Shown here: in pieces, positions 1 to 64,000 of the stretch
How positions within the stretch are numbered: position 1 is the first letter of the stretch
Layout: the number at the start of each line of letters is the position of its first letter
IMG/VR virus record: IMGVR_UViG_3300029258_002844
Strand: one strand, 5' to 3'
DNA length: 64,000 nucleotides
Source of the DNA: an uncultured virus (IMG/VR IMGVR_UViG_3300029258_002844)
Lineage: Duplodnaviria; Heunggongvirae; Uroviricota; Caudoviricetes
The notes under the pieces: generated by a model
Told to the model about the DNA's origin: nothing
Seen by the model: only the letters and a program-made list of their open reading frames with translations
The model's database searches: none
Position numbers and translations under genes: made by a program

Positions 1-138
1 AATAAAGAATATGATCAAAAACGTCAAGAACAAATTGAAAATGAAGGATGGTTATTTATACGTTATGTAGATTTCATTCCATCAATGAAATTATTGAAGA
101 ATGATTTAGATAAGTTATTTGATGCGGCATGCATGTAA
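1..138 (+). CDS. C-terminal fragment of a DUF559/Vsr-like endonuclease (truncated by window edge)
   Basis: Frame 1 reads ...KEYDQKRQEQIENEGWLFIRYVD...*, similar to the tail of 54300-55118. Confidence 0.5.
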   Translation, partial: NKEYDQKRQEQIENEGWLFIRYVDFIPSMKLLKNDLDKLFDAACM

Positions 139-252
139 TGGCAACAGGAACAATTAAACATCCTTGTATATCACAAATCAGAACTCAAATTTCATCAGAG
201 ATGAAAAAACGAAAAGCAAAAGGTGAATGGTCGCTTTAAGAAAGGAGAAACT

Positions 253-780
253 ATGTATAAGATTGCCATTACTGGAGCTCCTGGTAGTGGTAAAAGTCGA
301 ACTAGAAAGTTTTTCGAAAAACTTGGTGCTTTAACAATTGATGCTGATGATATTGCCAGAGATCTTTTAAAACCAGGAACACCAGCATTTCTCCAAGTTC
401 TTAAAGAATTTGGCCGTGAAATTCTTACAACTGATAATGAAATTAACAGAAGAAAGTTAAGAAATAAAATTATTCAAAACAATGATGATAGAATAAAAAT
501 TGAAAAAATTCTACAACCAATCATTAGTTTTGAAATAAAACAAAAACTTAACGATTTTTCATGGAATTCTATTATTGCTGTTGAAATGGCAATAATGTTA
601 GATGAGTGTGTTGACTATTTTGATTCCATCATACTTGTGATTGCAGATGAGGCTACAAAGATCAGACGTGTTATGAAGAGAGATAGTTGTACTGCTGAGG
701 AAGCAGAGGCTTTAATAGCTCTACATCCTCCAGATGAAGAACGGAAAAAATTGGCTGATGTTATTATTGACAACTCGTAA
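253..780 (+). CDS. coaE: Dephospho-CoA kinase
   Basis: IAITGAPGSGKS P-loop, IDADDIAR, INRRKL, ADVIIDNS; AAGGAG upstream of ATG 253. Confidence 0.85.
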   Translation: MYKIAITGAPGSGKSRTRKFFEKLGALTIDADDIARDLLKPGTPAFLQVLKEFGREILTTDNEINRRKLRNKIIQNNDDRIKIEKILQPIISFEIKQKLNDFSWNSIIAVEMAIMLDECVDYFDSIILVIADEATKIRRVMKRDSCTAEEAEALIALHPPDEERKKLADVIIDNS

Positions 781-796
781 GAAGAAAGGAAGACTA

Positions 797-1030
797 ATGA
801 GATTGGTGAATCGGCGAAAAAGTAGTGAAAGATTGACTGTCAATGAATGTGTAGAAATGTTGGCTCGTATGACTCAAGACTTGGAGGTCTTTGATAAGGA
901 AAAAGATGGTCATCTTAAACGACTTGAGAGAGAAAAAGTTGAATTGGAAAAGCAGGCAGAAGCCGCTAAAACCGAAAAGAACAGGGGTGTAAAAATAGTT
1001 CAGAATATCAAAAATCTCCTAGCGGTGTAG
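797..1030 (+). CDS. Hypothetical coiled-coil protein
   Basis: ORF with purine-rich RBS, abuts rtcB. Confidence 0.6.
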   Translation: MRLVNRRKSSERLTVNECVEMLARMTQDLEVFDKEKDGHLKRLEREKVELEKQAEAAKTEKNRGVKIVQNIKNLLAV

Positions 1031-1033
1031 ACT

Positions 1034-2389
1034 ATGTTAGAATTTGAGGGAAAATACACATCGGCAAAAGTGATGATTGATGATATCGAGCCACAATGTG
1101 GAGAGCAAATTGCTGAATTTATTAATCATCCGGCATTTACAAAACCAGTATCTATTATGCCTGATTGTCATAAAGGTATGGGTTGTGTTATTGGTTTTAC
1201 AATGCTATTGGATTGTGATAATGTTATAAAAATCATCCCCAATACAATCGGTGTTGATATTGGTTGCGGAATGTTAAGTGTGAATGTTGGTAAAAACATT
1301 TTCTCAAAGTTGACAAAACAAGAGATAGATGATGCCATAAGAGTACAGATACCCTTTGGGTTTAACACACATAAAAAACCAGCAATCAATATGGAACGTC
1401 AGTTTCCTTGGGAAGAAACAAATTATGAAGTGAAACCATTTGCGGGTGGATTAGGTTGGCTTGATATTGAAAATCCGCCCACTTACACTTATGAGTTTTT
1501 CGAGAAAAAGTGTAAACAAATTGAAGCAGACTTTTATCGAGCACAAAAAAGTCTTGGAACTCTTGGTGGTGGGAATCATTTCATTGAAATTGGTCGTTCA
1601 GAGAACACCGGAGATTACTGGGTTACTGTACATTCTGGTTCTAGAAATTTTGGGTTGTGTGTCTGTAATTACTGGCAAAAGTTAGCAATTAAAAAACTCC
1701 ATGAAAAAAGAACAGTTAAAATACACAAAAGAATTGAAAAAATAAAAGAAAGAACGAAAGACAAAACACAACTAGATTCAAAGATTCAAAATGCTAAAAA
1801 AGAACTGGGTATAGATGAATTTATTCCAAATCATCTTGCTTACTTAGAAGGTAAGGATGCACATCTTTATCTCTATGATATGATTTTTGCTCAGAAATTT
1901 GCTGAGGAAAATCGTGCAATAATGATGACAACCATTCTTGACATTCTTGGCGCAAAACCACAAGACGTAGTGGAGTCAGTACATAATTATGTTGACCCAC
2001 AAGATTATACCATTAGAAAAGGCGCAATAAGAAGTGTAAAGGGTGAACGGATGATTATCCCATTTAACATGCGTGATGGTCTCCTTATATGTGAAGGAAA
2101 GAATAACCCAGAATGGAACAACTCAGCACCACACGGAGCTGGACGAGTAATGTCCAGATCAAAAGCAAAACAGAAAATAGATGTTGAAACATTTAAACAT
2201 CAAATGGATGGTGTATTCTCAACAAGTGTCGGAAGAGGAACATTAGACGAAGCACCAGATGCTTATAAAGACGCTTCAGTGATTGAGAATGCAATTGTTG
2301 ATACAGCCATCATTTTAGATCGAATAAAACCTGTTATGAACCTGAAAGATATAGGTAAGGAACAAAGAAGGAGAAAAGGGAACAAATAA
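1034..2389 (+). CDS. rtcB: RtcB RNA ligase
   Basis: MPDCHKG, GVDIGCG, LGTLGGGNHFIE, VHSGSR, HNY, HGAGR, DEAPDAYK motifs. Confidence 0.95.
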   Translation: MLEFEGKYTSAKVMIDDIEPQCGEQIAEFINHPAFTKPVSIMPDCHKGMGCVIGFTMLLDCDNVIKIIPNTIGVDIGCGMLSVNVGKNIFSKLTKQEIDDAIRVQIPFGFNTHKKPAINMERQFPWEETNYEVKPFAGGLGWLDIENPPTYTYEFFEKKCKQIEADFYRAQKSLGTLGGGNHFIEIGRSENTGDYWVTVHSGSRNFGLCVCNYWQKLAIKKLHEKRTVKIHKRIEKIKERTKDKTQLDSKIQNAKKELGIDEFIPNHLAYLEGKDAHLYLYDMIFAQKFAEENRAIMMTTILDILGAKPQDVVESVHNYVDPQDYTIRKGAIRSVKGERMIIPFNMRDGLLICEGKNNPEWNNSAPHGAGRVMSRSKAKQKIDVETFKHQMDGVFSTSVGRGTLDEAPDAYKDASVIENAIVDTAIILDRIKPVMNLKDIGKEQRRRKGNK

Positions 2390-2400
2390 ATAAGACTTAA

Positions 2401-2487
2401 CGCGGGGTCGAGTAGTGGTTTAGCTCGCCAGTCTCATAAGCTGGAGTCCTAAAGGACACGGAGGTTCGAATCCTTCCCCCGCTACCA
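2401..2487 (+). tRNA. tRNA-Met(CAU), fMet-like C1.U72 mismatch, atypical long variable arm
   Basis: CCAGT-CTCATAA-GCTGG anticodon arm, GTCC-TAAA-GGAC V arm, GGTTCGAATCC, ACCA. Confidence 0.85.
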
Positions 2488-2563
2488 ATTTTTGCTGGTC
2501 CTCGCTTGACCGTCCCGATGATAAGAGCAAAGGTCGTTAATATTGCCGCCAGCATTTTAATTT

Positions 2564-2637
2564 GGCTAGGGTATGTTGGGATACAGCTAGATCTCATAAG
2601 TCTGGTTACGTGGGTTCGATTCCCATACTAGCCACCA
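2564..2637 (+). tRNA. tRNA-Met/Ile2(CAU), short D arm
   Basis: TAGAT-CTCATAA-GTCTG, GGTTCGATTCC, ACCA. Confidence 0.75.
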
Positions 2638-2640
2638 AAT

Positions 2641-2716
2641 GACCTCGTCGTCCAATGGTTTAGGATATGAGCCTTTCACGTTCATGATGCCGGTTCGAAT
2701 CCGGTCGAGGTCACCA
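2641..2716 (+). tRNA. tRNA-Glu(UUC)
   Basis: Cloverleaf, CTTTCAC loop, ACCA. Confidence 0.9.
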
Positions 2717-2739
2717 ATTGCACCTTCGAGGTCAGCTAT

Positions 2740-3018
2740 ATGAAAATAACTGAGGAACGAGTTGTTAAAATTACTGCAGTAGATTGGTCATACACGGATG
2801 ATGCTGAAGGTTACTCGCTTCATGTTGAAGATCAATTTCTCCCAATAAGAGGTGAAGCTTATGGAAGAGTGATCGAAGAATCTGACGATCATATAGCAAT
2901 TGCTATGGAAATCTTCGAAGGCGAAGACGTGAGAAAAGTTGAATCATTTCCAAAATCGGCCATTATTGAAATTGTTGAATTTACAAGGAAGCCAGTAAAG
3001 AAAGCAAAGAAAAAATGA
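2740..3018 (+). CDS. Hypothetical protein
   Basis: ORF with GAGG RBS, overlaps next gene by ATGA. Confidence 0.6.
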   Translation: MKITEERVVKITAVDWSYTDDAEGYSLHVEDQFLPIRGEAYGRVIEESDDHIAIAMEIFEGEDVRKVESFPKSAIIEIVEFTRKPVKKAKKK

Positions 3019-3392
3019 GAATGTGGATGGTTGATCCAAAGATTATGTGTAGAAAACATCTGCTTGGTGAACATGTCGAACATCATATGTTTATTGGTAC
3101 TCTTAGAAAAAGAAAAAAAGTGGATGGTTATATTCGAAACAATTGTTTACAACCAAGAGCATTATTTGAAAGACATAATGTTTTAGTTTGTGAAATGCAA
3201 AGAAGAGGTTATAACCATAAAACCCCAATTGCTGAAGAGGATTGTGAAATTTGTTATCTTCCTCAAGAGCAACAATATTGGGAGATAAATTGTACGCAAT
3301 CCATGAAGGACTTACTCGAAAGATGTCCTGAATGTAGAACGCGGAAGGAGCAGTTAGATGGCAGTCAGAGAGATATTCACCAAGAAGGTTAA
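3015..3392 (+). CDS. Pyrimidine-dimer DNA glycosylase / endonuclease V-like protein
   Basis: MRMWMVDP...HLLGEH.E.H and RH..LV.EM..RGYNH pattern. Confidence 0.75.
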   Translation: MRMWMVDPKIMCRKHLLGEHVEHHMFIGTLRKRKKVDGYIRNNCLQPRALFERHNVLVCEMQRRGYNHKTPIAEEDCEICYLPQEQQYWEINCTQSMKDLLERCPECRTRKEQLDGSQRDIHQEG

Positions 3393-3717
3393 CACCTACT
3401 TAGCTATTATCGGTGGATTGATTGTTATCGTGACAGCAATGTTTCAACTTGACTCAAGATGGTGTCAAGAACAAGCTATTGCTTCACAAGCGAAAGAAAT
3501 TGAAGAACAAGCTATGCTTATTGCAGGTGTTAACAAAAGATTAGAAGTAAAAATACTTGAGGATCAATCTGTAAATCTCCAAAACAGAATGTGGAAAATG
3601 GAGGATCGATATGGAAAAGAGCCTCAAATGCAACCTGAGCAGAAAGAAGAATATCGAAACATCATAATCGATAAGAAAAAAGTTGATGACAAAATCAAAC
3701 AACTAAGGCAACAGTAA
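3358..3717 (+). CDS. Membrane-anchored coiled-coil protein
   Basis: N-terminal hydrophobic helix. Confidence 0.55.
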   Translation: MAVREIFTKKVNTYLAIIGGLIVIVTAMFQLDSRWCQEQAIASQAKEIEEQAMLIAGVNKRLEVKILEDQSVNLQNRMWKMEDRYGKEPQMQPEQKEEYRNIIIDKKKVDDKIKQLRQQ

Positions 3718-3736
3718 TCGAAAGGGGTAAAAGGTT

Positions 3737-4411
3737 ATGAGAGAAGATCTTACGGACATTACGTTAGTTTTGGACAGGTCTGGTTCCATGAGTAGAATCA
3801 AGGATGACACAATCGGCGGATTTAATGAGTTTCTAGAGGATCAACAAAAAGTTGAAGGAGAAGCAACTTTCTCTTTGGTTCAATTTGATGACGAATATGA
3901 GCCAGTTCATAATGCACTTCCAATCAAAGATGTTCCAAAGTTGAGCGCCAAAACATTTGTCCCAAGAGGGATGACAAGGTTACTTGATGCCATCGGACGT
4001 ACAATTGTTATGACTGGACAACGACTTGATCAATTGGTTGAAAATGACAAACCTGGTCGAGTTATCTTCGTTATTTTTACAGATGGTCAAGAGAATGACA
4101 GTCGTGAATATGGCGGTCCTGAAGGTAAGGCAAAAGTCATGAACATGATCAAACACCAAACTGACAAATATAAATGGGAATTTGTATTTCTCGGAGCCAA
4201 ACAAGATGCTATTGGTGTTGGTGGTAGTATTGGAATTAAAGCTTCTAACGCAATGAGATTTGGTCATACAGGTGGCGGAATCAAGAAAGCCTTTGCTTCA
4301 GCTTCAAAAAACCTGACTGGATATCGAGGTATGTCTGTTGATAAAGCAGCTTATGCATTTGCTGCTGTAGATAGAGATGAGCAAAAGGAAGAGATCGAAG
4401 CAGAAAATTAA
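3737..4411 (+). CDS. von Willebrand factor A domain protein
   Basis: MIDAS DRSGSM, GMTRLLDA, IFTDGQEN, FVFLGA. Confidence 0.9.
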   Translation: MREDLTDITLVLDRSGSMSRIKDDTIGGFNEFLEDQQKVEGEATFSLVQFDDEYEPVHNALPIKDVPKLSAKTFVPRGMTRLLDAIGRTIVMTGQRLDQLVENDKPGRVIFVIFTDGQENDSREYGGPEGKAKVMNMIKHQTDKYKWEFVFLGAKQDAIGVGGSIGIKASNAMRFGHTGGGIKKAFASASKNLTGYRGMSVDKAAYAFAAVDRDEQKEEIEAEN

Positions 4412-4421
4412 CCTTAGAAAT

Positions 4422-4510
4422 GGGTGTATAGACCGTTAAGGAAGGCGGCCTGGTCTGTAAAACCAGTGGCTTTAAGTCCCGAGTGGGTTCGATTCCCTCT
4501 ACACCCACCA
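4422..4510 (+). tRNA. tRNA-Tyr(GUA)
   Basis: CTGGT-CTGTAAA-ACCAG, long V arm, ACCA. Confidence 0.9.
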
Positions 4511-4527
4511 TTTTGAGAGGAGAAAAA

Positions 4528-5106
4528 ATGGATAGTAGTGTTGCAGTAGAAATTGATTATGAAGGCTTAAGAGAATTTTTATCAGTAGGCGACTGTGTTA
4601 ATTGTGAATTTGTTGAAAAATATGACAATGATGAACGATGTGATGGCTGTCCTATCATAAGGGCTAGTAGACGAAATCCTGGAGAAGCAACTCGTGTTGG
4701 AGTCTCTTCTAAAATTGGCAGGTTATTCAATGTTCCAAAACCAGAAAATCATGGTAAACATAATATTTTCTTCTATACCTATTATCAACAATTTGGATGT
4801 CAATTTCCCCAAACACCCAATGTTGATGTGTTAGGACAAGTTAATATTTCTGACATTCTGATAAGAAAAGTTCTAACCAAAATGGCAAAAGAAAAGAACT
4901 TAAAGACTCTCCAATGGATCATACACCATATCAATGGAAATCCAATGGATGACAGAAAAGAAAATCTTGCCTTAATGTTAAACACAGAACATAGTCTTTT
5001 ACATAAAGGTAATCTTAATGAGAGACAAAAGGCAGAACTTATTCAATGTGTTATAGAAAGAAATAAATCTATGTTTGGCGTCGCAGTTTGGGGAAATGAG
5101 GAGTAG
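4528..5106 (+). CDS. HNH endonuclease
   Basis: IHHINGNPMDDRKENL...EHSLLH. Confidence 0.75.
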   Translation: MDSSVAVEIDYEGLREFLSVGDCVNCEFVEKYDNDERCDGCPIIRASRRNPGEATRVGVSSKIGRLFNVPKPENHGKHNIFFYTYYQQFGCQFPQTPNVDVLGQVNISDILIRKVLTKMAKEKNLKTLQWIIHHINGNPMDDRKENLALMLNTEHSLLHKGNLNERQKAELIQCVIERNKSMFGVAVWGNEE

Positions 5107-5328
5107 TGGTTGTTATGTTTGATCAAGATCAACTAGCAAAAACGCTACAAGCTCTTATTATGACCTGTGGTGTTGACTCAAAAAAATGGATGGAGAAACT
5201 AGAGGAAGGTGGCGGAATTTCATTAGGTTATAAGTTCATATTAGAGAATGGACTCGGCTATAGAGTCAACATCAATTTTGAAGTAGCTGATGTTGAGGTA
5301 AAATTAGTCGACCGAGAGGAAGGCGAAA

Positions 5329-5628
5329 TTGGTACAATTCATTAGTAATACATCAAAATCAAAATTTCTGGATAAAGCTAAAGCATTTTTCAATAGTCCA
5401 ATATTCCAAAACGTTATTGCGAAAACAATTGTCATTGCTATCATATGGGCAATTGCTTTAATTCCGGTATGGATTGCAACTGGATTATGGGCGTTGTTAG
5501 AACCAGTAACATTTTGGCAGATGCTTGCATTTGTGGTAGTAGCATGTATCACAATGGGATGGATACAAGTCATTGCTTTCATCTTCGCATTTATATTAAC
5601 TGTTGGTATCATTAGTGAAAATTTGTAA
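5329..5628 (+). CDS. Membrane protein
   Basis: Two to three hydrophobic helices. Confidence 0.55.
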   Translation: MVQFISNTSKSKFLDKAKAFFNSPIFQNVIAKTIVIAIIWAIALIPVWIATGLWALLEPVTFWQMLAFVVVACITMGWIQVIAFIFAFILTVGIISENL

Positions 5629-5639
5629 AGGAATTATGA

Positions 5640-6200
5640 ATGTTAGATTTAGCGAAATATTTTCGAAAACGAGGCGTGATATTAGAGGGTCATTTTAAAC
5701 TTACTTCAGGAAGACACTCTAATAAATATGTTAATAAAGATGCCGCATTTTCTGACTCGTTATTATTTGGTGAGATATATCATCAACTAATTAATGCGTC
5801 GTTTGATTTTACATGTGATGTTATGACAGGTCCTGCAATCGCGGGAGCAGTATTAGCAGCACCTATTGCCTTATTTACACGAAAAACATTTGTCTATCCC
5901 GAAAAAATAAATGGTGAAATGGTCTTTAGGCGAGGTTATGATAAGGTCATTGAAGGTCAAAAAGTATTGATCATCGAAGATATCATAACCACTGGCAGTT
6001 CTGTGATAAAAACTATCAAAGCTATTGAAGAGTGTGGTGGTTTTCCGGCAGGAGTTGTTGCTATATGGAATCGGTCAGGTTGGACTTCAGAGGTATGTCC
6101 TACAATGTCTTTAATTGAAGAATCAGTTGAATCATGGACACCAGAAGAATGTCCATTATGTTACCATGATGTTCCACTACAGGATCCGAAAGCATTATGA
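5640..6200 (+). CDS. pyrE: Orotate phosphoribosyltransferase
   Basis: GHFKLTSGRHS.KY and IIEDIITTGSS PRPP-binding motif. Confidence 0.9.
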   Translation: MLDLAKYFRKRGVILEGHFKLTSGRHSNKYVNKDAAFSDSLLFGEIYHQLINASFDFTCDVMTGPAIAGAVLAAPIALFTRKTFVYPEKINGEMVFRRGYDKVIEGQKVLIIEDIITTGSSVIKTIKAIEECGGFPAGVVAIWNRSGWTSEVCPTMSLIEESVESWTPEECPLCYHDVPLQDPKAL

Positions 6201-6691
6201 AAATAATCTTTCTAGACATTGATGGAGTTCTTAATAACTATAACTCATATGTAAAAGAAACTCGAATTGTATGGGAAAAAGAATGTGTCGATAGATTAAA
6301 CAAGATCACAGACAAGACAGGAGCCAAAATTGTAATCTCTAGTACTTGGAGATTTCAAGAACACCATGTGCATGCTTATGAAAACGATATGGGCATAAAG
6401 GGTGAAATTATTGATAAAACACCCAGAAGCACAAATATTTTATCATGTAGAGGTGACGAGATCTGGCTCTGGTTGCAAGAACATCCTGAGGTTGAAAAAT
6501 TTGTGATTCTTGACGATAGTTCTGATATGAGAGACATGTTTAAATATCTAATACAAACAAATCCTGAATTTGGTCTGACAGACTCAGATGTGGAAAGAGT
6601 GATTGAGAGGTTTAATGATACTCAGGAAAGTGATTTCTGGAGGACAGACCGGCGCGGACCAAGCGGGTTTAGCTGCTGCAGAAAGATTTAA
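6197..6691 (+). CDS. HAD phosphatase (Swiss-Army-Knife RNA-repair-like)
   Basis: FLDIDGVLN, IVISSTWR, RGDEI, FVILDD, GLT motifs. Confidence 0.85.
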   Translation: MKIIFLDIDGVLNNYNSYVKETRIVWEKECVDRLNKITDKTGAKIVISSTWRFQEHHVHAYENDMGIKGEIIDKTPRSTNILSCRGDEIWLWLQEHPEVEKFVILDDSSDMRDMFKYLIQTNPEFGLTDSDVERVIERFNDTQESDFWRTDRRGPSGFSCCRKI

Positions 6692-7097
6692 AATTGAAAC
6701 CGGTGGTCATGCTCCAAAAGGCTGGATAACTAAAGATGGACCGAATCCAACTCTTCTAAGAGAAAGATATGGATTAGTTGAATCAGAGGGAGATTATAAA
6801 GTCAGAACATGGGAGAATGTTAAAAACTCTGATGCAACTATTCGTTTGTGTTATTCATTCACAACGCCAGGTGAAAAGTGTACCTATAACGGGATATTGA
6901 AGTATAATAAACTGTTTAAGGATATTTATTTGAATAGTCCAGATCCAGCAGATCATGTGGTTGAATGGATTATTTCAAATGGTATTGAAATACTCAACGT
7001 TGCTGGCAATACAAATGGGACATTAAATAAAGATATCTTCAAACCTGTCTATGACTATTTATGTATAGTCTTTAAGAGGTTAAAAGATGCAACTTAA
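6615..7097 (+). CDS. SLOG-family ('molybdenum carrier'-like) protein
   Basis: ISGGQTGADQAGL, RT..NV..SDAT, ILNVAG. Confidence 0.8.
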   Translation: MILRKVISGGQTGADQAGLAAAERFKIETGGHAPKGWITKDGPNPTLLRERYGLVESEGDYKVRTWENVKNSDATIRLCYSFTTPGEKCTYNGILKYNKLFKDIYLNSPDPADHVVEWIISNGIEILNVAGNTNGTLNKDIFKPVYDYLCIVFKRLKDAT

Positions 7098-7226
7098 AGA
7101 AAAAATTGACTTATTCATTGGTGGAGTTATGGCAGCAGGAATACTCTTGTTCTATGTTGTTATGGCTATACCATGGGTCTTTTATGAACTATTAAATTGG
7201 AGAGAGAAGAGATTGAAAGGAGAATA

Positions 7227-8066
7227 GTGAAAATCTTATATGCGACAGATGTTCATGGACAGAAATGGAAGTATGAACGAATTTTAGATTCTATACAAGA
7301 CCATGATGTCCTAATCATTGGCGCAGATATTCTACCCAAAAGGACAGGACATGATTATTTCCACCAAACACAATTCATTACCTCGTTTTTACCAAGGTTT
7401 TTTGACGAGTTAGAAATTCCGTTAATCATAGATTTTGGTAATGATGACTTGATGAATTTGTATAGTCATTTCAAAAAGATTGTTGATGAAAGAGACAATG
7501 TTTTTTATAGCCACTTATCTGAGGTTGTAATTGACGATGTGTCTTTTATTGGTATGCACTTTGTTCCTGATTATCCTTTTACTAGAAAAGATTGGTGTCG
7601 CAGAGATGGAGAACGAGTAGCGGATGTTGAACAATTTGGTCCACCTTGGTGGGAAAGTTCAGCAGAAGGTGACATTCCTATAGATGATCTGGATTTATGG
7701 TTAAGGTCTAAACCATCAATAGGGGAATATATATCAGATCTTCCAAAACCAAGTTGTGATAAAGTTGTATATTTGATGCATGCGCCACCAAGAATGGCTG
7801 GTCTAGATGTTTGTGCTGATGGTCGACAAGTGGGATCTGTAGATATTACAGATTTTATTATCAAACATAAACCCATGATATCATTACATGGTCATATACA
7901 CGAAAATTTCATTAAAACTGGAGTATTTATGACTTCTTTGGCTGATGGTTCATTATCTATCCAGCCAGGACAGATCGGAGGCGGCGGATGGGAAAAAATG
8001 GTATATTGTTCTTTTGAGTTGGAGAATGTTCGAGGAACAATTGTTCGAACAGAATTGAGAGGTTAA
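7227..8066 (+). CDS. Calcineurin-like metallophosphoesterase
   Basis: TDVHG, GADI, GNDD, HAPP, HGHIHE. Confidence 0.85.
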   Translation: MKILYATDVHGQKWKYERILDSIQDHDVLIIGADILPKRTGHDYFHQTQFITSFLPRFFDELEIPLIIDFGNDDLMNLYSHFKKIVDERDNVFYSHLSEVVIDDVSFIGMHFVPDYPFTRKDWCRRDGERVADVEQFGPPWWESSAEGDIPIDDLDLWLRSKPSIGEYISDLPKPSCDKVVYLMHAPPRMAGLDVCADGRQVGSVDITDFIIKHKPMISLHGHIHENFIKTGVFMTSLADGSLSIQPGQIGGGGWEKMVYCSFELENVRGTIVRTELRG

Positions 8067-8320
8067 AGTGAACTGTTTAGTTGTACAAGTATCAAAGGTT
8101 GAGGATCATGGTTTCAATGAAGAGTTTTCACATCTAATTAACTATGTAGAAGACGACTCAGATGTCTTTATTGTTGATGCAAATGATCATAGTCAATTTT
8201 GGCCGGCAAGTGAGTTTTTCTTCATGACAGCCGTTGAACAATTTACAATAACAAAAGGAAGCGTTAACTGGTAGCGGGGTACGGTTAGAACGTGGTCCAT
8301 TCTACGGAGTGGATCATTTT

Positions 8321-8394
8321 GTGGCTGTAGCTCAACGGTAGAGCGCGTGGTTGTGGCCCACGTGACGAGAATTCGACTTTCTCCAGCCACCCCA
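8321..8394 (+). tRNA. tRNA-His(GUG)
   Basis: CGTGG-TTGTGGC-CCACG, C73-CCA. Confidence 0.85.
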
Positions 8395-8421
8395 TTGATT
8401 TTAGTCGAAAATTTTATATGT

Positions 8422-8505
8422 CGGGATGTGGGCTAGTCTGGTTTAGGCCGCCTGCTTTGGGAGCAGGATACTTTTTCGCAGGTTCGAATCCTGCCATCCC
8501 GACCA
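8422..8505 (+). tRNA. tRNA-Pro(UGG)
   Basis: CCTGC-TTTGGGA-GCAGG, ACCA. Confidence 0.9.
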
Positions 8506-8530
8506 ACTTATTAATATCACAGGAGAATTA

Positions 8531-8884
8531 ATGATTACGAAAAAAGGGAAAGATTTGAAAGTCGGTGATATTGTTGTAGGTCATGGTTTAGTAATGAATA
8601 TTGAATTAGACCCTAAACCAGGTGGAGTTTTTGATGGAAAACCTAACATTGGCTTCTTTGATATAAATGATTCTTATTACGGACCAGGACATACATGGTT
8701 AGATGTTGACACTGACTTTGAAGTTTATGATGATCGAAAAAACATTGTAAGATGTCTAAGAATAATTGATTGTGATTTAGCAAAATACATTGCTGACATG
8801 ATGGAAACAAGACGTAAATTTCACAAGATAGAATGGAATGTTATCCACAAACTTAATCTCAAAAAGAGGAAAAAGAAAGTTTAG
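8531..8884 (+). CDS. Hypothetical protein
   Basis: AGGAG RBS and ORF. Confidence 0.65.
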   Translation: MITKKGKDLKVGDIVVGHGLVMNIELDPKPGGVFDGKPNIGFFDINDSYYGPGHTWLDVDTDFEVYDDRKNIVRCLRIIDCDLAKYIADMMETRRKFHKIEWNVIHKLNLKKRKKKV

Positions 8885-9107
8885 GAGGTTCCATGGTTCA
8901 AATTTTTGAAATAGAAACTAATTTTAAAAACACGAACATATTAATGACTTTATCCTATGTGTGTTAATAAGAAAGATAATCACACAAACGGAAATGGATG
9001 TACAACGAAACCTGAGAAGAAGTATCAAAAATCAAAACAATCGAAACGTCTGTATAAGAGAAAGGAGCAAAAGGATAAAGAATAAACTCCCATAAGGAGG
9101 GCACTGG

Positions 9108-9506
9108 ATGAAATCAATCTTTTTGTCTTTGGCGCTAGTTCTTTTACTAGCAAGTCCACTAATGGGTTGGGAAGTAAAAAATCTTGAATTAGTATTTGGT
9201 TATACTAGCGAAACAATTCCTATTGAATGGGATGCGGCAACGAACTGTACTTCGTATGATGTAAGGCTAAAACATGTCGAGAGAGGCACTTATGAGCCGA
9301 TGCAAAATACTACGAGTACACAGGTTGTGTTACAGCTTCCACGAACAGGACATTATGAAATCGAAGTTAGAGGAGTAAATAACTCCACAAGTGAAGTTGG
9401 TGTATGGTCAAGTATTATAGATCCCAACACATTTACGGATCCTCAGTTAAACCCGTGGTGGATCTATGGTTCAGTTGAACCGGTCGGACCCATTATCATT
9501 AACTAA
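9108..9506 (+). CDS. Fibronectin type III-like protein with signal peptide
   Basis: Signal peptide; W....YDV...Y.IEVRGVN pattern. Confidence 0.65.
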   Translation: MKSIFLSLALVLLLASPLMGWEVKNLELVFGYTSETIPIEWDAATNCTSYDVRLKHVERGTYEPMQNTTSTQVVLQLPRTGHYEIEVRGVNNSTSEVGVWSSIIDPNTFTDPQLNPWWIYGSVEPVGPIIIN

Positions 9507-9518
9507 TAGGAGTTAGCT

Positions 9519-9905
9519 ATGAAAAAAGTAACTTCATTGCTCATTATTTTCTTTTTCGCTTTTGCTATTGTAACGATCCCTGCAGTGGCAACAAATGTTG
9601 ATATTACATTAGCATGGGATCATAATGCAGAAGATGATTTGGCTGGTTATCGAATATTTGTTAAAAGTGATGGAACATTTGATTACGACAATCCAGATTG
9701 GGAAGGGTTGAAAGGAACCAATACATGTACCATTACTTCGTTAGATGATTCTAAAACATGGGACTTTGTTGCTAGAGCATTTGATACATCTGGGAATGAA
9801 AGCGGTAATTCAAATGTAGTAACTTGGACAAAGCCAGACACTGAACCTGGTGTTATTAGAAATATCAGGAGGTTAATGTCATGGCTAACACAACTAATAG
9901 CGTAA
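9519..9905 (+). CDS. Fibronectin type III protein with signal peptide
   Basis: LAWDHNAEDDLAGYRIF...FVARAFDTSGNES. Confidence 0.8.
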   Translation: MKKVTSLLIIFFFAFAIVTIPAVATNVDITLAWDHNAEDDLAGYRIFVKSDGTFDYDNPDWEGLKGTNTCTITSLDDSKTWDFVARAFDTSGNESGNSNVVTWTKPDTEPGVIRNIRRLMSWLTQLIA

Positions 9906-10300
9906 AAGAGAATAAGTGGAACAGTACTTTTTTGTGGAGTACAATTCTTGTTGTAGCAATTGTTATTGGTATTGGAGTTTTTACTACAAGGATGAGTGAT
10001 CCTATTAAAGTATCTTTTCCAGAGTCGAGATCTCCGGACGCAGTAAGTTATAAGTTATACATCGAAGAAGTTGGAAAGGAAGTTACTCACGACTCATATT
10101 CTATAGATGTAGGCAAACAAACTGACTTTTATTTTAACAATTTACCCCTCAATTTAAAAGAGGGTAGATACCATCTCGGTATCGCGGTTGTTGGTTTGAA
10201 TGGTTTTGAATCTTCAATCAGTAAGTCGGATAAAACCCTAACTGTAATGAATAAAGATGGTCTTTATTTCGTTTACAAACTTGATCAAATTGGAGGTTAA
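9881..10300 (+). CDS. Membrane-anchored FN3-like protein
   Basis: TM helix then SPDAVSYKLY...YHLGIAVVGLNGFESS. Confidence 0.7.
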   Translation: MANTTNSVKENKWNSTFLWSTILVVAIVIGIGVFTTRMSDPIKVSFPESRSPDAVSYKLYIEEVGKEVTHDSYSIDVGKQTDFYFNNLPLNLKEGRYHLGIAVVGLNGFESSISKSDKTLTVMNKDGLYFVYKLDQIGG

Positions 10301-10303
10301 AAA

Positions 10304-10612
10304 ATGCCTGTAAAATCAGTAAATCTAAGCTTCCCCCCATCGGGTTCTCCTGATGTTGTTGGATACAAGCTATATCTGGCAGAAGTGCCGGCGGATGTAG
10401 ATTTTTCATCTGAGAGTTGGGATCTTGGTGCTAATACCGACGTAGATCTTAGCACTCTTGATGGAATGACTACAAAAGATGGAACGTATAACCTCGGAAT
10501 CACAGCAGTCGACGATGCTGGCAATGAAAGTAGCATGTCAGTCATCACAGACGTAGCACTGGATTTCGAGGCTCCAGACCCACCGGGGACACCGACGATA
10601 ACAAGAGACTAA
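10304..10612 (+). CDS. Stand-alone FN3-like protein
   Basis: SPDVVGYKLY...YNLGITAVDDAGNESS. Confidence 0.75.
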   Translation: MPVKSVNLSFPPSGSPDVVGYKLYLAEVPADVDFSSESWDLGANTDVDLSTLDGMTTKDGTYNLGITAVDDAGNESSMSVITDVALDFEAPDPPGTPTITRD

Positions 10613-10773
10613 AATGGTGGATGATTGCTGGCGCTATTGCAGCAGCTGGCGGTCTCGGCTGGTGGTTTTTTTTCTTATAAGTTATCTTAGATGAAGTTGT
10701 CTGGAGATTGATAGTAAGGTGGGTGGGTTAGTTCTATCTAACCCACTTACTTCATCTTTAGAAAGATAAATTT

Positions 10774-11634
10774 ATGCGAGGGATAAAAAAGACAATTGAA
10801 GAAATCAGAGAATTTGCAAAAGAACAAGGTTATTTTTTACTTTCAAATCATTATAAGAATGCACACAGTAAATTAAAATTTAGATGTCCATCAGGGCATG
10901 ATTTTTTAACGAGTTGGGGCAATTTTCAACAAGGTGGTAGATGTCCATTTCATTCTAAATATAGAAAGAAAACGAATGAATATTTTCGAAACTATATTAG
11001 AGAAAAAGGTTATAAATTATTAACAAAGAATTCTATCAGTTCTAGTTCTAATATAGAAATATTATGTCCTTCTGGTCATGTTACTAAAATGAGATGGACA
11101 GATTTTCAACAAGGACATAGATGTTCTGTTTGTGCAGGTAATAACAGAAGAACAATTGAAGAAATTAAAACTTACGTTGCAGAATGTGGTTATAAACTAT
11201 TATCGAAACGATACACAAACGGTTCTAAAAAATTAAAATACATATGTAAAGAAAATCATATCTTTACACGTAGATGGTCTGATTTTCAACAAAATTCTGA
11301 ATGTCCAATTTGTTCTTACATAAAACGATTGGGATGTGGAAGTATAAACTGGCGAGGCGGAATTAGTAATGATCCATACTGTGATTTATGGAAGTCAAAT
11401 GAACTTAAAGAAATGATTAAAGTAAGAGATGGATACCAGTGTTTAAACCCCTGTTGTTTAAATAGAAGTTCAAGATTAGTTATTCACCATATTAACTACA
11501 ACAAACTAGATTGCAATGAAAATAATCTAATAACTGTATGTAATTCTTGTAATTCAATTGCTAATTATGATCGACATTGGTATACTTCTTGGTATCAAGC
11601 TATAATGTATGTGAGATATAATTTTATTTATTAG
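10774..11634 (+). CDS. Zinc-ribbon-repeat HNH endonuclease
   Basis: Three C..GH...W.(N/D)FQQ..C repeats; RDGYQC..HHINY..NL...C..CN. Confidence 0.8.
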   Translation: MRGIKKTIEEIREFAKEQGYFLLSNHYKNAHSKLKFRCPSGHDFLTSWGNFQQGGRCPFHSKYRKKTNEYFRNYIREKGYKLLTKNSISSSSNIEILCPSGHVTKMRWTDFQQGHRCSVCAGNNRRTIEEIKTYVAECGYKLLSKRYTNGSKKLKYICKENHIFTRRWSDFQQNSECPICSYIKRLGCGSINWRGGISNDPYCDLWKSNELKEMIKVRDGYQCLNPCCLNRSSRLVIHHINYNKLDCNENNLITVCNSCNSIANYDRHWYTSWYQAIMYVRYNFIY

Positions 11635-11638
11635 CTAT

Positions 11639-11713
11639 AGCCTCGTAGCTCAACGGTCAGAGCGTTCGGCTGATAACCGAAAAATATGAGTTCAATTCTC
11701 TTCGAGGCTACCA
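11639..11713 (+). tRNA. tRNA-Ile(GAU)
   Basis: TTCGG-CTGATAA-CCGAA, ACCA. Confidence 0.9.
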
Positions 11714-11721
11714 ATATTAAT

Positions 11722-11796
11722 GCCAGAATCGCATATGAGGACATGCGCTCGGTTGAAGCCCGAGAGATCTCCGTTCGACTCGGAGTTCTGGCACCA
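11722..11796 (+). tRNA. tRNA-Phe(GAA)
   Basis: CTCGG-TTGAAGC-CCGAG, ACCA. Confidence 0.85.
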
Positions 11797-11828
11797 CCAA
11801 TTTCTTTTTTAATTACAAGGATTTAGTT

Positions 11829-12131
11829 ATGAACGTAGTCAACGCTTACTTAAACTTTATTCAGGAAGCTGGGTTTGAGAATAAACCGAAGGGTTGGACA
11901 GACCAAAGCGTAAAGAAGGCTGCGAAGACATTGGGAAAAACAGTAGGAAAAGCTCCTGATAGTAAAGGATTTTTTGACAAATGTGTCGCCCGTATGAGGA
12001 AACATATGGATAATCCAGAGGGATACTGTGCCTCTCTGAAAGATGAAACATATGGTTCTACACATTGGCGAGGAAAAGATAAATCACCAAAAGAAGTGAA
12101 AAAAGACGTAGCTAAACATCAGAATGTTTAA
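11829..12131 (+). CDS. Hypothetical basic protein
   Basis: ORF with AAGGA RBS. Confidence 0.6.
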   Translation: MNVVNAYLNFIQEAGFENKPKGWTDQSVKKAAKTLGKTVGKAPDSKGFFDKCVARMRKHMDNPEGYCASLKDETYGSTHWRGKDKSPKEVKKDVAKHQNV

Positions 12132-12140
12132 GGAGGTCAC

Positions 12141-12454
12141 ATGGGGGCAAAAAGAGAAGAATAATCAAAAAGAGGGTAAAGATATCTGGTCAAACAATTG
12201 ATAAAAAGATTGTTATAACTGGAACATTTATCTTTGTTGGAACATTCGGAATACCAATAGAGATCGTTCTGCACTTTTTTAAAGAACATAATATCATCCC
12301 TGACTGGATAGATTTTTATGATTCTGCAAAGAAAGATGGATGGAACGATAAAACAATATTCAATAAATTGAAATTTGGTATTGAAGAAGTCTATGGTGTT
12401 AAATTTGCTCAAACAGTGATCTACAAAATAAGGAGTAATGTATATGAATTCTGA
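12141..12454 (+). pseudogene. Frameshifted hypothetical gene (or homopolymer error)
   Basis: AGGAGG-ATG 12141 stops after 7 codons, but the -1 frame is open to TGA 12452-12454 (...GTFGIPIEIV...PDWIDFY...GW...). Confidence 0.5.
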
Positions 12455-12498
12455 CGGAGGTGTAGCCATGATAAAGTAACCTAAGGAGGTGAAACATC

Positions 12499-12663
12499 AT
12501 GGCACAGAATCAGTCTCGAAAAGGCGGTAGACGCAAAATCGGACGCAGTCTAAGGAAACCTTCAAACCAACGCTATAAAGCAGAGGGAAGAAGAGAGATT
12601 AACAAAAAACGTAAACAAGAAAAACACAAAAAGCGTATGGCTAAAAAAGCAGCTAGAGCGTAG
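12499..12663 (+). CDS. Small, highly basic protein (54 aa)
   Basis: AAGGAGGT RBS; MAQNQSRKGGRRKIGRSLRK...KKAARA. Confidence 0.7.
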   Translation: MAQNQSRKGGRRKIGRSLRKPSNQRYKAEGRREINKKRKQEKHKKRMAKKAARA

Positions 12664-12686
12664 CTGTAATTGTCTGCACAACTTGC

Positions 12687-12813
12687 GGGGATGTTTGATA
12701 TAATCTACTAACTTCAAACATATCTCTTTGGAGGACTAGGAAGCTAGTTCAGAAATGGAAAGGTAATACCTCATACGTAATACTAGGTGGTTCGAATCCA
12801 TCCATCCCCGCCA
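12687..12813 (+). ncRNA. tRNA-like RNA (CAU loop) with expanded D-arm region, 127 nt
   Basis: GGGGATG/CATCCCC-G-CCA acceptor, GGTGG-TTCGAAT-CCATC T arm, AATAC-CTCATAC-GTAAT arm; about 70 nt of hairpins replace the D arm. Confidence 0.6.
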
Positions 12814-12831
12814 TTTTTAAAATCCCTATGT

Positions 12832-12906
12832 GGGGATGTAGCTTAACGGGAAAGCAGTTGGTTTGCAACCAACAGACTGGGAGTTCGACTCTCCTCATCT
12901 CCACCA
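12832..12906 (+). tRNA. tRNA-Ala(UGC)
   Basis: G3.U70, GTTGG-TTTGCAA-CCAAC, ACCA. Confidence 0.9.
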
Positions 12907-12930
12907 CTTTTTTATTTATAAAAAAGGTCT

Positions 12931-12953
12931 CTAAATATATAACTAACTAATAG
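12931..12953 (+). promoter_or_regulatory. Putative phage promoter (TATATAACTAACTAATAG class)
   Basis: ATATATAACTAACTAATAG also occurs on the minus strand upstream of pncA (about 63826-63844). Confidence 0.55.
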
Positions 12954-13013
12954 GGATTATTGTACGACATCTTTACTACCAGTTCTGATTAGTGCATTAG
13001 TCTCCTTCTTTTT

Positions 13014-13045
13014 TGACCTCAGTCACTTTATAGTGGCTGAGGTCA
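13014..13045. other. Strong intergenic hairpin (terminator or processing signal)
   Basis: TGACCTCAGTCACT-TTAT-AGTGGCTGAGGTCA flanked by T and A runs. Confidence 0.55.
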
Positions 13046-13072
13046 TTAAAAAAGAACTTCAAAATGTTTTTG

Positions 13073-13230
13073 TTCATAGTTTAAAGAAGCTGAGGACTTT
13101 AAAGTTGTTATAGTGGAATTAGTTCAGTTGGTTGAACATCATCCTTCCAAGATGAAAGTCATCGGTTCGATCCCGATATTCTAAGCATAAAAGCAACTTT
13201 TACCCTATCTCAGCTTGTTTAAACTATGAA
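13073..13230 (+). ncRNA. Y-RNA-like scaffold element 1; cargo is a linear tRNA-Gly(UCC)-like cloverleaf without CCA
   Basis: About 23-bp terminal stem, GGACT-N9-TTATAGT, TCATC-CTTCCAA-GATGA, ATCGG-TTCGATC-CCGAT. Confidence 0.75.
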
Positions 13231-13234
13231 ATCT

Positions 13235-13380
13235 AATTGGGAACTAATAAGTTATTACCGTATCTGTCTCTGATAAAGACGAGGTCGTAGGTTCGAATCC
13301 TGCATCCCCCTACAACTTGCGGGGGATTAGCTCAGCTGGTAGAGCGTGTGTACACAAATGACTTGTAACTTATCCCAATT
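13235..13380 (+). ncRNA. Y-RNA-like scaffold element 2; cargo is a circularly permuted tRNA-Ile(GAU)
   Basis: AATTGGGA/TCCCAATT stem; order anticodon arm, T arm, ATCCCCC-loop-GGGGGAT, D arm. Confidence 0.85.
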
Positions 13381-13388
13381 AACAATTT

Positions 13389-13589
13389 TTGGAGGACTAA
13401 AAAGTTTTTACCGTATTCTAACGAATAACGGCTCTAAGGTAGTGATGTTCTGGTGACAGACTAGCGAGAGGGTTGGTTCTAACTCCAAATGTGAGTTAGC
13501 ATCCTCGTGCCCACTGCTGTGAAACATAAGAACCACAGTAAGGGAAGCCACATAGTTTTATACACAAAGAACTTTTGACTTACCTCCAA
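13389..13589 (+). ncRNA. Y-RNA-like scaffold element 3; cargo is a large multibranch non-tRNA RNA
   Basis: TTGGAGG/CCTCCAA stem, GGACT-N9-TTACCGT, AAAAGTTT/GAACTTTT inner stem. Confidence 0.75.
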
Positions 13590-13599
13590 CACAATATTT

Positions 13600-13743
13600 T
13601 TCGGGGACTGTAATGTTGTTATAGTGTTTATATGGGTTCAACTCCCATATATGACTCCAAAATGTCATATTAGCCGAATTGGTTCAGGCATCTGACTTGT
13701 AATCAGACAAACGTAACAAAAGCGACATTCAAATTACCCCGAA
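13600..13743 (+). ncRNA. Y-RNA-like scaffold element 4; cargo is a circularly permuted tRNA-Thr(UGU) opened at the variable loop
   Basis: TTCGGGG/CCCCGAA stem; T arm, ATATGAC-TCCA-AAAT-GTCATAT, D arm, TCTGA-CTTGTAA-TCAGA. Confidence 0.85.
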
Positions 13744-13765
13744 TACTTTTTAAAGGAGAAGACAA

Positions 13766-14653
13766 ATGGACAGGGAATTAGTGAAAAGTAAGATTGAAAA
13801 AGCTGGACACCGAGTAGTTTTTGATGATCATCTTCCAAGAAGAGGTCCATTTGCTCTTGATGTCCGGCGAGATAAAAAAGGTGAATACTTTCATTTTCAG
13901 ATGGAAGAGGATGTAGAACCTTCTGTATTACACACTGAAGGAGATCACCTTTTGCTGATGTTTAAGGTTCCGGCTGATAGACCACATACACCGCCTAATA
14001 AATTTAAGGCGATGATCGGTCATGACGAGCGACAGTTATTTGTTGCGTCCATTCCAGAGAATCGTCCTGTAACGACAGTTTTTAGCGCCAAGGAATCTCT
14101 TAAACCACAAGCTGTCAAGGAATTTGAAAAATCAATTGGCCTCAAAACCAAGGACAAACAAGCTCGACATGCTCGTGGAAAAGCTGGAAGTTTGAAACGA
14201 AGACGACAAGGAGATTTTTATTTTATTCCAAAACCCAATTTTCAACCACCTAAGTTTTCTTCAATGAATGAAGGGATTCTTAAAAACGAACCCATTTCTA
14301 GAGGTGCTGGTGCTTCTCATATTTGTGAGGAGTTGGTTCGAGCAGGTGGTGAAGATTTCTGGTCTTTTGAGATGTGGAGTATGGATGCCAAGAAAAGGGA
14401 ATTTGCTCAAAGACTTATGAAGGACCATGCCAGTGGGTTTACTGGAGAAGAAAGAAGAAAGCTTTGGGAAGATTATCCAGAAACAAAAAACTGGCGATGG
14501 AGATCCAGACGAGGTGGAGATATTAAAGTTCATGTTCGAGGTTCTATTCGACACCATGAGCACGCAACTCTCACTCTTGATATCTGGCATGAAGTAATAC
14601 CAAATACAGAAAACCAATCTTCTATGGCAGCACATGTGGTTTTCTTAGACTAG
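13766..14653 (+). CDS. Hypothetical protein embedded in the ncRNA array
   Basis: AAGGAG RBS; GHDER, RQGDFYF, GASH, RHHEH His-rich motifs. Confidence 0.75.
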   Translation: MDRELVKSKIEKAGHRVVFDDHLPRRGPFALDVRRDKKGEYFHFQMEEDVEPSVLHTEGDHLLLMFKVPADRPHTPPNKFKAMIGHDERQLFVASIPENRPVTTVFSAKESLKPQAVKEFEKSIGLKTKDKQARHARGKAGSLKRRRQGDFYFIPKPNFQPPKFSSMNEGILKNEPISRGAGASHICEELVRAGGEDFWSFEMWSMDAKKREFAQRLMKDHASGFTGEERRKLWEDYPETKNWRWRSRRGGDIKVHVRGSIRHHEHATLTLDIWHEVIPNTENQSSMAAHVVFLD

Positions 14654-14660
14654 CTTAAAA

Positions 14661-14810
14661 CTTTAGGGACTGTGAAGTTATTATAGTATGACGCCATTCC
14701 AAGGCCGTTGTTGCAGGTTCGAGTCCTGTATCCCCCTCCATTTCTATGGGGGATTAGCTCAATGGTTAGAGCACGGAAAGTACACCAATAACTACCGACT
14801 TACCCTAAAG
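14661..14810 (+). ncRNA. Y-RNA-like scaffold element 5; cargo is a circularly permuted tRNA-Gly(UCC)
   Basis: CTTTAGGG/CCCTAAAG stem; CC-ATTCCAA-GGCCG, T arm, ATCCCCC-TCCA-TTTCTAT-GGGGGAT, D arm. Confidence 0.85.
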
Positions 14811-14818
14811 AACATTTT

Positions 14819-14968
14819 TGATGGGGACTTTTGAGAGATTACAGTATAAAGCATGATGAATGCACCAAAAACCTGGCTAACACCCAGGATTTACTTCCCA
14901 TATTATTTTAAAATAATTTTTTAAAATAATATGTATACGACCAAAATGTCTCAGCAACTACCCCATCA
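14819..14968 (+). ncRNA. Y-RNA-like scaffold element 6; cargo is three hairpins
   Basis: TGATGGGG/CCCCATCA stem, GGACT-N9-TTACAGT, 15-bp AT-rich hairpin. Confidence 0.7.
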
Positions 14969-15002
14969 TATACACAAAGGAAAGGAAGGGAGAACATGGG
15001 AA

Positions 15003-15638
15003 ATGAAAGGGAAAGGATTTGGGAAAAGTGAAATTTATCTACTGACAGGAACAAGCGCTGACCAATTCATAATCCGAAGGACTAAGCAGTTTTATGTCTT
15101 TCTGATTTTTGGGCACCAATGTAAAATCAGTATTGAGAAGGCGCTTAAGGGAAACAACCTTTACTTCCACGTTACCAGAGACGCAGAAGGTGACATTCAT
15201 AGGATTCAAATAGATACAAGAAAACGCTTTGAATTTCAAGGCATTAAACTTCAACTTCTTCAAGATGTTTACAAGAAGTTGAAACTAAAAACCCCAAAGG
15301 AGGAACGAAACATGTTTGCGAATCACAAAATCACAAAAGTAGAATTTGCGGAAATCAACGACGTAGCTCTTGAAGCAGCTGTTGAGAAAGTGGCAGCTAA
15401 CTTGAGCGGGGTTGAAATCAGAACCAAGGGTGATGAGACATATCTCGTCAAGGATGGTACAGTTATTCAACTGAACGGTGAAGATTTTCTTAACCTTGTC
15501 AAGGATTATGTTGTAGGTAAAACCATATCCGAATTGACGAGGAATAACGAAATGTACACACTGATCAAGACATTGGGTATCATCAAATCGGCAACCGTCG
15601 AGAAAGACGCGAGCAGTCTATCATCCATCTTTGGATAA
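15003..15638 (+). CDS. Hypothetical protein (alternative start 15312 has a strong RBS)
   Basis: Open frame; AGGAGG precedes ATG 15312. Confidence 0.55.
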   Translation: MKGKGFGKSEIYLLTGTSADQFIIRRTKQFYVFLIFGHQCKISIEKALKGNNLYFHVTRDAEGDIHRIQIDTRKRFEFQGIKLQLLQDVYKKLKLKTPKEERNMFANHKITKVEFAEINDVALEAAVEKVAANLSGVEIRTKGDETYLVKDGTVIQLNGEDFLNLVKDYVVGKTISELTRNNEMYTLIKTLGIIKSATVEKDASSLSSIFG

Positions 15639-15644
15639 CAATTT

Positions 15645-15776
15645 CGCGGGGTGGTCAAACAAAAACAACCTGACTTTAACCCTACCGATTCGTCGGACTC
15701 TAGAGTTAGTTTAGAGGTAAAGACACTGGTACTATGGAACCAGCCACTGGAGGTTCAAGTCCTCCCCCCGCGACCA
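15645..15776 (+). ncRNA. tRNA-like RNA with about 55-nt D-loop insertion and 8-nt anticodon loop
   Basis: CGCGGGG/CCCCGCG-ACCA, GGAGG-TTCAAGT-CCTCC, CTGGT-ACTATGGA-ACCAG. Confidence 0.7.
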
Positions 15777-15786
15777 CTTTAACTGA

Positions 15787-15822
15787 AGAGGGATAGCTGC
15801 TAATCCGGCTATCCCTCTTTTT
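15787..15822 (+). terminator. Intrinsic terminator
   Basis: AAGAGGGATAGC...GCTATCCCTCTT then T run. Confidence 0.7.
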
Positions 15823-15866
15823 CCGTCATGGGACTAAGTAATTTTTGTGAAAGGAGAAACAGAGAA

Positions 15867-17465
15867 ATGGAAACTATTACAAACCTACCCATGAAAACAC
15901 CTCCTGTTGATCTGGAGAAAATGGGTAAGAAGAAACTGGCACAACTGGCAGAAGGGGTAATGGATTTGCTCAACCTGTCCGGAGTTGACATGAACCGAGC
16001 AACCCACTACAATTCAAAAGAAGAAATGGAGCAGGTCAGAAAAGATCTTCACAGGAGAGTGTTTGAACTCGACCGGTCTATTTATGGGTGTCTCTTCTGC
16101 CTTCCTGGTGTTACAGATTTTGCACGTCAGAAAGCTGTCCACGCGATGTTGGGAAACCCGTGGGGCAGTAATGGTCATGATGGTGTGTTGACCATTGATC
16201 ATGAACGAAAGATTCTTGATTATCTGGTCGATGAACTTCAAGCAAACAGGAAACTCAATTTGTTTGTTGACCTCAAAGACGGTCGTGTAAACAATACTCG
16301 AACAAGAAACACAATACTCAGACATATCTTGAATAACAAGAATCTGGAGCTTTGGTCTGTCAAGTATCGACAAAAGCTCAATAAGATTTTTGAGCATGCT
16401 TGGTCTGTTAGAGGTGTTGGCATCCTTCGTAACATTCTCTTGAAAAAGAGAAGAACTCAGAAGGATAAAGACATTCTGGCATCTCGTATTGACTTCTATC
16501 TCACTCCTATTTCAATTCGGAGAAAGATGGATATCTATAAGTATGTAAGTTTCGCCATCGGAAACACGGATGAGGATTTTCCTCTTGCGTTGATATACAA
16601 CAAAGCAAAGGTTAAGTTGGAAGACGGAGCCAAACTCCCTCCAGAAATTTTGGAAGGAATTAGAAGCACATATCATCCAACTGTCTCAAGAGGAACGGTC
16701 CTTAAAGCTACTGAAAAAACCATGACATCTACTCAGAAACGACTGGTCCAAAAGTCGGCGAAGAAAGCAGGAGTCAAGGTTAAGTTCGATCCGTTTCAAG
16801 CTAACATGGTTGAACTATACATCTATGCTTTTGAAATGGGTGGATCTCGAGAACTATCAAAAGCTCTTGCGGTGAAAGCTCAGAAGGCTGCAGCGTCTCT
16901 TCCATTTCATTTCGATAAGATTGGAATAGTAGTGGATGATAGCTTCTCTATGAGCGGTGCCCAGGATCAGAAACTCCGACCATTGGCGGTCACTCTTGCT
17001 ACAAAGGATATGCTGATCTATGCAGGAGACACGCATGTTACAAGAAGTGTATCTAACAGTGATGCTCATATGGTCGGGAATTGTAAGGTTAGACCTAGTG
17101 GGGGAACAGATCTTGCAACGCCATTTCTGGATGTTTTGAATGAAGATCCAGATGCAATATTTGTCATCTCTGACGGGTATGAGAATCAACCATCTGGTCG
17201 GTTTGCTGAGGTATTGATGTTGGTACGTGAAATCGGAATTAACACTCCGGTATATCACATCAACCCAGTATCTGCAGCGGAGTCAAAAGGCGTTCTGAGA
17301 ACATTATCGAAAGAGGTTCCAGTTCTCCCGATCAATAACCCTCAAACCATTGGCTTGACTATGTTCAAGGCGATGTTGGAAACCGATCCAAAGAACGGAC
17401 TCTTGGGTCTGGTCGGGATCGCGCTTCCCATGATTGAAAAGATGAAGGAGGTGACTGCAGGATGA
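15867..17465 (+). CDS. Divergent Ro60/TROVE-like protein (helical N-terminus plus C-terminal vWA)
   Basis: About 530 aa, basic helical N-region, then VVDDSFSMSG, GGTDL, ISDGYEN MIDAS; Ro60-like architecture next to Y-like RNAs. Confidence 0.65.
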   Translation: METITNLPMKTPPVDLEKMGKKKLAQLAEGVMDLLNLSGVDMNRATHYNSKEEMEQVRKDLHRRVFELDRSIYGCLFCLPGVTDFARQKAVHAMLGNPWGSNGHDGVLTIDHERKILDYLVDELQANRKLNLFVDLKDGRVNNTRTRNTILRHILNNKNLELWSVKYRQKLNKIFEHAWSVRGVGILRNILLKKRRTQKDKDILASRIDFYLTPISIRRKMDIYKYVSFAIGNTDEDFPLALIYNKAKVKLEDGAKLPPEILEGIRSTYHPTVSRGTVLKATEKTMTSTQKRLVQKSAKKAGVKVKFDPFQANMVELYIYAFEMGGSRELSKALAVKAQKAAASLPFHFDKIGIVVDDSFSMSGAQDQKLRPLAVTLATKDMLIYAGDTHVTRSVSNSDAHMVGNCKVRPSGGTDLATPFLDVLNEDPDAIFVISDGYENQPSGRFAEVLMLVREIGINTPVYHINPVSAAESKGVLRTLSKEVPVLPINNPQTIGLTMFKAMLETDPKNGLLGLVGIALPMIEKMKEVTAG

Positions 17466-18478
17466 GCAACATCACAATAGCAGAAGTACTACGCGGAACA
17501 CAACCTGGCAGAATGCAGTCAGTTGGGTTTATGCAGATTATTCCATTGATCTCAGATCTTGTTGACGACAGATTCGAGACTCCGGAAAATTTGAATACCT
17601 CAACCTCCGACTACGGGACTGTCAATGTCCATAACGAAGCAAATGGTATGACCATTATGCCTTTTGGTACGGCCATCATCTCCAAGCAGGCAGCGCAGAA
17701 CCATGCTGTCCCAAAGGCGAAATTGATGGGCGCAAACGAGCGAGCAAAAATTACGACTGCTGCTTGTATTCAGGATTCACAGGGTGGCACAATTCGTGCA
17801 GGGAAACACCCTATGTCTATTCTACCTTGGGTTCTCAAGGAAGCGGCAATTATGACTCGTAATGTCCGACAGTACCAAAAGTTGTGGGAACCGATCAAGG
17901 TGTTTAATCAACGACTTGGTCTTCAGCTTCGTGGTCATCTTGAGTTCTATCTCGAGAAATTTCAGGACGATTTGGATCAGTTCATCGCTCATTTTGAGAT
18001 CGTTCCTAAGCAAGTTGGAGCAATTATGCTTCTCGATGGCGCAGTTCTTGGTGTTGAAAGAGCACCGAACTACAACTATTGGAAAGCAATCTGGAAACCT
18101 CTTGTAAGAGAGTGCTACGGATCTTTGATGATTCAATTCGCTAAGGAGAAAGGTGCAAATCCCGGCCTTCCCAAATCAAGAGTACCCTTGAAGTTTAAGG
18201 GTTCAAACTCTTTGACTGACATCTCAAAAGCTCTTACTGAAGCGAAAGCTAAAGAAGACGAGATGATCAAGAAGGTCGTTCGGAAGTTTATTACCGAGAA
18301 ATTCAAACAAGAACCGGAGGAAACAAAAGGAACCATCGTTGTGGAGAATCTCACCCACAAACAATTCACGGGACAAGTGGTTCGTGATGAGGACAAGGTG
18401 GTTTACGCTAGTTTGATAACACGTCAAGCCTGGAGTAGAAACCATACCTGGTATGAGGCTGACGAGTTTTCTATGTAG
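17462..18478 (+). CDS. ARPP-like protein (associated with RNA-processing proteins)
   Basis: Coupled to the TROVE-like gene; Q(N)H, AACIQ..QG, FE....QVG....L.G...G.E pattern recalled for ARPP-1/2 families. Confidence 0.55.
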   Translation: MSNITIAEVLRGTQPGRMQSVGFMQIIPLISDLVDDRFETPENLNTSTSDYGTVNVHNEANGMTIMPFGTAIISKQAAQNHAVPKAKLMGANERAKITTAACIQDSQGGTIRAGKHPMSILPWVLKEAAIMTRNVRQYQKLWEPIKVFNQRLGLQLRGHLEFYLEKFQDDLDQFIAHFEIVPKQVGAIMLLDGAVLGVERAPNYNYWKAIWKPLVRECYGSLMIQFAKEKGANPGLPKSRVPLKFKGSNSLTDISKALTEAKAKEDEMIKKVVRKFITEKFKQEPEETKGTIVVENLTHKQFTGQVVRDEDKVVYASLITRQAWSRNHTWYEADEFSM

Positions 18479-18531
18479 GACTTCTGGCAACTTCCCAATT
18501 GCCTTTTGTCATAGTGTTTCTCCTTTCCAAC

Positions 18532-18562
18532 GTGGTGGGGCATCGTAATGGTGCTCCACCAC
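18532..18562 (+). terminator. Hairpin after the TROVE-ARPP operon
   Basis: GTGGTGGGGCATC-GTAAT-GGTGCTCCACCAC. Confidence 0.5.
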
Positions 18563-18596
18563 ACAACTTTTAACACGTAAATTTTTTTCGTTCAAA

Positions 18597-18610
18597 GAAC
18601 AAATTATAAA
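18597..18610 (+). promoter_or_regulatory. Putative phage promoter GAACAAATTATAAA
   Basis: Recurs at 29521, 37114, 41004 upstream of plus-strand genes. Confidence 0.6.
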
Positions 18611-18615
18611 TTAAT

Positions 18616-18689
18616 AGTCCCTTAGTAGAATGGTAGCACATCTCTCTTACAAGGAGAAAAACTCGGTTCGATTCCGAGAGGGACTACCA
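18616..18689 (+). tRNA. tRNA-Val(UAC)
   Basis: CTTACAA loop, ACCA. Confidence 0.85.
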
Positions 18690-18892
18690 CATTAAAGGAG
18701 GTTGATTATTGAAAGAAAAAATATACGGATTTTCAGAAAGAAAAATGACCGAACAAAAAGAGTTTAATGTTCGTTGTCCTCAATGCACAAAGGTTTTTTC
18801 AATAACAACTTCATATGATGAGCTGGTAAACAATAAGCAGTCTTGTCCAGAATGTAAAGGAGAAAACAAAAAGAAGGCTGCGTAGGAGGAAC

Positions 18893-19162
18893 ATGAGAGA
18901 GGCAGTTGCAATCATGATTGCAATTGCACTGGTATGGTTGACTTGGTTTAATGATGGATCTCCAACGGAACAAAATTTTCCTCCAGAAGATTACTATATT
19001 GAGAATCCAGGTTCTTCTTTTATTAAAATTCCTAAGGGGTTTTTTAACAATAAAGACAACTTCTTAACAGAACAAGAAATGGAATTTTTTAAAGAAAACC
19101 TGGGCGAATATTTTGAATGGCGTCAAGAACAGCAAAGAAAAAAAGATGAGACTCCGGTGTAA
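18893..19162 (+). CDS. Membrane-anchored hypothetical protein
   Basis: AGGAGG RBS, N-terminal TM helix. Confidence 0.6.
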   Translation: MREAVAIMIAIALVWLTWFNDGSPTEQNFPPEDYYIENPGSSFIKIPKGFFNNKDNFLTEQEMEFFKENLGEYFEWRQEQQRKKDETPV

Positions 19163-19174
19163 TTGATTTTTAAT

Positions 19175-19334
19175 GCGGAAGTAGCTCAACTGGTAGAGCG
19201 CGATCCTCCCAGGATTGGTCAGTATACGCGAATCAGAACGATGATTAATATTAGTCCGGTTATTGCGGCGTGTCGGTGAGGTTGCCATCGTTCGCAGTCC
19301 GACCGTGCATGTTCGAATCATGCCTTCCGCTCCA
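19175..19334 (+). tRNA. tRNA-Gly(CCC) with about 90-nt structured variable-arm insertion
   Basis: GCGGAAG/CTTCCGC-TCCA, normal D arm, CGATC-CTCCCAG-GATTG, GCATG-TTCGAAT-CATGC. Confidence 0.75.
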
Positions 19335-19474
19335 CAGAAAGGATGGTGTTTATGGACAAGAAAGTTATAAAGATTGTATGTAGTAAATGTGGAAAATTGT
19401 ACGAGGTAAATCCAAAAGAAAGTTTGGAGTTACGAAATAGATTGTGTCCTGATTGTAAAAGACGATTTCAATAA

Positions 19475-19549
19475 GCGGGTATAACATAATGGTGAATGTG
19501 CTAGGCTTCCAACCTAGTGATGAGAGTTCGATTCTCTCTACCCGCTCCA
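19475..19549 (+). tRNA. tRNA-Gly(UCC)
   Basis: CTAGG-CTTCCAA-CCTAG, TCCA. Confidence 0.9.
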
Positions 19550-19567
19550 TTTTAGAAAGGCAGAACA

Positions 19568-19765
19568 GTGAAAGGAAAGTACATAACAACAGGTAAACTT
19601 TGTGTCTTGATGGGAGTAACCAGACAAACAATAAGAAATTGGATATTGAAAGGAGATATTCAAGCTTATCAAGTCGGTTACCATTATAGAATACCTATTG
19701 AGGAAGCGGCAAGAATTTTAACAAAGTTTGAGCTTCCAGTACCCGAGATAGAAAAGAGAGGGTAA
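19568..19765 (+). CDS. Excisionase-like HTH DNA-binding protein
   Basis: LMGVTRQTIRNWI..G.I.AYQVG.HYRIP. Confidence 0.8.
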   Translation: MKGKYITTGKLCVLMGVTRQTIRNWILKGDIQAYQVGYHYRIPIEEAARILTKFELPVPEIEKRG

Positions 19766-19988
19766 AACAATGTTCTGGATATTATGGTTTGTTGTATCAC
19801 CTGCATTATCTGCAATTATATTTCTTAAGTTTATAGAACCAGAAAGAAATAGTGTTGCTTTAAAAGAAATAGGTGAAGTATTATTTATGTGGGCTTTTGG
19901 ACCTATCACAACAATAATACTTTTAATGATGATTTTAGTAAGATGGTTTGCTAAAAACGCGGATAAAAAATTCACTTGGAGGAATTAA

Positions 19989-20333
19989 ATGTTCTATTCA
20001 TACGAAGCTGTAATAAGAAGAGTAGTAGATGGAGATACATTTGATGCAGATGTGGATGTTGGGTTTAGCATCACTATCGGTCATAGATTCCGTCTAGCAA
20101 ATGTTGACACTCCTGAAACATGGCGTCCAAAGACAGAAGCTGAGCGCGCTCATGGAGAAAAGGCTACTCTCTTTGTAAGAAATCTCATTGAGGGTAAGAA
20201 GGTCACATTACATACTCACAAGCTTGGTATTTATGGACGTTATGAGGCTGATGTCATCCTGGATAATGGAGAAAGACTTGCCAACTTGCTTGCAGAAAAT
20301 GGTCTAGAAAAATTGGACTCATACAGTGACTGA
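19989..20333 (+). CDS. Thermonuclease (SNase-like)
   Basis: RVVDGDT, RLANVDTPE, YGR. Confidence 0.85.
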   Translation: MFYSYEAVIRRVVDGDTFDADVDVGFSITIGHRFRLANVDTPETWRPKTEAERAHGEKATLFVRNLIEGKKVTLHTHKLGIYGRYEADVILDNGERLANLLAENGLEKLDSYSD

Positions 20334-20548
20334 TTTATTAGCTAACTCACAAGGATATATAATGGATCAGCAAACGTCCGACGACTTAATGTTATGTGGT
20401 CGAATTAAAGATATCGCTCAGCAATATGGTTGTGAGTTAACTAATATCAATCTTGATGAATTGGATTTTGCAATTGTTGGTGAAAGGAGTTATGAGGCAG
20501 GCGAAGCTATTTTGAAATATCTTACAAAAATAAGTGGAGGAGATTCAG

Positions 20549-21160
20549 ATGAGCGAATTCGAATTGGGAAAGCAAGTGAAAGCATTGAAGCGCTCCAAAT
20601 TATTCACACGGAAGTCAACTCCGGCAATAGTTTTGACGAATCCTAAATATCCTCATAATGTTGGTCAAACGGTAAGAGCTGCTTCATGTTTTGGCGCACA
20701 ACTTATTATGATCACAGGAAATCGGGTTAGTTTGGAAAAGGGAGATAAAACAAAATATAGACTTCCCCGAGAAGAAAGAATGAGAGGTTATAAGGACGTC
20801 AAGTTAATCTGTGATGATTATCCTTTTAATCGTTTTGATAAATCAGTAACTCCCGTTGCTGTCGAGTTTCGAGAGAATGCTGAACCATTACCATTTTTTG
20901 AACATCCTCGCAATGCTGTATATGTGTTTGGACCTGAGGATGGAAGTATACCTCAAGTTATGTTGCGCCATTGTCAACGATTTGTGGTCATTCCGACCAA
21001 ACATTGTGTTAACCTTGCTGCCGCTGTCTATTTGATTTTATATGACAGAATAGCAAAACTGGGTATTTGGCGAGGTGAGGATATTGAGAGGATGCAACCA
21101 TGGGCTGGAAAAGAAATATCAGATATGGGATCAGAAATCTATTCGCCTGGTTGCCATTAA
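20549..21160 (+). CDS. SpoU/TrmH-family RNA methyltransferase
   Basis: NPKYPHNVGQTVRAA, VFGPEDGSI, IP...CVNLAAAV. Confidence 0.85.
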   Translation: MSEFELGKQVKALKRSKLFTRKSTPAIVLTNPKYPHNVGQTVRAASCFGAQLIMITGNRVSLEKGDKTKYRLPREERMRGYKDVKLICDDYPFNRFDKSVTPVAVEFRENAEPLPFFEHPRNAVYVFGPEDGSIPQVMLRHCQRFVVIPTKHCVNLAAAVYLILYDRIAKLGIWRGEDIERMQPWAGKEISDMGSEIYSPGCH

Positions 21161-21579
21161 TCTGGAGAGATAGAGACTGGGATCACGGTTTTCTCTTTGA
21201 GATGCTTGAATTTAAACTCAAACGTATGGAGAAATGTCTTCGTAATGGGATTCATCTTTATGCTGACCAAACAGCAGACAAAGTAAAACTGTGCACTCAG
21301 CTTTTAGAACGTATTAACAAAGATGAATATCATGAAATGGTTTTTAGAAATCATGATAAAAAATGGGGTCGAGGAGAGATAACTTTCACGGATTGTGAAG
21401 ATCGTGAAGGAATGTCTGAACTTCATATTAGATATCCTAATGTCAAAACAGAAGAAGATCTTGAACAACAAAGAAAAGAATATAGAGCATTGATGAAACG
21501 TCCTGATGAATTAATGCAACAGGATATTGATTTGCTCTTTGAAACAATGCGAAAACATATTCGAGAATGGTGGGACTAG
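21100..21579 (+). CDS. Hypothetical phage protein
   Basis: W.P.IW.DRDWD...WWD* pattern. Confidence 0.65.
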   Translation: MGWKRNIRYGIRNLFAWLPLIWRDRDWDHGFLFEMLEFKLKRMEKCLRNGIHLYADQTADKVKLCTQLLERINKDEYHEMVFRNHDKKWGRGEITFTDCEDREGMSELHIRYPNVKTEEDLEQQRKEYRALMKRPDELMQQDIDLLFETMRKHIREWWD

Positions 21580-21785
21580 TGAAACTTGAAGAAGGTGAAG
21601 TAAAGTGTCCGAAATGTAAAGGTAAAGCTTACACTCGTGAAGAGAATGGTTTTAAAACTCTATGTTCTAAGTGTATGGGTTATGGAAAGTTAGACTGGAT
21701 CGAAAATGTAGTTGGTGTTCGACCTGGAAACCGAAGCGGAAGACCCAAATATAAACAAGAATATATTCAACTGGTGAAGCGATGA
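21579..21785 (+). CDS. DnaJ-type zinc-finger small protein (DW.ENVVG family)
   Basis: CPKCKGK...CSKCMGYGKLDWIENVVG. Confidence 0.7.
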   Translation: MKLEEGEVKCPKCKGKAYTREENGFKTLCSKCMGYGKLDWIENVVGVRPGNRSGRPKYKQEYIQLVKR

Positions 21786-22099
21786 ATCTTGAAGAAGATG
21801 AACACATATGTCCAAAGTGTAATGGCAACCGTGTAGTTTGTAGAAAAAAAGATGATGTGTGGATTATATGTCCGTTTTGTCAGGGGGTTGGAAAATTAGA
21901 TTGGATTGAAAATGTGGTAGGCAAACGAAAAATGCCATACCATCAACTTCAAGATAAAATGTATGATATGCTTCTTCAACAAGCAGAGAGACAAAGAATA
22001 ATTATTGAAACAGCGAGGCAAAATGGAGAAACTAGACGAGACGTTAGGCGAGATGATTTGCGACCAATGCGAAGGCACTGGGAAGGTCCCGGTTTCTAA
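21782..22099 (+). CDS. DnaJ-type zinc-finger small protein (DW.ENVVG family)
   Basis: CPKCNGN...CPFCQGVGKLDWIENVVG. Confidence 0.7.
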   Translation: MNLEEDEHICPKCNGNRVVCRKKDDVWIICPFCQGVGKLDWIENVVGKRKMPYHQLQDKMYDMLLQQAERQRIIIETARQNGETRRDVRRDDLRPMRRHWEGPGF

Positions 22100-22361
22100 A
22101 CATAATGGAATTACTGTTATTGAATCTTTGAAACAATGTCCGAAATGTGTTGGACATGGAAAAGTTGACTGGGTTGAGAATGTTGTTGGTAAAAGAAAAA
22201 CTTCTAAACAAGCACTCAAAGAAGTTTTTGGAGCGTTGGCTGATGCAATGGGGGATGGCTTTGAATCTACAGTATATGGTGTTGGTGGTACAGGAATGAC
22301 ACATGCAACATCAATGAAACATATACTCAAGTCTGTAGCAGACCTAAAGGAAGAATCATGA
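22023..22361 (+). CDS. DnaJ-type zinc-finger small protein (DW.ENVVG family)
   Basis: CDQCEGTG...CPKCVGHGKVDWVENVVG. Confidence 0.7.
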   Translation: MEKLDETLGEMICDQCEGTGKVPVSKHNGITVIESLKQCPKCVGHGKVDWVENVVGKRKTSKQALKEVFGALADAMGDGFESTVYGVGGTGMTHATSMKHILKSVADLKEES

Positions 22362-22575
22362 ATATATTATGGTTAGTTGTTATTATTGGTCTCTTTGCTG
22401 GCGTTATTTTTATAGCTAGAAAGAATGAAGAGAGACTCTGGAATAATGGCAAATGTGAATGTGGTGGATTGTGGAAACATTTTGATACTGATTCTCAGGG
22501 AGGACGAGGTTATAATTGTTCCAATCCAGAATGTGATAATAGTATTTGGATTTCTTACAAGGTAGACAAAACTAA

Positions 22576-22650
22576 GCGGGTGTAGCTCAACGGATAGAGC
22601 ACTGCATTGCCAATGCAGAGACGAGAGTTCGACTCTCTCCATCCGCTCCA
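22576..22650 (+). tRNA. tRNA-Gly(GCC)
   Basis: CTGCA-TTGCCAA-TGCAG, TCCA. Confidence 0.9.
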
Positions 22651-23142
22651 TTGAAAGGATTTCGAATGAGTTTATGGAAAGATATGAAAGATTTAGTAAA
22701 TGGAATGAAGATAGATGAAGAAATAACCAGAAATCAATTACTTAAAAAACTCAAAGAACATGACAACTTTAAAAAACACACAACAGTAGATATGTATAGG
22801 AATGCTCTTACTCATGCAGGTGTGTTGGAAGTAAAATCAAGAGGAGTATATATCAAAAAGAAGCATATTCGACCAAAACTGACAATTACTGAATTGAGAG
22901 ATATTGCTTATCATTATACTTGGAAATCTTGGTTTGTACAAGTAGATCAATGATTGTAAATAAACAGAAAACATGCGCTGACGCAGATATAAACACAAAA
23001 GGTTTTTGTGATTATGGCGCTTGGTGGGAACGAGGTTGTTATTGTCAACTTGGACCCTGTAAAGGATTGAGATGTCCGTATGCATACAAACCAATACAGA
23101 AACCATCGGATAAACCCTATTACCCGAATATAGAGGTAGACG

Positions 23143-23556
23143 ATGACTTTTGAATTTAAAACAGACAATGATTTTGCATCAAGAGAAGAATTTGAACTCC
23201 ATTTAATCGAGTGGCGCAACTATGTTGAATCAGGTCAGTCAGTAAGAGACCATGAACATTACATTAATGTTGATCGCTATAAACTTGACATATGGGGTGG
23301 TAAAGGGCATCAAGAAGATGCTATAGTTGTTCGTGAAAGACTTGTAGATGGCATACCAGCTTTTACATTGTTTCATGAAGTTGGTTTAACAGAGACTAAA
23401 AGTGAAGCCAGAAGACTTATACAAGGCGGCGGTGCTTATTGTAATGGAAAACGAGTCATGTTGTTTGATTTGCATATTACTGATGAACATATCATTAATG
23501 ATGAAATAATACTTGGTGTGGGTAAGAAAAGAAAAAGGAGAATATTAGTAAGATGA
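23143..23556 (+). CDS. S4 RNA-binding domain protein (TyrRS C-terminus-like)
   Basis: GL...KSEARRLIQGGGAYCNG...GKK. Confidence 0.8.
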   Translation: MTFEFKTDNDFASREEFELHLIEWRNYVESGQSVRDHEHYINVDRYKLDIWGGKGHQEDAIVVRERLVDGIPAFTLFHEVGLTETKSEARRLIQGGGAYCNGKRVMLFDLHITDEHIINDEIILGVGKKRKRRILVR

Positions 23557-24071
23557 GTCCATCTTGTGGTGACAGATTACGTGAAGAGGCAAATGAAAGA
23601 GCTAGGCAAGAGAGGAAGAAAAAAATTCCTATTAAAAGTCAGCCGAAGATCTTTTTATCAACTCCAGAAGTAGGGGAGATGCTTGGTGTTTTTCATACGA
23701 CCGTACGTAGATGGTGTGAGAATAAAAAGATCACAGCATTTCGTGTAGGGAGAAATTGGAAAGTACCAATACCCGCTCTTCATAAATTTCTATCTGATCG
23801 GGGATTGCCTGTGCCACAAGATTTAAAAGAAGCGATGCCAAAACATAATCGCATTCGCTTTGATCTTGACGACAAACAAATGGAAAAGTACTATAGTTGG
23901 CGAGAGAAACATGATACATATTGCCCATTGACCAATGGTCGTTCAGGAGCTATTGGTGGACGGACAACATTTTCCTTTACACCAACAGGTCTTGGGACCG
24001 CAGTTACTGTAGAATGTGGTTGTGGACAAGGTGAATGTAAAATGGATTTAACCGACGTTGACGATTGGTAA
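23553..24071 (+). CDS. Excisionase-like HTH protein with C-terminal domain
   Basis: EVGEMLGVFHTTVRRW...RVGRNWKVP. Confidence 0.7.
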   Translation: MSPSCGDRLREEANERARQERKKKIPIKSQPKIFLSTPEVGEMLGVFHTTVRRWCENKKITAFRVGRNWKVPIPALHKFLSDRGLPVPQDLKEAMPKHNRIRFDLDDKQMEKYYSWREKHDTYCPLTNGRSGAIGGRTTFSFTPTGLGTAVTVECGCGQGECKMDLTDVDDW

Positions 24072-24086
24072 TTGAAAGGAGAAAGA

Positions 24087-24662
24087 ATGGATAAACCGTT
24101 AATCGTAAATCTATTTGGTGGACCGGGAGCTGGTAAGTCAACAACTGCAACAGGTGTATTCTCATTGTTAAAACTTCATGGAGTTAATGCTGAATATGTT
24201 CCTGAATTTGCAAAGGATTTAACTTGGGAGGAACGAGCCAAAACACTTCAAAATCAAATTTATCTATTTGGAAAACAATATCATAGGTCGTGGAGATTGT
24301 TTGATCAGGTAGATGTAATCATTACAGATGCTCCATTTATATTGGGTCTTGTATATGGCATTTTTGATCTATCAATGGTTCAAGTAATGATGGGAAGATT
24401 TGAAGAGTGTAATAACTTAAACTTCTTCCTGAGACGAGTTAAGAAGTATGAACCAAAAGGTCGAAATCAAACTTTCGATGAAGCCAAATTGCTTGATGGA
24501 AAAATCTATGCTATGTTAACTGCTCATGGTATAGAGCATACAGAAGCTGAGGGTAATCATACAGCAATAAATATGATTGCATCATATATTCTGAGAAAGT
24601 TTGAAAAGGGGTTGAAGTATGAGATAACTCCTTTAATGAACCCAGAAGTTCATGAGATATAA
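24087..24662 (+). CDS. P-loop nucleotide kinase-like protein
   Basis: NLFGGPGAGKST, EYVPEFAK, IITD, GR.Q. Confidence 0.75.
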   Translation: MDKPLIVNLFGGPGAGKSTTATGVFSLLKLHGVNAEYVPEFAKDLTWEERAKTLQNQIYLFGKQYHRSWRLFDQVDVIITDAPFILGLVYGIFDLSMVQVMMGRFEECNNLNFFLRRVKKYEPKGRNQTFDEAKLLDGKIYAMLTAHGIEHTEAEGNHTAINMIASYILRKFEKGLKYEITPLMNPEVHEI

Positions 24663-24667
24663 CATAT

Positions 24668-24744
24668 TCCTCTGTAACTCAACCAGGCTAGAGTACCTGA
24701 CTTTTAATCAGGGAATTCGGGTTCAAATCCCGGCAGGGGAACCA
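24668..24744 (+). tRNA. tRNA-Lys(UUU)
   Basis: CCTGA-CTTTTAA-TCAGG, ACCA. Confidence 0.85.
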
Positions 24745-24750
24745 TTTTAT

Positions 24751-24823
24751 AGGCTGGTAGCTTAATAGAAAGCTCGCGACGATTAATCGCGAATCGGAGG
24801 TTAGAACCCTTCCCAGCCTACCA
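24751..24823 (+). tRNA. Atypical tRNA (loop CGATTAA, nominal AUU anticodon; T loop TTAGAAC)
   Basis: AGGCTGG/CCAGCCT-ACCA, CGCGA-CGATTAA-TCGCG. Confidence 0.6.
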
Positions 24824-24827
24824 CTTT

Positions 24828-24904
24828 GGATCCGTAGCTCAATTGCGTAGAGCAACTGGCTCTTAACCAGTAGGTTGGAGGTTCGAATCCTCTCGGGTCT
24901 ACCA
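24828..24904 (+). tRNA. tRNA-Lys(CUU)
   Basis: ACTGG-CTCTTAA-CCAGT, ACCA. Confidence 0.9.
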
Positions 24905-24922
24905 TTTTTGAAAGGAATAACA

Positions 24923-25150
24923 ATGAAAGAAAAAGAAATTCAAGAATTGGACAACATGTTCACGTATCATCCGCCAACAGGCAAACAACCCGAAGTGTAT
25001 GAACAACTCAGAGCTGCTTCAAAGGAACTAGCAACACTGATTGTTCAAATTTGTCCTGACTCCGATGAGAGAAGAAAAGCAGTCGCCAGAGTTAATGAAG
25101 CAAACTTCTGGGCAAATGCTTCAGTGGCAAGACACACGAAACGAGATTAG
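24923..25150 (+). CDS. Acb2/Tad1-like helical-hairpin protein (putative signal sponge)
   Basis: FTYHPP...Y..LR....LA..I...CP.S.ER..A.....EA.FWANA.VAR. Confidence 0.6.
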   Translation: MKEKEIQELDNMFTYHPPTGKQPEVYEQLRAASKELATLIVQICPDSDERRKAVARVNEANFWANASVARHTKRD

Positions 25151-25224
25151 ACCAGGTCGCCAAGTTGGTAAGGCAACAGTCTGCAAAACTGTCATCACGG
25201 GTTCGAATCCCGTTCTGGTCTCCA
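25150..25224 (+). tRNA. tRNA-Cys(GCA)
   Basis: ACAGT-CTGCAAA-ACTGT, U73-CCA. Confidence 0.9.
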
Positions 25225-25252
25225 TTAGAGAAAAATCGAAAGGAGAATAGCT

Positions 25253-25582
25253 ATGTGGATATGGATCGTTAGAATATTGAGATGGATTGTATTTTCGTTG
25301 ATTTGGAAAACACTCAAAACAAGTGGAATTGGTCTCAGTGAAATTACCACCTTCACTTGGGAACAAATAAAAAACCTCGGTGAATGGTACGACGGTTTGA
25401 AAGAACCAGGAAGATTTTATCTGTTCATATTAGTCTCTATCATTCTGATTCTCGCAGCAGCTTTGGGTCATCCAATTTTGAAAACAATCTCTCTTGCATT
25501 GTTGCTTGTTGTGATTGTTAAAACTTATATGTCCCAGTTGAAAGAGATAGAGAAAGGAAGTAAAAAAGTTGAAAACGTGTAA
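25253..25582 (+). CDS. Membrane protein
   Basis: AAGGAG RBS, hydrophobic helices. Confidence 0.6.
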   Translation: MWIWIVRILRWIVFSLIWKTLKTSGIGLSEITTFTWEQIKNLGEWYDGLKEPGRFYLFILVSIILILAAALGHPILKTISLALLLVVIVKTYMSQLKEIEKGSKKVENV

Positions 25583-26156
25583 ATTTGGGTGTGGAAGAAA
25601 AGCTATTCACCAATATAAAGATGGTACTTGGTGTTGTAGTTCAAATGTATCAAAATGTCCAGAAATCAAAAAGAAAATGAGTAGGACTAACACCCTTATT
25701 CCACACCAAAAAACAAAATGTAGTTTTTGTAAGAGGAAAATAACACTCTCAAACTTGAATCACCATGCGGCAACATGTTATTTGAATCCTAAGAATTTGC
25801 GTTTATGTCCTGTTTGTGGAGATCCTATCAAAGACTCAAACCATACTACATGTTCTAACAAATGTAAAGGTAAGTATTTTAAAGAAGTGTACAGCGCATG
25901 TAGGACAAAACCTGATGATGAGCTAAAAGATTACAGGATAATATGTTTTAGACATCATGAAAAGAAGTGTGTTATATGTGGTGAGGAAAATGTTACAGAG
26001 GTTCACCATTTCGATGAAGAAAAATCAAACAATAACAAAGATAACTTAATTCCTCTATGTCCAACACATCACAAATATATGCATAACAGGTTTAAGTCGT
26101 TAATTGAACAAAAGGTAAATACATATATAGCAAATTTTAAAGCTGATGTCGCTTAG
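25569..26156 (+). CDS. HNH endonuclease with CxYGCG-type N-terminal zinc module
   Basis: CKFGCG...WCCS...CP; CVICG...EVHH.D...N...NLIPLCPTHH. Confidence 0.75.
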   Translation: MKTCKFGCGRKAIHQYKDGTWCCSSNVSKCPEIKKKMSRTNTLIPHQKTKCSFCKRKITLSNLNHHAATCYLNPKNLRLCPVCGDPIKDSNHTTCSNKCKGKYFKEVYSACRTKPDDELKDYRIICFRHHEKKCVICGEENVTEVHHFDEEKSNNNKDNLIPLCPTHHKYMHNRFKSLIEQKVNTYIANFKADVA

Positions 26157-26227
26157 TGGCCGATAGCGCCGGTCTTGTAAACCGGAGGAGAAATCCCACG
26201 GGTGTTCGAATCACCCCATCAGCTCCA
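26142..26227 (+). tRNA. tRNA-Thr(UGU) with long variable arm
   Basis: CCGGT-CTTGTAA-ACCGG, GGA-GAAA-TCC, TCCA. Confidence 0.85.
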
Positions 26228-26420
26228 AAAGGTAATTATGGACAAATTACGGGAATTTGGTTATTGGATTCTGTTTTGTCTAACTGTTGTAGGTGGGTTC
26301 ATGCACTGGATATTTATTCTATGTTCAGACGATGTTCTCATTGAAACAGAAGACGAAGAATGGTCCGTAACCTTCCCGAATTTGTTCGACAATGATGACC
26401 TTGAGTAGGAGGAGAACGAT

Positions 26421-26597
26421 ATGGCAATTCAATATAAAGTCGAGAGATTTGACTTTGACCCCATAGATTCAACCGCAGGTCTTGAATTTTTACTTGACTA
26501 AGAAGGTGCTGATGATTGGGATTTAATACAAATGATTCGAGCTGGTGTAGATGCTGCTACCGGCATAATGTCAGGACTGTTTATCTTTAAGAAATAA
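26421..26597 (+). pseudogene. DUF4177-like small gene with in-frame TAA at 26499-26501
   Basis: AGGAGG RBS; MAIQYKV...LEFLLD*EGADDWDLIQ...FIFKK. Confidence 0.5.
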
Positions 26598-26603
26598 CTA
26601 AAA

Positions 26604-26679
26604 CTCCGCGTAGCTGAATAGGATCAGCAAGACCCTTCTAAGGTCTAGTATGGGCGTTCGAGTCGCCTCGCGGAGTCCA
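26604..26679 (+). tRNA. tRNA-Arg(UCU)
   Basis: AGACC-CTTCTAA-GGTCT, TCCA. Confidence 0.9.
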
Positions 26680-26704
26680 TTACAAAAAAGAAAGGAGACG
26701 ACAA

Positions 26705-26764
26705 ATGACGTAGATTACTTTTGGCGTACCACCCTAGGTAGTTGCTAGAGGTCCGCCTTATTAA
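26705..26764 (+). promoter_or_regulatory. Putative leader ORF with two in-frame amber codons and an RGPP motif
   Basis: AGGAG + 7 nt + ATG ACG TAG ATT ACT TTT GGC GTA CCA CCC TAG GTA GTT GCT AGA GGT CCG CCT TAT TAA. Confidence 0.55.
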
Positions 26765-26810
26765 ATTATAATTTGGAAACTTAAATTATAATTTATAAGG
26801 AGATAAGACA

Positions 26811-27125
26811 ATGACTAGGAAGCAACTACTACAAAAGATCAAGCAAGAACAAAAGGCAAGGGCAAAAGAGATTCGTGAACTCAAATCTACCAGGAAACAA
26901 GATAAGCGTAATGGTAGACAGCTGTATGCAATTGAAAGTGATATTGTTTGGGAAAAATATGAGTTTAGACATCACCACATTGCATACTGTGAAATGAGGG
27001 GACGCACTAGAGATCAAATTGAATGTCCCCGAGAAGATAATCTCCCGGTCCAGCGAGAGATTGATCGTATTAAAGAAGAGTGGATGGAGCAGCTCGATGA
27101 AGATGTACATACTGACGCGGCTTGA
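26811..27125 (+). CDS. Hypothetical basic protein
   Basis: AAGGAG RBS; RHHHIAYCEMRGR...IE motif. Confidence 0.7.
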   Translation: MTRKQLLQKIKQEQKARAKEIRELKSTRKQDKRNGRQLYAIESDIVWEKYEFRHHHIAYCEMRGRTRDQIECPREDNLPVQREIDRIKEEWMEQLDEDVHTDAA

Positions 27126-27384
27126 TCTGTCTACATCTCAACAGGCTGTTCAGGGGGGTCACGCGCTTGCAGGATTCCTCCTGAGCATCCCTCAAGATTG
27201 GAATAACAGTACTCTCGTTTATCTTGGAGTCAAAGATGAAACCCATTTACATAGATGGGCACACAAACTGGACATTCATGATATTGACTTTAAAGAATGG
27301 CGAGAACCGGATATGGGTAACGAGTTAACTGCTCTTGCAGCATACTCAGACGGACGCATTTTTAAGAATTTGAATTTGTTATAA
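27097..27384 (+). CDS. Peptidyl-tRNA hydrolase Pth2-like protein
   Basis: YILTR.DL...QQAVQGGHA...LVYL.V..E...EPD...ELTALA. Confidence 0.7.
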   Translation: MKMYILTRLDLSTSQQAVQGGHALAGFLLSIPQDWNNSTLVYLGVKDETHLHRWAHKLDIHDIDFKEWREPDMGNELTALAAYSDGRIFKNLNLL

Positions 27385-27391
27385 AGTGTGA

Positions 27392-27465
27392 AGGCGTGTA
27401 GTTGAGTGGCTCAACAGGAAACTCTAAATTTCCGTAGGCGGGTTCGATTCCCGTCACGCCTTCCA
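27392..27465 (+). tRNA. Amber suppressor tRNA (CUA)
   Basis: GGAAA-CTCTAAA-TTTCC, AGGCGTG/CACGCCT, U73-CCA. Confidence 0.85.
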
Positions 27466-27496
27466 TTTATTTTTTTGTAAAGAAAGGTACTGAATA

Positions 27497-28159
27497 ATGA
27501 ATAGTCGAATTATACTACCGTTGGACAATATGGAATGGGAGAAAGCTGAAGTTATAATGCAGATGACCCAAGGAATGGTATGGGGTTATAAGGTCAGACG
27601 AACCGTTCTTGATAAAGGTCTTTGTATCATTCAAAAGATTAAAGAGTATGGAAATGTCATGGTTGACTTTAAACTTTATGACATTCCAAGTGCTATTGAT
27701 GAATCTGTTCATGCTCATCTTGAAAGTGGTGCAGATATCACAACAGTCCATTGTACAGCAGGTTATATTCCTGTTCCAGTGCAAGCTCCAAAAATTGCTG
27801 GAGTTACCATTCTAACTTCAATGGCTGGATATCAGTTTGAAAAATATTACAGAGGTGATGTTCAAGGTGCTGTCAGGTCAATGGCTATGGATGCTGAGAA
27901 ACTAAAATATGGATATGTTGTTTGCTCCGCTGCTGATCTAAAAGAAGGACTGCCTATTTATCATACAAAAAAGATATGTCCTGGAATTAGACCACAATGG
28001 TATCAGGAAAATGATGATCAAAAAAGAACGATGACTCCAAAAGACTCAATTGAAGCTGGAGCTGATTTGCTTGTTATTGGTCGTCCTATTCTCAATTCAT
28101 CTGACCCAATAAGAGCTGTTGATTGGACAAATGAGGAAATAGAATCTGCAGAAAAATAA
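27497..28159 (+). CDS. pyrF: Orotidine-5'-phosphate decarboxylase
   Basis: DFKLYDIP, GVTILTS, CPGIR, DDQKR, LVIGRPI. Confidence 0.9.
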   Translation: MNSRIILPLDNMEWEKAEVIMQMTQGMVWGYKVRRTVLDKGLCIIQKIKEYGNVMVDFKLYDIPSAIDESVHAHLESGADITTVHCTAGYIPVPVQAPKIAGVTILTSMAGYQFEKYYRGDVQGAVRSMAMDAEKLKYGYVVCSAADLKEGLPIYHTKKICPGIRPQWYQENDDQKRTMTPKDSIEAGADLLVIGRPILNSSDPIRAVDWTNEEIESAEK

Positions 28160-28190
28160 ACGCCCGGATGTAGAGTCCGTTTGTTTATTT

Positions 28191-29141
28191 TTAGTCTTCT
28201 TTTTCTGGGTTAAGATGTTTCACATATTCTTTAAACAAGTTTAAATCATATTTACCTGTATTTACTTCGTCCACAAGGTATTCACAGGCGTCGTAACATG
28301 ACATCGGGTCTCGATAAGTCCGAGTATCAGAGGTGAGAGCCTCGTGGCAGTCGATAATAGCCACGATTCTACAGAACTTACTAATCTGGTTACCTTTCTT
28401 ACCATGGTATCCAGAACCATCGAGTTTTTCATGATGGTACATTGCCACGTCCCTAACTGCGTCGTTGATTTTGTCATTACCAAAGTCAACTCGTTCAAGG
28501 AGTACTGCGCCAATTACAGTATGGGCACGCATTGCAGTATATTCCTCATCTGTAAGTTGTTTATCAGATTTGAGGATCTCATCGGGTATTTGAGTCTTGC
28601 CGATATCATGAGTCAAGCAAGCTAATGCAAATATCCTGGTCTTTCTTTTCGACCATTTTAAATACATGGCGAAACTAATTCCAAGACTCATTACCCTAAC
28701 ACTATGTACCAGGGTCGAGTAGTCCTTATCACTGATAGCAAGGACCGACTTCAGCATTTCAATATTGCTACCATCAATCAGCTCGTCAACTAAAGCTTTG
28801 ACAGCCTCTACTTTCGAACTGATGATGTCATTGGGATCGCTGAAGATTGTGTCTTCAGCGATGTCCTTAATAAGTTCCTTGGTCTTCTTGATGTTACCAG
28901 AAGTCAAGTTCTCTCGAAGAGCAGTAGTCCAACTTTCTTTCAGCTCCTCGAACATTACGTTTTCGTCAGTCTTACGAATATACAACTTCGCAGGAAGCAA
29001 CTCAGACTTAATTCTATTGTGCAGTGGCCGATCGCCATTAGAATACAATTTATAATCACCGTCGTAAAGTCTATACAGTGGTGTATTATTCAGGTATTCC
29101 AACCTGCGGGGCGGCACTACACAGAAGATTGCTGTGGTCAT
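28191..29141 (-). CDS. HD-GYP domain protein (putative cyclic dinucleotide phosphodiesterase)
   Basis: HSVRV, HDIGK, HHEKLDGSGY, IVAIIDC.EALTSDTR.YR. Confidence 0.85.
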   Translation of the reverse strand: MTTAIFCVVPPRRLEYLNNTPLYRLYDGDYKLYSNGDRPLHNRIKSELLPAKLYIRKTDENVMFEELKESWTTALRENLTSGNIKKTKELIKDIAEDTIFSDPNDIISSKVEAVKALVDELIDGSNIEMLKSVLAISDKDYSTLVHSVRVMSLGISFAMYLKWSKRKTRIFALACLTHDIGKTQIPDEILKSDKQLTDEEYTAMRAHTVIGAVLLERVDFGNDKINDAVRDVAMYHHEKLDGSGYHGKKGNQISKFCRIVAIIDCHEALTSDTRTYRDPMSCYDACEYLVDEVNTGKYDLNLFKEYVKHLNPEKED

Positions 29142-29309
29142 GATGACCTCCTTTTCTGTTTAGATGTTTACCGTCTTGTGAAAAGTAATAAAATTACTTA
29201 GTTTATATATGTAGTACTAGAGCGCGTTTGCTCTAGTACATTATCCGAACAATATTCCTTTCTTAGTTATTAATATATATAGTAATCTTATTTATACGGA
29301 CGCTTAAAT

Positions 29310-29388
29310 CCCCGTGTCGCTAAACGGAATAGCACCTGGCTACGAACCAGGGATACTTATGCAGGTTCGAATCCTGTCACGGGGTCCA
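29310..29388 (+). tRNA. tRNA-Arg(ACG)
   Basis: CCTGG-CTACGAA-CCAGG, TCCA. Confidence 0.9.
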
Positions 29389-29555
29389 TTTCTTAATCTT
29401 GCCCAATACGACCCTCCAAATCCAATTAGGACAATAAAAAAAAGAACAATAATCCCTATATCATTAAGTAATATATGTAGTTTCTGACTCTATTCAAAAG
29501 GAATTTTTTTTGTTACATTAGAACATATTATAAATAAAGAAAGGAGTATGTTTTA

Positions 29556-30026
29556 GTGGAGATAATCATTGTTGCACCACATCCTGATGATGAACTTATC
29601 GGCTGTTATTCTGTTTTAAAAAACAGCAAACATAAACCTATTATCATTTATACTGAGGATGTATCTGAAGAAAGAAAAGAAGAAGTTAAAGGAATCAAGA
29701 AACTCTTTAACATTAAACATCAACTCCTTACAAGACAAGTCCCACAAAATCTAATGGTAAAAGAAAACCTCTTTTACTTTCCAGATCCATTCCACGAACA
29801 CCATCCTGCACACAGAATGCAAGGTGCTATTGGTGAAACATTTGCAAGAGCTGGTTTAAATGTAATGTTTTATTCAACCAACATGACAGCACCTTATATT
29901 CATGAAGTCGAACATCCTGAAGAAAAACAAAACGCTTTAAACTTGTGTTATCCAACACAAGCCGATCTATGGAAGTATGAACATAAGTTCTTTCTATTTG
30001 AAGGTTATTGCAAGTGGTTTCTATAA
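29556..30026 (+). CDS. PIG-L/LmbE-family deacetylase
   Basis: VAPHPDDE, HPAH. Confidence 0.8.
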   Translation: MEIIIVAPHPDDELIGCYSVLKNSKHKPIIIYTEDVSEERKEEVKGIKKLFNIKHQLLTRQVPQNLMVKENLFYFPDPFHEHHPAHRMQGAIGETFARAGLNVMFYSTNMTAPYIHEVEHPEEKQNALNLCYPTQADLWKYEHKFFLFEGYCKWFL

Positions 30027-30225
30027 AATTTTTAAGGAGACAACTACATGACACAAGACTTATTAGTCCGCGTTCCACAAATGGGTACTTTCAAAGCAGA
30101 GTTAGAAGTTATAGATGAGTTTGAAAATAAAAAACTCGTAAAAACATGGCAAGGAATTTACAAGGAATTTACACAACGTGAAGAAGGTTATTATGAAGAA
30201 ACAGCTGCATTCAAAGAACTCCCGA

Positions 30226-30504
30226 ATGATTGGAAATGGGAAATTGGACGAGGAAGTTTTCCAACAAGCCTTAGAGCAGTGGGGTGAAGAAGCACAAGTT
30301 ATGCAATGTGTTGAAGAGATGGGAGAAGTCTTAGTAGCACTTAACCATCTCAAAAGAGGAAGAATTGAAAAAGGTCAACTGATTGAAGAGTTCGTAGATG
30401 TCTATATCATGATGTGTCAAATGCGATATATGAACAAAGAACTCTTTGATCAAATTTATGAATTTAAAGTAAATCGAATAAGAGAAAGATTGGGGTTAAT
30501 ATGA
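30226..30504 (+). CDS. MazG-like nucleotide pyrophosphatase
   Basis: EEMGE...EEFVDV all-alpha motif. Confidence 0.7.
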   Translation: MIGNGKLDEEVFQQALEQWGEEAQVMQCVEEMGEVLVALNHLKRGRIEKGQLIEEFVDVYIMMCQMRYMNKELFDQIYEFKVNRIRERLGLI

Positions 30505-31472
30505 GTCGGTTAATCTTTGTTCCACAATATCCAGCAAAGCTGAGATATCAAGAGTGGTGGTTCACAGAGTTTCCAAAACAATTTGCAAAACATTTCGACG
30601 AGGTCTTTGTTCTTGGTATAGATTATCTCAAACATGAAGTTGAATATTCTAGAGGTGCGGAGAGTATGTTTTCTCCAATCGAACTCGCCGTTGACTTTGA
30701 AACTCAACTCATTCGAGAATACATGGGAATGCAGATTCGTAAAGATGATGTTTTATTCCATGCAGATTTGAGTTTTCCCGGGTTCTTTACAGGCGCCCTA
30801 TACCATAAACCATGTCCGAAAATGTATGCGTTCTGCCACGCGTCTGCGCGTAATGCGTATGATTATTGGGCGCCTGTAAGAAGGAAAAAATGGAGAATAG
30901 AGTCTGAACATTCAAAGATGTTTAATCGGATTTTTGTTGGTTCTAATTACCATGCAAATAAGTTATATAGTGCGCCACATCGTATGAATAATATTATAGT
31001 AACTGGACTACCAAATCCTCCGTTTCATGGTTTACCACAACCAAAAAGAGATATTAGATTTGTAAGTGTATCTCGACCAAGTGTTCAAAAGATCAATGTG
31101 AAATTGGAGAACGAGATTGAAAAGATGTTTGGAGGAATCACAAGAACTCCAGAGATGCGTGTTAAGAGTTGGGAAGAATATTATCACGTCTTGGGTCGTT
31201 CTAAAATGATGATTGTATCTTCAAAAGAGGAAACATTTGGCTACCAAATTGTTGACGCAGTGCTAAACAACGTCATACCGATAGCTCCAAATAAATTCTC
31301 ATATAGGGAACTCTTACCTTGTGAATATCTATATGATAACTTTAGCGAATTGGTAGCGATTATACGAAGAGTGTTGGAATATGACGATGTAAGAGTGCCT
31401 GAGATTTTAGCTCAACGTAGAATAGATTCATTCTATGAGAATATATGTAGGGAGATGAAAGGAATTTACTAA
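30501..31472 (+). CDS. Glycosyltransferase (GT-B)
   Basis: SKEETFGYQIVDA (EX7E-like), P..FSY.EL. Confidence 0.75.
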   Translation: MSRLIFVPQYPAKLRYQEWWFTEFPKQFAKHFDEVFVLGIDYLKHEVEYSRGAESMFSPIELAVDFETQLIREYMGMQIRKDDVLFHADLSFPGFFTGALYHKPCPKMYAFCHASARNAYDYWAPVRRKKWRIESEHSKMFNRIFVGSNYHANKLYSAPHRMNNIIVTGLPNPPFHGLPQPKRDIRFVSVSRPSVQKINVKLENEIEKMFGGITRTPEMRVKSWEEYYHVLGRSKMMIVSSKEETFGYQIVDAVLNNVIPIAPNKFSYRELLPCEYLYDNFSELVAIIRRVLEYDDVRVPEILAQRRIDSFYENICREMKGIY

Positions 31473-32219
31473 ATGACGAGAAGAAACGGAAAGGATTTAA
31501 CTCATTTTGAGAAATATGCAGATATTGATTTCAAACTTTGCTCAGCACCTTGGAAGGGTCGTTTAAATCTTGGTGTCTTTCTATACTTAGCACTATATGG
31601 AGTTAGAAAAATTCCTGTTGACGCACGAATGATATCTTGTCATTTAGATTGGAAAAATAAATCTATTCGTGATGAATTGAGACGACAATGTGAAGAGGGT
31701 GGTCTTGCAAAATATATAACAATTATTATAAAAGATAACATAAAACATTATTTGTTAGATTATGAAGTCGCGAAAGATATATGTAATTTAGATTTTAAAT
31801 TTGAGCATTATATAAAAGATCATGGTCATGAATTTGGAAAAAAACATTCTATATCAGCAACCCTACCAAATGCTTCACCGAACAAAGCAGAACTTTCTTT
31901 TGATGTTATTCTACAATCTACTCTACCAGGACGTTATGAATTTGTTGGTGATAGATCATTGATGATTGGTGAAGGTGATTATCGTGATAGAAATCCTGAT
32001 TGGGCAAGGATAGATGGTACAAAAAAATATATTGAGTATTTTGGACCTCGGCATATTAAAGAGGGACAAACAAGAGAAGAACATGTTCAAGAACGAAGGG
32101 AGTTCTTTCAAAAATATGGTGGTGATTGTTATTGTGTCTGGTTTGATGATTGGGATAATAAAGTCAAAAGACCTAATATCATTCGTGAAATAATTGAGTT
32201 TGATAAGGATGATGTATAA
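31473..32219 (+). CDS. Hypothetical protein with C-terminal PD-(D/E)XK-like domain
   Basis: NKAE, NPDW, IEYFG..H. Confidence 0.5.
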   Translation: MTRRNGKDLTHFEKYADIDFKLCSAPWKGRLNLGVFLYLALYGVRKIPVDARMISCHLDWKNKSIRDELRRQCEEGGLAKYITIIIKDNIKHYLLDYEVAKDICNLDFKFEHYIKDHGHEFGKKHSISATLPNASPNKAELSFDVILQSTLPGRYEFVGDRSLMIGEGDYRDRNPDWARIDGTKKYIEYFGPRHIKEGQTREEHVQERREFFQKYGGDCYCVWFDDWDNKVKRPNIIREIIEFDKDDV

Positions 32220-32752
32220 TGAGTTCAGCTAGTCCGTATAAAGTATTTTGGGATTGGTGTTTTGATACTAAAAAAGATTCACCAATTCCTATGCAAGATG
32301 TGTTATTGAAATACAACTCTCCGATAACACAGCAGTTTTTATTAAAGTCTTTCGTTCGTCATGCTCATCTAAATAATTACTTAAATGATTGGTTAAACAA
32401 TGTTGGTATATACTATATCGAACGAGAAGAGTTGTTCTTGTTTATTAAAAAATGTATTCAAGACTTTAAAGTTAAAAGAAAAGATATACAATTTATCAAA
32501 TATCAACCCAGACAGATCCTGGTTGAAAAATTAAGATCAAAATTTCCAACACTCAAGGTTTATGATGTTGAACTTCTTTCAGCTATTATTCAACATAGCG
32601 CAGAACGAGATTCTATATACAGTGCATTGGGTATGGAAAAACCAAAAACTCAAAAATTAAAGAAAGTGAAACGAGTGAAGAAGACTCTCGCTAAATTCTT
32701 GAAAGAGAATTTCACAAAAGTCCAAGTAAAAATAAGTGACTATAACTTATAA
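32219..32752 (+). CDS. Hypothetical replication-region protein
   Basis: Coupled ORF upstream of the polymerase. Confidence 0.6.
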   Translation: MSSASPYKVFWDWCFDTKKDSPIPMQDVLLKYNSPITQQFLLKSFVRHAHLNNYLNDWLNNVGIYYIEREELFLFIKKCIQDFKVKRKDIQFIKYQPRQILVEKLRSKFPTLKVYDVELLSAIIQHSAERDSIYSALGMEKPKTQKLKKVKRVKKTLAKFLKENFTKVQVKISDYNL

Positions 32753-32761
32753 GAGGTTTAT

Positions 32762-35700
32762 ATGATTAGTCTTAAATCTTCGTTTGCAAATTGCTCTAGT
32801 TGTTCACTCCTTGACGCACCTTCATGTATTCTTGAAACTAATTGTAAAGATGACTTAACTAAAGTTGACGTAGTCTTTGTTAGTGAGAATCCTGGAAAGA
32901 ATGAAGTAAAGAAGGGTATACCGTTGATAGGAAGAGCAGGACAAACTTTTCGTAAACCATTTGACAAATATGTCAAAAAGAATTGTAACTGGCTATTGAC
33001 AAATTGTGTATTATGTCTTACGTTGGATGAAGAAGGCAACACAGGAAACCCAACACAAGAGATAATCGACCATTGTAAAATTAATTGTTTTGAAATCATT
33101 AAACAATGTGACCCAAAGTTAATTGTTTTAATGGGCACTAGTCCAATGTCAGCTTTCGGTATTGCTAAATCTGGAATAACAAATATAAGAGGACAGATGT
33201 TTAAGTGGGAAGGTTATGATGTATTACTAACTGTCCATCCAAGTTTTGTGAATAGGAATAGAAACTTTATGAAGGATTTTGAAGAGGATATTAAAATGTC
33301 AGCAGTATTTCTTGGAGAATCATTTGGTCGAGACGATACTAAGAGTATGAAAATTGAGGAAGGTAAGAAAGGAATATTCCGATATACAATACCTGAGAAA
33401 TTCTATACTGAAGATTATCGTTTAGTTGATATTCAATATCTTACTCGTTCTAATAAAATTATTTACATCTTTAGAGATAAAGATAATAAGAAAGTTTATC
33501 ATGAAGTAAATGATGATTATGTTTGTTACACCTGTCCATCTAATGTTGCAGCAAAAAAGATTGTTCCATATGATGAGTTGAATCAGTTATGTATTCCGTA
33601 TAAACAAAAAGCAAAACTTGATCCAAATATCACATATGAAGGTGATTTAAAACTAACCGCAAAGCATGCAATGGACTATTATCATTTTAATAAGGGAGAA
33701 GCACCAACCACTTGTATGAATGTATTGTTTTGTGATATTGAGGTTGATACAGGTGAAAGTAGGGCGTTCCCTCACCCAAAAGAAGCAGCGTTTCCAATTA
33801 ATATGATCACATCTATTTTTCAGGAGCAGAAAAAGAAAATTACATATATTTTAGATAATCACACTGAACCGATTCAACCCATTGAAGGAGTTGAATTTAA
33901 AATCTTTACTAATGAGAAAAAACTGCTGATTCAGTTTATTAAAGATTGGAAAGACTATGATCCTGATTTTGCAACAGGTTGGAACTTTATTGGTTTTGAT
34001 ATGGAGTATATCTATAACCGAATGACAAAGATAAAACTTCAACATAATATGATGTCTCGTTACGGTGAGTTTTATGTTGATAGTTTTCGATTCTCATGTA
34101 AGGTTGCTGGTTGTGTAGTTTTAGATCAGGATCATTTGTATAAGTCTTTTACATTTACAAAGATGGAAAATTATAAACTTGGATTTATTGCACAACATGA
34201 ACTTGGTGTTACTAAAGTTGATCTACCTCTTCCAATGAATCAAATGTATTGGAAGATGTTAAATAAGACAATTGAATATAACGTTAGGGACTCCGAGTTG
34301 CTTGAGCAGTTGGATGCGAAACTAGGTCATATTAATCTCTTAAAAGAGTTGCGAGTAATTTGTAAAGCAAGTTTTGATTCTGCAGCTTCTGGATTTGGTC
34401 AAATAGATTGTACCATGATTTCTTTCTTGAGAGATAAAGGACTTGCATCTAAAAACTCCAATCCGCATGTGCATAAAGAAAAATATCCTGGAGCATATGT
34501 TCAACCCCCGATTCCAGGTGTTTATGATAATATTACAGACTATGACTTCACATCTCTGTATCCATCAATTATTATGACATATAACATTGGTGTGAATAAC
34601 TTTGTAATGAGAACCAAAGATCCAACAGTTGGTTTTGATCTTGCATATCATCCAGAAAAGTTGGACGACATGATTGATATGTTTATTGATCCAATGTTTG
34701 AAAATAAACCAGTTAAAGTTAAGAAGTCAGATTTATTGAAGAAAATTAAAGATAGTGATTTGATTCATACGATCAATGGGTGTTTTTATGAATCTCATGA
34801 AAAGAACCTCTCTGTGTATAGTCAGGTTCTTGAGCATCTCTTGAGTGCAAGGCGAGCATATAAGAAAAAGATGCTTGATGCAAAAGAAGCGGGTGATAAA
34901 ACAACAGCCAGTTTTTATAATACCAAACAAATGGTTTATAAGGTGTTGGCAAATACTCTTTACGGTGTTGTTGCAAATACAGCATTTAGGTTCTTTGATG
35001 TTGGGTGTGCGGCTGCTATTACACTTGGTGGTCAGGAAGCATTGAAATATTCTATTACTGAAGGAGATGCTTTTATGGAGCATCTATATGATGGTAAGGA
35101 TATTCGACATCAACCAGAGATTACAAAACGTGAAATGTATTCAGATGAGATGCCAGATCGGACTCCTCGGTTCATCGTGACAGGTGATACTGATTCTATC
35201 TTCTGTTGTTTTCAAGAATTTAAAGGAAAGAAGACAGATGAACAAATAAAAGCATGGTGTGATCAGGTTCAAGAATATCTCAATGTTCAAGTTATCGCAC
35301 CTATTGTGCAACGTCATAATGTGCCACTTGAAGTTAATAAACTTGATCTTAAAAATGAGTTGATTATCAAACGTGGTCTATTTCTTGCCAAGAAACGTTA
35401 TGTGATTAATGTTACAAATAATGAAGGTCGAGTTGTTAATGAAACTAAGTTTATGGGGTTGGAAGTGAAAAGATCTGATTACCCATCTGCTAGTAAAGAA
35501 TTTATGAAAGAAATTGTTAAACTCATAATGGATGCTGAAAGAGTCAATCTTCCAATCATTTATAAATTTATTGCTCGGAAAGAAAAAGATTTTAGAAAAC
35601 TTATAAAAGATGGAAGTAAAACTATTGCTCGACCTGTTAGTTATGGAAAGAAAATAAAAGATTATAAATCCATTCCACAAGGTGTCAAAGCAATGGAAAC

Positions 35701-35995
35701 TTTTAATGCAATTTCATATAATGCACATACTGTTGGAGCAAGAGCATATATGTTTAGGGTATCTGGTATCAATGTAGAGAAGGCTCCACCAGAGGTTGTA
35801 ACAAATTATGATAAGTTTATAGCATCTGGCAAGAAACTTGAAGTTGTTGCAATACCTGACGAAGAGCCAACACTTCCAGAATATTATATTCCAGATGTTA
35901 AAGGAAATATGAAGTTTGCTTTTGAGGACAGGTATAATTTATTGTTGCAGCCTCTTATGGAAGTAAAGAAGAATGAAGGGGTTTTGACTATATGA
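32762..35995 (+). CDS. Family B DNA polymerase with N-terminal family-4 uracil-DNA glycosylase domain
   Basis: CxxC, SENPG..E, TNCVLC, HPS (UDG); DIE, NFIGFD, YNVRD (exo); DFTSLYPS, KVLANTLYG, GDTDS (pol). Confidence 0.9.
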   Translation: MISLKSSFANCSSCSLLDAPSCILETNCKDDLTKVDVVFVSENPGKNEVKKGIPLIGRAGQTFRKPFDKYVKKNCNWLLTNCVLCLTLDEEGNTGNPTQEIIDHCKINCFEIIKQCDPKLIVLMGTSPMSAFGIAKSGITNIRGQMFKWEGYDVLLTVHPSFVNRNRNFMKDFEEDIKMSAVFLGESFGRDDTKSMKIEEGKKGIFRYTIPEKFYTEDYRLVDIQYLTRSNKIIYIFRDKDNKKVYHEVNDDYVCYTCPSNVAAKKIVPYDELNQLCIPYKQKAKLDPNITYEGDLKLTAKHAMDYYHFNKGEAPTTCMNVLFCDIEVDTGESRAFPHPKEAAFPINMITSIFQEQKKKITYILDNHTEPIQPIEGVEFKIFTNEKKLLIQFIKDWKDYDPDFATGWNFIGFDMEYIYNRMTKIKLQHNMMSRYGEFYVDSFRFSCKVAGCVVLDQDHLYKSFTFTKMENYKLGFIAQHELGVTKVDLPLPMNQMYWKMLNKTIEYNVRDSELLEQLDAKLGHINLLKELRVICKASFDSAASGFGQIDCTMISFLRDKGLASKNSNPHVHKEKYPGAYVQPPIPGVYDNITDYDFTSLYPSIIMTYNIGVNNFVMRTKDPTVGFDLAYHPEKLDDMIDMFIDPMFENKPVKVKKSDLLKKIKDSDLIHTINGCFYESHEKNLSVYSQVLEHLLSARRAYKKKMLDAKEAGDKTTASFYNTKQMVYKVLANTLYGVVANTAFRFFDVGCAAAITLGGQEALKYSITEGDAFMEHLYDGKDIRHQPEITKREMYSDEMPDRTPRFIVTGDTDSIFCCFQEFKGKKTDEQIKAWCDQVQEYLNVQVIAPIVQRHNVPLEVNKLDLKNELIIKRGLFLAKKRYVINVTNNEGRVVNETKFMGLEVKRSDYPSASKEFMKEIVKLIMDAERVNLPIIYKFIARKEKDFRKLIKDGSKTIARPVSYGKKIKDYKSIPQGVKAMETFNAISYNAHTVGARAYMFRVSGINVEKAPPEVVTNYDKFIASGKKLEVVAIPDEEPTLPEYYIPDVKGNMKFAFEDRYNLLLQPLMEVKKNEGVLTI

Positions 35996-37086
35996 GCGAA
36001 TTACCTTTATGTGAATGCGGATGCGGCGGACATGTGACTAGTCCTAAAAACAGATTTATTCGTGGGCATCATATGAGAGTCCCAGAAATCATAGAGAAAG
36101 GCTGGGAGACAAGAAGGAACTCTCCTAAAATAAAAAGAGACAAACCTGAAAAGTGTGATTATGGGTGTGGTCGTAAAGCAAAATATTATTTTCCAACACC
36201 TAATAAATGGTGTTGCGAGTCTCATTGGATGAAATGTCCAGAAGGTAAGAAGCGACATCCACCTGCATGGAATAAGGGAAAAACTGGGGTTTATTCAGAA
36301 GAAGCTCTTAAACAAATGAGTGAAAGTTCGAAGGGGCATATACCTTGGCATAAAGGAAAAACAGGCGTTTACTCTGAAGAACAATTGAAAAAAATGAGTG
36401 AGTGTGCAAAAAGAGAAAATCTATCTCCAGAAACGTTGAAGAAAATGAGTGACGCCAAAAAAGGTCAAACTCCATGGAATAAAGGTATTACTGGTTTTAT
36501 ATCCGAAGAGGGATTAAAAAGTAAAAGTGAAAAAATGAAAGGTAGAACTCCCTGGAATAAAGGTAAGAAGGGATATCTTTCAGAAGAAGCTTTGAAAAAC
36601 ATTTCTGAGAGTGGTAAAGGGAGAATTCCCTGGAACAAGGGCAAAAAAGGTTTAAAAGCTTGGAATAAAGGTAAAAAGGGAATATATTCAAAGGAAACTT
36701 TAAAAGCCTTATCAAAAAATTGTAGGTTGGCAACAATCAAGCGAATACAAAACAATCTAGAAAATGGAAATCAGTTATATCCAAATTATAATCCTACTGG
36801 TTGTAAACTTATTGATGAATATGGAAATCAATACGGGTTTGATTTTCAACACGCTGAAAATGGTGGAGAATTCTTTCTTTCAAAGTTGGGATATTGGGTA
36901 GATGGTTATGACAAAGATAAGAATGTTGTAATAGAAGTTGATGAATATCATCATTTTGATGCCTCTGGAAATTTGTCAGAAAAGGATCTGCAACGACAAA
37001 CTGAAATAATAGAAGAACTTGGTTGTACCTTTATTAGAATCAAATTAGACAAAGATAGTAATATTGTTAATGTTATAAGTATGTAA
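35992..37086 (+). CDS. Homing-endonuclease-like protein: NUMOD3-like PWNKG repeats plus PD-(D/E)XK domain
   Basis: Repeated PWNKG, VDGYD...IEVDE.HH. Confidence 0.75.
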   Translation: MSELPLCECGCGGHVTSPKNRFIRGHHMRVPEIIEKGWETRRNSPKIKRDKPEKCDYGCGRKAKYYFPTPNKWCCESHWMKCPEGKKRHPPAWNKGKTGVYSEEALKQMSESSKGHIPWHKGKTGVYSEEQLKKMSECAKRENLSPETLKKMSDAKKGQTPWNKGITGFISEEGLKSKSEKMKGRTPWNKGKKGYLSEEALKNISESGKGRIPWNKGKKGLKAWNKGKKGIYSKETLKALSKNCRLATIKRIQNNLENGNQLYPNYNPTGCKLIDEYGNQYGFDFQHAENGGEFFLSKLGYWVDGYDKDKNVVIEVDEYHHFDASGNLSEKDLQRQTEIIEELGCTFIRIKLDKDSNIVNVISM

Positions 37087-37153
37087 CTAATGCGCAATGC
37101 AACGTAAAAGTTAGAACAAATTATAAACGAGCACATTGAAAGGAGTATAGAGT

Positions 37154-37834
37154 GTGGATAATGTAAAACTGATTGAGTGTATTAACACGTGGCAAGGGGA
37201 AGGTCCAGATGTTGGTCAACGGATGCTTCTATGTAGGTTTAAATATTGTAATCTACGGTGTCCTTGGTGTGACACCTTAGTAAAGATGAGAGCTCAACAA
37301 GAAGCCGAATATAACATTGAACAACTGCAAGAGATTATTGATGAGGAAAAAGTAGGGTTAATGATTACTGGCGGAGAACCAACATTCAACTCGGGTTCAC
37401 ACCGTCAGTTTACAAGCACTGTTAATATGCTTAACAACCTACAATATCCACTTGCAAACGTTGAGACAAATGGTTTTGCATTAGCAGAACTAGTATCGGC
37501 AGTTCAGTCAGAAAAACCTGTACATTATATTTATTCACCAAAGTTGTTTAATGAAAAAGATCTACAGGGCGCTATAAGCAAAATACAAATTCTAATAGAA
37601 AGTATTGATTATAGCAATGTATATCTTAAACCGGTATGTGAACCAACTGTCCAAATGACTGAGTTTTTAAAATTTCTTCAACATATTAAATTTCCAAATA
37701 ATAGAGTTTATCTCATGATACAGGGTTCATGCAGAGAAGAATTATTGACAAATTCCCCAACTGTATTTGATATGGCAGAAGAATACAAATTTAATATTTC
37801 TGGACGTTCACATTTAATTTATGATTTTGTGTAG
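37154..37834 (+). CDS. QueE-like radical SAM enzyme
   Basis: QGEG..G, CNLRCPWCDT, ITGGEP, VETNG, SPK. Confidence 0.8.
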   Translation: MDNVKLIECINTWQGEGPDVGQRMLLCRFKYCNLRCPWCDTLVKMRAQQEAEYNIEQLQEIIDEEKVGLMITGGEPTFNSGSHRQFTSTVNMLNNLQYPLANVETNGFALAELVSAVQSEKPVHYIYSPKLFNEKDLQGAISKIQILIESIDYSNVYLKPVCEPTVQMTEFLKFLQHIKFPNNRVYLMIQGSCREELLTNSPTVFDMAEEYKFNISGRSHLIYDFV

Positions 37835-38001
37835 AAGACAATGATTCCAAACACACTATATCGAATAGCGGATGAGATTGATTCAATTGCTGATAGTGCG
37901 GAGGTAGGAGCAAGAGCTCACATGAGACTTCATGACGAAGCAACGAAATTAAAAAAATTAGCAACGTTAGTTGCTACATCTGAAAGAAGGGAGAAAACAT
38001 T

Positions 38002-38295
38002 ATGGCAATACATTTGCAGGGCGTTAAAGACAAAATTATGGTAAAAGAGATTCAAGAGGATCAAGTTACAGAGGGCGGTATTATTATGCCAGAAACAGCA
38101 ACACAAAGAACTCCTCAACTTACTTGTGTTGTAATATCTGTTGGTAAAGAAGTCTCTGATGAAATTCAAAAAGGTATGACTATTTTGTGTCATCCAAATG
38201 CAGGTATGGCTATTCTTGTAGATAAAGAAATTTACAAAGTTTTGAGAGCTGAAGAAATTTACTGTACTGTAAGTCAAGACGTAGAAGGAGAATAA
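38002..38295 (+). CDS. GroES-like co-chaperonin
   Basis: DKIMV...TEGGIIMP...VISVG. Confidence 0.8.
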   Translation: MAIHLQGVKDKIMVKEIQEDQVTEGGIIMPETATQRTPQLTCVVISVGKEVSDEIQKGMTILCHPNAGMAILVDKEIYKVLRAEEIYCTVSQDVEGE

Positions 38296-38296
38296 T

Positions 38297-38533
38297 ATGA
38301 ATAATCAACTCGGACAGATACCACCTGGACAACCACAAATAACATTGCAAGATTTGGAATCTGCCACAACGAATGAATGTGAAAAGTGCAAGGGTGTTGT
38401 ATTCAATCAAGGTTTTATTATGAAAAAGACGTCCGCACTAAGTGCAGTAGGTGAACATATGGTTCAACTACCTTGTATTTACTGTGTAATGTGTGGGACT
38501 ATTATTCCGGAGTCTTGTCCATTGCCAATATAA
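38297..38533 (+). CDS. Small zinc-ribbon protein
   Basis: CEKC...CVMCG. Confidence 0.6.
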   Translation: MNNQLGQIPPGQPQITLQDLESATTNECEKCKGVVFNQGFIMKKTSALSAVGEHMVQLPCIYCVMCGTIIPESCPLPI

Positions 38534-38545
38534 GGAGAGAAGACA

Positions 38546-39373
38546 ATGATGGATTGTGTGAATATCGAAGCTACGAGTTTAGCAGATGCATGGTTTCAAA
38601 GTGTTTATACAATATTGGATCGAGGTAGAGTGTTTGTAATTAATAGGGGTTCATATGCTGGTCAAAAACGACTAGAATATGATTGGTTTACAGTTAGGAT
38701 TAAACATCCAGGAACAAGACCATTACTTCCACAAATTGAACCACATTTTGGAATTCCTAATCCAGTAGAAGATGGTTATCTTGATGATTATCTTCCTTAT
38801 CTTATGACCGCTGAATTGAAACCTGGTGAAAGTTATACATATGGACAACGTCTTTCTGGTTATCCAATTGCTTGGAATGATGTAGCAATGTATGATGAAT
38901 GTGTTAAGAATAACAACAAAGAAATTCTCATTCAAGATAAAGAAGTTTGGGAAGATAGAAAAATTATTACAACAAACCAAAAAGGTGATCAATTCTTTCT
39001 CAACCAAATTGAACTTATGATTTGGACATACAAGAACAAAGGTTATCGTAATAATCAAATGACTCTTCAAGTCGCACATCCAAGTGATATGCGACTGCAA
39101 GATCCTCCTTGTTTGAGACTTATTGATACAAGGATCCAGGATGGTAAACTCCACTTTTTTCCATATTTTAGAAGCTGGGATCTCTGGAATGGTTTTCCTG
39201 CCAATCTTGGAGGAATCCAACTACTTAAAGAATACTGTGCTTCTGAAATTGGAGTGGAGGATGGAGAGATTATTGCATCTTCAAAAGGATTGCATGTTTA
39301 TAACTACGTTTTTGAAATGGCAAAACTCTTGAGGATGAAAGAGGATATGGAGCTTAGAGATGGAGATATGTGA
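38546..39373 (+). CDS. thyA: Thymidylate synthase-family protein
   Basis: YTYGQR, PPCL, FRSWD...GFPAN, LHVY. Confidence 0.8.
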   Translation: MMDCVNIEATSLADAWFQSVYTILDRGRVFVINRGSYAGQKRLEYDWFTVRIKHPGTRPLLPQIEPHFGIPNPVEDGYLDDYLPYLMTAELKPGESYTYGQRLSGYPIAWNDVAMYDECVKNNNKEILIQDKEVWEDRKIITTNQKGDQFFLNQIELMIWTYKNKGYRNNQMTLQVAHPSDMRLQDPPCLRLIDTRIQDGKLHFFPYFRSWDLWNGFPANLGGIQLLKEYCASEIGVEDGEIIASSKGLHVYNYVFEMAKLLRMKEDMELRDGDM

Positions 39374-40187
39374 TTATGGTTGTGGAGAACCAGCATCATA
39401 TACTTTTAAAAATGGAAAAAAGTGTTGTAGTAAATCACATAACAGCTGTCCAGCATTTAAGAAGAGAAGAAAACAAATACCATGGAATAAAGGAAAAATA
39501 GGAGTTTATTCTGATAAAACAATTAAGAAAATGAGTGAAGTACGAAAAGGTTCTAATGGATACTGGATAGGTAAAAAACGAGATGTTGAGACCATTCGAA
39601 AAATAAGTGAAAACCATGCAAACGTTTCTGGAAGAAAAAATCCAAATTGGAAAGGTGGGTATTCTAAAAGAAATATTCCTAGATATGAAAATTTTGTAAA
39701 TAAATTAACAATTGAAGAAGATCCACAACCAGACCAAAAAGATAAAGAAATATTAACAGTAGTATGTACACATTGTAAACAACGTTTTATACCGTTATTA
39801 TCTGCTGTTCAAGAACGAGTTAGAGCTTTAAATGGAAAACAGCTTGGAGAACAAAGGTTATATTGTTCTAAAAAATGTAAACAAGAGTGTTCAATTTTTA
39901 ACAAACATACTTTACAAAATGGACATCCAAAATTAGAACAAGAATGGAAAAACACAGAAGGATATAATATTTGGCGGCAAGAAGTTTTAAAACGAGCAAA
40001 CTATAAATGTGAATATTGTGGTGAAAAAGCTACAATAGCTCATCATATAAGACCTCAAAAGTTAGAACCATTTTTTTCCTTTGATCCAGATAATGGCATT
40101 GCTTGTTGTAGCAAATGTCATTACAGATACGGTCATAAAACAGGAACAGAATGTTCAACAGGAAATTTAGCTTCTAGAATTTGCTAA
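39360..40187 (+). CDS. HNH endonuclease (CxYGCG module, NUMOD3-like)
   Basis: CDYGCG...CCS...CP; CEYCG...AHHI...DNG..CC..CH. Confidence 0.8.
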   Translation: MEICDYGCGEPASYTFKNGKKCCSKSHNSCPAFKKRRKQIPWNKGKIGVYSDKTIKKMSEVRKGSNGYWIGKKRDVETIRKISENHANVSGRKNPNWKGGYSKRNIPRYENFVNKLTIEEDPQPDQKDKEILTVVCTHCKQRFIPLLSAVQERVRALNGKQLGEQRLYCSKKCKQECSIFNKHTLQNGHPKLEQEWKNTEGYNIWRQEVLKRANYKCEYCGEKATIAHHIRPQKLEPFFSFDPDNGIACCSKCHYRYGHKTGTECSTGNLASRIC

Positions 40188-40204
40188 ATTATGGAGATCA
40201 ACCA

Positions 40205-40921
40205 ATGGAGACTAAAATTGACATTGATAAAAAGTTTTTTGATGTATCCTTTCCGTTATTAGACAAGTTCCGAGAAATGGCTCCTGGGAGCTTCAAACAT
40301 TGCCAAAATGTTGCTAATATTTGTGAAGCTGTAGCAAATGAACTTGATTTAGATATTAATGTTCTTAAGGTAGCAGCACTTTATCATGATATTGGCAAAA
40401 TGAATAACCCGTTGTACTTTTCAGAAAATCAACCCGAGAACGAAAATATACATGATACGCTAGAACCATTTGTATCGTACCATATGATTACCAGACATGT
40501 TGGAGATAGTGTATTACATTTACTCCAAACCCCTGGTATTCCTATGGAAGTAATTGAGGTTGTGAGTCAACATCATGGAACAACTCTTTTACAGGTATTT
40601 CATGCTAAAGCAAAAAGTGAACCAGAAGATAAATATCGTTACAAATGCTCAACACCAACATCTGGTGAAGCAGCAATATTAATGATTGTTGATGGAGTAG
40701 AGGCAATGGCAAGGTCGTTGTATAATAGCGACAATTGTCCTGAAGATTTTATTAAGAAAGCTATTAGCGGTACTGTAGAAAGATTGGTCGAGGATGGACA
40801 GCTGGACAGTATGAAAATCGGAACTCTCAAGAAAACAAAAATGGTTCTAACAAAAGAATTGGAGAGTATCTATCATAAGCGAGTTTCATACGAGCCAGAT
40901 GAGAAAATTACTGAGAGTTAA
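40205..40921 (+). CDS. Stand-alone PgpH-like HD phosphodiesterase domain
   Basis: APGS..H, YHDIGK...P.YFSENQ, QHHGT, YRY, EAAILM.VD..EA..RS. Confidence 0.75.
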   Translation: METKIDIDKKFFDVSFPLLDKFREMAPGSFKHCQNVANICEAVANELDLDINVLKVAALYHDIGKMNNPLYFSENQPENENIHDTLEPFVSYHMITRHVGDSVLHLLQTPGIPMEVIEVVSQHHGTTLLQVFHAKAKSEPEDKYRYKCSTPTSGEAAILMIVDGVEAMARSLYNSDNCPEDFIKKAISGTVERLVEDGQLDSMKIGTLKKTKMVLTKELESIYHKRVSYEPDEKITES

Positions 40922-41047
40922 ATCGGCGTCCGGCGTCTTCGCAGGCGTCGGACTTATTTAGAATCATTCAATAAACCCCCCCTGAAATTTTTCCTTACCC
41001 CTGTAACAAATTATAAAGGGTAAGCGCCACCAACGTCGGAGGAGAAT

Positions 41048-42439
41048 ATGTCACAATATACATTAGCAGGTTGTGAAACACTTTGGAATTACTTTAAACA
41101 CGAACTACAAACCGTATTAACATTAGAAGAATTACAAGCATTTTTACATTTAGTCGAATCAGATTTTTTACATTCATTTGGTCAGAATTTTAAAGGAAAG
41201 TTTGCACCCCATTTGAAGAGTGAGATTCATCTTCTAAAATCTTGTAGAAAGTTATATCAAGGGTGTAAGTTAATTTACGACTCTGGTGGATATCAAATTT
41301 CAATCAACAAACTACCAAAACAAGATCTTCCAGAATTTACAGAAATGTATTATAACCAATTCCTTGGGGAATATCATGAAGATATAGATCGTGCATTTAT
41401 ACTTGATCTTCCTCCTGGTCCTGGTTGTGAAGCTTTTGAAAATTTTGATGAACTTTATGAGTTGAATAAAATTTCTTATTTACTAGCAAAGAATTTACCG
41501 CCAGAAATTAAGAAAAAGATTGTATACATTCATCATTTTCGTTCACCAAAATTATTTCTAGGGTCAACAAGATTAATGAGAGAAGAAAATCTTTTTGATG
41601 AATTTCAATATCATGGCACAGGTGGTCTTGTAGCAAATCAATCAACTGATACAAAAGTTTCCTATTTAATTTCTTCATTTCCTTTAGTACAACTTTTGAA
41701 TGAATGTATACGGTTTAAAAGAACAAGTCTAGATTTTCATGTTTTGGGTAATGCAACATTCAAAGATATTTTATTTTATCAGCTCATGGAACATCATATT
41801 AGACACGTCCATGGAATCAATGTAAGAATTGGTTTTGATAGTTCTGGTTTGTATGGTGAAGTCATGACTGGAAGGACAATTAGAACTATTGATAAAAATT
41901 TCAATGTATCAAAAATTAATTTGAAAGAAGCTTACATGGATCACAGGTTTATTGGAAGTAAAAGTCAAACAAACCGACAAAAATTAAATGAAGTTATTTT
42001 TGAAATGTGTGAAGAGACAGGCCTTAAACCACCTCCAGAGCAAATTATGCATGACGTATATTATACTGCTGAGGATAAAAAGAAAGATGGATCTATAAAA
42101 TATGTTAGAAGATTTCATCCTATTGTTAGACTATACATTGCTTTGTACTATTTATATAGTTATGCTCGAGCAACAAAATTGTCAACACCAATTGCTGAAG
42201 AACTTTATGACGCGTATACCAAAGATCTTGGGTTGTTTAGTCAGGGTCTTGGTGAATTTACTCGTAGAGCAAACTTTGGTAAAATTACAAGAAAACAAAA
42301 ATTGAAGTCAGAGGGTCTTGACAACACTTTAAAACTTCTTACACATCTCAATGAGGAAAGAGTCTTTCAACTAATCAGGCAATATCTGGGTTCAGATGAA
42401 TTTGAAATGCCAGGAGATAGCAAACTGTTAAAGATATGA
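41048..42439 (+). CDS. TGT-fold transglycosylase (DpdA-like candidate)
   Basis: YDSGGYQ, ILDLP, FHVLG, FDSS. Confidence 0.6.
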   Translation: MSQYTLAGCETLWNYFKHELQTVLTLEELQAFLHLVESDFLHSFGQNFKGKFAPHLKSEIHLLKSCRKLYQGCKLIYDSGGYQISINKLPKQDLPEFTEMYYNQFLGEYHEDIDRAFILDLPPGPGCEAFENFDELYELNKISYLLAKNLPPEIKKKIVYIHHFRSPKLFLGSTRLMREENLFDEFQYHGTGGLVANQSTDTKVSYLISSFPLVQLLNECIRFKRTSLDFHVLGNATFKDILFYQLMEHHIRHVHGINVRIGFDSSGLYGEVMTGRTIRTIDKNFNVSKINLKEAYMDHRFIGSKSQTNRQKLNEVIFEMCEETGLKPPPEQIMHDVYYTAEDKKKDGSIKYVRRFHPIVRLYIALYYLYSYARATKLSTPIAEELYDAYTKDLGLFSQGLGEFTRRANFGKITRKQKLKSEGLDNTLKLLTHLNEERVFQLIRQYLGSDEFEMPGDSKLLKI

Positions 42440-42756
42440 AATTAAAAGAAGGCGAACATATCTGTCATAAGTGTGATGGAAAAGGTAGTTGGTACGAAGA
42501 GACTGAGTTTGGTGATCTACATACCACTTGTACATGGTGCTGGGGAAATGGAAAAGTCGACTGGATAGAGAATGTTGTCGGAGTCCAAAATCCATTCGTA
42601 TTTGATTCGTCTAGTATTACTGTGTCATTACATTCTAGTCAACCACCATCAGCACAACCAGGTGATTTATTTATAGATAATACAGATTCTAGTGTGGTAG
42701 TATTGATGCAATATGATGGTCAGAAATGGAACGTTGTTGAGGACGTTGTAACATAA
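42436..42756 (+). CDS. DnaJ-type zinc-finger small protein (DW.ENVVG family)
   Basis: CHKCDGKG...CTWCWGNGKVDWIENVVG. Confidence 0.7.
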   Translation: MKLKEGEHICHKCDGKGSWYEETEFGDLHTTCTWCWGNGKVDWIENVVGVQNPFVFDSSSITVSLHSSQPPSAQPGDLFIDNTDSSVVVLMQYDGQKWNVVEDVVT

Positions 42757-42775
42757 TTTAAAAGGAGTTAACCCT

Positions 42776-44281
42776 TTGATTACCGAATCATTTTTGAATG
42801 CTTGTTTTAGTCTAATTTTTAATGACAAGATTAGGGTAAAGAAAAATAAAGCTCTGTATAGAGATATTTTGTCCATCCTAGATTTTCAAGAGAAGAAAGA
42901 CAAGCTCGATATTCCGATGACAATTAAAAACAAATTTGATTGTCTTAGGAAAGTGGCAGAATTGAAGCTCGACGACAGATCTAATAAGAGTGTATTTGAT
43001 AGTCTTATGTCAGAGGGTAAGTTTCTTACGTTAGCAGATTACATAGAAACAAAAATAGAACATGAAACTGTAGCTGAATCAGATGCTGTAGATTATGTAC
43101 GTCAAATAAGGCTTCGGAAAAAAGTTAATTCTTTATTTTCAAACTATGATGAACTTAGTAAATTTATGGAGCAAATCAAAGATGGATCCTTTGATGCGAT
43201 TGACGATCTCGTTGTTGATTATGAAACTATTGTCAAAACACTTTACACAAATATGATGGAAGAGAATAGAGGTGTTGCTATTGAAGCATCTGCATCTCTT
43301 GATCTAGTGGATGATGATTTTGAATCTGTTGTTACTATGATTAAAAGAAAGTATGAACGACAGAATACAATTCCAACTGGTTTTACTATTTTAGACAATG
43401 AAGTTTTTAGAGGCGGACTAGAACCCTCTCGTTTGTATATATTTGGTGGAGCATCCGGTTCAGGTAAATCAACTTTAATTAACAATATGATGATTAATGC
43501 TGCAACCAGTCAACTACAATCTGTTGATGGTAAAACGGAGGAATCACCACCCATAAAAAACGGAATTAATAAAGTTTATATAAGCATAACATTGGAAAAT
43601 ACAATTGAAGAATCACTGCTTCGATGTTATCAAAATATGTTTGGTAAAAATGCAACCCAAGCACTTTCAGATATTACAAATGGTGTCAACATTAAACAAG
43701 CTTTCATGAGTCGATTGAAAGATACAGGTAGTACAATTATCATGAAGTACTTTCCTGCATATTCAATTAGTGCTCTTGATGTTATGGCTGTGTTAGATGA
43801 TGTCATTGCTGAATATGGCAAAGATGCTATTAGAGGGTTATATATTGATTATCTTGATCTTTTAAGAACTGATGTTAAATATGATTTATATCGTTTAGAA
43901 CTTGGTCATATTACAATGGCTCTTAAAACAGTAGCAGTAACATATAACATCCCCATAGTAGTTCCCACCCAACTTGGACGATCAGCATATCGTATCCAAG
44001 ATTCTAGTAGTTTGAATTTGGACCAAATTTCAGAAGCTATCAAGAAAGTTGAGCACTCAGATTTTGTTGCTTTGATGAGTAAAGATCCTACTAACGATAA
44101 ATTAGTACATATGAAGGTAGGAAAAAACAGAGGTGGAAAATCAGATGTTTCAATGGATTGGGAAGTGAATTTTGAACATTATTCTTTTGTAACAGGTAAA
44201 AAGTTATCTAATGCCAAAAAAGCAGACGGAACTGGAACAGACGACAGAGTAACAGAGTTCGGAGGTCTCCTCTCAATTTAG
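42776..44281 (+). CDS. DnaB/gp41-like replicative helicase
   Basis: TGF..LD...GG, GASGSGKS, TLE, IDYLDL, TQLGR, KNR.G. Confidence 0.9.
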   Translation: MITESFLNACFSLIFNDKIRVKKNKALYRDILSILDFQEKKDKLDIPMTIKNKFDCLRKVAELKLDDRSNKSVFDSLMSEGKFLTLADYIETKIEHETVAESDAVDYVRQIRLRKKVNSLFSNYDELSKFMEQIKDGSFDAIDDLVVDYETIVKTLYTNMMEENRGVAIEASASLDLVDDDFESVVTMIKRKYERQNTIPTGFTILDNEVFRGGLEPSRLYIFGGASGSGKSTLINNMMINAATSQLQSVDGKTEESPPIKNGINKVYISITLENTIEESLLRCYQNMFGKNATQALSDITNGVNIKQAFMSRLKDTGSTIIMKYFPAYSISALDVMAVLDDVIAEYGKDAIRGLYIDYLDLLRTDVKYDLYRLELGHITMALKTVAVTYNIPIVVPTQLGRSAYRIQDSSSLNLDQISEAIKKVEHSDFVALMSKDPTNDKLVHMKVGKNRGGKSDVSMDWEVNFEHYSFVTGKKLSNAKKADGTGTDDRVTEFGGLLSI

Positions 44282-44301
44282 AAATAAAAATAGGAGAATA
44301 T

Positions 44302-45420
44302 ATGAAACTATGTAATTATTGTAAAGAGAGAGAAGGTAAATACATTCAAACAAGTGGGAAATTTTGTTGTGAACCTCATTACAACTCATGCCCAGCAGTT
44401 TTGTCTAAAATAAAACAAAAAAATAAGAAGAAGAAACCTACAAAAATAATACGACCAAAACCAGACGTTTGTGATTATTGTAAAGAGAATCCCCCTATCT
44501 TTTATTTTAAAACAACAAATAAATGGTGTTGTGAAAAAAATGCTAGAACATGTCTAAAGAAAAAAAGATTAAAAGAAAGAAAAAGACCAAAACCCAATTT
44601 TTGTGAATATGGATGTGGGGAACAACCAAATTTTTACATAAAAACATCTAACAAATGGTGTTGCTCAAAAAACGTAAGACAATGTCCTGAACAAAGAAGA
44701 TTAAACAGTATTAGGACTACTATTGCAATGAACAAAACTGAAGTTCGACAAAAAAATTCAGAGGCCCAAAAAAGGTTATGGAATGATCCAAACAGTAGTT
44801 ACAATTCTAAAACTAGAAGTAAGAAAATTAGTGAATCATTAACCGGAAAAACATATAATACAGGACGTAAATTAGTTGAAGACTTTCAAAAAGATTTTCC
44901 TTTGTTTTGTAAAGTAGAAGAAATAAGAAATCATCCTAAAACACAAGAAATTCAAGTACATTGTAAAAATCATTTATGTAAAAACAGTAAAGAAAAGGAT
45001 GGTTGGTTTACACCTAATAGAAGTCAGTTATATGATAGAATATGGGCGTTAGAAAATGATGACGGTAATGATCAAAGATTTTTTTATTGCTCTGAAATTT
45101 GTAAGCAAACATGTCCTTTATATTCATTTCGAGTTGACATATTTTTTAAAACACCAAGTCCAAAATTGCCATATACACAATCAGAATATAATACATGGAG
45201 ATTGCATGTATTAGAAAGTGATGATTATACATGTGTCTATTGTGGCGAAACCGCAGAGCATGCCCACCATATTCAACCAATCAAATTAGAGCCTTCCTTC
45301 TCACTAGATCCAGATAACGGTATTTCAGTTTGTTCTACATGTCATTTTAAATACGCTCATAAAGATGAATGTAGTACTGGTAATTTAGCAAAAATCAAAT
45401 GTAAGAAACAATCTGCTTAA
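44302..45420 (+). CDS. HNH endonuclease with repeated Cys modules
   Basis: Three C.YC/CC modules; CVYCG...AHHI...DNG..VC..CH. Confidence 0.8.
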   Translation: MKLCNYCKEREGKYIQTSGKFCCEPHYNSCPAVLSKIKQKNKKKKPTKIIRPKPDVCDYCKENPPIFYFKTTNKWCCEKNARTCLKKKRLKERKRPKPNFCEYGCGEQPNFYIKTSNKWCCSKNVRQCPEQRRLNSIRTTIAMNKTEVRQKNSEAQKRLWNDPNSSYNSKTRSKKISESLTGKTYNTGRKLVEDFQKDFPLFCKVEEIRNHPKTQEIQVHCKNHLCKNSKEKDGWFTPNRSQLYDRIWALENDDGNDQRFFYCSEICKQTCPLYSFRVDIFFKTPSPKLPYTQSEYNTWRLHVLESDDYTCVYCGETAEHAHHIQPIKLEPSFSLDPDNGISVCSTCHFKYAHKDECSTGNLAKIKCKKQSA

Positions 45421-45506
45421 AAGTTTCCTCCTCATTTAGAACATAATACAAAGGGAATATTTAATAGTGGTCCATGTATTATGGAAATAACTAAGGAGGA
45501 AATACA

Positions 45507-46313
45507 ATGAGTGCAAAAGTTAGTTACATGAAGCTTCTTAAAGAAGCCATTTCTGAGTTCGATACTAGTAAAAGTGTTGATGTTAAAGGTCCAATGCTAG
45601 ATCCAATTCTATCTTACAAAGGTGGTGGAGAACTGCCGACGCATAAGGATGCTGCTTCAATCCTTGAACGATATTATTTTCAAGAAGACGAAGACAGAGG
45701 TGTATCCGTAAACGAGGATACACTAGCAGCCGATGACAATGAGATCGATGCGATTCCCGGCAAAGACCCTCAAGCAACAAAGAAAGACATTGAGGATGAA
45801 GTAACTGAGGGCGAGGAAGTAACTGAGGCGGAAGAGGAAGATGAAGAAGAACCAGCGGAAGTTGAACAAGAAGGTTCTGCTATCGTTGATTTGGAAAATT
45901 CCGTCATCGAAAAATTGATCGGTGAGATGGAAGACGAAGCCGGTGACGAAGAAGTTGAAGAATCCAACAACTTTGCTGGCGACGAAGGTGAAGGGACAGA
46001 AGCTGCTGGAACAGGCAATGCTGATGACCAAGTACCTGACCGTAAAGACATTACTAAAGAACAAGACGAAGAAGAAGGTGATGAAGAGGAAGAAGTCGAC
46101 CTCGATAAGGGTGTTAAATCTGAAGGCGCCCTCACTAAAGCCAGAACACGTAATGATTATGACGATGTCTATGACAACGGTAATGTAGAAGAAGCCTTCC
46201 AAATCTTTAAAGAACAAATTCTAGAAGAAGCTGATGAAGAAGATGAGGAAGAAGAGGAAGCTGAGGAAACAACTGAGGCTTTCGACTTTGATAGCGACGA
46301 AATTCTAGTTTAA
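45507..46313 (+). CDS. Highly acidic protein (probable head scaffold or internal protein)
   Basis: Glu-rich, AAGGAGG RBS, start of head module. Confidence 0.55.
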   Translation: MSAKVSYMKLLKEAISEFDTSKSVDVKGPMLDPILSYKGGGELPTHKDAASILERYYFQEDEDRGVSVNEDTLAADDNEIDAIPGKDPQATKKDIEDEVTEGEEVTEAEEEDEEEPAEVEQEGSAIVDLENSVIEKLIGEMEDEAGDEEVEESNNFAGDEGEGTEAAGTGNADDQVPDRKDITKEQDEEEGDEEEEVDLDKGVKSEGALTKARTRNDYDDVYDNGNVEEAFQIFKEQILEEADEEDEEEEEAEETTEAFDFDSDEILV

Positions 46314-46324
46314 TCGATATTCGA

Positions 46325-46361
46325 ATCAAGCGGATTCCAACTGGGGTCCGCTTGATTTTTT
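46325..46361 (+). terminator. Intrinsic terminator
   Basis: ATCAAGCGGA...TCCGCTTGAT-TTTTT. Confidence 0.75.
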
Positions 46362-46384
46362 CGAATTGAGAAAGGAGATATTTC

Positions 46385-46687
46385 ATGAAGTATCAAATTG
46401 ACATTCGTACACCTAACAAGATATTTTATGTAAAAGGGCGACCGGTCCGGACACCGGCTCAATGGGTTGCTACTGAAGAAGATTTAAAAAATATCGAGTT
46501 AAAAATTAGAACTGATGCTGTTTCAGATTATACGATAGAACCGTTTAAAGCAAAACAAGTGAAACAAGAAAAACCTACCGTTATAAAAGAATCCCCCAAA
46601 CCCAAACCTCAGATTAAAGAGGAAAAACTAGATGAGACCACTACCCTAGGGAAGATTCTTAATGAAGACAAAGATGAAAATGAATAG
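46385..46687 (+). CDS. Hypothetical protein
   Basis: AAGGAG RBS. Confidence 0.6.
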   Translation: MKYQIDIRTPNKIFYVKGRPVRTPAQWVATEEDLKNIELKIRTDAVSDYTIEPFKAKQVKQEKPTVIKESPKPKPQIKEEKLDETTTLGKILNEDKDENE

Positions 46688-46692
46688 TGTGA

Positions 46693-47013
46693 ATGGAGAA
46701 GTTTATGAAAGAAATTACTATTTATCAAGCGAACAATCCGCCTATCCAACTCACGGATGATGAGGATTTAAACATTTCAGATTTCACTAAAAAACTATCT
46801 TCTATGTTAGAGGCTGGAAATGTTACTATTCTTGAAATGGAATCTGGAAATGTAATTATACGTCCTCATAAAATTGACTCAGTGCATGTTAGAGAAGTAT
46901 CACCTTTAGACTATGTTACTGAGCCTATTGAGGAAACAATTTTGCCAGAAACTACACCAATAGAACCAGACCCTATTGATGAAGAAGAGGACTACATAAC
47001 GGATGGAGATTAA
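46693..47013 (+). CDS. Hypothetical protein
   Basis: ORF in operon. Confidence 0.55.
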   Translation: MEKFMKEITIYQANNPPIQLTDDEDLNISDFTKKLSSMLEAGNVTILEMESGNVIIRPHKIDSVHVREVSPLDYVTEPIEETILPETTPIEPDPIDEEEDYITDGD

Positions 47014-47015
47014 AA

Positions 47016-47435
47016 ATGGATATAGCAATATTAGTTGCATCATTCGCTGTAGCCATAGTGTTGTTTCTCTTATTACGCAATGAGATTCGACTTGTTCGAA
47101 ATAATAAACGTGTAAAAGATTTCCAAAGTTATGCTGCAGTGTTGATGTTTCATATGGAAAAAGCATATGATATAATTTATAAAGATCGAATTTTAATATG
47201 GTCAATTGAAGCAACAAAGTTTGATGATGAAGAATATAAGAATACAGCTAAAGATTTTGCCAAATTAGTTTTACAACTGCTCGGTCCTACTCTTATAGAA
47301 GAACTAACCCTTCTCTACGGTAATGAGGAAACTCTTCTACTAAATATTACTGAGTATTTCAATACTCGTTTTGACGATGACGAGATACGTGAAACTGCTC
47401 AAAACAACTTAATGGAACATGGGATTGAGTCATGA
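47016..47435 (+). CDS. Membrane-anchored hypothetical protein
   Basis: N-terminal TM helix. Confidence 0.55.
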   Translation: MDIAILVASFAVAIVLFLLLRNEIRLVRNNKRVKDFQSYAAVLMFHMEKAYDIIYKDRILIWSIEATKFDDEEYKNTAKDFAKLVLQLLGPTLIEELTLLYGNEETLLLNITEYFNTRFDDDEIRETAQNNLMEHGIES

Positions 47436-47671
47436 AACTCTATGAAGAATATATTCAATATTTGAAAGAAGGCAAGCGGACCTCTCGCACAACAGTAACA
47501 AGAAATACAAAAATCAAACGAGCAACTGGACAGTTATCTAGTGTCGCTGCGAGAAAGAAAAATGATCCGCTTTATCAAAAAATGGTCAAATATCGAACAT
47601 TATATTTTAAGTATCGAGATATGATTCATAGAAAATACTCACCACGTGTAAGAACCAAGGCAAGGAGATAA
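47432..47671 (+). CDS. Small basic protein
   Basis: Overlapping start/stop with neighbours. Confidence 0.55.
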   Translation: MKLYEEYIQYLKEGKRTSRTTVTRNTKIKRATGQLSSVAARKKNDPLYQKMVKYRTLYFKYRDMIHRKYSPRVRTKARR

Positions 47672-47672
47672 T

Positions 47673-49574
47673 ATGCCGACTCTTAAAGATACATTTCATA
47701 AACTGAAAACTAGTATCGTTGGTACAAAAACTGTTGACATCGATACAAAACTAAACAATGCAGTAAACGACATTTCTGCATTTAAAGCAAACTCAGGAAG
47801 AAATGGTTACGTGGAGTTGGTCCGTTCTCTTATTACAAAAACAGCTGGTGGTGATATTCGACTTGACAATACTGGTGGATTATTTGGACAGGGGGCAACT
47901 TCCCCAGCAACATTTGGTCAAGGTAGTAGAATGATGAGATATAAGACTTATCAATCTATTATCTCAAATATTAATTACTGTTATCGCGCTCTTAATGTTC
48001 TTACTGATAATATACTATCACCGGATGATATCACAAAAGTTTCTCTTGAGATCAAACCAAAATCTTATCTAGGAGATGAAATTCCTACGGAATCAAAAAT
48101 TCTATCAATCAGAGAAGCAATTAAGAAATTGAAATTAGAAGACAATCTTGATAAAGTGATAAAATTTACTTTGTTATATGGCGACTTCTTTTGTGAGATT
48201 GCTGACGCTAAAACAGCTCTAACTAGTAAAGCATATTTAGCGGAGCAACTTGAAGAAGCAGTACAGATTGGTTCAAAAGAAGTTATATCATATAACCAAG
48301 ATAAATATAACATGACAATCACTATGGATTATACTGCTTCTTTTGAATCTAAAAATACAGTAGTCTCAACACCTAAAGATAAGAAAGACAAATCTGGAAA
48401 AATCCCAGTAGAGAATCTTAACTTAGTATTTCATGATCCTAATAGAGTAGTAAAGTTACAGAGTGATTTATTTCCCCTTTGTTTTGGATATTTAATTTTT
48501 CCAAAATCAGTCACTCACCCACAACAAATGATGCAGGATCAGGTTGTTGATACTCTTTGCACGCAGATTCTCAAGAGTCTTGAAAAAAGAATTCCTCAAA
48601 TTAAAGAGGTTGCTGATGATGATGAGTTAAAGAACATTGTCAACGCCATGATCAAAGAAACTGATCAATCAAGATCTATGAACATTCGTTATATTCCACC
48701 AGATCGAATTCAACACTTTTTGATTCCATCTATGAAATATGCTCCATACGGTGAATCTATTTTTGATAGTACTCAATATTCAGCTAAAGTTTTGGTTGCT
48801 TTAGAAACAGCTCTTGCTATTCAACGTATCTCAAGATCTACTGAGAAAAGAAAAATAGCTATTGAACTTGGTCTTCCTCGTGATGCTCGTAAAATGATTG
48901 AGAGGATGAAAGAGGAATTCAGAAAAAGAAAGGTTAGTTTAGACTCTTTCGGAACCATTGACACCATTCCTAGTTTAATAACAACATTTGAAGATATTTA
49001 TATTCCTCAAAAGGATGGTAAAGCGTTTGTGGATGTAGATACTTTTACTGGTGGAAATGTTGACGTAAGAAGTAAAGTTGATGAATTGAAATATCTGCGA
49101 GATTCAACAGTCGCATCCCTTGGTGTTCCACCAAGCTTTTTAAACATAGAAGAAAACCTATCCAACAAAGCAGCACTTGGTGAAGAGAACATTCTTTTTG
49201 CAAGAACTATTATTGCACATCAAAAAGACATAACTCATGGACTAAATGAATTAATACAAAAAGTGTTTGATATTATAGATCCTGAGGGTGCTCTTGTTAT
49301 TTTAGATCAGGTTATTATTACTCTTCCGCCACCAAAATCATTACAGTTTGAACGAGAGGCAAAATACATTGGGGATTTAACTAACCTCATTGAATCTCTT
49401 GAAAGAATTGGTGTTCCAAAAGAATATTCAAAGAAGAAGTATCTCACCAATATCGATTGGGATGAAGTAGAGAACTACGGAATTGATGAAGTAATTGATA
49501 AGAAACTTGGAACAGACAAGAAAGATGATGATGGTGGTCTAGGCGGTATGGGTGGCGGTATGGGAGGATTTTAA
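47673..49574 (+). CDS. Portal protein (T4 gp20-like)
   Basis: YGDFF, PYGESI, E.A..I.RI.R, ED.YIP, L.Y......LGVP.S, I.F.R pattern; head-module position. Confidence 0.8.
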   Translation: MPTLKDTFHKLKTSIVGTKTVDIDTKLNNAVNDISAFKANSGRNGYVELVRSLITKTAGGDIRLDNTGGLFGQGATSPATFGQGSRMMRYKTYQSIISNINYCYRALNVLTDNILSPDDITKVSLEIKPKSYLGDEIPTESKILSIREAIKKLKLEDNLDKVIKFTLLYGDFFCEIADAKTALTSKAYLAEQLEEAVQIGSKEVISYNQDKYNMTITMDYTASFESKNTVVSTPKDKKDKSGKIPVENLNLVFHDPNRVVKLQSDLFPLCFGYLIFPKSVTHPQQMMQDQVVDTLCTQILKSLEKRIPQIKEVADDDELKNIVNAMIKETDQSRSMNIRYIPPDRIQHFLIPSMKYAPYGESIFDSTQYSAKVLVALETALAIQRISRSTEKRKIAIELGLPRDARKMIERMKEEFRKRKVSLDSFGTIDTIPSLITTFEDIYIPQKDGKAFVDVDTFTGGNVDVRSKVDELKYLRDSTVASLGVPPSFLNIEENLSNKAALGEENILFARTIIAHQKDITHGLNELIQKVFDIIDPEGALVILDQVIITLPPPKSLQFEREAKYIGDLTNLIESLERIGVPKEYSKKKYLTNIDWDEVENYGIDEVIDKKLGTDKKDDDGGLGGMGGGMGGF

Positions 49575-49595
49575 CATGACCATAGGAGTTAAGAT

Positions 49596-50234
49596 ATGAA
49601 TCTTGATGCTCAACATATAATACGACAAATGAAAGATGTGTTAGAAAAATCATTTGCCTCAAATACACAGTTTGACAGCTATACCGATAAGCATCCAGAT
49701 GCACGCCAAGATTTTGCTGATGTGCCAACTGCAGATGATGACGATGAATATAAGACTAATGTAGACTTCCCAATGGAACAAGTCAAAGAAGCTGAGGAAG
49801 AAGAAGCTCCACCAGAAGAAGAAATGCCAGCTGAGGAAGCACCTGAAGAAGGTGGTGAGATGCCTCCTGATGCAGAGATGGGTGGTATGGAAGGAATGCC
49901 TGGCGAAGAAGGTATGGGTGACATGGGTGGTATGGGTGAAGAGGATGAAGGTCCACAAGATCTCACAGAAGTCGGTCGTAGATTTGAGTTAAAGAAAATA
50001 TATACAAGATTAGTTGCTATTCAAGCTCACTTAAATACAGCAACAGATGAAGAGTTGATTGATATAAGAAACTTTGTATCACAAGCTTTAAATTTGTTTA
50101 AAGTGTTAATAAATAACATCGATTTGTACAAAGAAAAAATTGATGAAGTTCTTATAGTATTTTATAAGTTTGTCGTGCATGTTTATGATATGCTAAGTAA
50201 GTATTATAAGACCAAGGCAAACAAGGAGAAATAA
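49596..50234 (+). CDS. Hypothetical head-module protein with acidic Gly/Met linker
   Basis: ORF after portal. Confidence 0.6.
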   Translation: MNLDAQHIIRQMKDVLEKSFASNTQFDSYTDKHPDARQDFADVPTADDDDEYKTNVDFPMEQVKEAEEEEAPPEEEMPAEEAPEEGGEMPPDAEMGGMEGMPGEEGMGDMGGMGEEDEGPQDLTEVGRRFELKKIYTRLVAIQAHLNTATDEELIDIRNFVSQALNLFKVLINNIDLYKEKIDEVLIVFYKFVVHVYDMLSKYYKTKANKEK

Positions 50235-51127
50235 TGTTATGTAAATACGGCTGCGGGCAAGAAGCAAAACATCAATTTAAAAATGGTAATTGGTGTTGCA
50301 GTCAACATGCAAGTTCATGCCCAAATGTCAAAAACAAAATAAAGTGTTCACACAATACAGAAGAATTCATAAAAAAACAGAGTAGAGCTTTACAAAAATA
50401 CTACAAAAACACACCAGATGCTATAGAACAAAACAGAAAACGTGTTCGTAAATTCTACAAAAATGAATCACCAGAACAAAAGCTAAAAAGAATTGAGAAA
50501 CATAAAAAATCTCACAGTGGTGAACAATTTATTAAAAACCAAAGTATTAAATCAAAAAGAACAATTTCTCAAATTAAAAAACGATATCCAATTTTTGCAA
50601 TTGAAGAAGAGATGAGATATGATCCAGATAAACCAGGTGAAAGAGAAATACAAACAAGATGTAAAAATCATAACTGTATAAATTCAAAAGAGAAAGATGG
50701 TTGGTTTACTCCAACTAGTTCACAAATTGACAATAGAATGGCATCACTTGATCGATATGGAGAAGGTGGTAGTTATCTTTATTGTTCAGACCAATGTAAA
50801 AATAGTTGTAGTTTATTTAATAAAAGAGTATCCCAACTTATAGAAGATGATAAAATCACAGGCGGGCGTGTTCAAGAAATACAATATACAGATAGTGAGT
50901 ATCATGTTTTTCGCAAAGAAGTTCTAAAACGAGCAGATTATAAATGTGAATACTGTGGTAGTAAAGCAACAATTGTTCATCATTCAAGACCGCAAAAATT
51001 AGAACCATTTTTTGCTCTTGATCCAGATTATGGAATTGCATGCTGCCAAGATTGTCATCATCAATATGGACACACACCAAGAACAGAATGTTCTACAGGT
51101 TCACTAGCAAATATACTTTGCATATAA
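50234..51127 (+). CDS. HNH endonuclease (CxYGCG family)
   Basis: CKYGCG...WCCS...CP; CEYCG...HH...CC..CH. Confidence 0.8.
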   Translation: MLCKYGCGQEAKHQFKNGNWCCSQHASSCPNVKNKIKCSHNTEEFIKKQSRALQKYYKNTPDAIEQNRKRVRKFYKNESPEQKLKRIEKHKKSHSGEQFIKNQSIKSKRTISQIKKRYPIFAIEEEMRYDPDKPGEREIQTRCKNHNCINSKEKDGWFTPTSSQIDNRMASLDRYGEGGSYLYCSDQCKNSCSLFNKRVSQLIEDDKITGGRVQEIQYTDSEYHVFRKEVLKRADYKCEYCGSKATIVHHSRPQKLEPFFALDPDYGIACCQDCHHQYGHTPRTECSTGSLANILCI

Positions 51128-51138
51128 GGAGAATAATA

Positions 51139-51798
51139 ATGTCTTTTTTCATCCAAGAGGGTGCAATCTATCAAGAAGCTAAGATTGTGCATCAAACCCC
51201 AGGCAAAGCAAGATTTAGAATGACTCTACAAGGTATGAACGAGATTAACCAAAATCATAGATTATATCCCGATACCGTATTAATGAAAGGGATGGAAAAT
51301 TGTAGAGAACGATGTAGTCGAGGTGCCTTCTTTGGTGAACTTGATCATCCATTTCCTAGTGGCAACGAGCAATTTGATGCAGTTAGACAAACCACTGTAT
51401 CTCTAAAAGAAGTATCCCATATTATTAGAGATTTTGAACAACGTGGCAATTTGCTTATTGGTGAAATTGAAACTGCATCAACACCAAATGGATCTATCCT
51501 ACATGGTTTATTGAAAGATAAATCTGGTATTGGTATGAGCATGCGGGGACTTGCTGAGTTAGAACGACTCCAAGATCATAACGTTGTAAAAGACCCGCTC
51601 ATGATTGTTTCCTATGATTCTGTATCACTACCTAGTCATAAAGGAGCAGTTGTTGATTTTAATGAAATGAAATTTGAATCTAATATGTTAGTAGAGAATC
51701 AACAAATGATTTGTTTTAATGGCAGATGTTTTCTACCGAACTATTTTGATAAACTCATTGAAACAAAGATGATCAACTTTTTTACGAGGTGGGTATAA
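51139..51798 (+). CDS. Prohead protease (T4 gp21-like)
   Basis: N.N.R.Y, GELDHP, VSH, TPNG, GMSMRG, YD.V..PS. Confidence 0.9.
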   Translation: MSFFIQEGAIYQEAKIVHQTPGKARFRMTLQGMNEINQNHRLYPDTVLMKGMENCRERCSRGAFFGELDHPFPSGNEQFDAVRQTTVSLKEVSHIIRDFEQRGNLLIGEIETASTPNGSILHGLLKDKSGIGMSMRGLAELERLQDHNVVKDPLMIVSYDSVSLPSHKGAVVDFNEMKFESNMLVENQQMICFNGRCFLPNYFDKLIETKMINFFTRWV

Positions 51799-51917
51799 TG
51801 GTTCCGACACTAAAAGAAAAAGATTATTTAGATCTTCTCAAGTCAAGCTCTTCTAATCATGAGATATTCAATATCAGAAAAGAGGTTGAGGAAGAAACTC
51901 CATGTGAATCTCAATGA
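51798..51917 (+). CDS. Small ORF ending CESQ-TGA (possible readthrough to 51953)
   Basis: TAATG coupling to the protease gene. Confidence 0.35.
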   Translation: MVPTLKEKDYLDLLKSSSSNHEIFNIRKEVEEETPCESQ

Positions 51918-51994
51918 GGTAAAGACAAAAATAAATCCCAGGTAGGGGTTTAGAAACAAACTATTTGTTTAAGAAACAATCTAGGAGAAAAACT

Positions 51995-52306
51995 ATGAGA
52001 ATAGTGAAAACCGATTCCGACTTAAAGATAGAACAAATACAAAATAACAGAGATTTTATCTCATCTGTTCTTGATGAAATTTTTTTAATTTGTAGAAATG
52101 ATGGAGTCTTTAAAAGCGTCAAAAATAAAATTGGAGATGTTGATACACAAGTAGAAACATTCAATAAAAAACTTCAAAAACAAACTTCGTTGGTATCACA
52201 TGCCAAGGAGATTGAAAAAGACGTTAGACAAAAGATAGCAATCATTGATGAACAGAATGAAAAAATGAAAGATGAATTGCTTGAACAGTTAGGAAGTTCA
52301 TTATGA
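51995..52306 (+). CDS. Coiled-coil protein (possible scaffold)
   Basis: AGGAG RBS; between protease and capsid genes. Confidence 0.55.
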   Translation: MRIVKTDSDLKIEQIQNNRDFISSVLDEIFLICRNDGVFKSVKNKIGDVDTQVETFNKKLQKQTSLVSHAKEIEKDVRQKIAIIDEQNEKMKDELLEQLGSSL

Positions 52307-52719
52307 ATATTATTGAAACGAATATTCCGGACGTTGATATCAGTAACGTCAGTAAAGCAAAAGTCATGTTAGCAAATAAGATTATCAGAAATGTATATCC
52401 GTTATTTGATGAAATACATTCTGATAAGATTACTAAAATAAAGTCAATTAAACGAAACTTACAGGAAACAAGACAACAAGTGGTTTCACAAAAGAATCTG
52501 CTGGAACAGTTAATTAGTGCCTACTCCAGAAAAAAGAAAATTAAGAAATTACTTGATCGAGTTTCAAAATTAGTTTCATCAGGTTTAGTATATGATGGAT
52601 CTCTGCGGACAGAGACTATTGTATTGTTAAAGGTAATTGATAAATTACCAGAAGATAAGTTAGATCATCATCTTCGTGATTCGATGACAAATATTACAAA
52701 AAGGTTTGGTAAACCGTAA
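52303..52719 (+). CDS. Hypothetical coiled-coil protein
   Basis: Coupled ORF upstream of capsid gene. Confidence 0.55.
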   Translation: MNIIETNIPDVDISNVSKAKVMLANKIIRNVYPLFDEIHSDKITKIKSIKRNLQETRQQVVSQKNLLEQLISAYSRKKKIKKLLDRVSKLVSSGLVYDGSLRTETIVLLKVIDKLPEDKLDHHLRDSMTNITKRFGKP

Positions 52720-52741
52720 GTATAATTAAGGAGGAAACCCA

Positions 52742-54196
52742 ATGAAAGAAATTTTAACTGAAGTTTACAGAACTACTAAAAAGATGTCTGGTATCGATCC
52801 TTCGAAACCGGGCAACATGAAGCAGATTCTAGTAGACGACAGCGCATTTAACATTTATGTTACTGGTCTTGCTGAGTCCATTGAGAATCAAAAAGATCGT
52901 AAGGCTTTTGTTCAACTGGCTGAGAATACACGTGTTAACCTTTTGGAAAATTCAATGTTCCAGATCAATCCATATGAAACATTGACGCTCCCAATCCTTC
53001 GCGTGTTTTATCCTAAACTCGTTGCTAAAGAACTTATTACCGTCAGTCCAATGGATAAGCCTGAAGTAATCAAGGCTTTCATCACTGCCGAATTTACTCC
53101 CAACCCAAAAACTCCGAACACCACATACGCAGCACCAGTTACCTCTAAGGACGTCTCTGGCGGACCTGCAGTTGGTACACCTGTAGCAGCATCTGTGGCC
53201 GTTCCTCAAGACTCTTTCGACGTCTTGAATGTTATTGGTCTTACATCAACCGAAGCTCACCTTGAAAGAGATTTTGAAATCACAGCAGTAACTGATGGTA
53301 CTACAGAAGTTGCAGTATCTATCGTTCCAGCTGTTGAAGGTCATTTCTCCTCAAGCGTAACCACACCAGCCGGAACAGATGTTATTTCTGGTATGGTCGA
53401 CTATCTCAATGGAACTCTTGCTATTTCAAGTGCTACAGGCGTTGTACAGACAGTTAAATACAGCGTGACATGTTCCTTGGAAGAAAACAGAGTAAACCCA
53501 TACGTAAAACTCAACGTGGACAAGGTTCGTCTCTATGCCAGAGACCGTCAGATCTCCGCGAACTGGACAATCAATATGGAGCAAGATATGCGAGCTCTAT
53601 TTGATCTCTCCATGCAAGCTGAAATCGTCAACATCCTTGGCCAACAAATCGCGCTTGATATTGACCGTGAAATCATCGATGCTTTGATCGCTGCTAACGC
53701 ACGACTCAACTCCGGCGTACATACCAAGACCTTCAACAGGACTCCTCCTGGTGGATATGCTTGGGGAACGAAATACTGGCATGAGAACATCATCCCAACG
53801 ATGAATGAACTCTCTGCTCAAATCTACACCGACACAAACATGGAAGCTGGTAATACTATCGCTTGTAATCCACTTGACGCTGCTATCCTCGAAGATCTCC
53901 AAACGTTTAATTACACTGGAACATCTTCAACAGACGGTGATGTTGGTTACAGAAGCGCTACAGTAGCTGGCGGAAAATGGAGAGTGCTGACATCAGCAGT
54001 CGTACCACAAGGCACAATGGTTATGGTTTACAAACCAGCCGAAGAGCTCAAGTGTGTATATCTCTATTGTCCCTATGTGCCTGCAGTATTACACCCTTAT
54101 CCGTTGGGCGCAACTCCATCTCTAACAATTCTAAGTCGTTATGCGACTAGCCTTGTTAGAAGCAATGGAATTTGTGCTCTCAATATTGGTGCATAA
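52742..54196 (+). CDS. Major capsid protein (T4 gp23-like)
   Basis: V.PM..P, R.I.A.WT...EQD, I.L.IDREII, YCPYVP, SRY; strong codon bias; terminator downstream. Confidence 0.9.
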   Translation: MKEILTEVYRTTKKMSGIDPSKPGNMKQILVDDSAFNIYVTGLAESIENQKDRKAFVQLAENTRVNLLENSMFQINPYETLTLPILRVFYPKLVAKELITVSPMDKPEVIKAFITAEFTPNPKTPNTTYAAPVTSKDVSGGPAVGTPVAASVAVPQDSFDVLNVIGLTSTEAHLERDFEITAVTDGTTEVAVSIVPAVEGHFSSSVTTPAGTDVISGMVDYLNGTLAISSATGVVQTVKYSVTCSLEENRVNPYVKLNVDKVRLYARDRQISANWTINMEQDMRALFDLSMQAEIVNILGQQIALDIDREIIDALIAANARLNSGVHTKTFNRTPPGGYAWGTKYWHENIIPTMNELSAQIYTDTNMEAGNTIACNPLDAAILEDLQTFNYTGTSSTDGDVGYRSATVAGGKWRVLTSAVVPQGTMVMVYKPAEELKCVYLYCPYVPAVLHPYPLGATPSLTILSRYATSLVRSNGICALNIGA

Positions 54197-54219
54197 GAAA
54201 CGGGTTAATTAACAAATAT

Positions 54220-54253
54220 AATGTCCAAGGAGTTTCGACTCCTTGGACATTTT
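54220..54253 (+). terminator. Intrinsic terminator after capsid gene
   Basis: ATGTCCAAGGAGT-TTCG-ACTCCTTGGACAT-TTT. Confidence 0.85.
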
Positions 54254-54299
54254 CCGTCGAAAAATTCTACTATAAGAACAAAAACAAAAGGCGGAGAAT

Positions 54300-55118
54300 A
54301 TGTTGAATAAAGTAACAAATAGAAGACAAGCAATTCATAATATACAAGACGTATCTTTTGTTAGTTGCCCATATTGTGAACACTCTAAAGAATATCAGAT
54401 GTTGCATTGGAAACATTTAAAAGATAGTCATAATAAGACAATTTATGATGTTAGGAACGAGTTTCCAGATATTCCAACAATGACATTACAAGAATCAAGA
54501 AGAAGAAGCAAAGCAAGAATTAAATGTGATAATAAAATTACAAGAACATGTGAAAAGAAATATGGTGGTATTGGATATGCCAGTAAAGTATTAGAAAAGA
54601 AAGTAAGAAAGTCAATGACGAAAATATATGGTGTAGGAAATCCCATGCAAAATAAGAAAGTATCAAGTAAATTTAACGGTGATGGGAATCCTATGAGAAA
54701 TCCTGAAACAGCAAAAAAAGTCTCGAATACTTTAACGGGTCGTCCATCTCCTCTAAAAGGCAAAACTTACGAAGAAATTCTTGGACCAGAACGAGCCACA
54801 GAACGACTAGAAGAACTCCGCATCTCTGGAGCTCTTGGTCAATCCCTCACACCATTCATTTCGGAACCTCAAAAACAACTTTTTGAAATGGTAAAAGAAG
54901 TTTACCCAACAGCCGTGATGGAGTATCCTATTTTTGGTTATTGTATTGATATAGCAGTTCCAGAGCTAAAATTAGCTTTTGAATATGATGGTTCATATTG
55001 GCATGATGCAGAAAAAGACAAAATGAGAGATGAAATTTTAGAACAATTAGGTTGGAAGACAGTCCGTTTTGTGGACCATCTTCCAACCAAGTTATTAACG
55101 ACGATTCAAAATGATTAA
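54300..55118 (+). CDS. DUF559/Vsr-like homing-endonuclease-type protein
   Basis: SEPQ, IDIA, FEYDGSYWH...D..RD..L...GW. Confidence 0.75.
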   Translation: MLNKVTNRRQAIHNIQDVSFVSCPYCEHSKEYQMLHWKHLKDSHNKTIYDVRNEFPDIPTMTLQESRRRSKARIKCDNKITRTCEKKYGGIGYASKVLEKKVRKSMTKIYGVGNPMQNKKVSSKFNGDGNPMRNPETAKKVSNTLTGRPSPLKGKTYEEILGPERATERLEELRISGALGQSLTPFISEPQKQLFEMVKEVYPTAVMEYPIFGYCIDIAVPELKLAFEYDGSYWHDAEKDKMRDEILEQLGWKTVRFVDHLPTKLLTTIQND

Positions 55119-55291
55119 TGAATCTACATCGAACGTATGTTTGGTAGTCAACTCGATCCGCTCTTGTACAGTACCGCAAGATCGACCGAATGCTGTTCTT
55201 CTCTTACGTTCGTCAGGAAACTTGTCCAATATTGTTTGTACTCTTCTGAGAAGATAATCTTCCCTTTCTTTTGTTAAAGACATAGTTCCCC

Positions 55292-55678
55292 CTATGCTGC
55301 TTCTAATTTTCTATAACCACTTCGGGCTCTGGTTTCCTCTGCAATGATAATTTCCATAATGAATTTTGTAACAGTGGTCCAGTCTCTGAGAGATTGTCGA
55401 GGCATATCCCAATCACCATCATTACCACCCCTCCATTCTTGAACTTCCCAGTAACCCGATGAACTCCATGTGAGATACCAAGCTCTTGAGTGTTTTTGGT
55501 CTCGTTCAATTATTATGGTGTTAGCGGTTACGGTTACTTCATAACCCTGTTCCCTTGCCGTTGACGCAATGTTGCCCCTTGATCTTGTACGAAAACGTCT
55601 ACTCATGTTACATTCTCCTTTACTAAAAAGGGTTTTGATGTTAAGGATTGCTCGATTAAAATCGGCATCATCCCTCAT
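55292..55678 (-). CDS. Hypothetical protein
   Basis: ORF; AAGGAG RBS precedes an internal ATG (MSRRF). Confidence 0.55.
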   Translation of the reverse strand: MRDDADFNRAILNIKTLFSKGECNMSRRFRTRSRGNIASTAREQGYEVTVTANTIIIERDQKHSRAWYLTWSSSGYWEVQEWRGGNDGDWDMPRQSLRDWTTVTKFIMEIIIAEETRARSGYRKLEAA

Positions 55679-56311
55679 GTTAAGATTACAATATCTTAAC
55701 TTTCATATAGTAATATATATGGTAAAATAATCCAACCAAAACAAAGAATCGGGTGGGGTCAGATAAGAGAACTCCCGTGTGGTGAAACTCCCTTTTTACG
55801 TATCCTCGACCCCACCCGAACTGTTAAACTCTGGAAACTTGGCTCCACACTGTTCAAGCAAAGAACCGAGAAGGGTTAGCATTGTAATATCACCTTCCCA
55901 TCCAACCTCAGCAAGACTGTTGGCAATTCTTTGAGCAGCCTTTTGGACTTCATCAGTGCCGTCTAAGATTTCAACCTTTACTGGAGGTACAACCATGTCT
56001 GCTCTCCCCTTTCAAGAACCATCCAACCATGAGATTTTTGTTCAAGTTCAAACAGGACTTCCAATCCTTTGTCCATTATTTTACAATCTGTCCTAACAAG
56101 CAAATTGGATGCGCCACATTTTGCACAGTATTCAACTGTACCATGGAGGTTCCAGAAAGCTCTAGAACCTCCACCCTCACCACATTTTCCACACCACCAC
56201 TGATAGAACCCATCCATCAACGGTTTGTATGTTCCGATTGAGGTTATTTCGGAGGCGTCCATCTCTTTACCTGTGTTTCCATTTATGTACGTCTTCTGCC
56301 GTAAGTGCATG

Positions 56312-56707
56312 TCACCTCCACAGCCAAAAAAGCGTGTCACTCCCGTTGAAGTGTTCTTGATATTCTTCCTTATCATCTACAAGAGTATCTATCTTTTGAA
56401 CTTCACATATCTTGGCTTTTGATGCCCACCAATCACACTCTTCCGCCCACCAATCCCCCAAATCATCTTGCCACATTTTACAACCAGTAGACTTGAGGAA
56501 ATCAACAACAGAAATGATTTCATGATAATGAAGATCACATTCAAACCCCAATCGTCTTAATTCTGTGTTGATTTCCTCTTTGGGAGGACCTGAGATAATG
56601 AAAACTTTGTGATTTTTTTGAACACAGAATTCTAACCAGTACTTAAAAAACTCGGGTTTCGAGTCTATTGTTTTATGTAAATCAAACCCCATTCTCATCG
56701 CGTACAC
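56312..56707 (-). CDS. HAD-like protein
   Basis: GFDLHKT, ISG, K...C......VDD. Confidence 0.6.
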   Translation of the reverse strand: MYAMRMGFDLHKTIDSKPEFFKYWLEFCVQKNHKVFIISGPPKEEINTELRRLGFECDLHYHEIISVVDFLKSTGCKMWQDDLGDWWAEECDWWASKAKICEVQKIDTLVDDKEEYQEHFNGSDTLFWLWR

Positions 56708-57558
56708 CCTATCACTGCCACATTACGAGGAATGAAAACAGGGTCCTTTCGCTTGAATTCAGAGGATAGATGCCGTTTAATAACAGGATGGTTCTCGTCA
56801 ACGTCCTTGTTGTGCATAAATGCAATCAACATTCTGTCAACATCACCATACGTAGGAGCACCCAACTGATCCAAATCTGATTCTGTAATTCCAAGGTCAT
56901 CGGTTGGTACAGCATCAATACAAGATTGGATTGTTTGCACAATTCTAGTCTCGTTGAGTTGAGCATACATATCTCGAACGTATCCTGAGAGACCATAAAC
57001 TTCAGACTTCCAAAGAAATTGGAGTGGTCCGAAATTTCCGACATCACCATGTAAGGTCCAGAACCCAAGAAGATACTCGGTAAAATTGTCAGTACTGACA
57101 ACAATTCCTCTTGATTCATGAGCCATATCAAAAAGATACATCATCCGAAAACGAGCTTTGATATTACCCCTTCGGATAAGTTCTTCAAAGGTGAGTGGCA
57201 TGTCCCGACGAAAGTGAAGATCATATTTTGGCCAAACTTCTCTAACGTAGGCTTGAAAACCGGCGTCCAAGGCGGAGAAAGTACATTCGTCGCAAAAGGA
57301 TTCACCAACAGCCATAGCTCGAGAAATTGCATCTGGATTGGATTCAATACCCAAACATTTCCCAATGAGTTTTATTCCGCCCAAACGATCGACTACAACT
57401 CTTGCAAGAGCAGCAGTCAACATAGAATCAACACCGCCCGAAAGGCCAATGACCATACTCTTCCGATCCTGACATTTAAACCGTATATGGGATTCCCATG
57501 CAACGATGATGTTGTTATAAATCTGTTTGTGGTCGGTAGTTATTGTATACCTTGTCAT
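56695..57558 (-). CDS. nadE: NH3-dependent NAD+ synthetase
   Basis: IGLSGGVDS, GNIKAR.RM, TDN.TE..LGFWT.HGD, KSEV, PT. Confidence 0.9.
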   Translation of the reverse strand: MTRYTITTDHKQIYNNIIVAWESHIRFKCQDRKSMVIGLSGGVDSMLTAALARVVVDRLGGIKLIGKCLGIESNPDAISRAMAVGESFCDECTFSALDAGFQAYVREVWPKYDLHFRRDMPLTFEELIRRGNIKARFRMMYLFDMAHESRGIVVSTDNFTEYLLGFWTLHGDVGNFGPLQFLWKSEVYGLSGYVRDMYAQLNETRIVQTIQSCIDAVPTDDLGITESDLDQLGAPTYGDVDRMLIAFMHNKDVDENHPVIKRHLSSEFKRKDPVFIPRNVAVIGCTR

Positions 57559-58766
57559 TATCTTTTCCCTTCCTCAATGAGAAATACCTGCTTTAAATAC
57601 CGCAGGTGGGATTCATCATCACACATTCCCTTACCAGGTGAATCGGATATCTTCGCGACCGGTTTCATTGGTTTTCTAGAATCTAATGTACACCTTACCA
57701 GTTTTATGACAATTCTGGGTGCTTCTATTCCCAGATCATTTGTGTAATTAGTCCCGATACCAAACCCAGTCTGGATCATAGCTCGGAAATATTTGTATAA
57801 ATCAACAGCCAACTGAAATGTCAGACCATCGGAAAATACACCCCTCTTGGTCATAGGGTTGATGCCAAGTCCCTGATAATGTTGGATTAATCTAGTTCCC
57901 CAATCATACGGGTCGCCCGAGTCATGTCTTGCTCCTTCAAACAACATCGCCAGATATTTATTGAAGTCTCTAAGGAACGCTGTGAACCCAACAACATCAG
58001 AAAGAGCAATACCCAAATCACCCTGATAAACATCTGCCCAAGTGTGTAGCGCGTTGCTTTGGGATTCCGCCAACATACCAAATGCTTGGTGTGCTTGTAA
58101 CCACCAATGAGACATTGTGCCTTGAGGCGTCAACCCGTACTTCATGGCTAACATCATATTGGATGAACCAGCAAAGAATCGGTTTGCAGTTTCAATGGTC
58201 AATTCAATCAAACGATCATGCCAAGCAGGACTATAAGCTCTCCGAGTTCCAAAATCAGAAAACTTGAAACCATGATCATCACGATGAATATTCTTGTCAA
58301 TATAATCCACTTTCTCCAAGAACCTGTTCTTACCCTCTACCCACGGATATTCAGAGTCACCATTACAATAAATATGACTGATGATCCTGAGAATAGGAAC
58401 TTCAAACCATGCAACTGATGACATCGGTCCTATAGCAAGAATCGCAGGACACCCCATTGTATCCTGCGCAACACTTAAGAACTCACGATTGGGTTTGAAC
58501 AATCGCAAGTATTCCTGGAAGAAGGGTTGAAAGTATCGAATTCTGGATGTCCATGCAAGCTCCTTCTTATTGAGTTGGAGATCACAGAAATATCCAATCT
58601 CGTCTCGCAGGCGTGTCATTTGTTTCTTATCAAAAACCATTTTTCCACTTCGATCTTTGAAGATAAATTCGCCATGCGCGTTGGGGTATTTGAGCAACAT
58701 AGCTTGTACCATCGTGTAAATATACTGGTCTGTGTCCAGCAATGATGTAATGATCGGTTGACTCAT
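57558..58766 (-). CDS. pncB: Nicotinate phosphoribosyltransferase
   Basis: SLLDTD.Y, DFGTRR, GSSN, GTMSH, RHDSGDP, FSDGL, GIGT, KISDSPGK. Confidence 0.9.
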   Translation of the reverse strand: MSQPIITSLLDTDQYIYTMVQAMLLKYPNAHGEFIFKDRSGKMVFDKKQMTRLRDEIGYFCDLQLNKKELAWTSRIRYFQPFFQEYLRLFKPNREFLSVAQDTMGCPAILAIGPMSSVAWFEVPILRIISHIYCNGDSEYPWVEGKNRFLEKVDYIDKNIHRDDHGFKFSDFGTRRAYSPAWHDRLIELTIETANRFFAGSSNMMLAMKYGLTPQGTMSHWWLQAHQAFGMLAESQSNALHTWADVYQGDLGIALSDVVGFTAFLRDFNKYLAMLFEGARHDSGDPYDWGTRLIQHYQGLGINPMTKRGVFSDGLTFQLAVDLYKYFRAMIQTGFGIGTNYTNDLGIEAPRIVIKLVRCTLDSRKPMKPVAKISDSPGKGMCDDESHLRYLKQVFLIEEGKR

Positions 58767-58996
58767 ACTTCCCCCTTCTGCTTGAATAGAAACATTGTAT
58801 TAATAAAATACCCACAACTACTACAGTGATAAAAGTTCTTTCCTTTTTCTCTGTAACGGATCAGGTCAGTACCACACCGTTTACATTTTCCACCGTTCCA
58901 AGTCTTCTTGTCCTTGTAATAAAAGTAACTGATCGTATAAACGATTACAACAAGAACGACGCCCAGAATTACGTAGGCGGGATGTACGATTTCCAC
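58763..58996 (-). CDS. Small membrane zinc-ribbon protein
   Basis: TM helix + WNGGKC..CG...C..CG; resembles 22358-22585. Confidence 0.55.
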   Translation of the reverse strand: MEIVHPAYVILGVVLVVIVYTISYFYYKDKKTWNGGKCKRCGTDLIRYREKGKNFYHCSSCGYFINTMFLFKQKGEV

Positions 58997-59013
58997 GGGT
59001 CATTCCCCCTTCC

Positions 59014-59448
59014 TTATTTTAAATTCTCATAACCTGGTCTGTTTGGCTTCTCATCAAGTCTTTCCCACGGGAAGACGATCCAGTTCATTGTTTGATGTAC
59101 TGAAATAGTGGGTTTCCAGAAGTCTTTCTGATTGGGTTTCCAATAGAGTGCAGCTGTTAAAACCACTTCATGAAATTTCTCTGGAATCAAGCTCCGCATT
59201 GTTTTACCAGTATCCGTCAGATCATCAACAATCAAAAGACGTTGCGGTTTAACGATATGGAGTTTGTCGAGAGATATGTATTCAATCTCCAATTGTTTGG
59301 CTAGAACTCCAGCCACAAATACACCACCAACAGGTGGACCATAGACATGAGTTACTGGTAGTCTTGCATATTTGATTTTATCTACCAGTTCTTTCATCAA
59401 ATTACCAAATTCTTCCCACGATAGTATTACTTTTCCTGGTTTGCTCAA
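59014..59448 (-). CDS. Type I phosphoribosyltransferase (Gpt-like)
   Basis: LIVDDLTDTGKT, WIVFPWE. Confidence 0.8.
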   Translation of the reverse strand: MSKPGKVILSWEEFGNLMKELVDKIKYARLPVTHVYGPPVGGVFVAGVLAKQLEIEYISLDKLHIVKPQRLLIVDDLTDTGKTMRSLIPEKFHEVVLTAALYWKPNQKDFWKPTISVHQTMNWIVFPWERLDEKPNRPGYENLK

Positions 59449-59457
59449 TGTGCTCTC

Positions 59458-61149
59458 CTATTTCTTTACCATCTTGTAAACAGTTTTACCTTGGAAAAAT
59501 CTGACACCTTGAGGACCTTTACAAAGACGCATCGTTGCATTGATCTCTGGATCATCGAATTTATCCACTTCCGGCCTGGTCGGATTTGATCTGAATAATT
59601 CAAGGGTGTCATCCGACATTATTGCAATCCCGATACCATTGTCAAGCACCACAAAGTTTGGTTCTTGGAGATCTACATCCTCAACCAATCTATGTTGATA
59701 ATCTTTATAATCGTTTCCAAAACGGATAATATGTAAGTCATATCGGGAATCTTTATACCCAGTTAACATTACCACCCCATTGTCAAATTTCGCGTTGACA
59801 ACTTTGTATTCGGCTAGTTCTGATATCTCCTTCTCGATGTATTTTGTTTTCTCACCCTGTTTTGGAATAGGAATGACCAAGTAGGGTTTTCCCATAATTT
59901 GTTGATATATCACACCGTCAAACACCTCATGGGTTGTAGGCATAATTGACCAAGAAGAATCTATCGAGATCATGACTTTTCCTACCATATCATTAAAACC
60001 AATCTCTGTGAGACTTCCCCCATATGTGATAAATAAAGAATTCCCAACAACCATCATGCCAGTTGCACGCATGACTTGATACATAAGTTTAATACTTTGG
60101 TCTAGGATCTTTAAGTGTAGATTACCGTTTTGAACCTTAACCAAAATATCAGTTAGATTTGTATTGGTTATAATGACATCAACTCCAGGATTGACTTTGT
60201 AATTAACATTATCAATCCACACTTCGCTTTGTGTTTTCACAATACTCTTGCCAAAAACATGTCTATGTGCAACAATCTTAGAATCATATTCTTTAACACG
60301 AGTAATTTGAAAGTTGTTTGTGCTCTGAATCATTGTAATTTCCACAAGAGCCATTGTGATTGTTCCTGGTAATAACGGTGGCTTGCTCCGTTTTCCTTTC
60401 TCAAACAAATCAATATACCACTCCTTGTAATGAGGCGGGATCATACTAAAGTCCCTAACAGAACCAGGAAGCCGAACATCTGAGTTGAAGATGGAGACAT
60501 GAGATTTCATTCGTCCTTCTAAATCTCCCTTTTTGAAATCTTTATGCCTCCCTCGAAACGGATGTATACCTGTGAAGAGATAACAGGTTAGAATAGCAAA
60601 AGAAAACCAATCCGTCAATTCAGTAAACTTATTACATGTCCAATCTCGAACATTCGGACTGATTGCTGTTGCTGGATAACTTGGGGTTTGCCAGCTATTG
60701 ATGTCAATAAAATATGGAACCACCCAAGAGGAATCCACGATCACGTTATACTCATTCAAATCAACAATCAAACAACCGGTATCATGAATATTGTTAACAA
60801 CTACCTTCTTAGCTTCTACAAGTTCAACTAAGTGAGTAGGTGTTATACCATTATCGTTTTGAAAACCGGTAGTAAAGAGTTTGACTAAAGAATGTCCCTT
60901 GGCTAGATCCATTGTAAAACCTATGGGTCTTTTCTTGACATCTAAGATAACATCTTTAGGTTTCATGACATTAGGAATATTAATCCTTTGTAACTCAACC
61001 AACTTTTGTTCAGCAATCATGTTATGTGGAGAATGATAGACCTTGAAAACAGTATTTCCTTGGATCCATGCTTTGGCTTCTCCACCAGCCTTAAAGTCAT
61101 TTGGATCCAGATCTATGGGAGTTATCGACCCCCGAACATAAACTTTCAT
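59458..61149 (-). CDS. Protein kinase-like protein (TerY-P triad type)
   Basis: GGEA, VFKVY, DLNEYN, IDINS, D.FSFA...F.G.HPF. Confidence 0.75.
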   Translation of the reverse strand: MKVYVRGSITPIDLDPNDFKAGGEAKAWIQGNTVFKVYHSPHNMIAEQKLVELQRINIPNVMKPKDVILDVKKRPIGFTMDLAKGHSLVKLFTTGFQNDNGITPTHLVELVEAKKVVVNNIHDTGCLIVDLNEYNVIVDSSWVVPYFIDINSWQTPSYPATAISPNVRDWTCNKFTELTDWFSFAILTCYLFTGIHPFRGRHKDFKKGDLEGRMKSHVSIFNSDVRLPGSVRDFSMIPPHYKEWYIDLFEKGKRSKPPLLPGTITMALVEITMIQSTNNFQITRVKEYDSKIVAHRHVFGKSIVKTQSEVWIDNVNYKVNPGVDVIITNTNLTDILVKVQNGNLHLKILDQSIKLMYQVMRATGMMVVGNSLFITYGGSLTEIGFNDMVGKVMISIDSSWSIMPTTHEVFDGVIYQQIMGKPYLVIPIPKQGEKTKYIEKEISELAEYKVVNAKFDNGVVMLTGYKDSRYDLHIIRFGNDYKDYQHRLVEDVDLQEPNFVVLDNGIGIAIMSDDTLELFRSNPTRPEVDKFDDPEINATMRLCKGPQGVRFFQGKTVYKMVKK

Positions 61150-61931
61150 TCTTCATCCTCCCTATGAAAGCCACCAATTGTTATGTCATCTTGGTGGTAT
61201 ATTTTTTTCTTGCCAAAGTTCTTGATTGCTCGAATCATCCGACGTTGTAGGAAATAGCCAGATGTTGTTTTAAACTTGACACACTCTCGGGCAATATCTA
61301 TTGTTGACGGTTTATGATCAAACGTATCAATACCATCTGATGCAATAACAATAGTTTTAAAATCATCCATCGTGTATGTCCAATGTATTGGATGATCAAA
61401 TTTATGATCCGAGTGTGTCGATGGACCACTCAACCTCTGAACAATTCCCTGCTCTTCATACATCTGGTATGCTTGAGGAGTTAGGTAGTAAGCCAGATAA
61501 AATGGCTTGTTGTTCAGTTTGCCGTCAATAAAAGAAATCTCTCTAAAAGAAAGAATGTGATCACTGTGTTCCAAGAACACATAACCATCTCCATATACGA
61601 ATATATGAAGTGTGTTATTGGCAAAATCATTAAAAATGATCATAAGGGTTGCAGCCAAACATTCGTCATTCAGAAATAACGAATTGGCCATAATCTTAGC
61701 TTGAGTGATAACCTTTTGTCCAAGGTCAAACCACTGCAAACTATTGATGGTTTCTCGCCATGTTTCAAGAACATCAGCAGCCGACAGACACAATATTCTT
61801 GCTCCTATATCTGTATTAGCACAACCAGAGCATCCGTCTGACAAAATTACATAATCAGGTCCAGACAGAATATAATCTTGACATATAAAATGGGACTTCC
61901 CGGTTGCAATAAATTTATCCAGTGTTATCAT
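61146..61931 (-). CDS. PP2C-family phosphatase
   Basis: G.SH..CQD, LSDGCSG, GDG, ASDG, DDIT. Confidence 0.85.
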   Translation of the reverse strand: MITLDKFIATGKSHFICQDYILSGPDYVILSDGCSGCANTDIGARILCLSAADVLETWRETINSLQWFDLGQKVITQAKIMANSLFLNDECLAATLMIIFNDFANNTLHIFVYGDGYVFLEHSDHILSFREISFIDGKLNNKPFYLAYYLTPQAYQMYEEQGIVQRLSGPSTHSDHKFDHPIHWTYTMDDFKTIVIASDGIDTFDHKPSTIDIARECVKFKTTSGYFLQRRMIRAIKNFGKKKIYHQDDITIGGFHREDEE

Positions 61932-62026
61932 TTGTTTCTCCCTTCAATAAACACACTTCAATAAACACACTTCAATGAGTAATATATATAGATATGAAAA
62001 ACAATCAAAATTAGATAGGTTGTAGA

Positions 62027-62058
62027 AACCGGACTCCCACTTTCGTAGGAGTCCGGTT
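62027..62058 (-). terminator. Hairpin after the vWA gene
   Basis: AACCGGACTCC...GGAGTCCGGTT. Confidence 0.55.
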
Positions 62059-62063
62059 GCCAG

Positions 62064-62837
62064 TTAGAACGTCATTTGGCTGGGACCACCCGAACCAATC
62101 TTTTTCGATGTATCGGATGTGATGCTGGAAACCTGAAGGATGATCTTCTTGATAGCATCTTCGGTAAAATCGTCCATGTCAACATACTCTGTGAGTTCGG
62201 CCTCCGCGTGAAATTCCGAAAGTTTTCGACTCACAATCTGTTTCCAGGTTGAGTTGCTGTTGCCGTCAGGGTTGACACCCACCAAAATAGTCCGAATGCT
62301 TTCAAGCGCTTCAGACCTCATTGCTTCGTCAACCTTCTCTTTGACATTAGCGGCTGTTGGATAGATACGGGAATCATTGTCATCACCATCCGTCAAAAAC
62401 ACGAGTATGGCATTGACATCATAATCCTTGGCATCAAGACGCTTGGCCTCAACGACAGTGGCATCCAAAGATGAACCAACAGCGTCAAACAACGCGGTGC
62501 CGCCATAACAACGTACAACATCATAGTCGGTGTCCTGGTTAATATCCATAAGGAGTTTGAAGCCATGGACTTCAACAATATCCTGACTTTCACTAAACAG
62601 GACAACCCGCCACAGAATGTTCCTGGCCGTGTCTTCCTTCTTCAGCTTCTCAACAATCTCTCTCATGATCCGGGTAAGATCATTTTCTCTTCCGGATAGA
62701 CTGCCGGTGACGTCAACAACCAACGTTCCTAACGTATAGTTTGTGGCGTCCAGTTTCTCGATAGCGGTGTTTGAGTATTTGAAACCTCCTTGGAGGTTTA
62801 TCATTTGACTGCCCGTGGTATCTGCTAATTTCGGCAT
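62064..62837 (-). CDS. vWA (TerY-like) protein
   Basis: VDVTGS, GGTALFDA, LTDGDDN. Confidence 0.8.
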   Translation of the reverse strand: MPKLADTTGSQMINLQGGFKYSNTAIEKLDATNYTLGTLVVDVTGSLSGRENDLTRIMREIVEKLKKEDTARNILWRVVLFSESQDIVEVHGFKLLMDINQDTDYDVVRCYGGTALFDAVGSSLDATVVEAKRLDAKDYDVNAILVFLTDGDDNDSRIYPTAANVKEKVDEAMRSEALESIRTILVGVNPDGNSNSTWKQIVSRKLSEFHAEAELTEYVDMDDFTEDAIKKIILQVSSITSDTSKKIGSGGPSQMTF

Positions 62838-62852
62838 TGTGTATTTCCTCCT

Positions 62853-63734
62853 TTATATCTTATCAGTAGACAATGCAGTGCGCATGCCGGCCGTGGTTGC
62901 CTCATCCATGAAACTGTCCGTAAAACTTTGGAACAAATTACCGGTAAATTCATTGTCTGGAATCGCCGACGTACAGTCCGTCAGCAATATGATTTTCTTG
63001 ACATTGTCGGGGTCGAAGTTTCGAATAATGTCCAACATGGTCTCCCGAACACAGAAATTCAGAGCCTCGCCGGCAAAGTAGATATTATCAAACCCCTGAA
63101 TCATACTGATAAAGGGTTTGTTCAGTGAGGTTGTCGGGTCTGTTGGATCAACGACTGCGGCCATCATTCCGGAGTAGTGCTCAGTCCAAGGATTAGAACC
63201 CTTAGTAACATGGGTCAAGGTGGCGACGAATTCGTTTCTCCAATCAATACATGCAGCAATAACATCCTCTTGGATTGCGGCACCAATGGTCCCGATCTGG
63301 CAATGAGGTGGCCAGATAGTCAATACATAACGACCACCATGTTCCAGAGCTTCCAGATATGCAATACCTTGTTGTTGGTGTTCTGGAACAGGACTGTTGA
63401 TTCGCCATATCCCATCCTTGGCATTCTGGGCGCTGATAGGTGTAAATGGTGCTGGGTGATTTCCATCCTTGTCAACCCACATGACCGGCGTGGCGATATG
63501 AAGGTCATGGCAATCATGTGTCAAACTGATCTCATCCAATACGGCACCGTTGTTTCTGATAAAGTTGACCAACCGGCCAGCATCTTCAGCAGCACCTGGA
63601 ACCGGAAGTGCAGGTTGGTCATGAATGATTTGGTTTCCAGAATACCCACTGGGATAAATTCCCTCTCTAACCTTGTCCATAAAATCATTTTGCATGTCCA
63701 CAATCACCAACGCATTCTTCTCTTTCTTTCCCAT
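62853..63734 (-). CDS. pncA: Nicotinamidase / isochorismatase family
   Basis: VDMQNDF, D.H..H, WPPHC, KG, GEALNFCV; AAGGAG RBS. Confidence 0.8.
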   Translation of the reverse strand: MGKKEKNALVIVDMQNDFMDKVREGIYPSGYSGNQIIHDQPALPVPGAAEDAGRLVNFIRNNGAVLDEISLTHDCHDLHIATPVMWVDKDGNHPAPFTPISAQNAKDGIWRINSPVPEHQQQGIAYLEALEHGGRYVLTIWPPHCQIGTIGAAIQEDVIAACIDWRNEFVATLTHVTKGSNPWTEHYSGMMAAVVDPTDPTTSLNKPFISMIQGFDNIYFAGEALNFCVRETMLDIIRNFDPDNVKKIILLTDCTSAIPDNEFTGNLFQSFTDSFMDEATTAGMRTALSTDKI

Positions 63735-64000
63735 TTTTTCGTTTCTCCTTTCACAGAACAAAAAAGATTTAGTGGTTGTCTATCTGTCCAGCCCTACTAT
63801 AAAAGTAGGACTGGACAAATAACTCTATTAGTTAGTTATATATATACCACCCTTTGATAAACCAAAATTTTACATTTTGCCTTTTCTAGCCTGCTTCCAT
63901 GAGACTATTACAAAGACAATGGTGCAGAGAGTAAATACTATAAATCTACACCAGAAACTATGGCATTCCATTGCCATCACACTCCTTGTTGTTGGACTTG

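Follow-up and report, generated by a model that had tools for sequence, protein, structure and literature searches.

A predicted stop-codon gate, read by a co-encoded suppressor tRNA, upstream of Pth2-fold genes in large phages

Organization of the locus

The DNA analysed here (the window; 64,000 nt) is part of a 76.8-kb record of an uncultured virus (IMG/VR IMGVR_UViG_3300029258_002844), in which 21 tRNA genes were called. One of them, with the anticodon CUA, lies behind two small overlapping genes, ORF-A and ORF-B (A and B below), which are themselves preceded by a short leader frame interrupted by two TAG codons. The entire module occupies less than 800 bases and consists of the following features (all on the + strand of the window).

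26692..26698, +, Shine-Dalgarno (SD) sequence of the leader, AAGGAGA (AGGAGA at 26693-26698); from the sequence
26705..26764, +, leader ORF MT*ITFGVPP*VVARGPPY*, ATG at 26705, 20 codons including the stop; from the sequence, design conserved in relatives
26711..26713, +, first amber gate, TAG, leader codon 3; from the sequence
26735..26737, +, second amber gate, TAG, directly after Pro-Pro; from the sequence
26747..26758, +, RGPP, predicted ribosome-arrest motif whose Pro codons start the anti-SD arm; motif class of PMC12992588 and PMC10951233
26762, +, final stop of the leader, TAA; from the sequence
26756..26800, +, core of a predicted hairpin (extending over 26751-26804) in which Pro and Tyr codons pair with the SD of ORF-A; from folding, shuffles and relatives
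26796..26802, +, SD of ORF-A, TAAGGAG, predicted to be sequestered (pairing probability 0.82)
26811..27125, +, ORF-A, a 104-aa basic, all-helical protein; from sequence, homologues and predicted structure
27097..27384, +, ORF-B, a 95-aa Pth2-fold protein, whose ATG at 27097 overlaps the end of ORF-A; from profile and fold comparison
27392..27465, +, tRNA with anticodon CUA (27424-27426); from the tRNA call

This arrangement agrees with the initial annotation of the DNA, in which a leader with a strong ribosome-binding site, two in-frame TAGs and RGPP was described ahead of a basic gene, a Pth2-like gene and a CUA tRNA. A 121-aa version of ORF-B starting with TTG at 27019 was rejected because this is not the conserved start. 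An Rfam scan of positions 26000-28000 returned no family besides tRNA.

Conservation of the leader peptide

Scans seeded with single ORF proteins gave almost nothing, and homologues had to be collected by alignment-based searches. An alignment of 49 out of 54 ORF-A homologues was used to retrieve 133 loci, the metagenomic part of which represents the best 80 of 462 matches. Together with the window, ORF-A was present in 134 loci; the upstream DNA was long enough in 129 of these, and removal of near-copies left 94. A leader was defined as an ATG followed by an in-frame TAG and a Pro-Pro ending 25-120 nt before the gene. Such a leader was present upstream of ORF-A in 75 of the 94 non-redundant loci and is not a product of chance: none of 215 other genes from these loci had one, and shuffling the bases of the upstream regions produced one in 29 of 9400 sequences. 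The initial annotation had proposed to look for conservation of the leader frame upstream of homologues; the frame is indeed kept in these 75 loci, at the peptide level and with a UAG gate. TAG and Pro-Pro share one frame in 81 of the 94 loci, and among all stop triplets considered, 119 of 171 TAGs were in frame with the nearest Pro-Pro, compared to 13 of 117 TAAs and 4 of 63 TGAs. Inspection by eye of 13 misses revealed six TAG leaders ending in X-Pro-stop and one M-K-TAG leader lacking Pro; five loci had no leader and one was cut off.

Of the 75 leaders, 46 have their first TAG at codon 3 and 27 at codons 4-20; 33 contain two TAGs. The base directly following TAG is a purine in 120 of 123 cases, and the frame past the gate is purged of TAA and TGA. 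At their ends, 53 of 81 leaders display R-x-P-P (most commonly RGPP), which is continued by a sense codon in 39 and by a stop in 14, whereas all 28 non-RxPP leaders terminate in P-P-stop (Fisher p 1e-11). A Pro residue before a stop codon slows termination. The leader Arg is encoded by five different codons, and both Pro positions use all four Pro codons. The residue x is mostly G, S, D or A, the set called arrest-permissive in PMC12992588, so that the arrest-type end claimed in the initial annotation holds as a conserved motif. Mapped onto a tree of B, which is based on few columns and has rough supports, the two types of ending require at least 3 and 5 label changes on the starred branches; the RxPP/PP-stop rule is thus not a single inherited state. 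The leaders are 5-20 codons long and possess no hydrophobic, signal or membrane segment, that is, no sensor domain of the Sec/YidC-monitor type. Sigma-70-like promoters were not enriched upstream of the leaders (8/80 versus 5% in shuffles).

Predicted hairpin over the ribosome-binding site of ORF-A

Region 26685-26820 of the window is predicted to form a long stem that begins at the second Pro codon and reaches the ORF-A SD (z -3.3, 0/200 shuffles). The stem is kept in relatives that differ in sequence: the mean pairing of the SD was 0.88 in 84 loci, whereas 232 other genes averaged 0.50 (p 6e-28). In RxPP leaders the partner of the SD lies 3 nt ahead of the end of Pro-Pro, in PP-stop leaders 7 nt beyond it (p 1.5e-4), which is the direction expected if the latter class stalls later. 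When the footprint of a ribosome was masked, SD pairing fell from 0.91 to 0.43, a drop that partly follows from the removal of sequence. As the window has no U-tract behind the stem, the control is read as translational. According to these models, a ribosome terminating at either TAG would miss the core of the stem, whereas a stall at RGPP would place the ribosome over the base of the stem; the stall site is thereby predicted to be placed so as to open the structure over the SD of ORF-A.

Proteins encoded by the module

ORF-B resembles Pth2 and PTH2-like proteins (PF01981) in its fold and in the Q-x-x-H motif; however, it is shorter and matches the family below the Pfam cut-off (E 0.002). Its profile retrieved solved Pth2 chains with E-values of 2e-5 and 4e-5, and its predicted model matched 1wn2 (PH1539), which we take to be a Pth2, with a Z of 13.7 and an rmsd of 1.7 over 94 aligned residues. 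Gln, His, Glu, Asp and Thr residues are invariant. The lysine that precedes Q-x-x-H in the solved Pth2 chains, and which has a catalytic role in Pth2, is missing from ORF-B, where this position is variable, and E-P-D replaces D-A-G; hydrolase activity is consequently not assured. Thus, on the basis of the models, ORF-B has the Pth2 fold, while peptidyl-tRNA hydrolysis is a putative activity. The accessible part of PMC13023423 contained nothing informative on the activity of PTRHD1.

Among the 79 ORF-A loci with 700 nt of downstream sequence, 69 have B next to ORF-A, 67 contain tRNA-CUA and 66 have both, which upholds the linkage of the leader with a Pth2-like gene and a suppressor tRNA suggested initially. 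A and B are fused into one gene in L047 and L070. Genes of the module seldom end in TAG (6/94 for A and 5/80 for B, versus 49/269 for other ORFs).

ORF-A carries the motif R-H-x-H-I-A-Y-C-x-x-R-G-R..Q-I-E and is predicted, with a pLDDT of 92, to adopt a basic helical hairpin with additional short helices. It could not be assigned to any Pfam or PHROG family, with weak and scattered PHROG matches only, and had no match in the Atlas; structure comparison retrieved generic helical hairpins (best Z 7.3), none of them informative. No longer, fused form of ORF-A was present among 8000 scored candidates, which is weak evidence. Three further loci (L300, L307 and L358) contain, ~100-240 nt after tRNA-CUA, a leader ending in KPP-stop or RPP-stop that gates an A-like gene with no B nearby, indicating that A can be the only gated gene. 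No B was found in genome G015, which is 62% complete.

Bacterial and archaeal genomes yielded four ORF-A loci, of which only L052 has the full module. This locus, in a 427-kb contig of a Thermoplasmatota metagenome-assembled genome (JAOZSQ010000001.1), comprises a leader with RGPP, A, B and tRNA-CUA; the contig is probably a mis-binned huge phage. In L067, a 383-aa ORF is inserted after ORF-A, pushing B and the tRNA ~1.2 kb away; we presume that it encodes an RNA-guided transposon nuclease, which it resembles.

Suppressor tRNA

The tRNA-CUA of the window folds into an ordinary cloverleaf with A1-U72, U73, an encoded CCA and a short variable loop, and matches RF00005 only. Its identification as tRNA-Pyl was rejected in view of the ordinary cloverleaf and U73, the label given by ARAGORN following the anticodon; tRNAs of the Pyl type have G73, a six-pair anticodon stem and a three-base variable loop, and are expected close to pylS. 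Across 101 CUA tRNAs the discriminator base is A in 46, U in 35, G in 16 and C in 4, and the acceptor pairs vary, while the loop is nearly fixed. By contrast, the discriminator is invariant within each of the Cys, Asp, Lys, Trp and Asn tRNAs found at these loci. Judged from this pattern, selection on tRNA-CUA seems to act on the reading of the stop rather than on the amino acid delivered. Charging by LysRS or GlnRS via U35 is plausible from work on E. coli suppressors.

The tRNA gene is located upstream of the module in L026, L028, L034, the Lak phages and ME3, and in XacN1 it is separated from the module by some 111 kb or more. It is therefore an input rather than an output of the leader, and the idea, put forward in the initial annotation, that the leader controls the suppressor tRNA is not supported.

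A tRNA-anchored scan considered the 80 of 121 loci that had flanks, of which 52 were non-redundant and had a called tRNA-CUA. Within 1.5 kb of the tRNA, B is found in 12 of these loci, a leader with an A-like gene alone in 3 and a third gated family (family C) in 8, while 29 of the 52 showed neither B nor a gated partner in this interval. Family C proteins (L289, L308 (1691-2254, +), L311, L328, L335, L343, L350 and L363) are ~190 aa long, start with M-x(-x)-TAG, contain F-H-F-N-K-K-H-L-E-D and have no sequence match in Pfam, PHROG or PDB. B is absent from the one family C genome that was checked, G014 (30% complete).

Direct gates within B

Homologues of B occur in 24 GenBank phage records, nine of which were opened. 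In seven of them (XacN1, Xoo-sp13, RAS14, ME3 and three uncultured huge phages), the gene starts with M-x(-x)-TAG and continues in frame into B or a B fusion. A B-anchored scan of the best 80 of 435 matches, combined with the GenBank records, provided 49 new non-redundant loci. The automatic classes of gates were corrected by eye: the 'direct' gate of L180 and the 'leader' of L154 look spurious and L202 is ambiguous. After correction, about 33 loci have leaders and 11 have clear direct gates, in which the TAG occupies one of codons 3-5 of B itself or of a longer gene fused to B. Of the 10 loci in the 'none' class, seven (L146, L152, L155, L161, L164, L182 and L190) show TAG leaders, L176 has a TGA gate and L181 is truncated; only L214, from a 104-kb genome that is 65% complete, has neither gate nor suppressor. 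Where B is placed before the leader, it carries its own TAG (L028 and L034).

In the XacN1-type loci (L136, L137 and L138; ORF364 of XacN1, 243756-244595), B follows a 180-aa domain with an HDIGK motif, and the annotated start of ORF364 likely lies downstream of the true one, M-K-TAG. The N-terminal domain had no sequence match in Pfam or PDB and matched only PHROG 14850 (function unassigned); its HDIGK motif recalls, in our view, the HD domain of CCA-adding enzymes. A CUA-type tRNA match is present elsewhere in the genomes of RAS14 and two uncultured phages. No such match was found in three of five incomplete records, and Xoo-sp13 has a gated gene and no CUA tRNA (by pattern search of the whole record, and by ARAGORN in 60 of its 309 kb), which counts against a strict pairing of gate and tRNA.

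Gate codon, anticodon and genetic code

Not all carriers use TAG as the gate. Lak-A1 and Lak-B1 have a UUA tRNA and a leader that is TAA-gated at codon 7 and ends in RGP-stop or RGSP. Both phages read TAG as Gln, and a TAA suppressor tRNA (UUA) is found in 51/51 Lak genomes without sign of TAA recoding (PMC8346664). In L176, a UCA tRNA directly follows B and the leader is TGA-gated at codon 5; the genome is TAG-recoded (coding density rises from 0.34 to 0.68) and has two other CUA tRNAs. The TAA and TGA switches have each been seen in one lineage only, and a starred clade (97/82) of the B tree joins Lak and L176 with the TAG/CUA users L184, L185 and L205, of which the L205 genome uses the standard code. 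The joint changes to TAA/UUA and TGA/UCA imply that the gate shifts to whichever codon still functions as a stop, and that the tRNA follows.

The standard code is also used by the window genome, XacN1, ME3, G003, G011, G014 and G015. Recoding of TAG (code 15) in the window genome was rejected, as its coding density increases only from 0.67 to 0.72 with TAG as a sense codon, compared to an increase from 0.34 to 0.68 in G001. TAG ends 10 of the 52 ORFs of 150 codons or more in this genome, mostly without a back-up stop, which argues against strong constant suppression. None of the 14 + strand ORFs in the structural-looking blocks (47016-55118 in the window and 66911-75381 in the genome) ends in TAG, and many genes outside these blocks do.

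Genomes were further scanned for a start followed by a stop within five codons and then by a long frame or the leader motif. A strict version of the scan missed two known gates and a relaxed one was used. In the window genome it produced a single TAG match, the leader itself; in G003, ME3 and XacN1 it produced the module and 1, 1 and 6 other matches, respectively, similar to the TAA/TGA background. The module thus appears to be the only convincing gated start in these four genomes. According to the accessible part of PMC5852040, the authors describing XacN1 found no target gene for its CUA tRNAs; ORF364, whose annotation begins at a later ATG, past the predicted gate, would be one.

Proposed mechanism and purpose

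We propose that only ribosomes that read both UAGs by means of tRNA-CUA would reach RGPP, that stalling there would open the hairpin hiding the ribosome-binding site of ORF-A, and that ORF-A and the overlapping Pth2-fold ORF-B would then be translated. The comparison of relatives shows the gate, the stall motif, the hairpin, the tRNA linkage and the way in which gate codon and anticodon change in step; read-through, stalling and hairpin opening are very probably how the gate works. More generally, in many large phages a stop-gated gene is likely to be translated only when the matching tRNA outcompetes termination.

The weaker step concerns the purpose. In the reading that we prefer, the module would serve as a sentinel of, and back-up for, failing termination. 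The tRNA would be a weak, generic competitor of release factors that wins when release-factor activity falls during infection; read-through would then switch on B, a protein with a tRNA-ester hydrolase fold, with A as its helper, and B would clear stuck peptidyl-tRNA or blocked aminoacyl-tRNA. Such a role would fit the choice of a live stop as the gate, the single client, the loose identity of the tRNA, the TAG stops lacking back-up and the rarity of TAG as the final stop of A and B. We give the gate and this purpose, taken together, an even chance. A broader form, in which generic suppressor tRNAs are stop-codon sentinels across large phages of many hosts, hinting at a hypothetical anti-termination host defence and a bypass of release factors, is put forward tentatively and is rather less probable than not.

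The suppressor might instead be the working part, causing, for example, read-through of host or rival-phage stops, with A and B, induced by it, deacylating or binding it as a brake. The partner genes, which have folds of the type acting on tRNA 3' ends and are the only convincing client of the tRNA, would be well suited to this, as would the occurrence of three unrelated proteins (A, B and family C) behind the same gate beside the tRNA; two TAGs would give a steep response. However, the scans of the window genome, G003, ME3 and XacN1 did not reveal a phage gene that gains from suppression, an ochre suppressor used as a weapon in Lak would strike the phage's own main stop, and the unconstrained acceptor identity leaves B little to recognise besides the anticodon. 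We regard such a brake as possible but unlikely.

It is a good deal less probable that A and B mature or charge the suppressor in a positive feedback, producing a one-way read-through switch during infection. The tRNA has no shared synthetase identity and the XacN1-type fusion adds the HDIGK domain, both of which could be accommodated by such a switch, and so could the lack of TAG ends in the structural blocks (0/14 ORFs at 47-55 kb and 67-75 kb), although highly expressed genes favour TAA anyway. Against it, TAG ends many other genes without back-up stops, and a UAA latch in Lak would be self-destructive.

That the TAGs are sense codons of recoded phages or remnants of recoding, with CCN-CCN kept only as an anti-SD sequence, is very improbable. 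Of the Pro codons, CCT, which pairs with the SD, is used most often (54 and 44 of 81 at the two positions), and some carriers are recoded; yet seven carriers, including the window genome, use the standard code, in recoded carriers a codon other than TAG is the gate, Arg is conserved across five codons, Pro-Pro stays in frame, and the SD of PP-stop leaders pairs downstream of Pro-Pro.

Finally, the initial annotation had invoked lambda bar, a two-codon minigene that would drain tRNA by peptidyl-tRNA drop-off, with B as an offsetting Pth, and although M-X-UAG in 46/75 leaders and the Pth2 fold of B recall it, this reading is largely refuted and barely credible, because the gate lies at codons 4-20 in 27/75 leaders and at codon 7 in Lak, TAA and TGA are cleared from the frame past the stop while RxPP is retained there, a change of gate codon is accompanied by a change of anticodon, and production of B is expected when ribosomes read through the gate, not when they terminate at it.

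Relation to known systems

Elements of the module are familiar from several regulatory systems. Leaders of the ApdA, ApdP, CruR and SecM (RAGP) kind similarly have RGPP, RAPP, RSPP or RDPP at the C-terminus of an upstream ORF, where a stall is predicted to expose the next ribosome-binding site (PMC12992588, PMC10951233). Unlike these, the leaders described here are 5-20 codons long and phage-borne, and their input would be access to the motif through a stop codon rather than a pulling force. Known RAPP/RGPP arrest peptides are much longer (PMC12992588), and arrest by a chain of 7-20 residues is a prediction here; the main text of PMC12992588 uses none of the words phage, stop codon and suppressor. 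As in prfB, which encodes RF2 and whose logic the sentinel reading shares, an early in-frame stop gates a protein of the peptide-release type through competition with a release factor (accessible part of bioRxiv 10.1101/2024.09.24.614795), but the bypass would be in-frame, by a suppressor tRNA, with no +1 frameshift, all three stops are used, and the product has a Pth2 fold instead of being a class I release factor. In PepNL and TnaC the leaders are also short, arrest occurs at or near a stop and read-through is part of the logic; in PepNL, however, read-through cancels the arrest, whereas the phage leaders are predicted to arrest as a result of read-through, with a co-encoded suppressor doing the reading (both as described in the accessible part of PMC11890864).

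For code-change modules of recoded phages (crAss-like, Lak and Jade), the suppressor tRNA has been proposed to control phage genes, and the accessible part of this survey does not contain the word 'hydrolase' (bioRxiv 10.1101/2021.08.26.457843). Those modules consist of suppressor tRNA, synthetase and release factor; most carriers of the present module, in contrast, use the standard code and show one evident client of the tRNA, and the recoded ones keep a separate suppressor for a stop that is still active.

The tRNA encoded by bldA of Streptomyces gates genes containing UUA, a rare sense codon found in many genes. It shares with tRNA-CUA the principle that one tRNA regulates the genes holding its codon; unlike it, the phage tRNA would read a stop in its own partner. 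Lambda bar-type minigenes are fixed two-codon ORFs with no selected frame after the stop and differ from the phage leaders, in which the position of the gate varies and the post-stop frame is conserved. The parts are thus known. No description of a suppressor tRNA that unlocks its own partner genes, with the codon and the anticodon adjusted in parallel, was found in the open literature covered.

A gate of this kind would explain orphan suppressors such as the CUA tRNAs of XacN1 (accessible part of PMC5852040) and the UUA tRNA of 51/51 Lak genomes (PMC8346664). It would also offer phages with the standard code a reason to keep a suppressor, and is a plausible starting point for stop-codon recoding. 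All three stop codons appear to serve as a regulatory gate with a matched tRNA. Over a hundred natural RxPP and PP-stop leaders of 5-20 codons are now available for the study of minimal ribosome arrest, and the true start of several phage genes is likely missed by current annotation.

Other features of the window

Outside the conserved module, tRNA-CUA is followed by a gene for OMP decarboxylase (27497-28159), which is faced by an HD-GYP-type (HD_5) gene on the opposite strand (28191-29141). Upstream of the leader, a short ORF (26421-26601, +; MAIQYKVERF...) has a good SD and a single in-frame TAA near 26499, past which the same frame stays open for ~33 codons; this may be a broken gene or a sequencing error. 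ARAGORN assigned a tRNA-Asn with the unusual anticodon ATT to positions 24751-24823. At 734-2389 (+), an ORF that terminates with TAG at 1030 shares its frame with the gene after it, which starts at 1034 and encodes 451 aa, so that read-through would fuse the two; the 451-aa product is presumably an RtcB-type RNA ligase.
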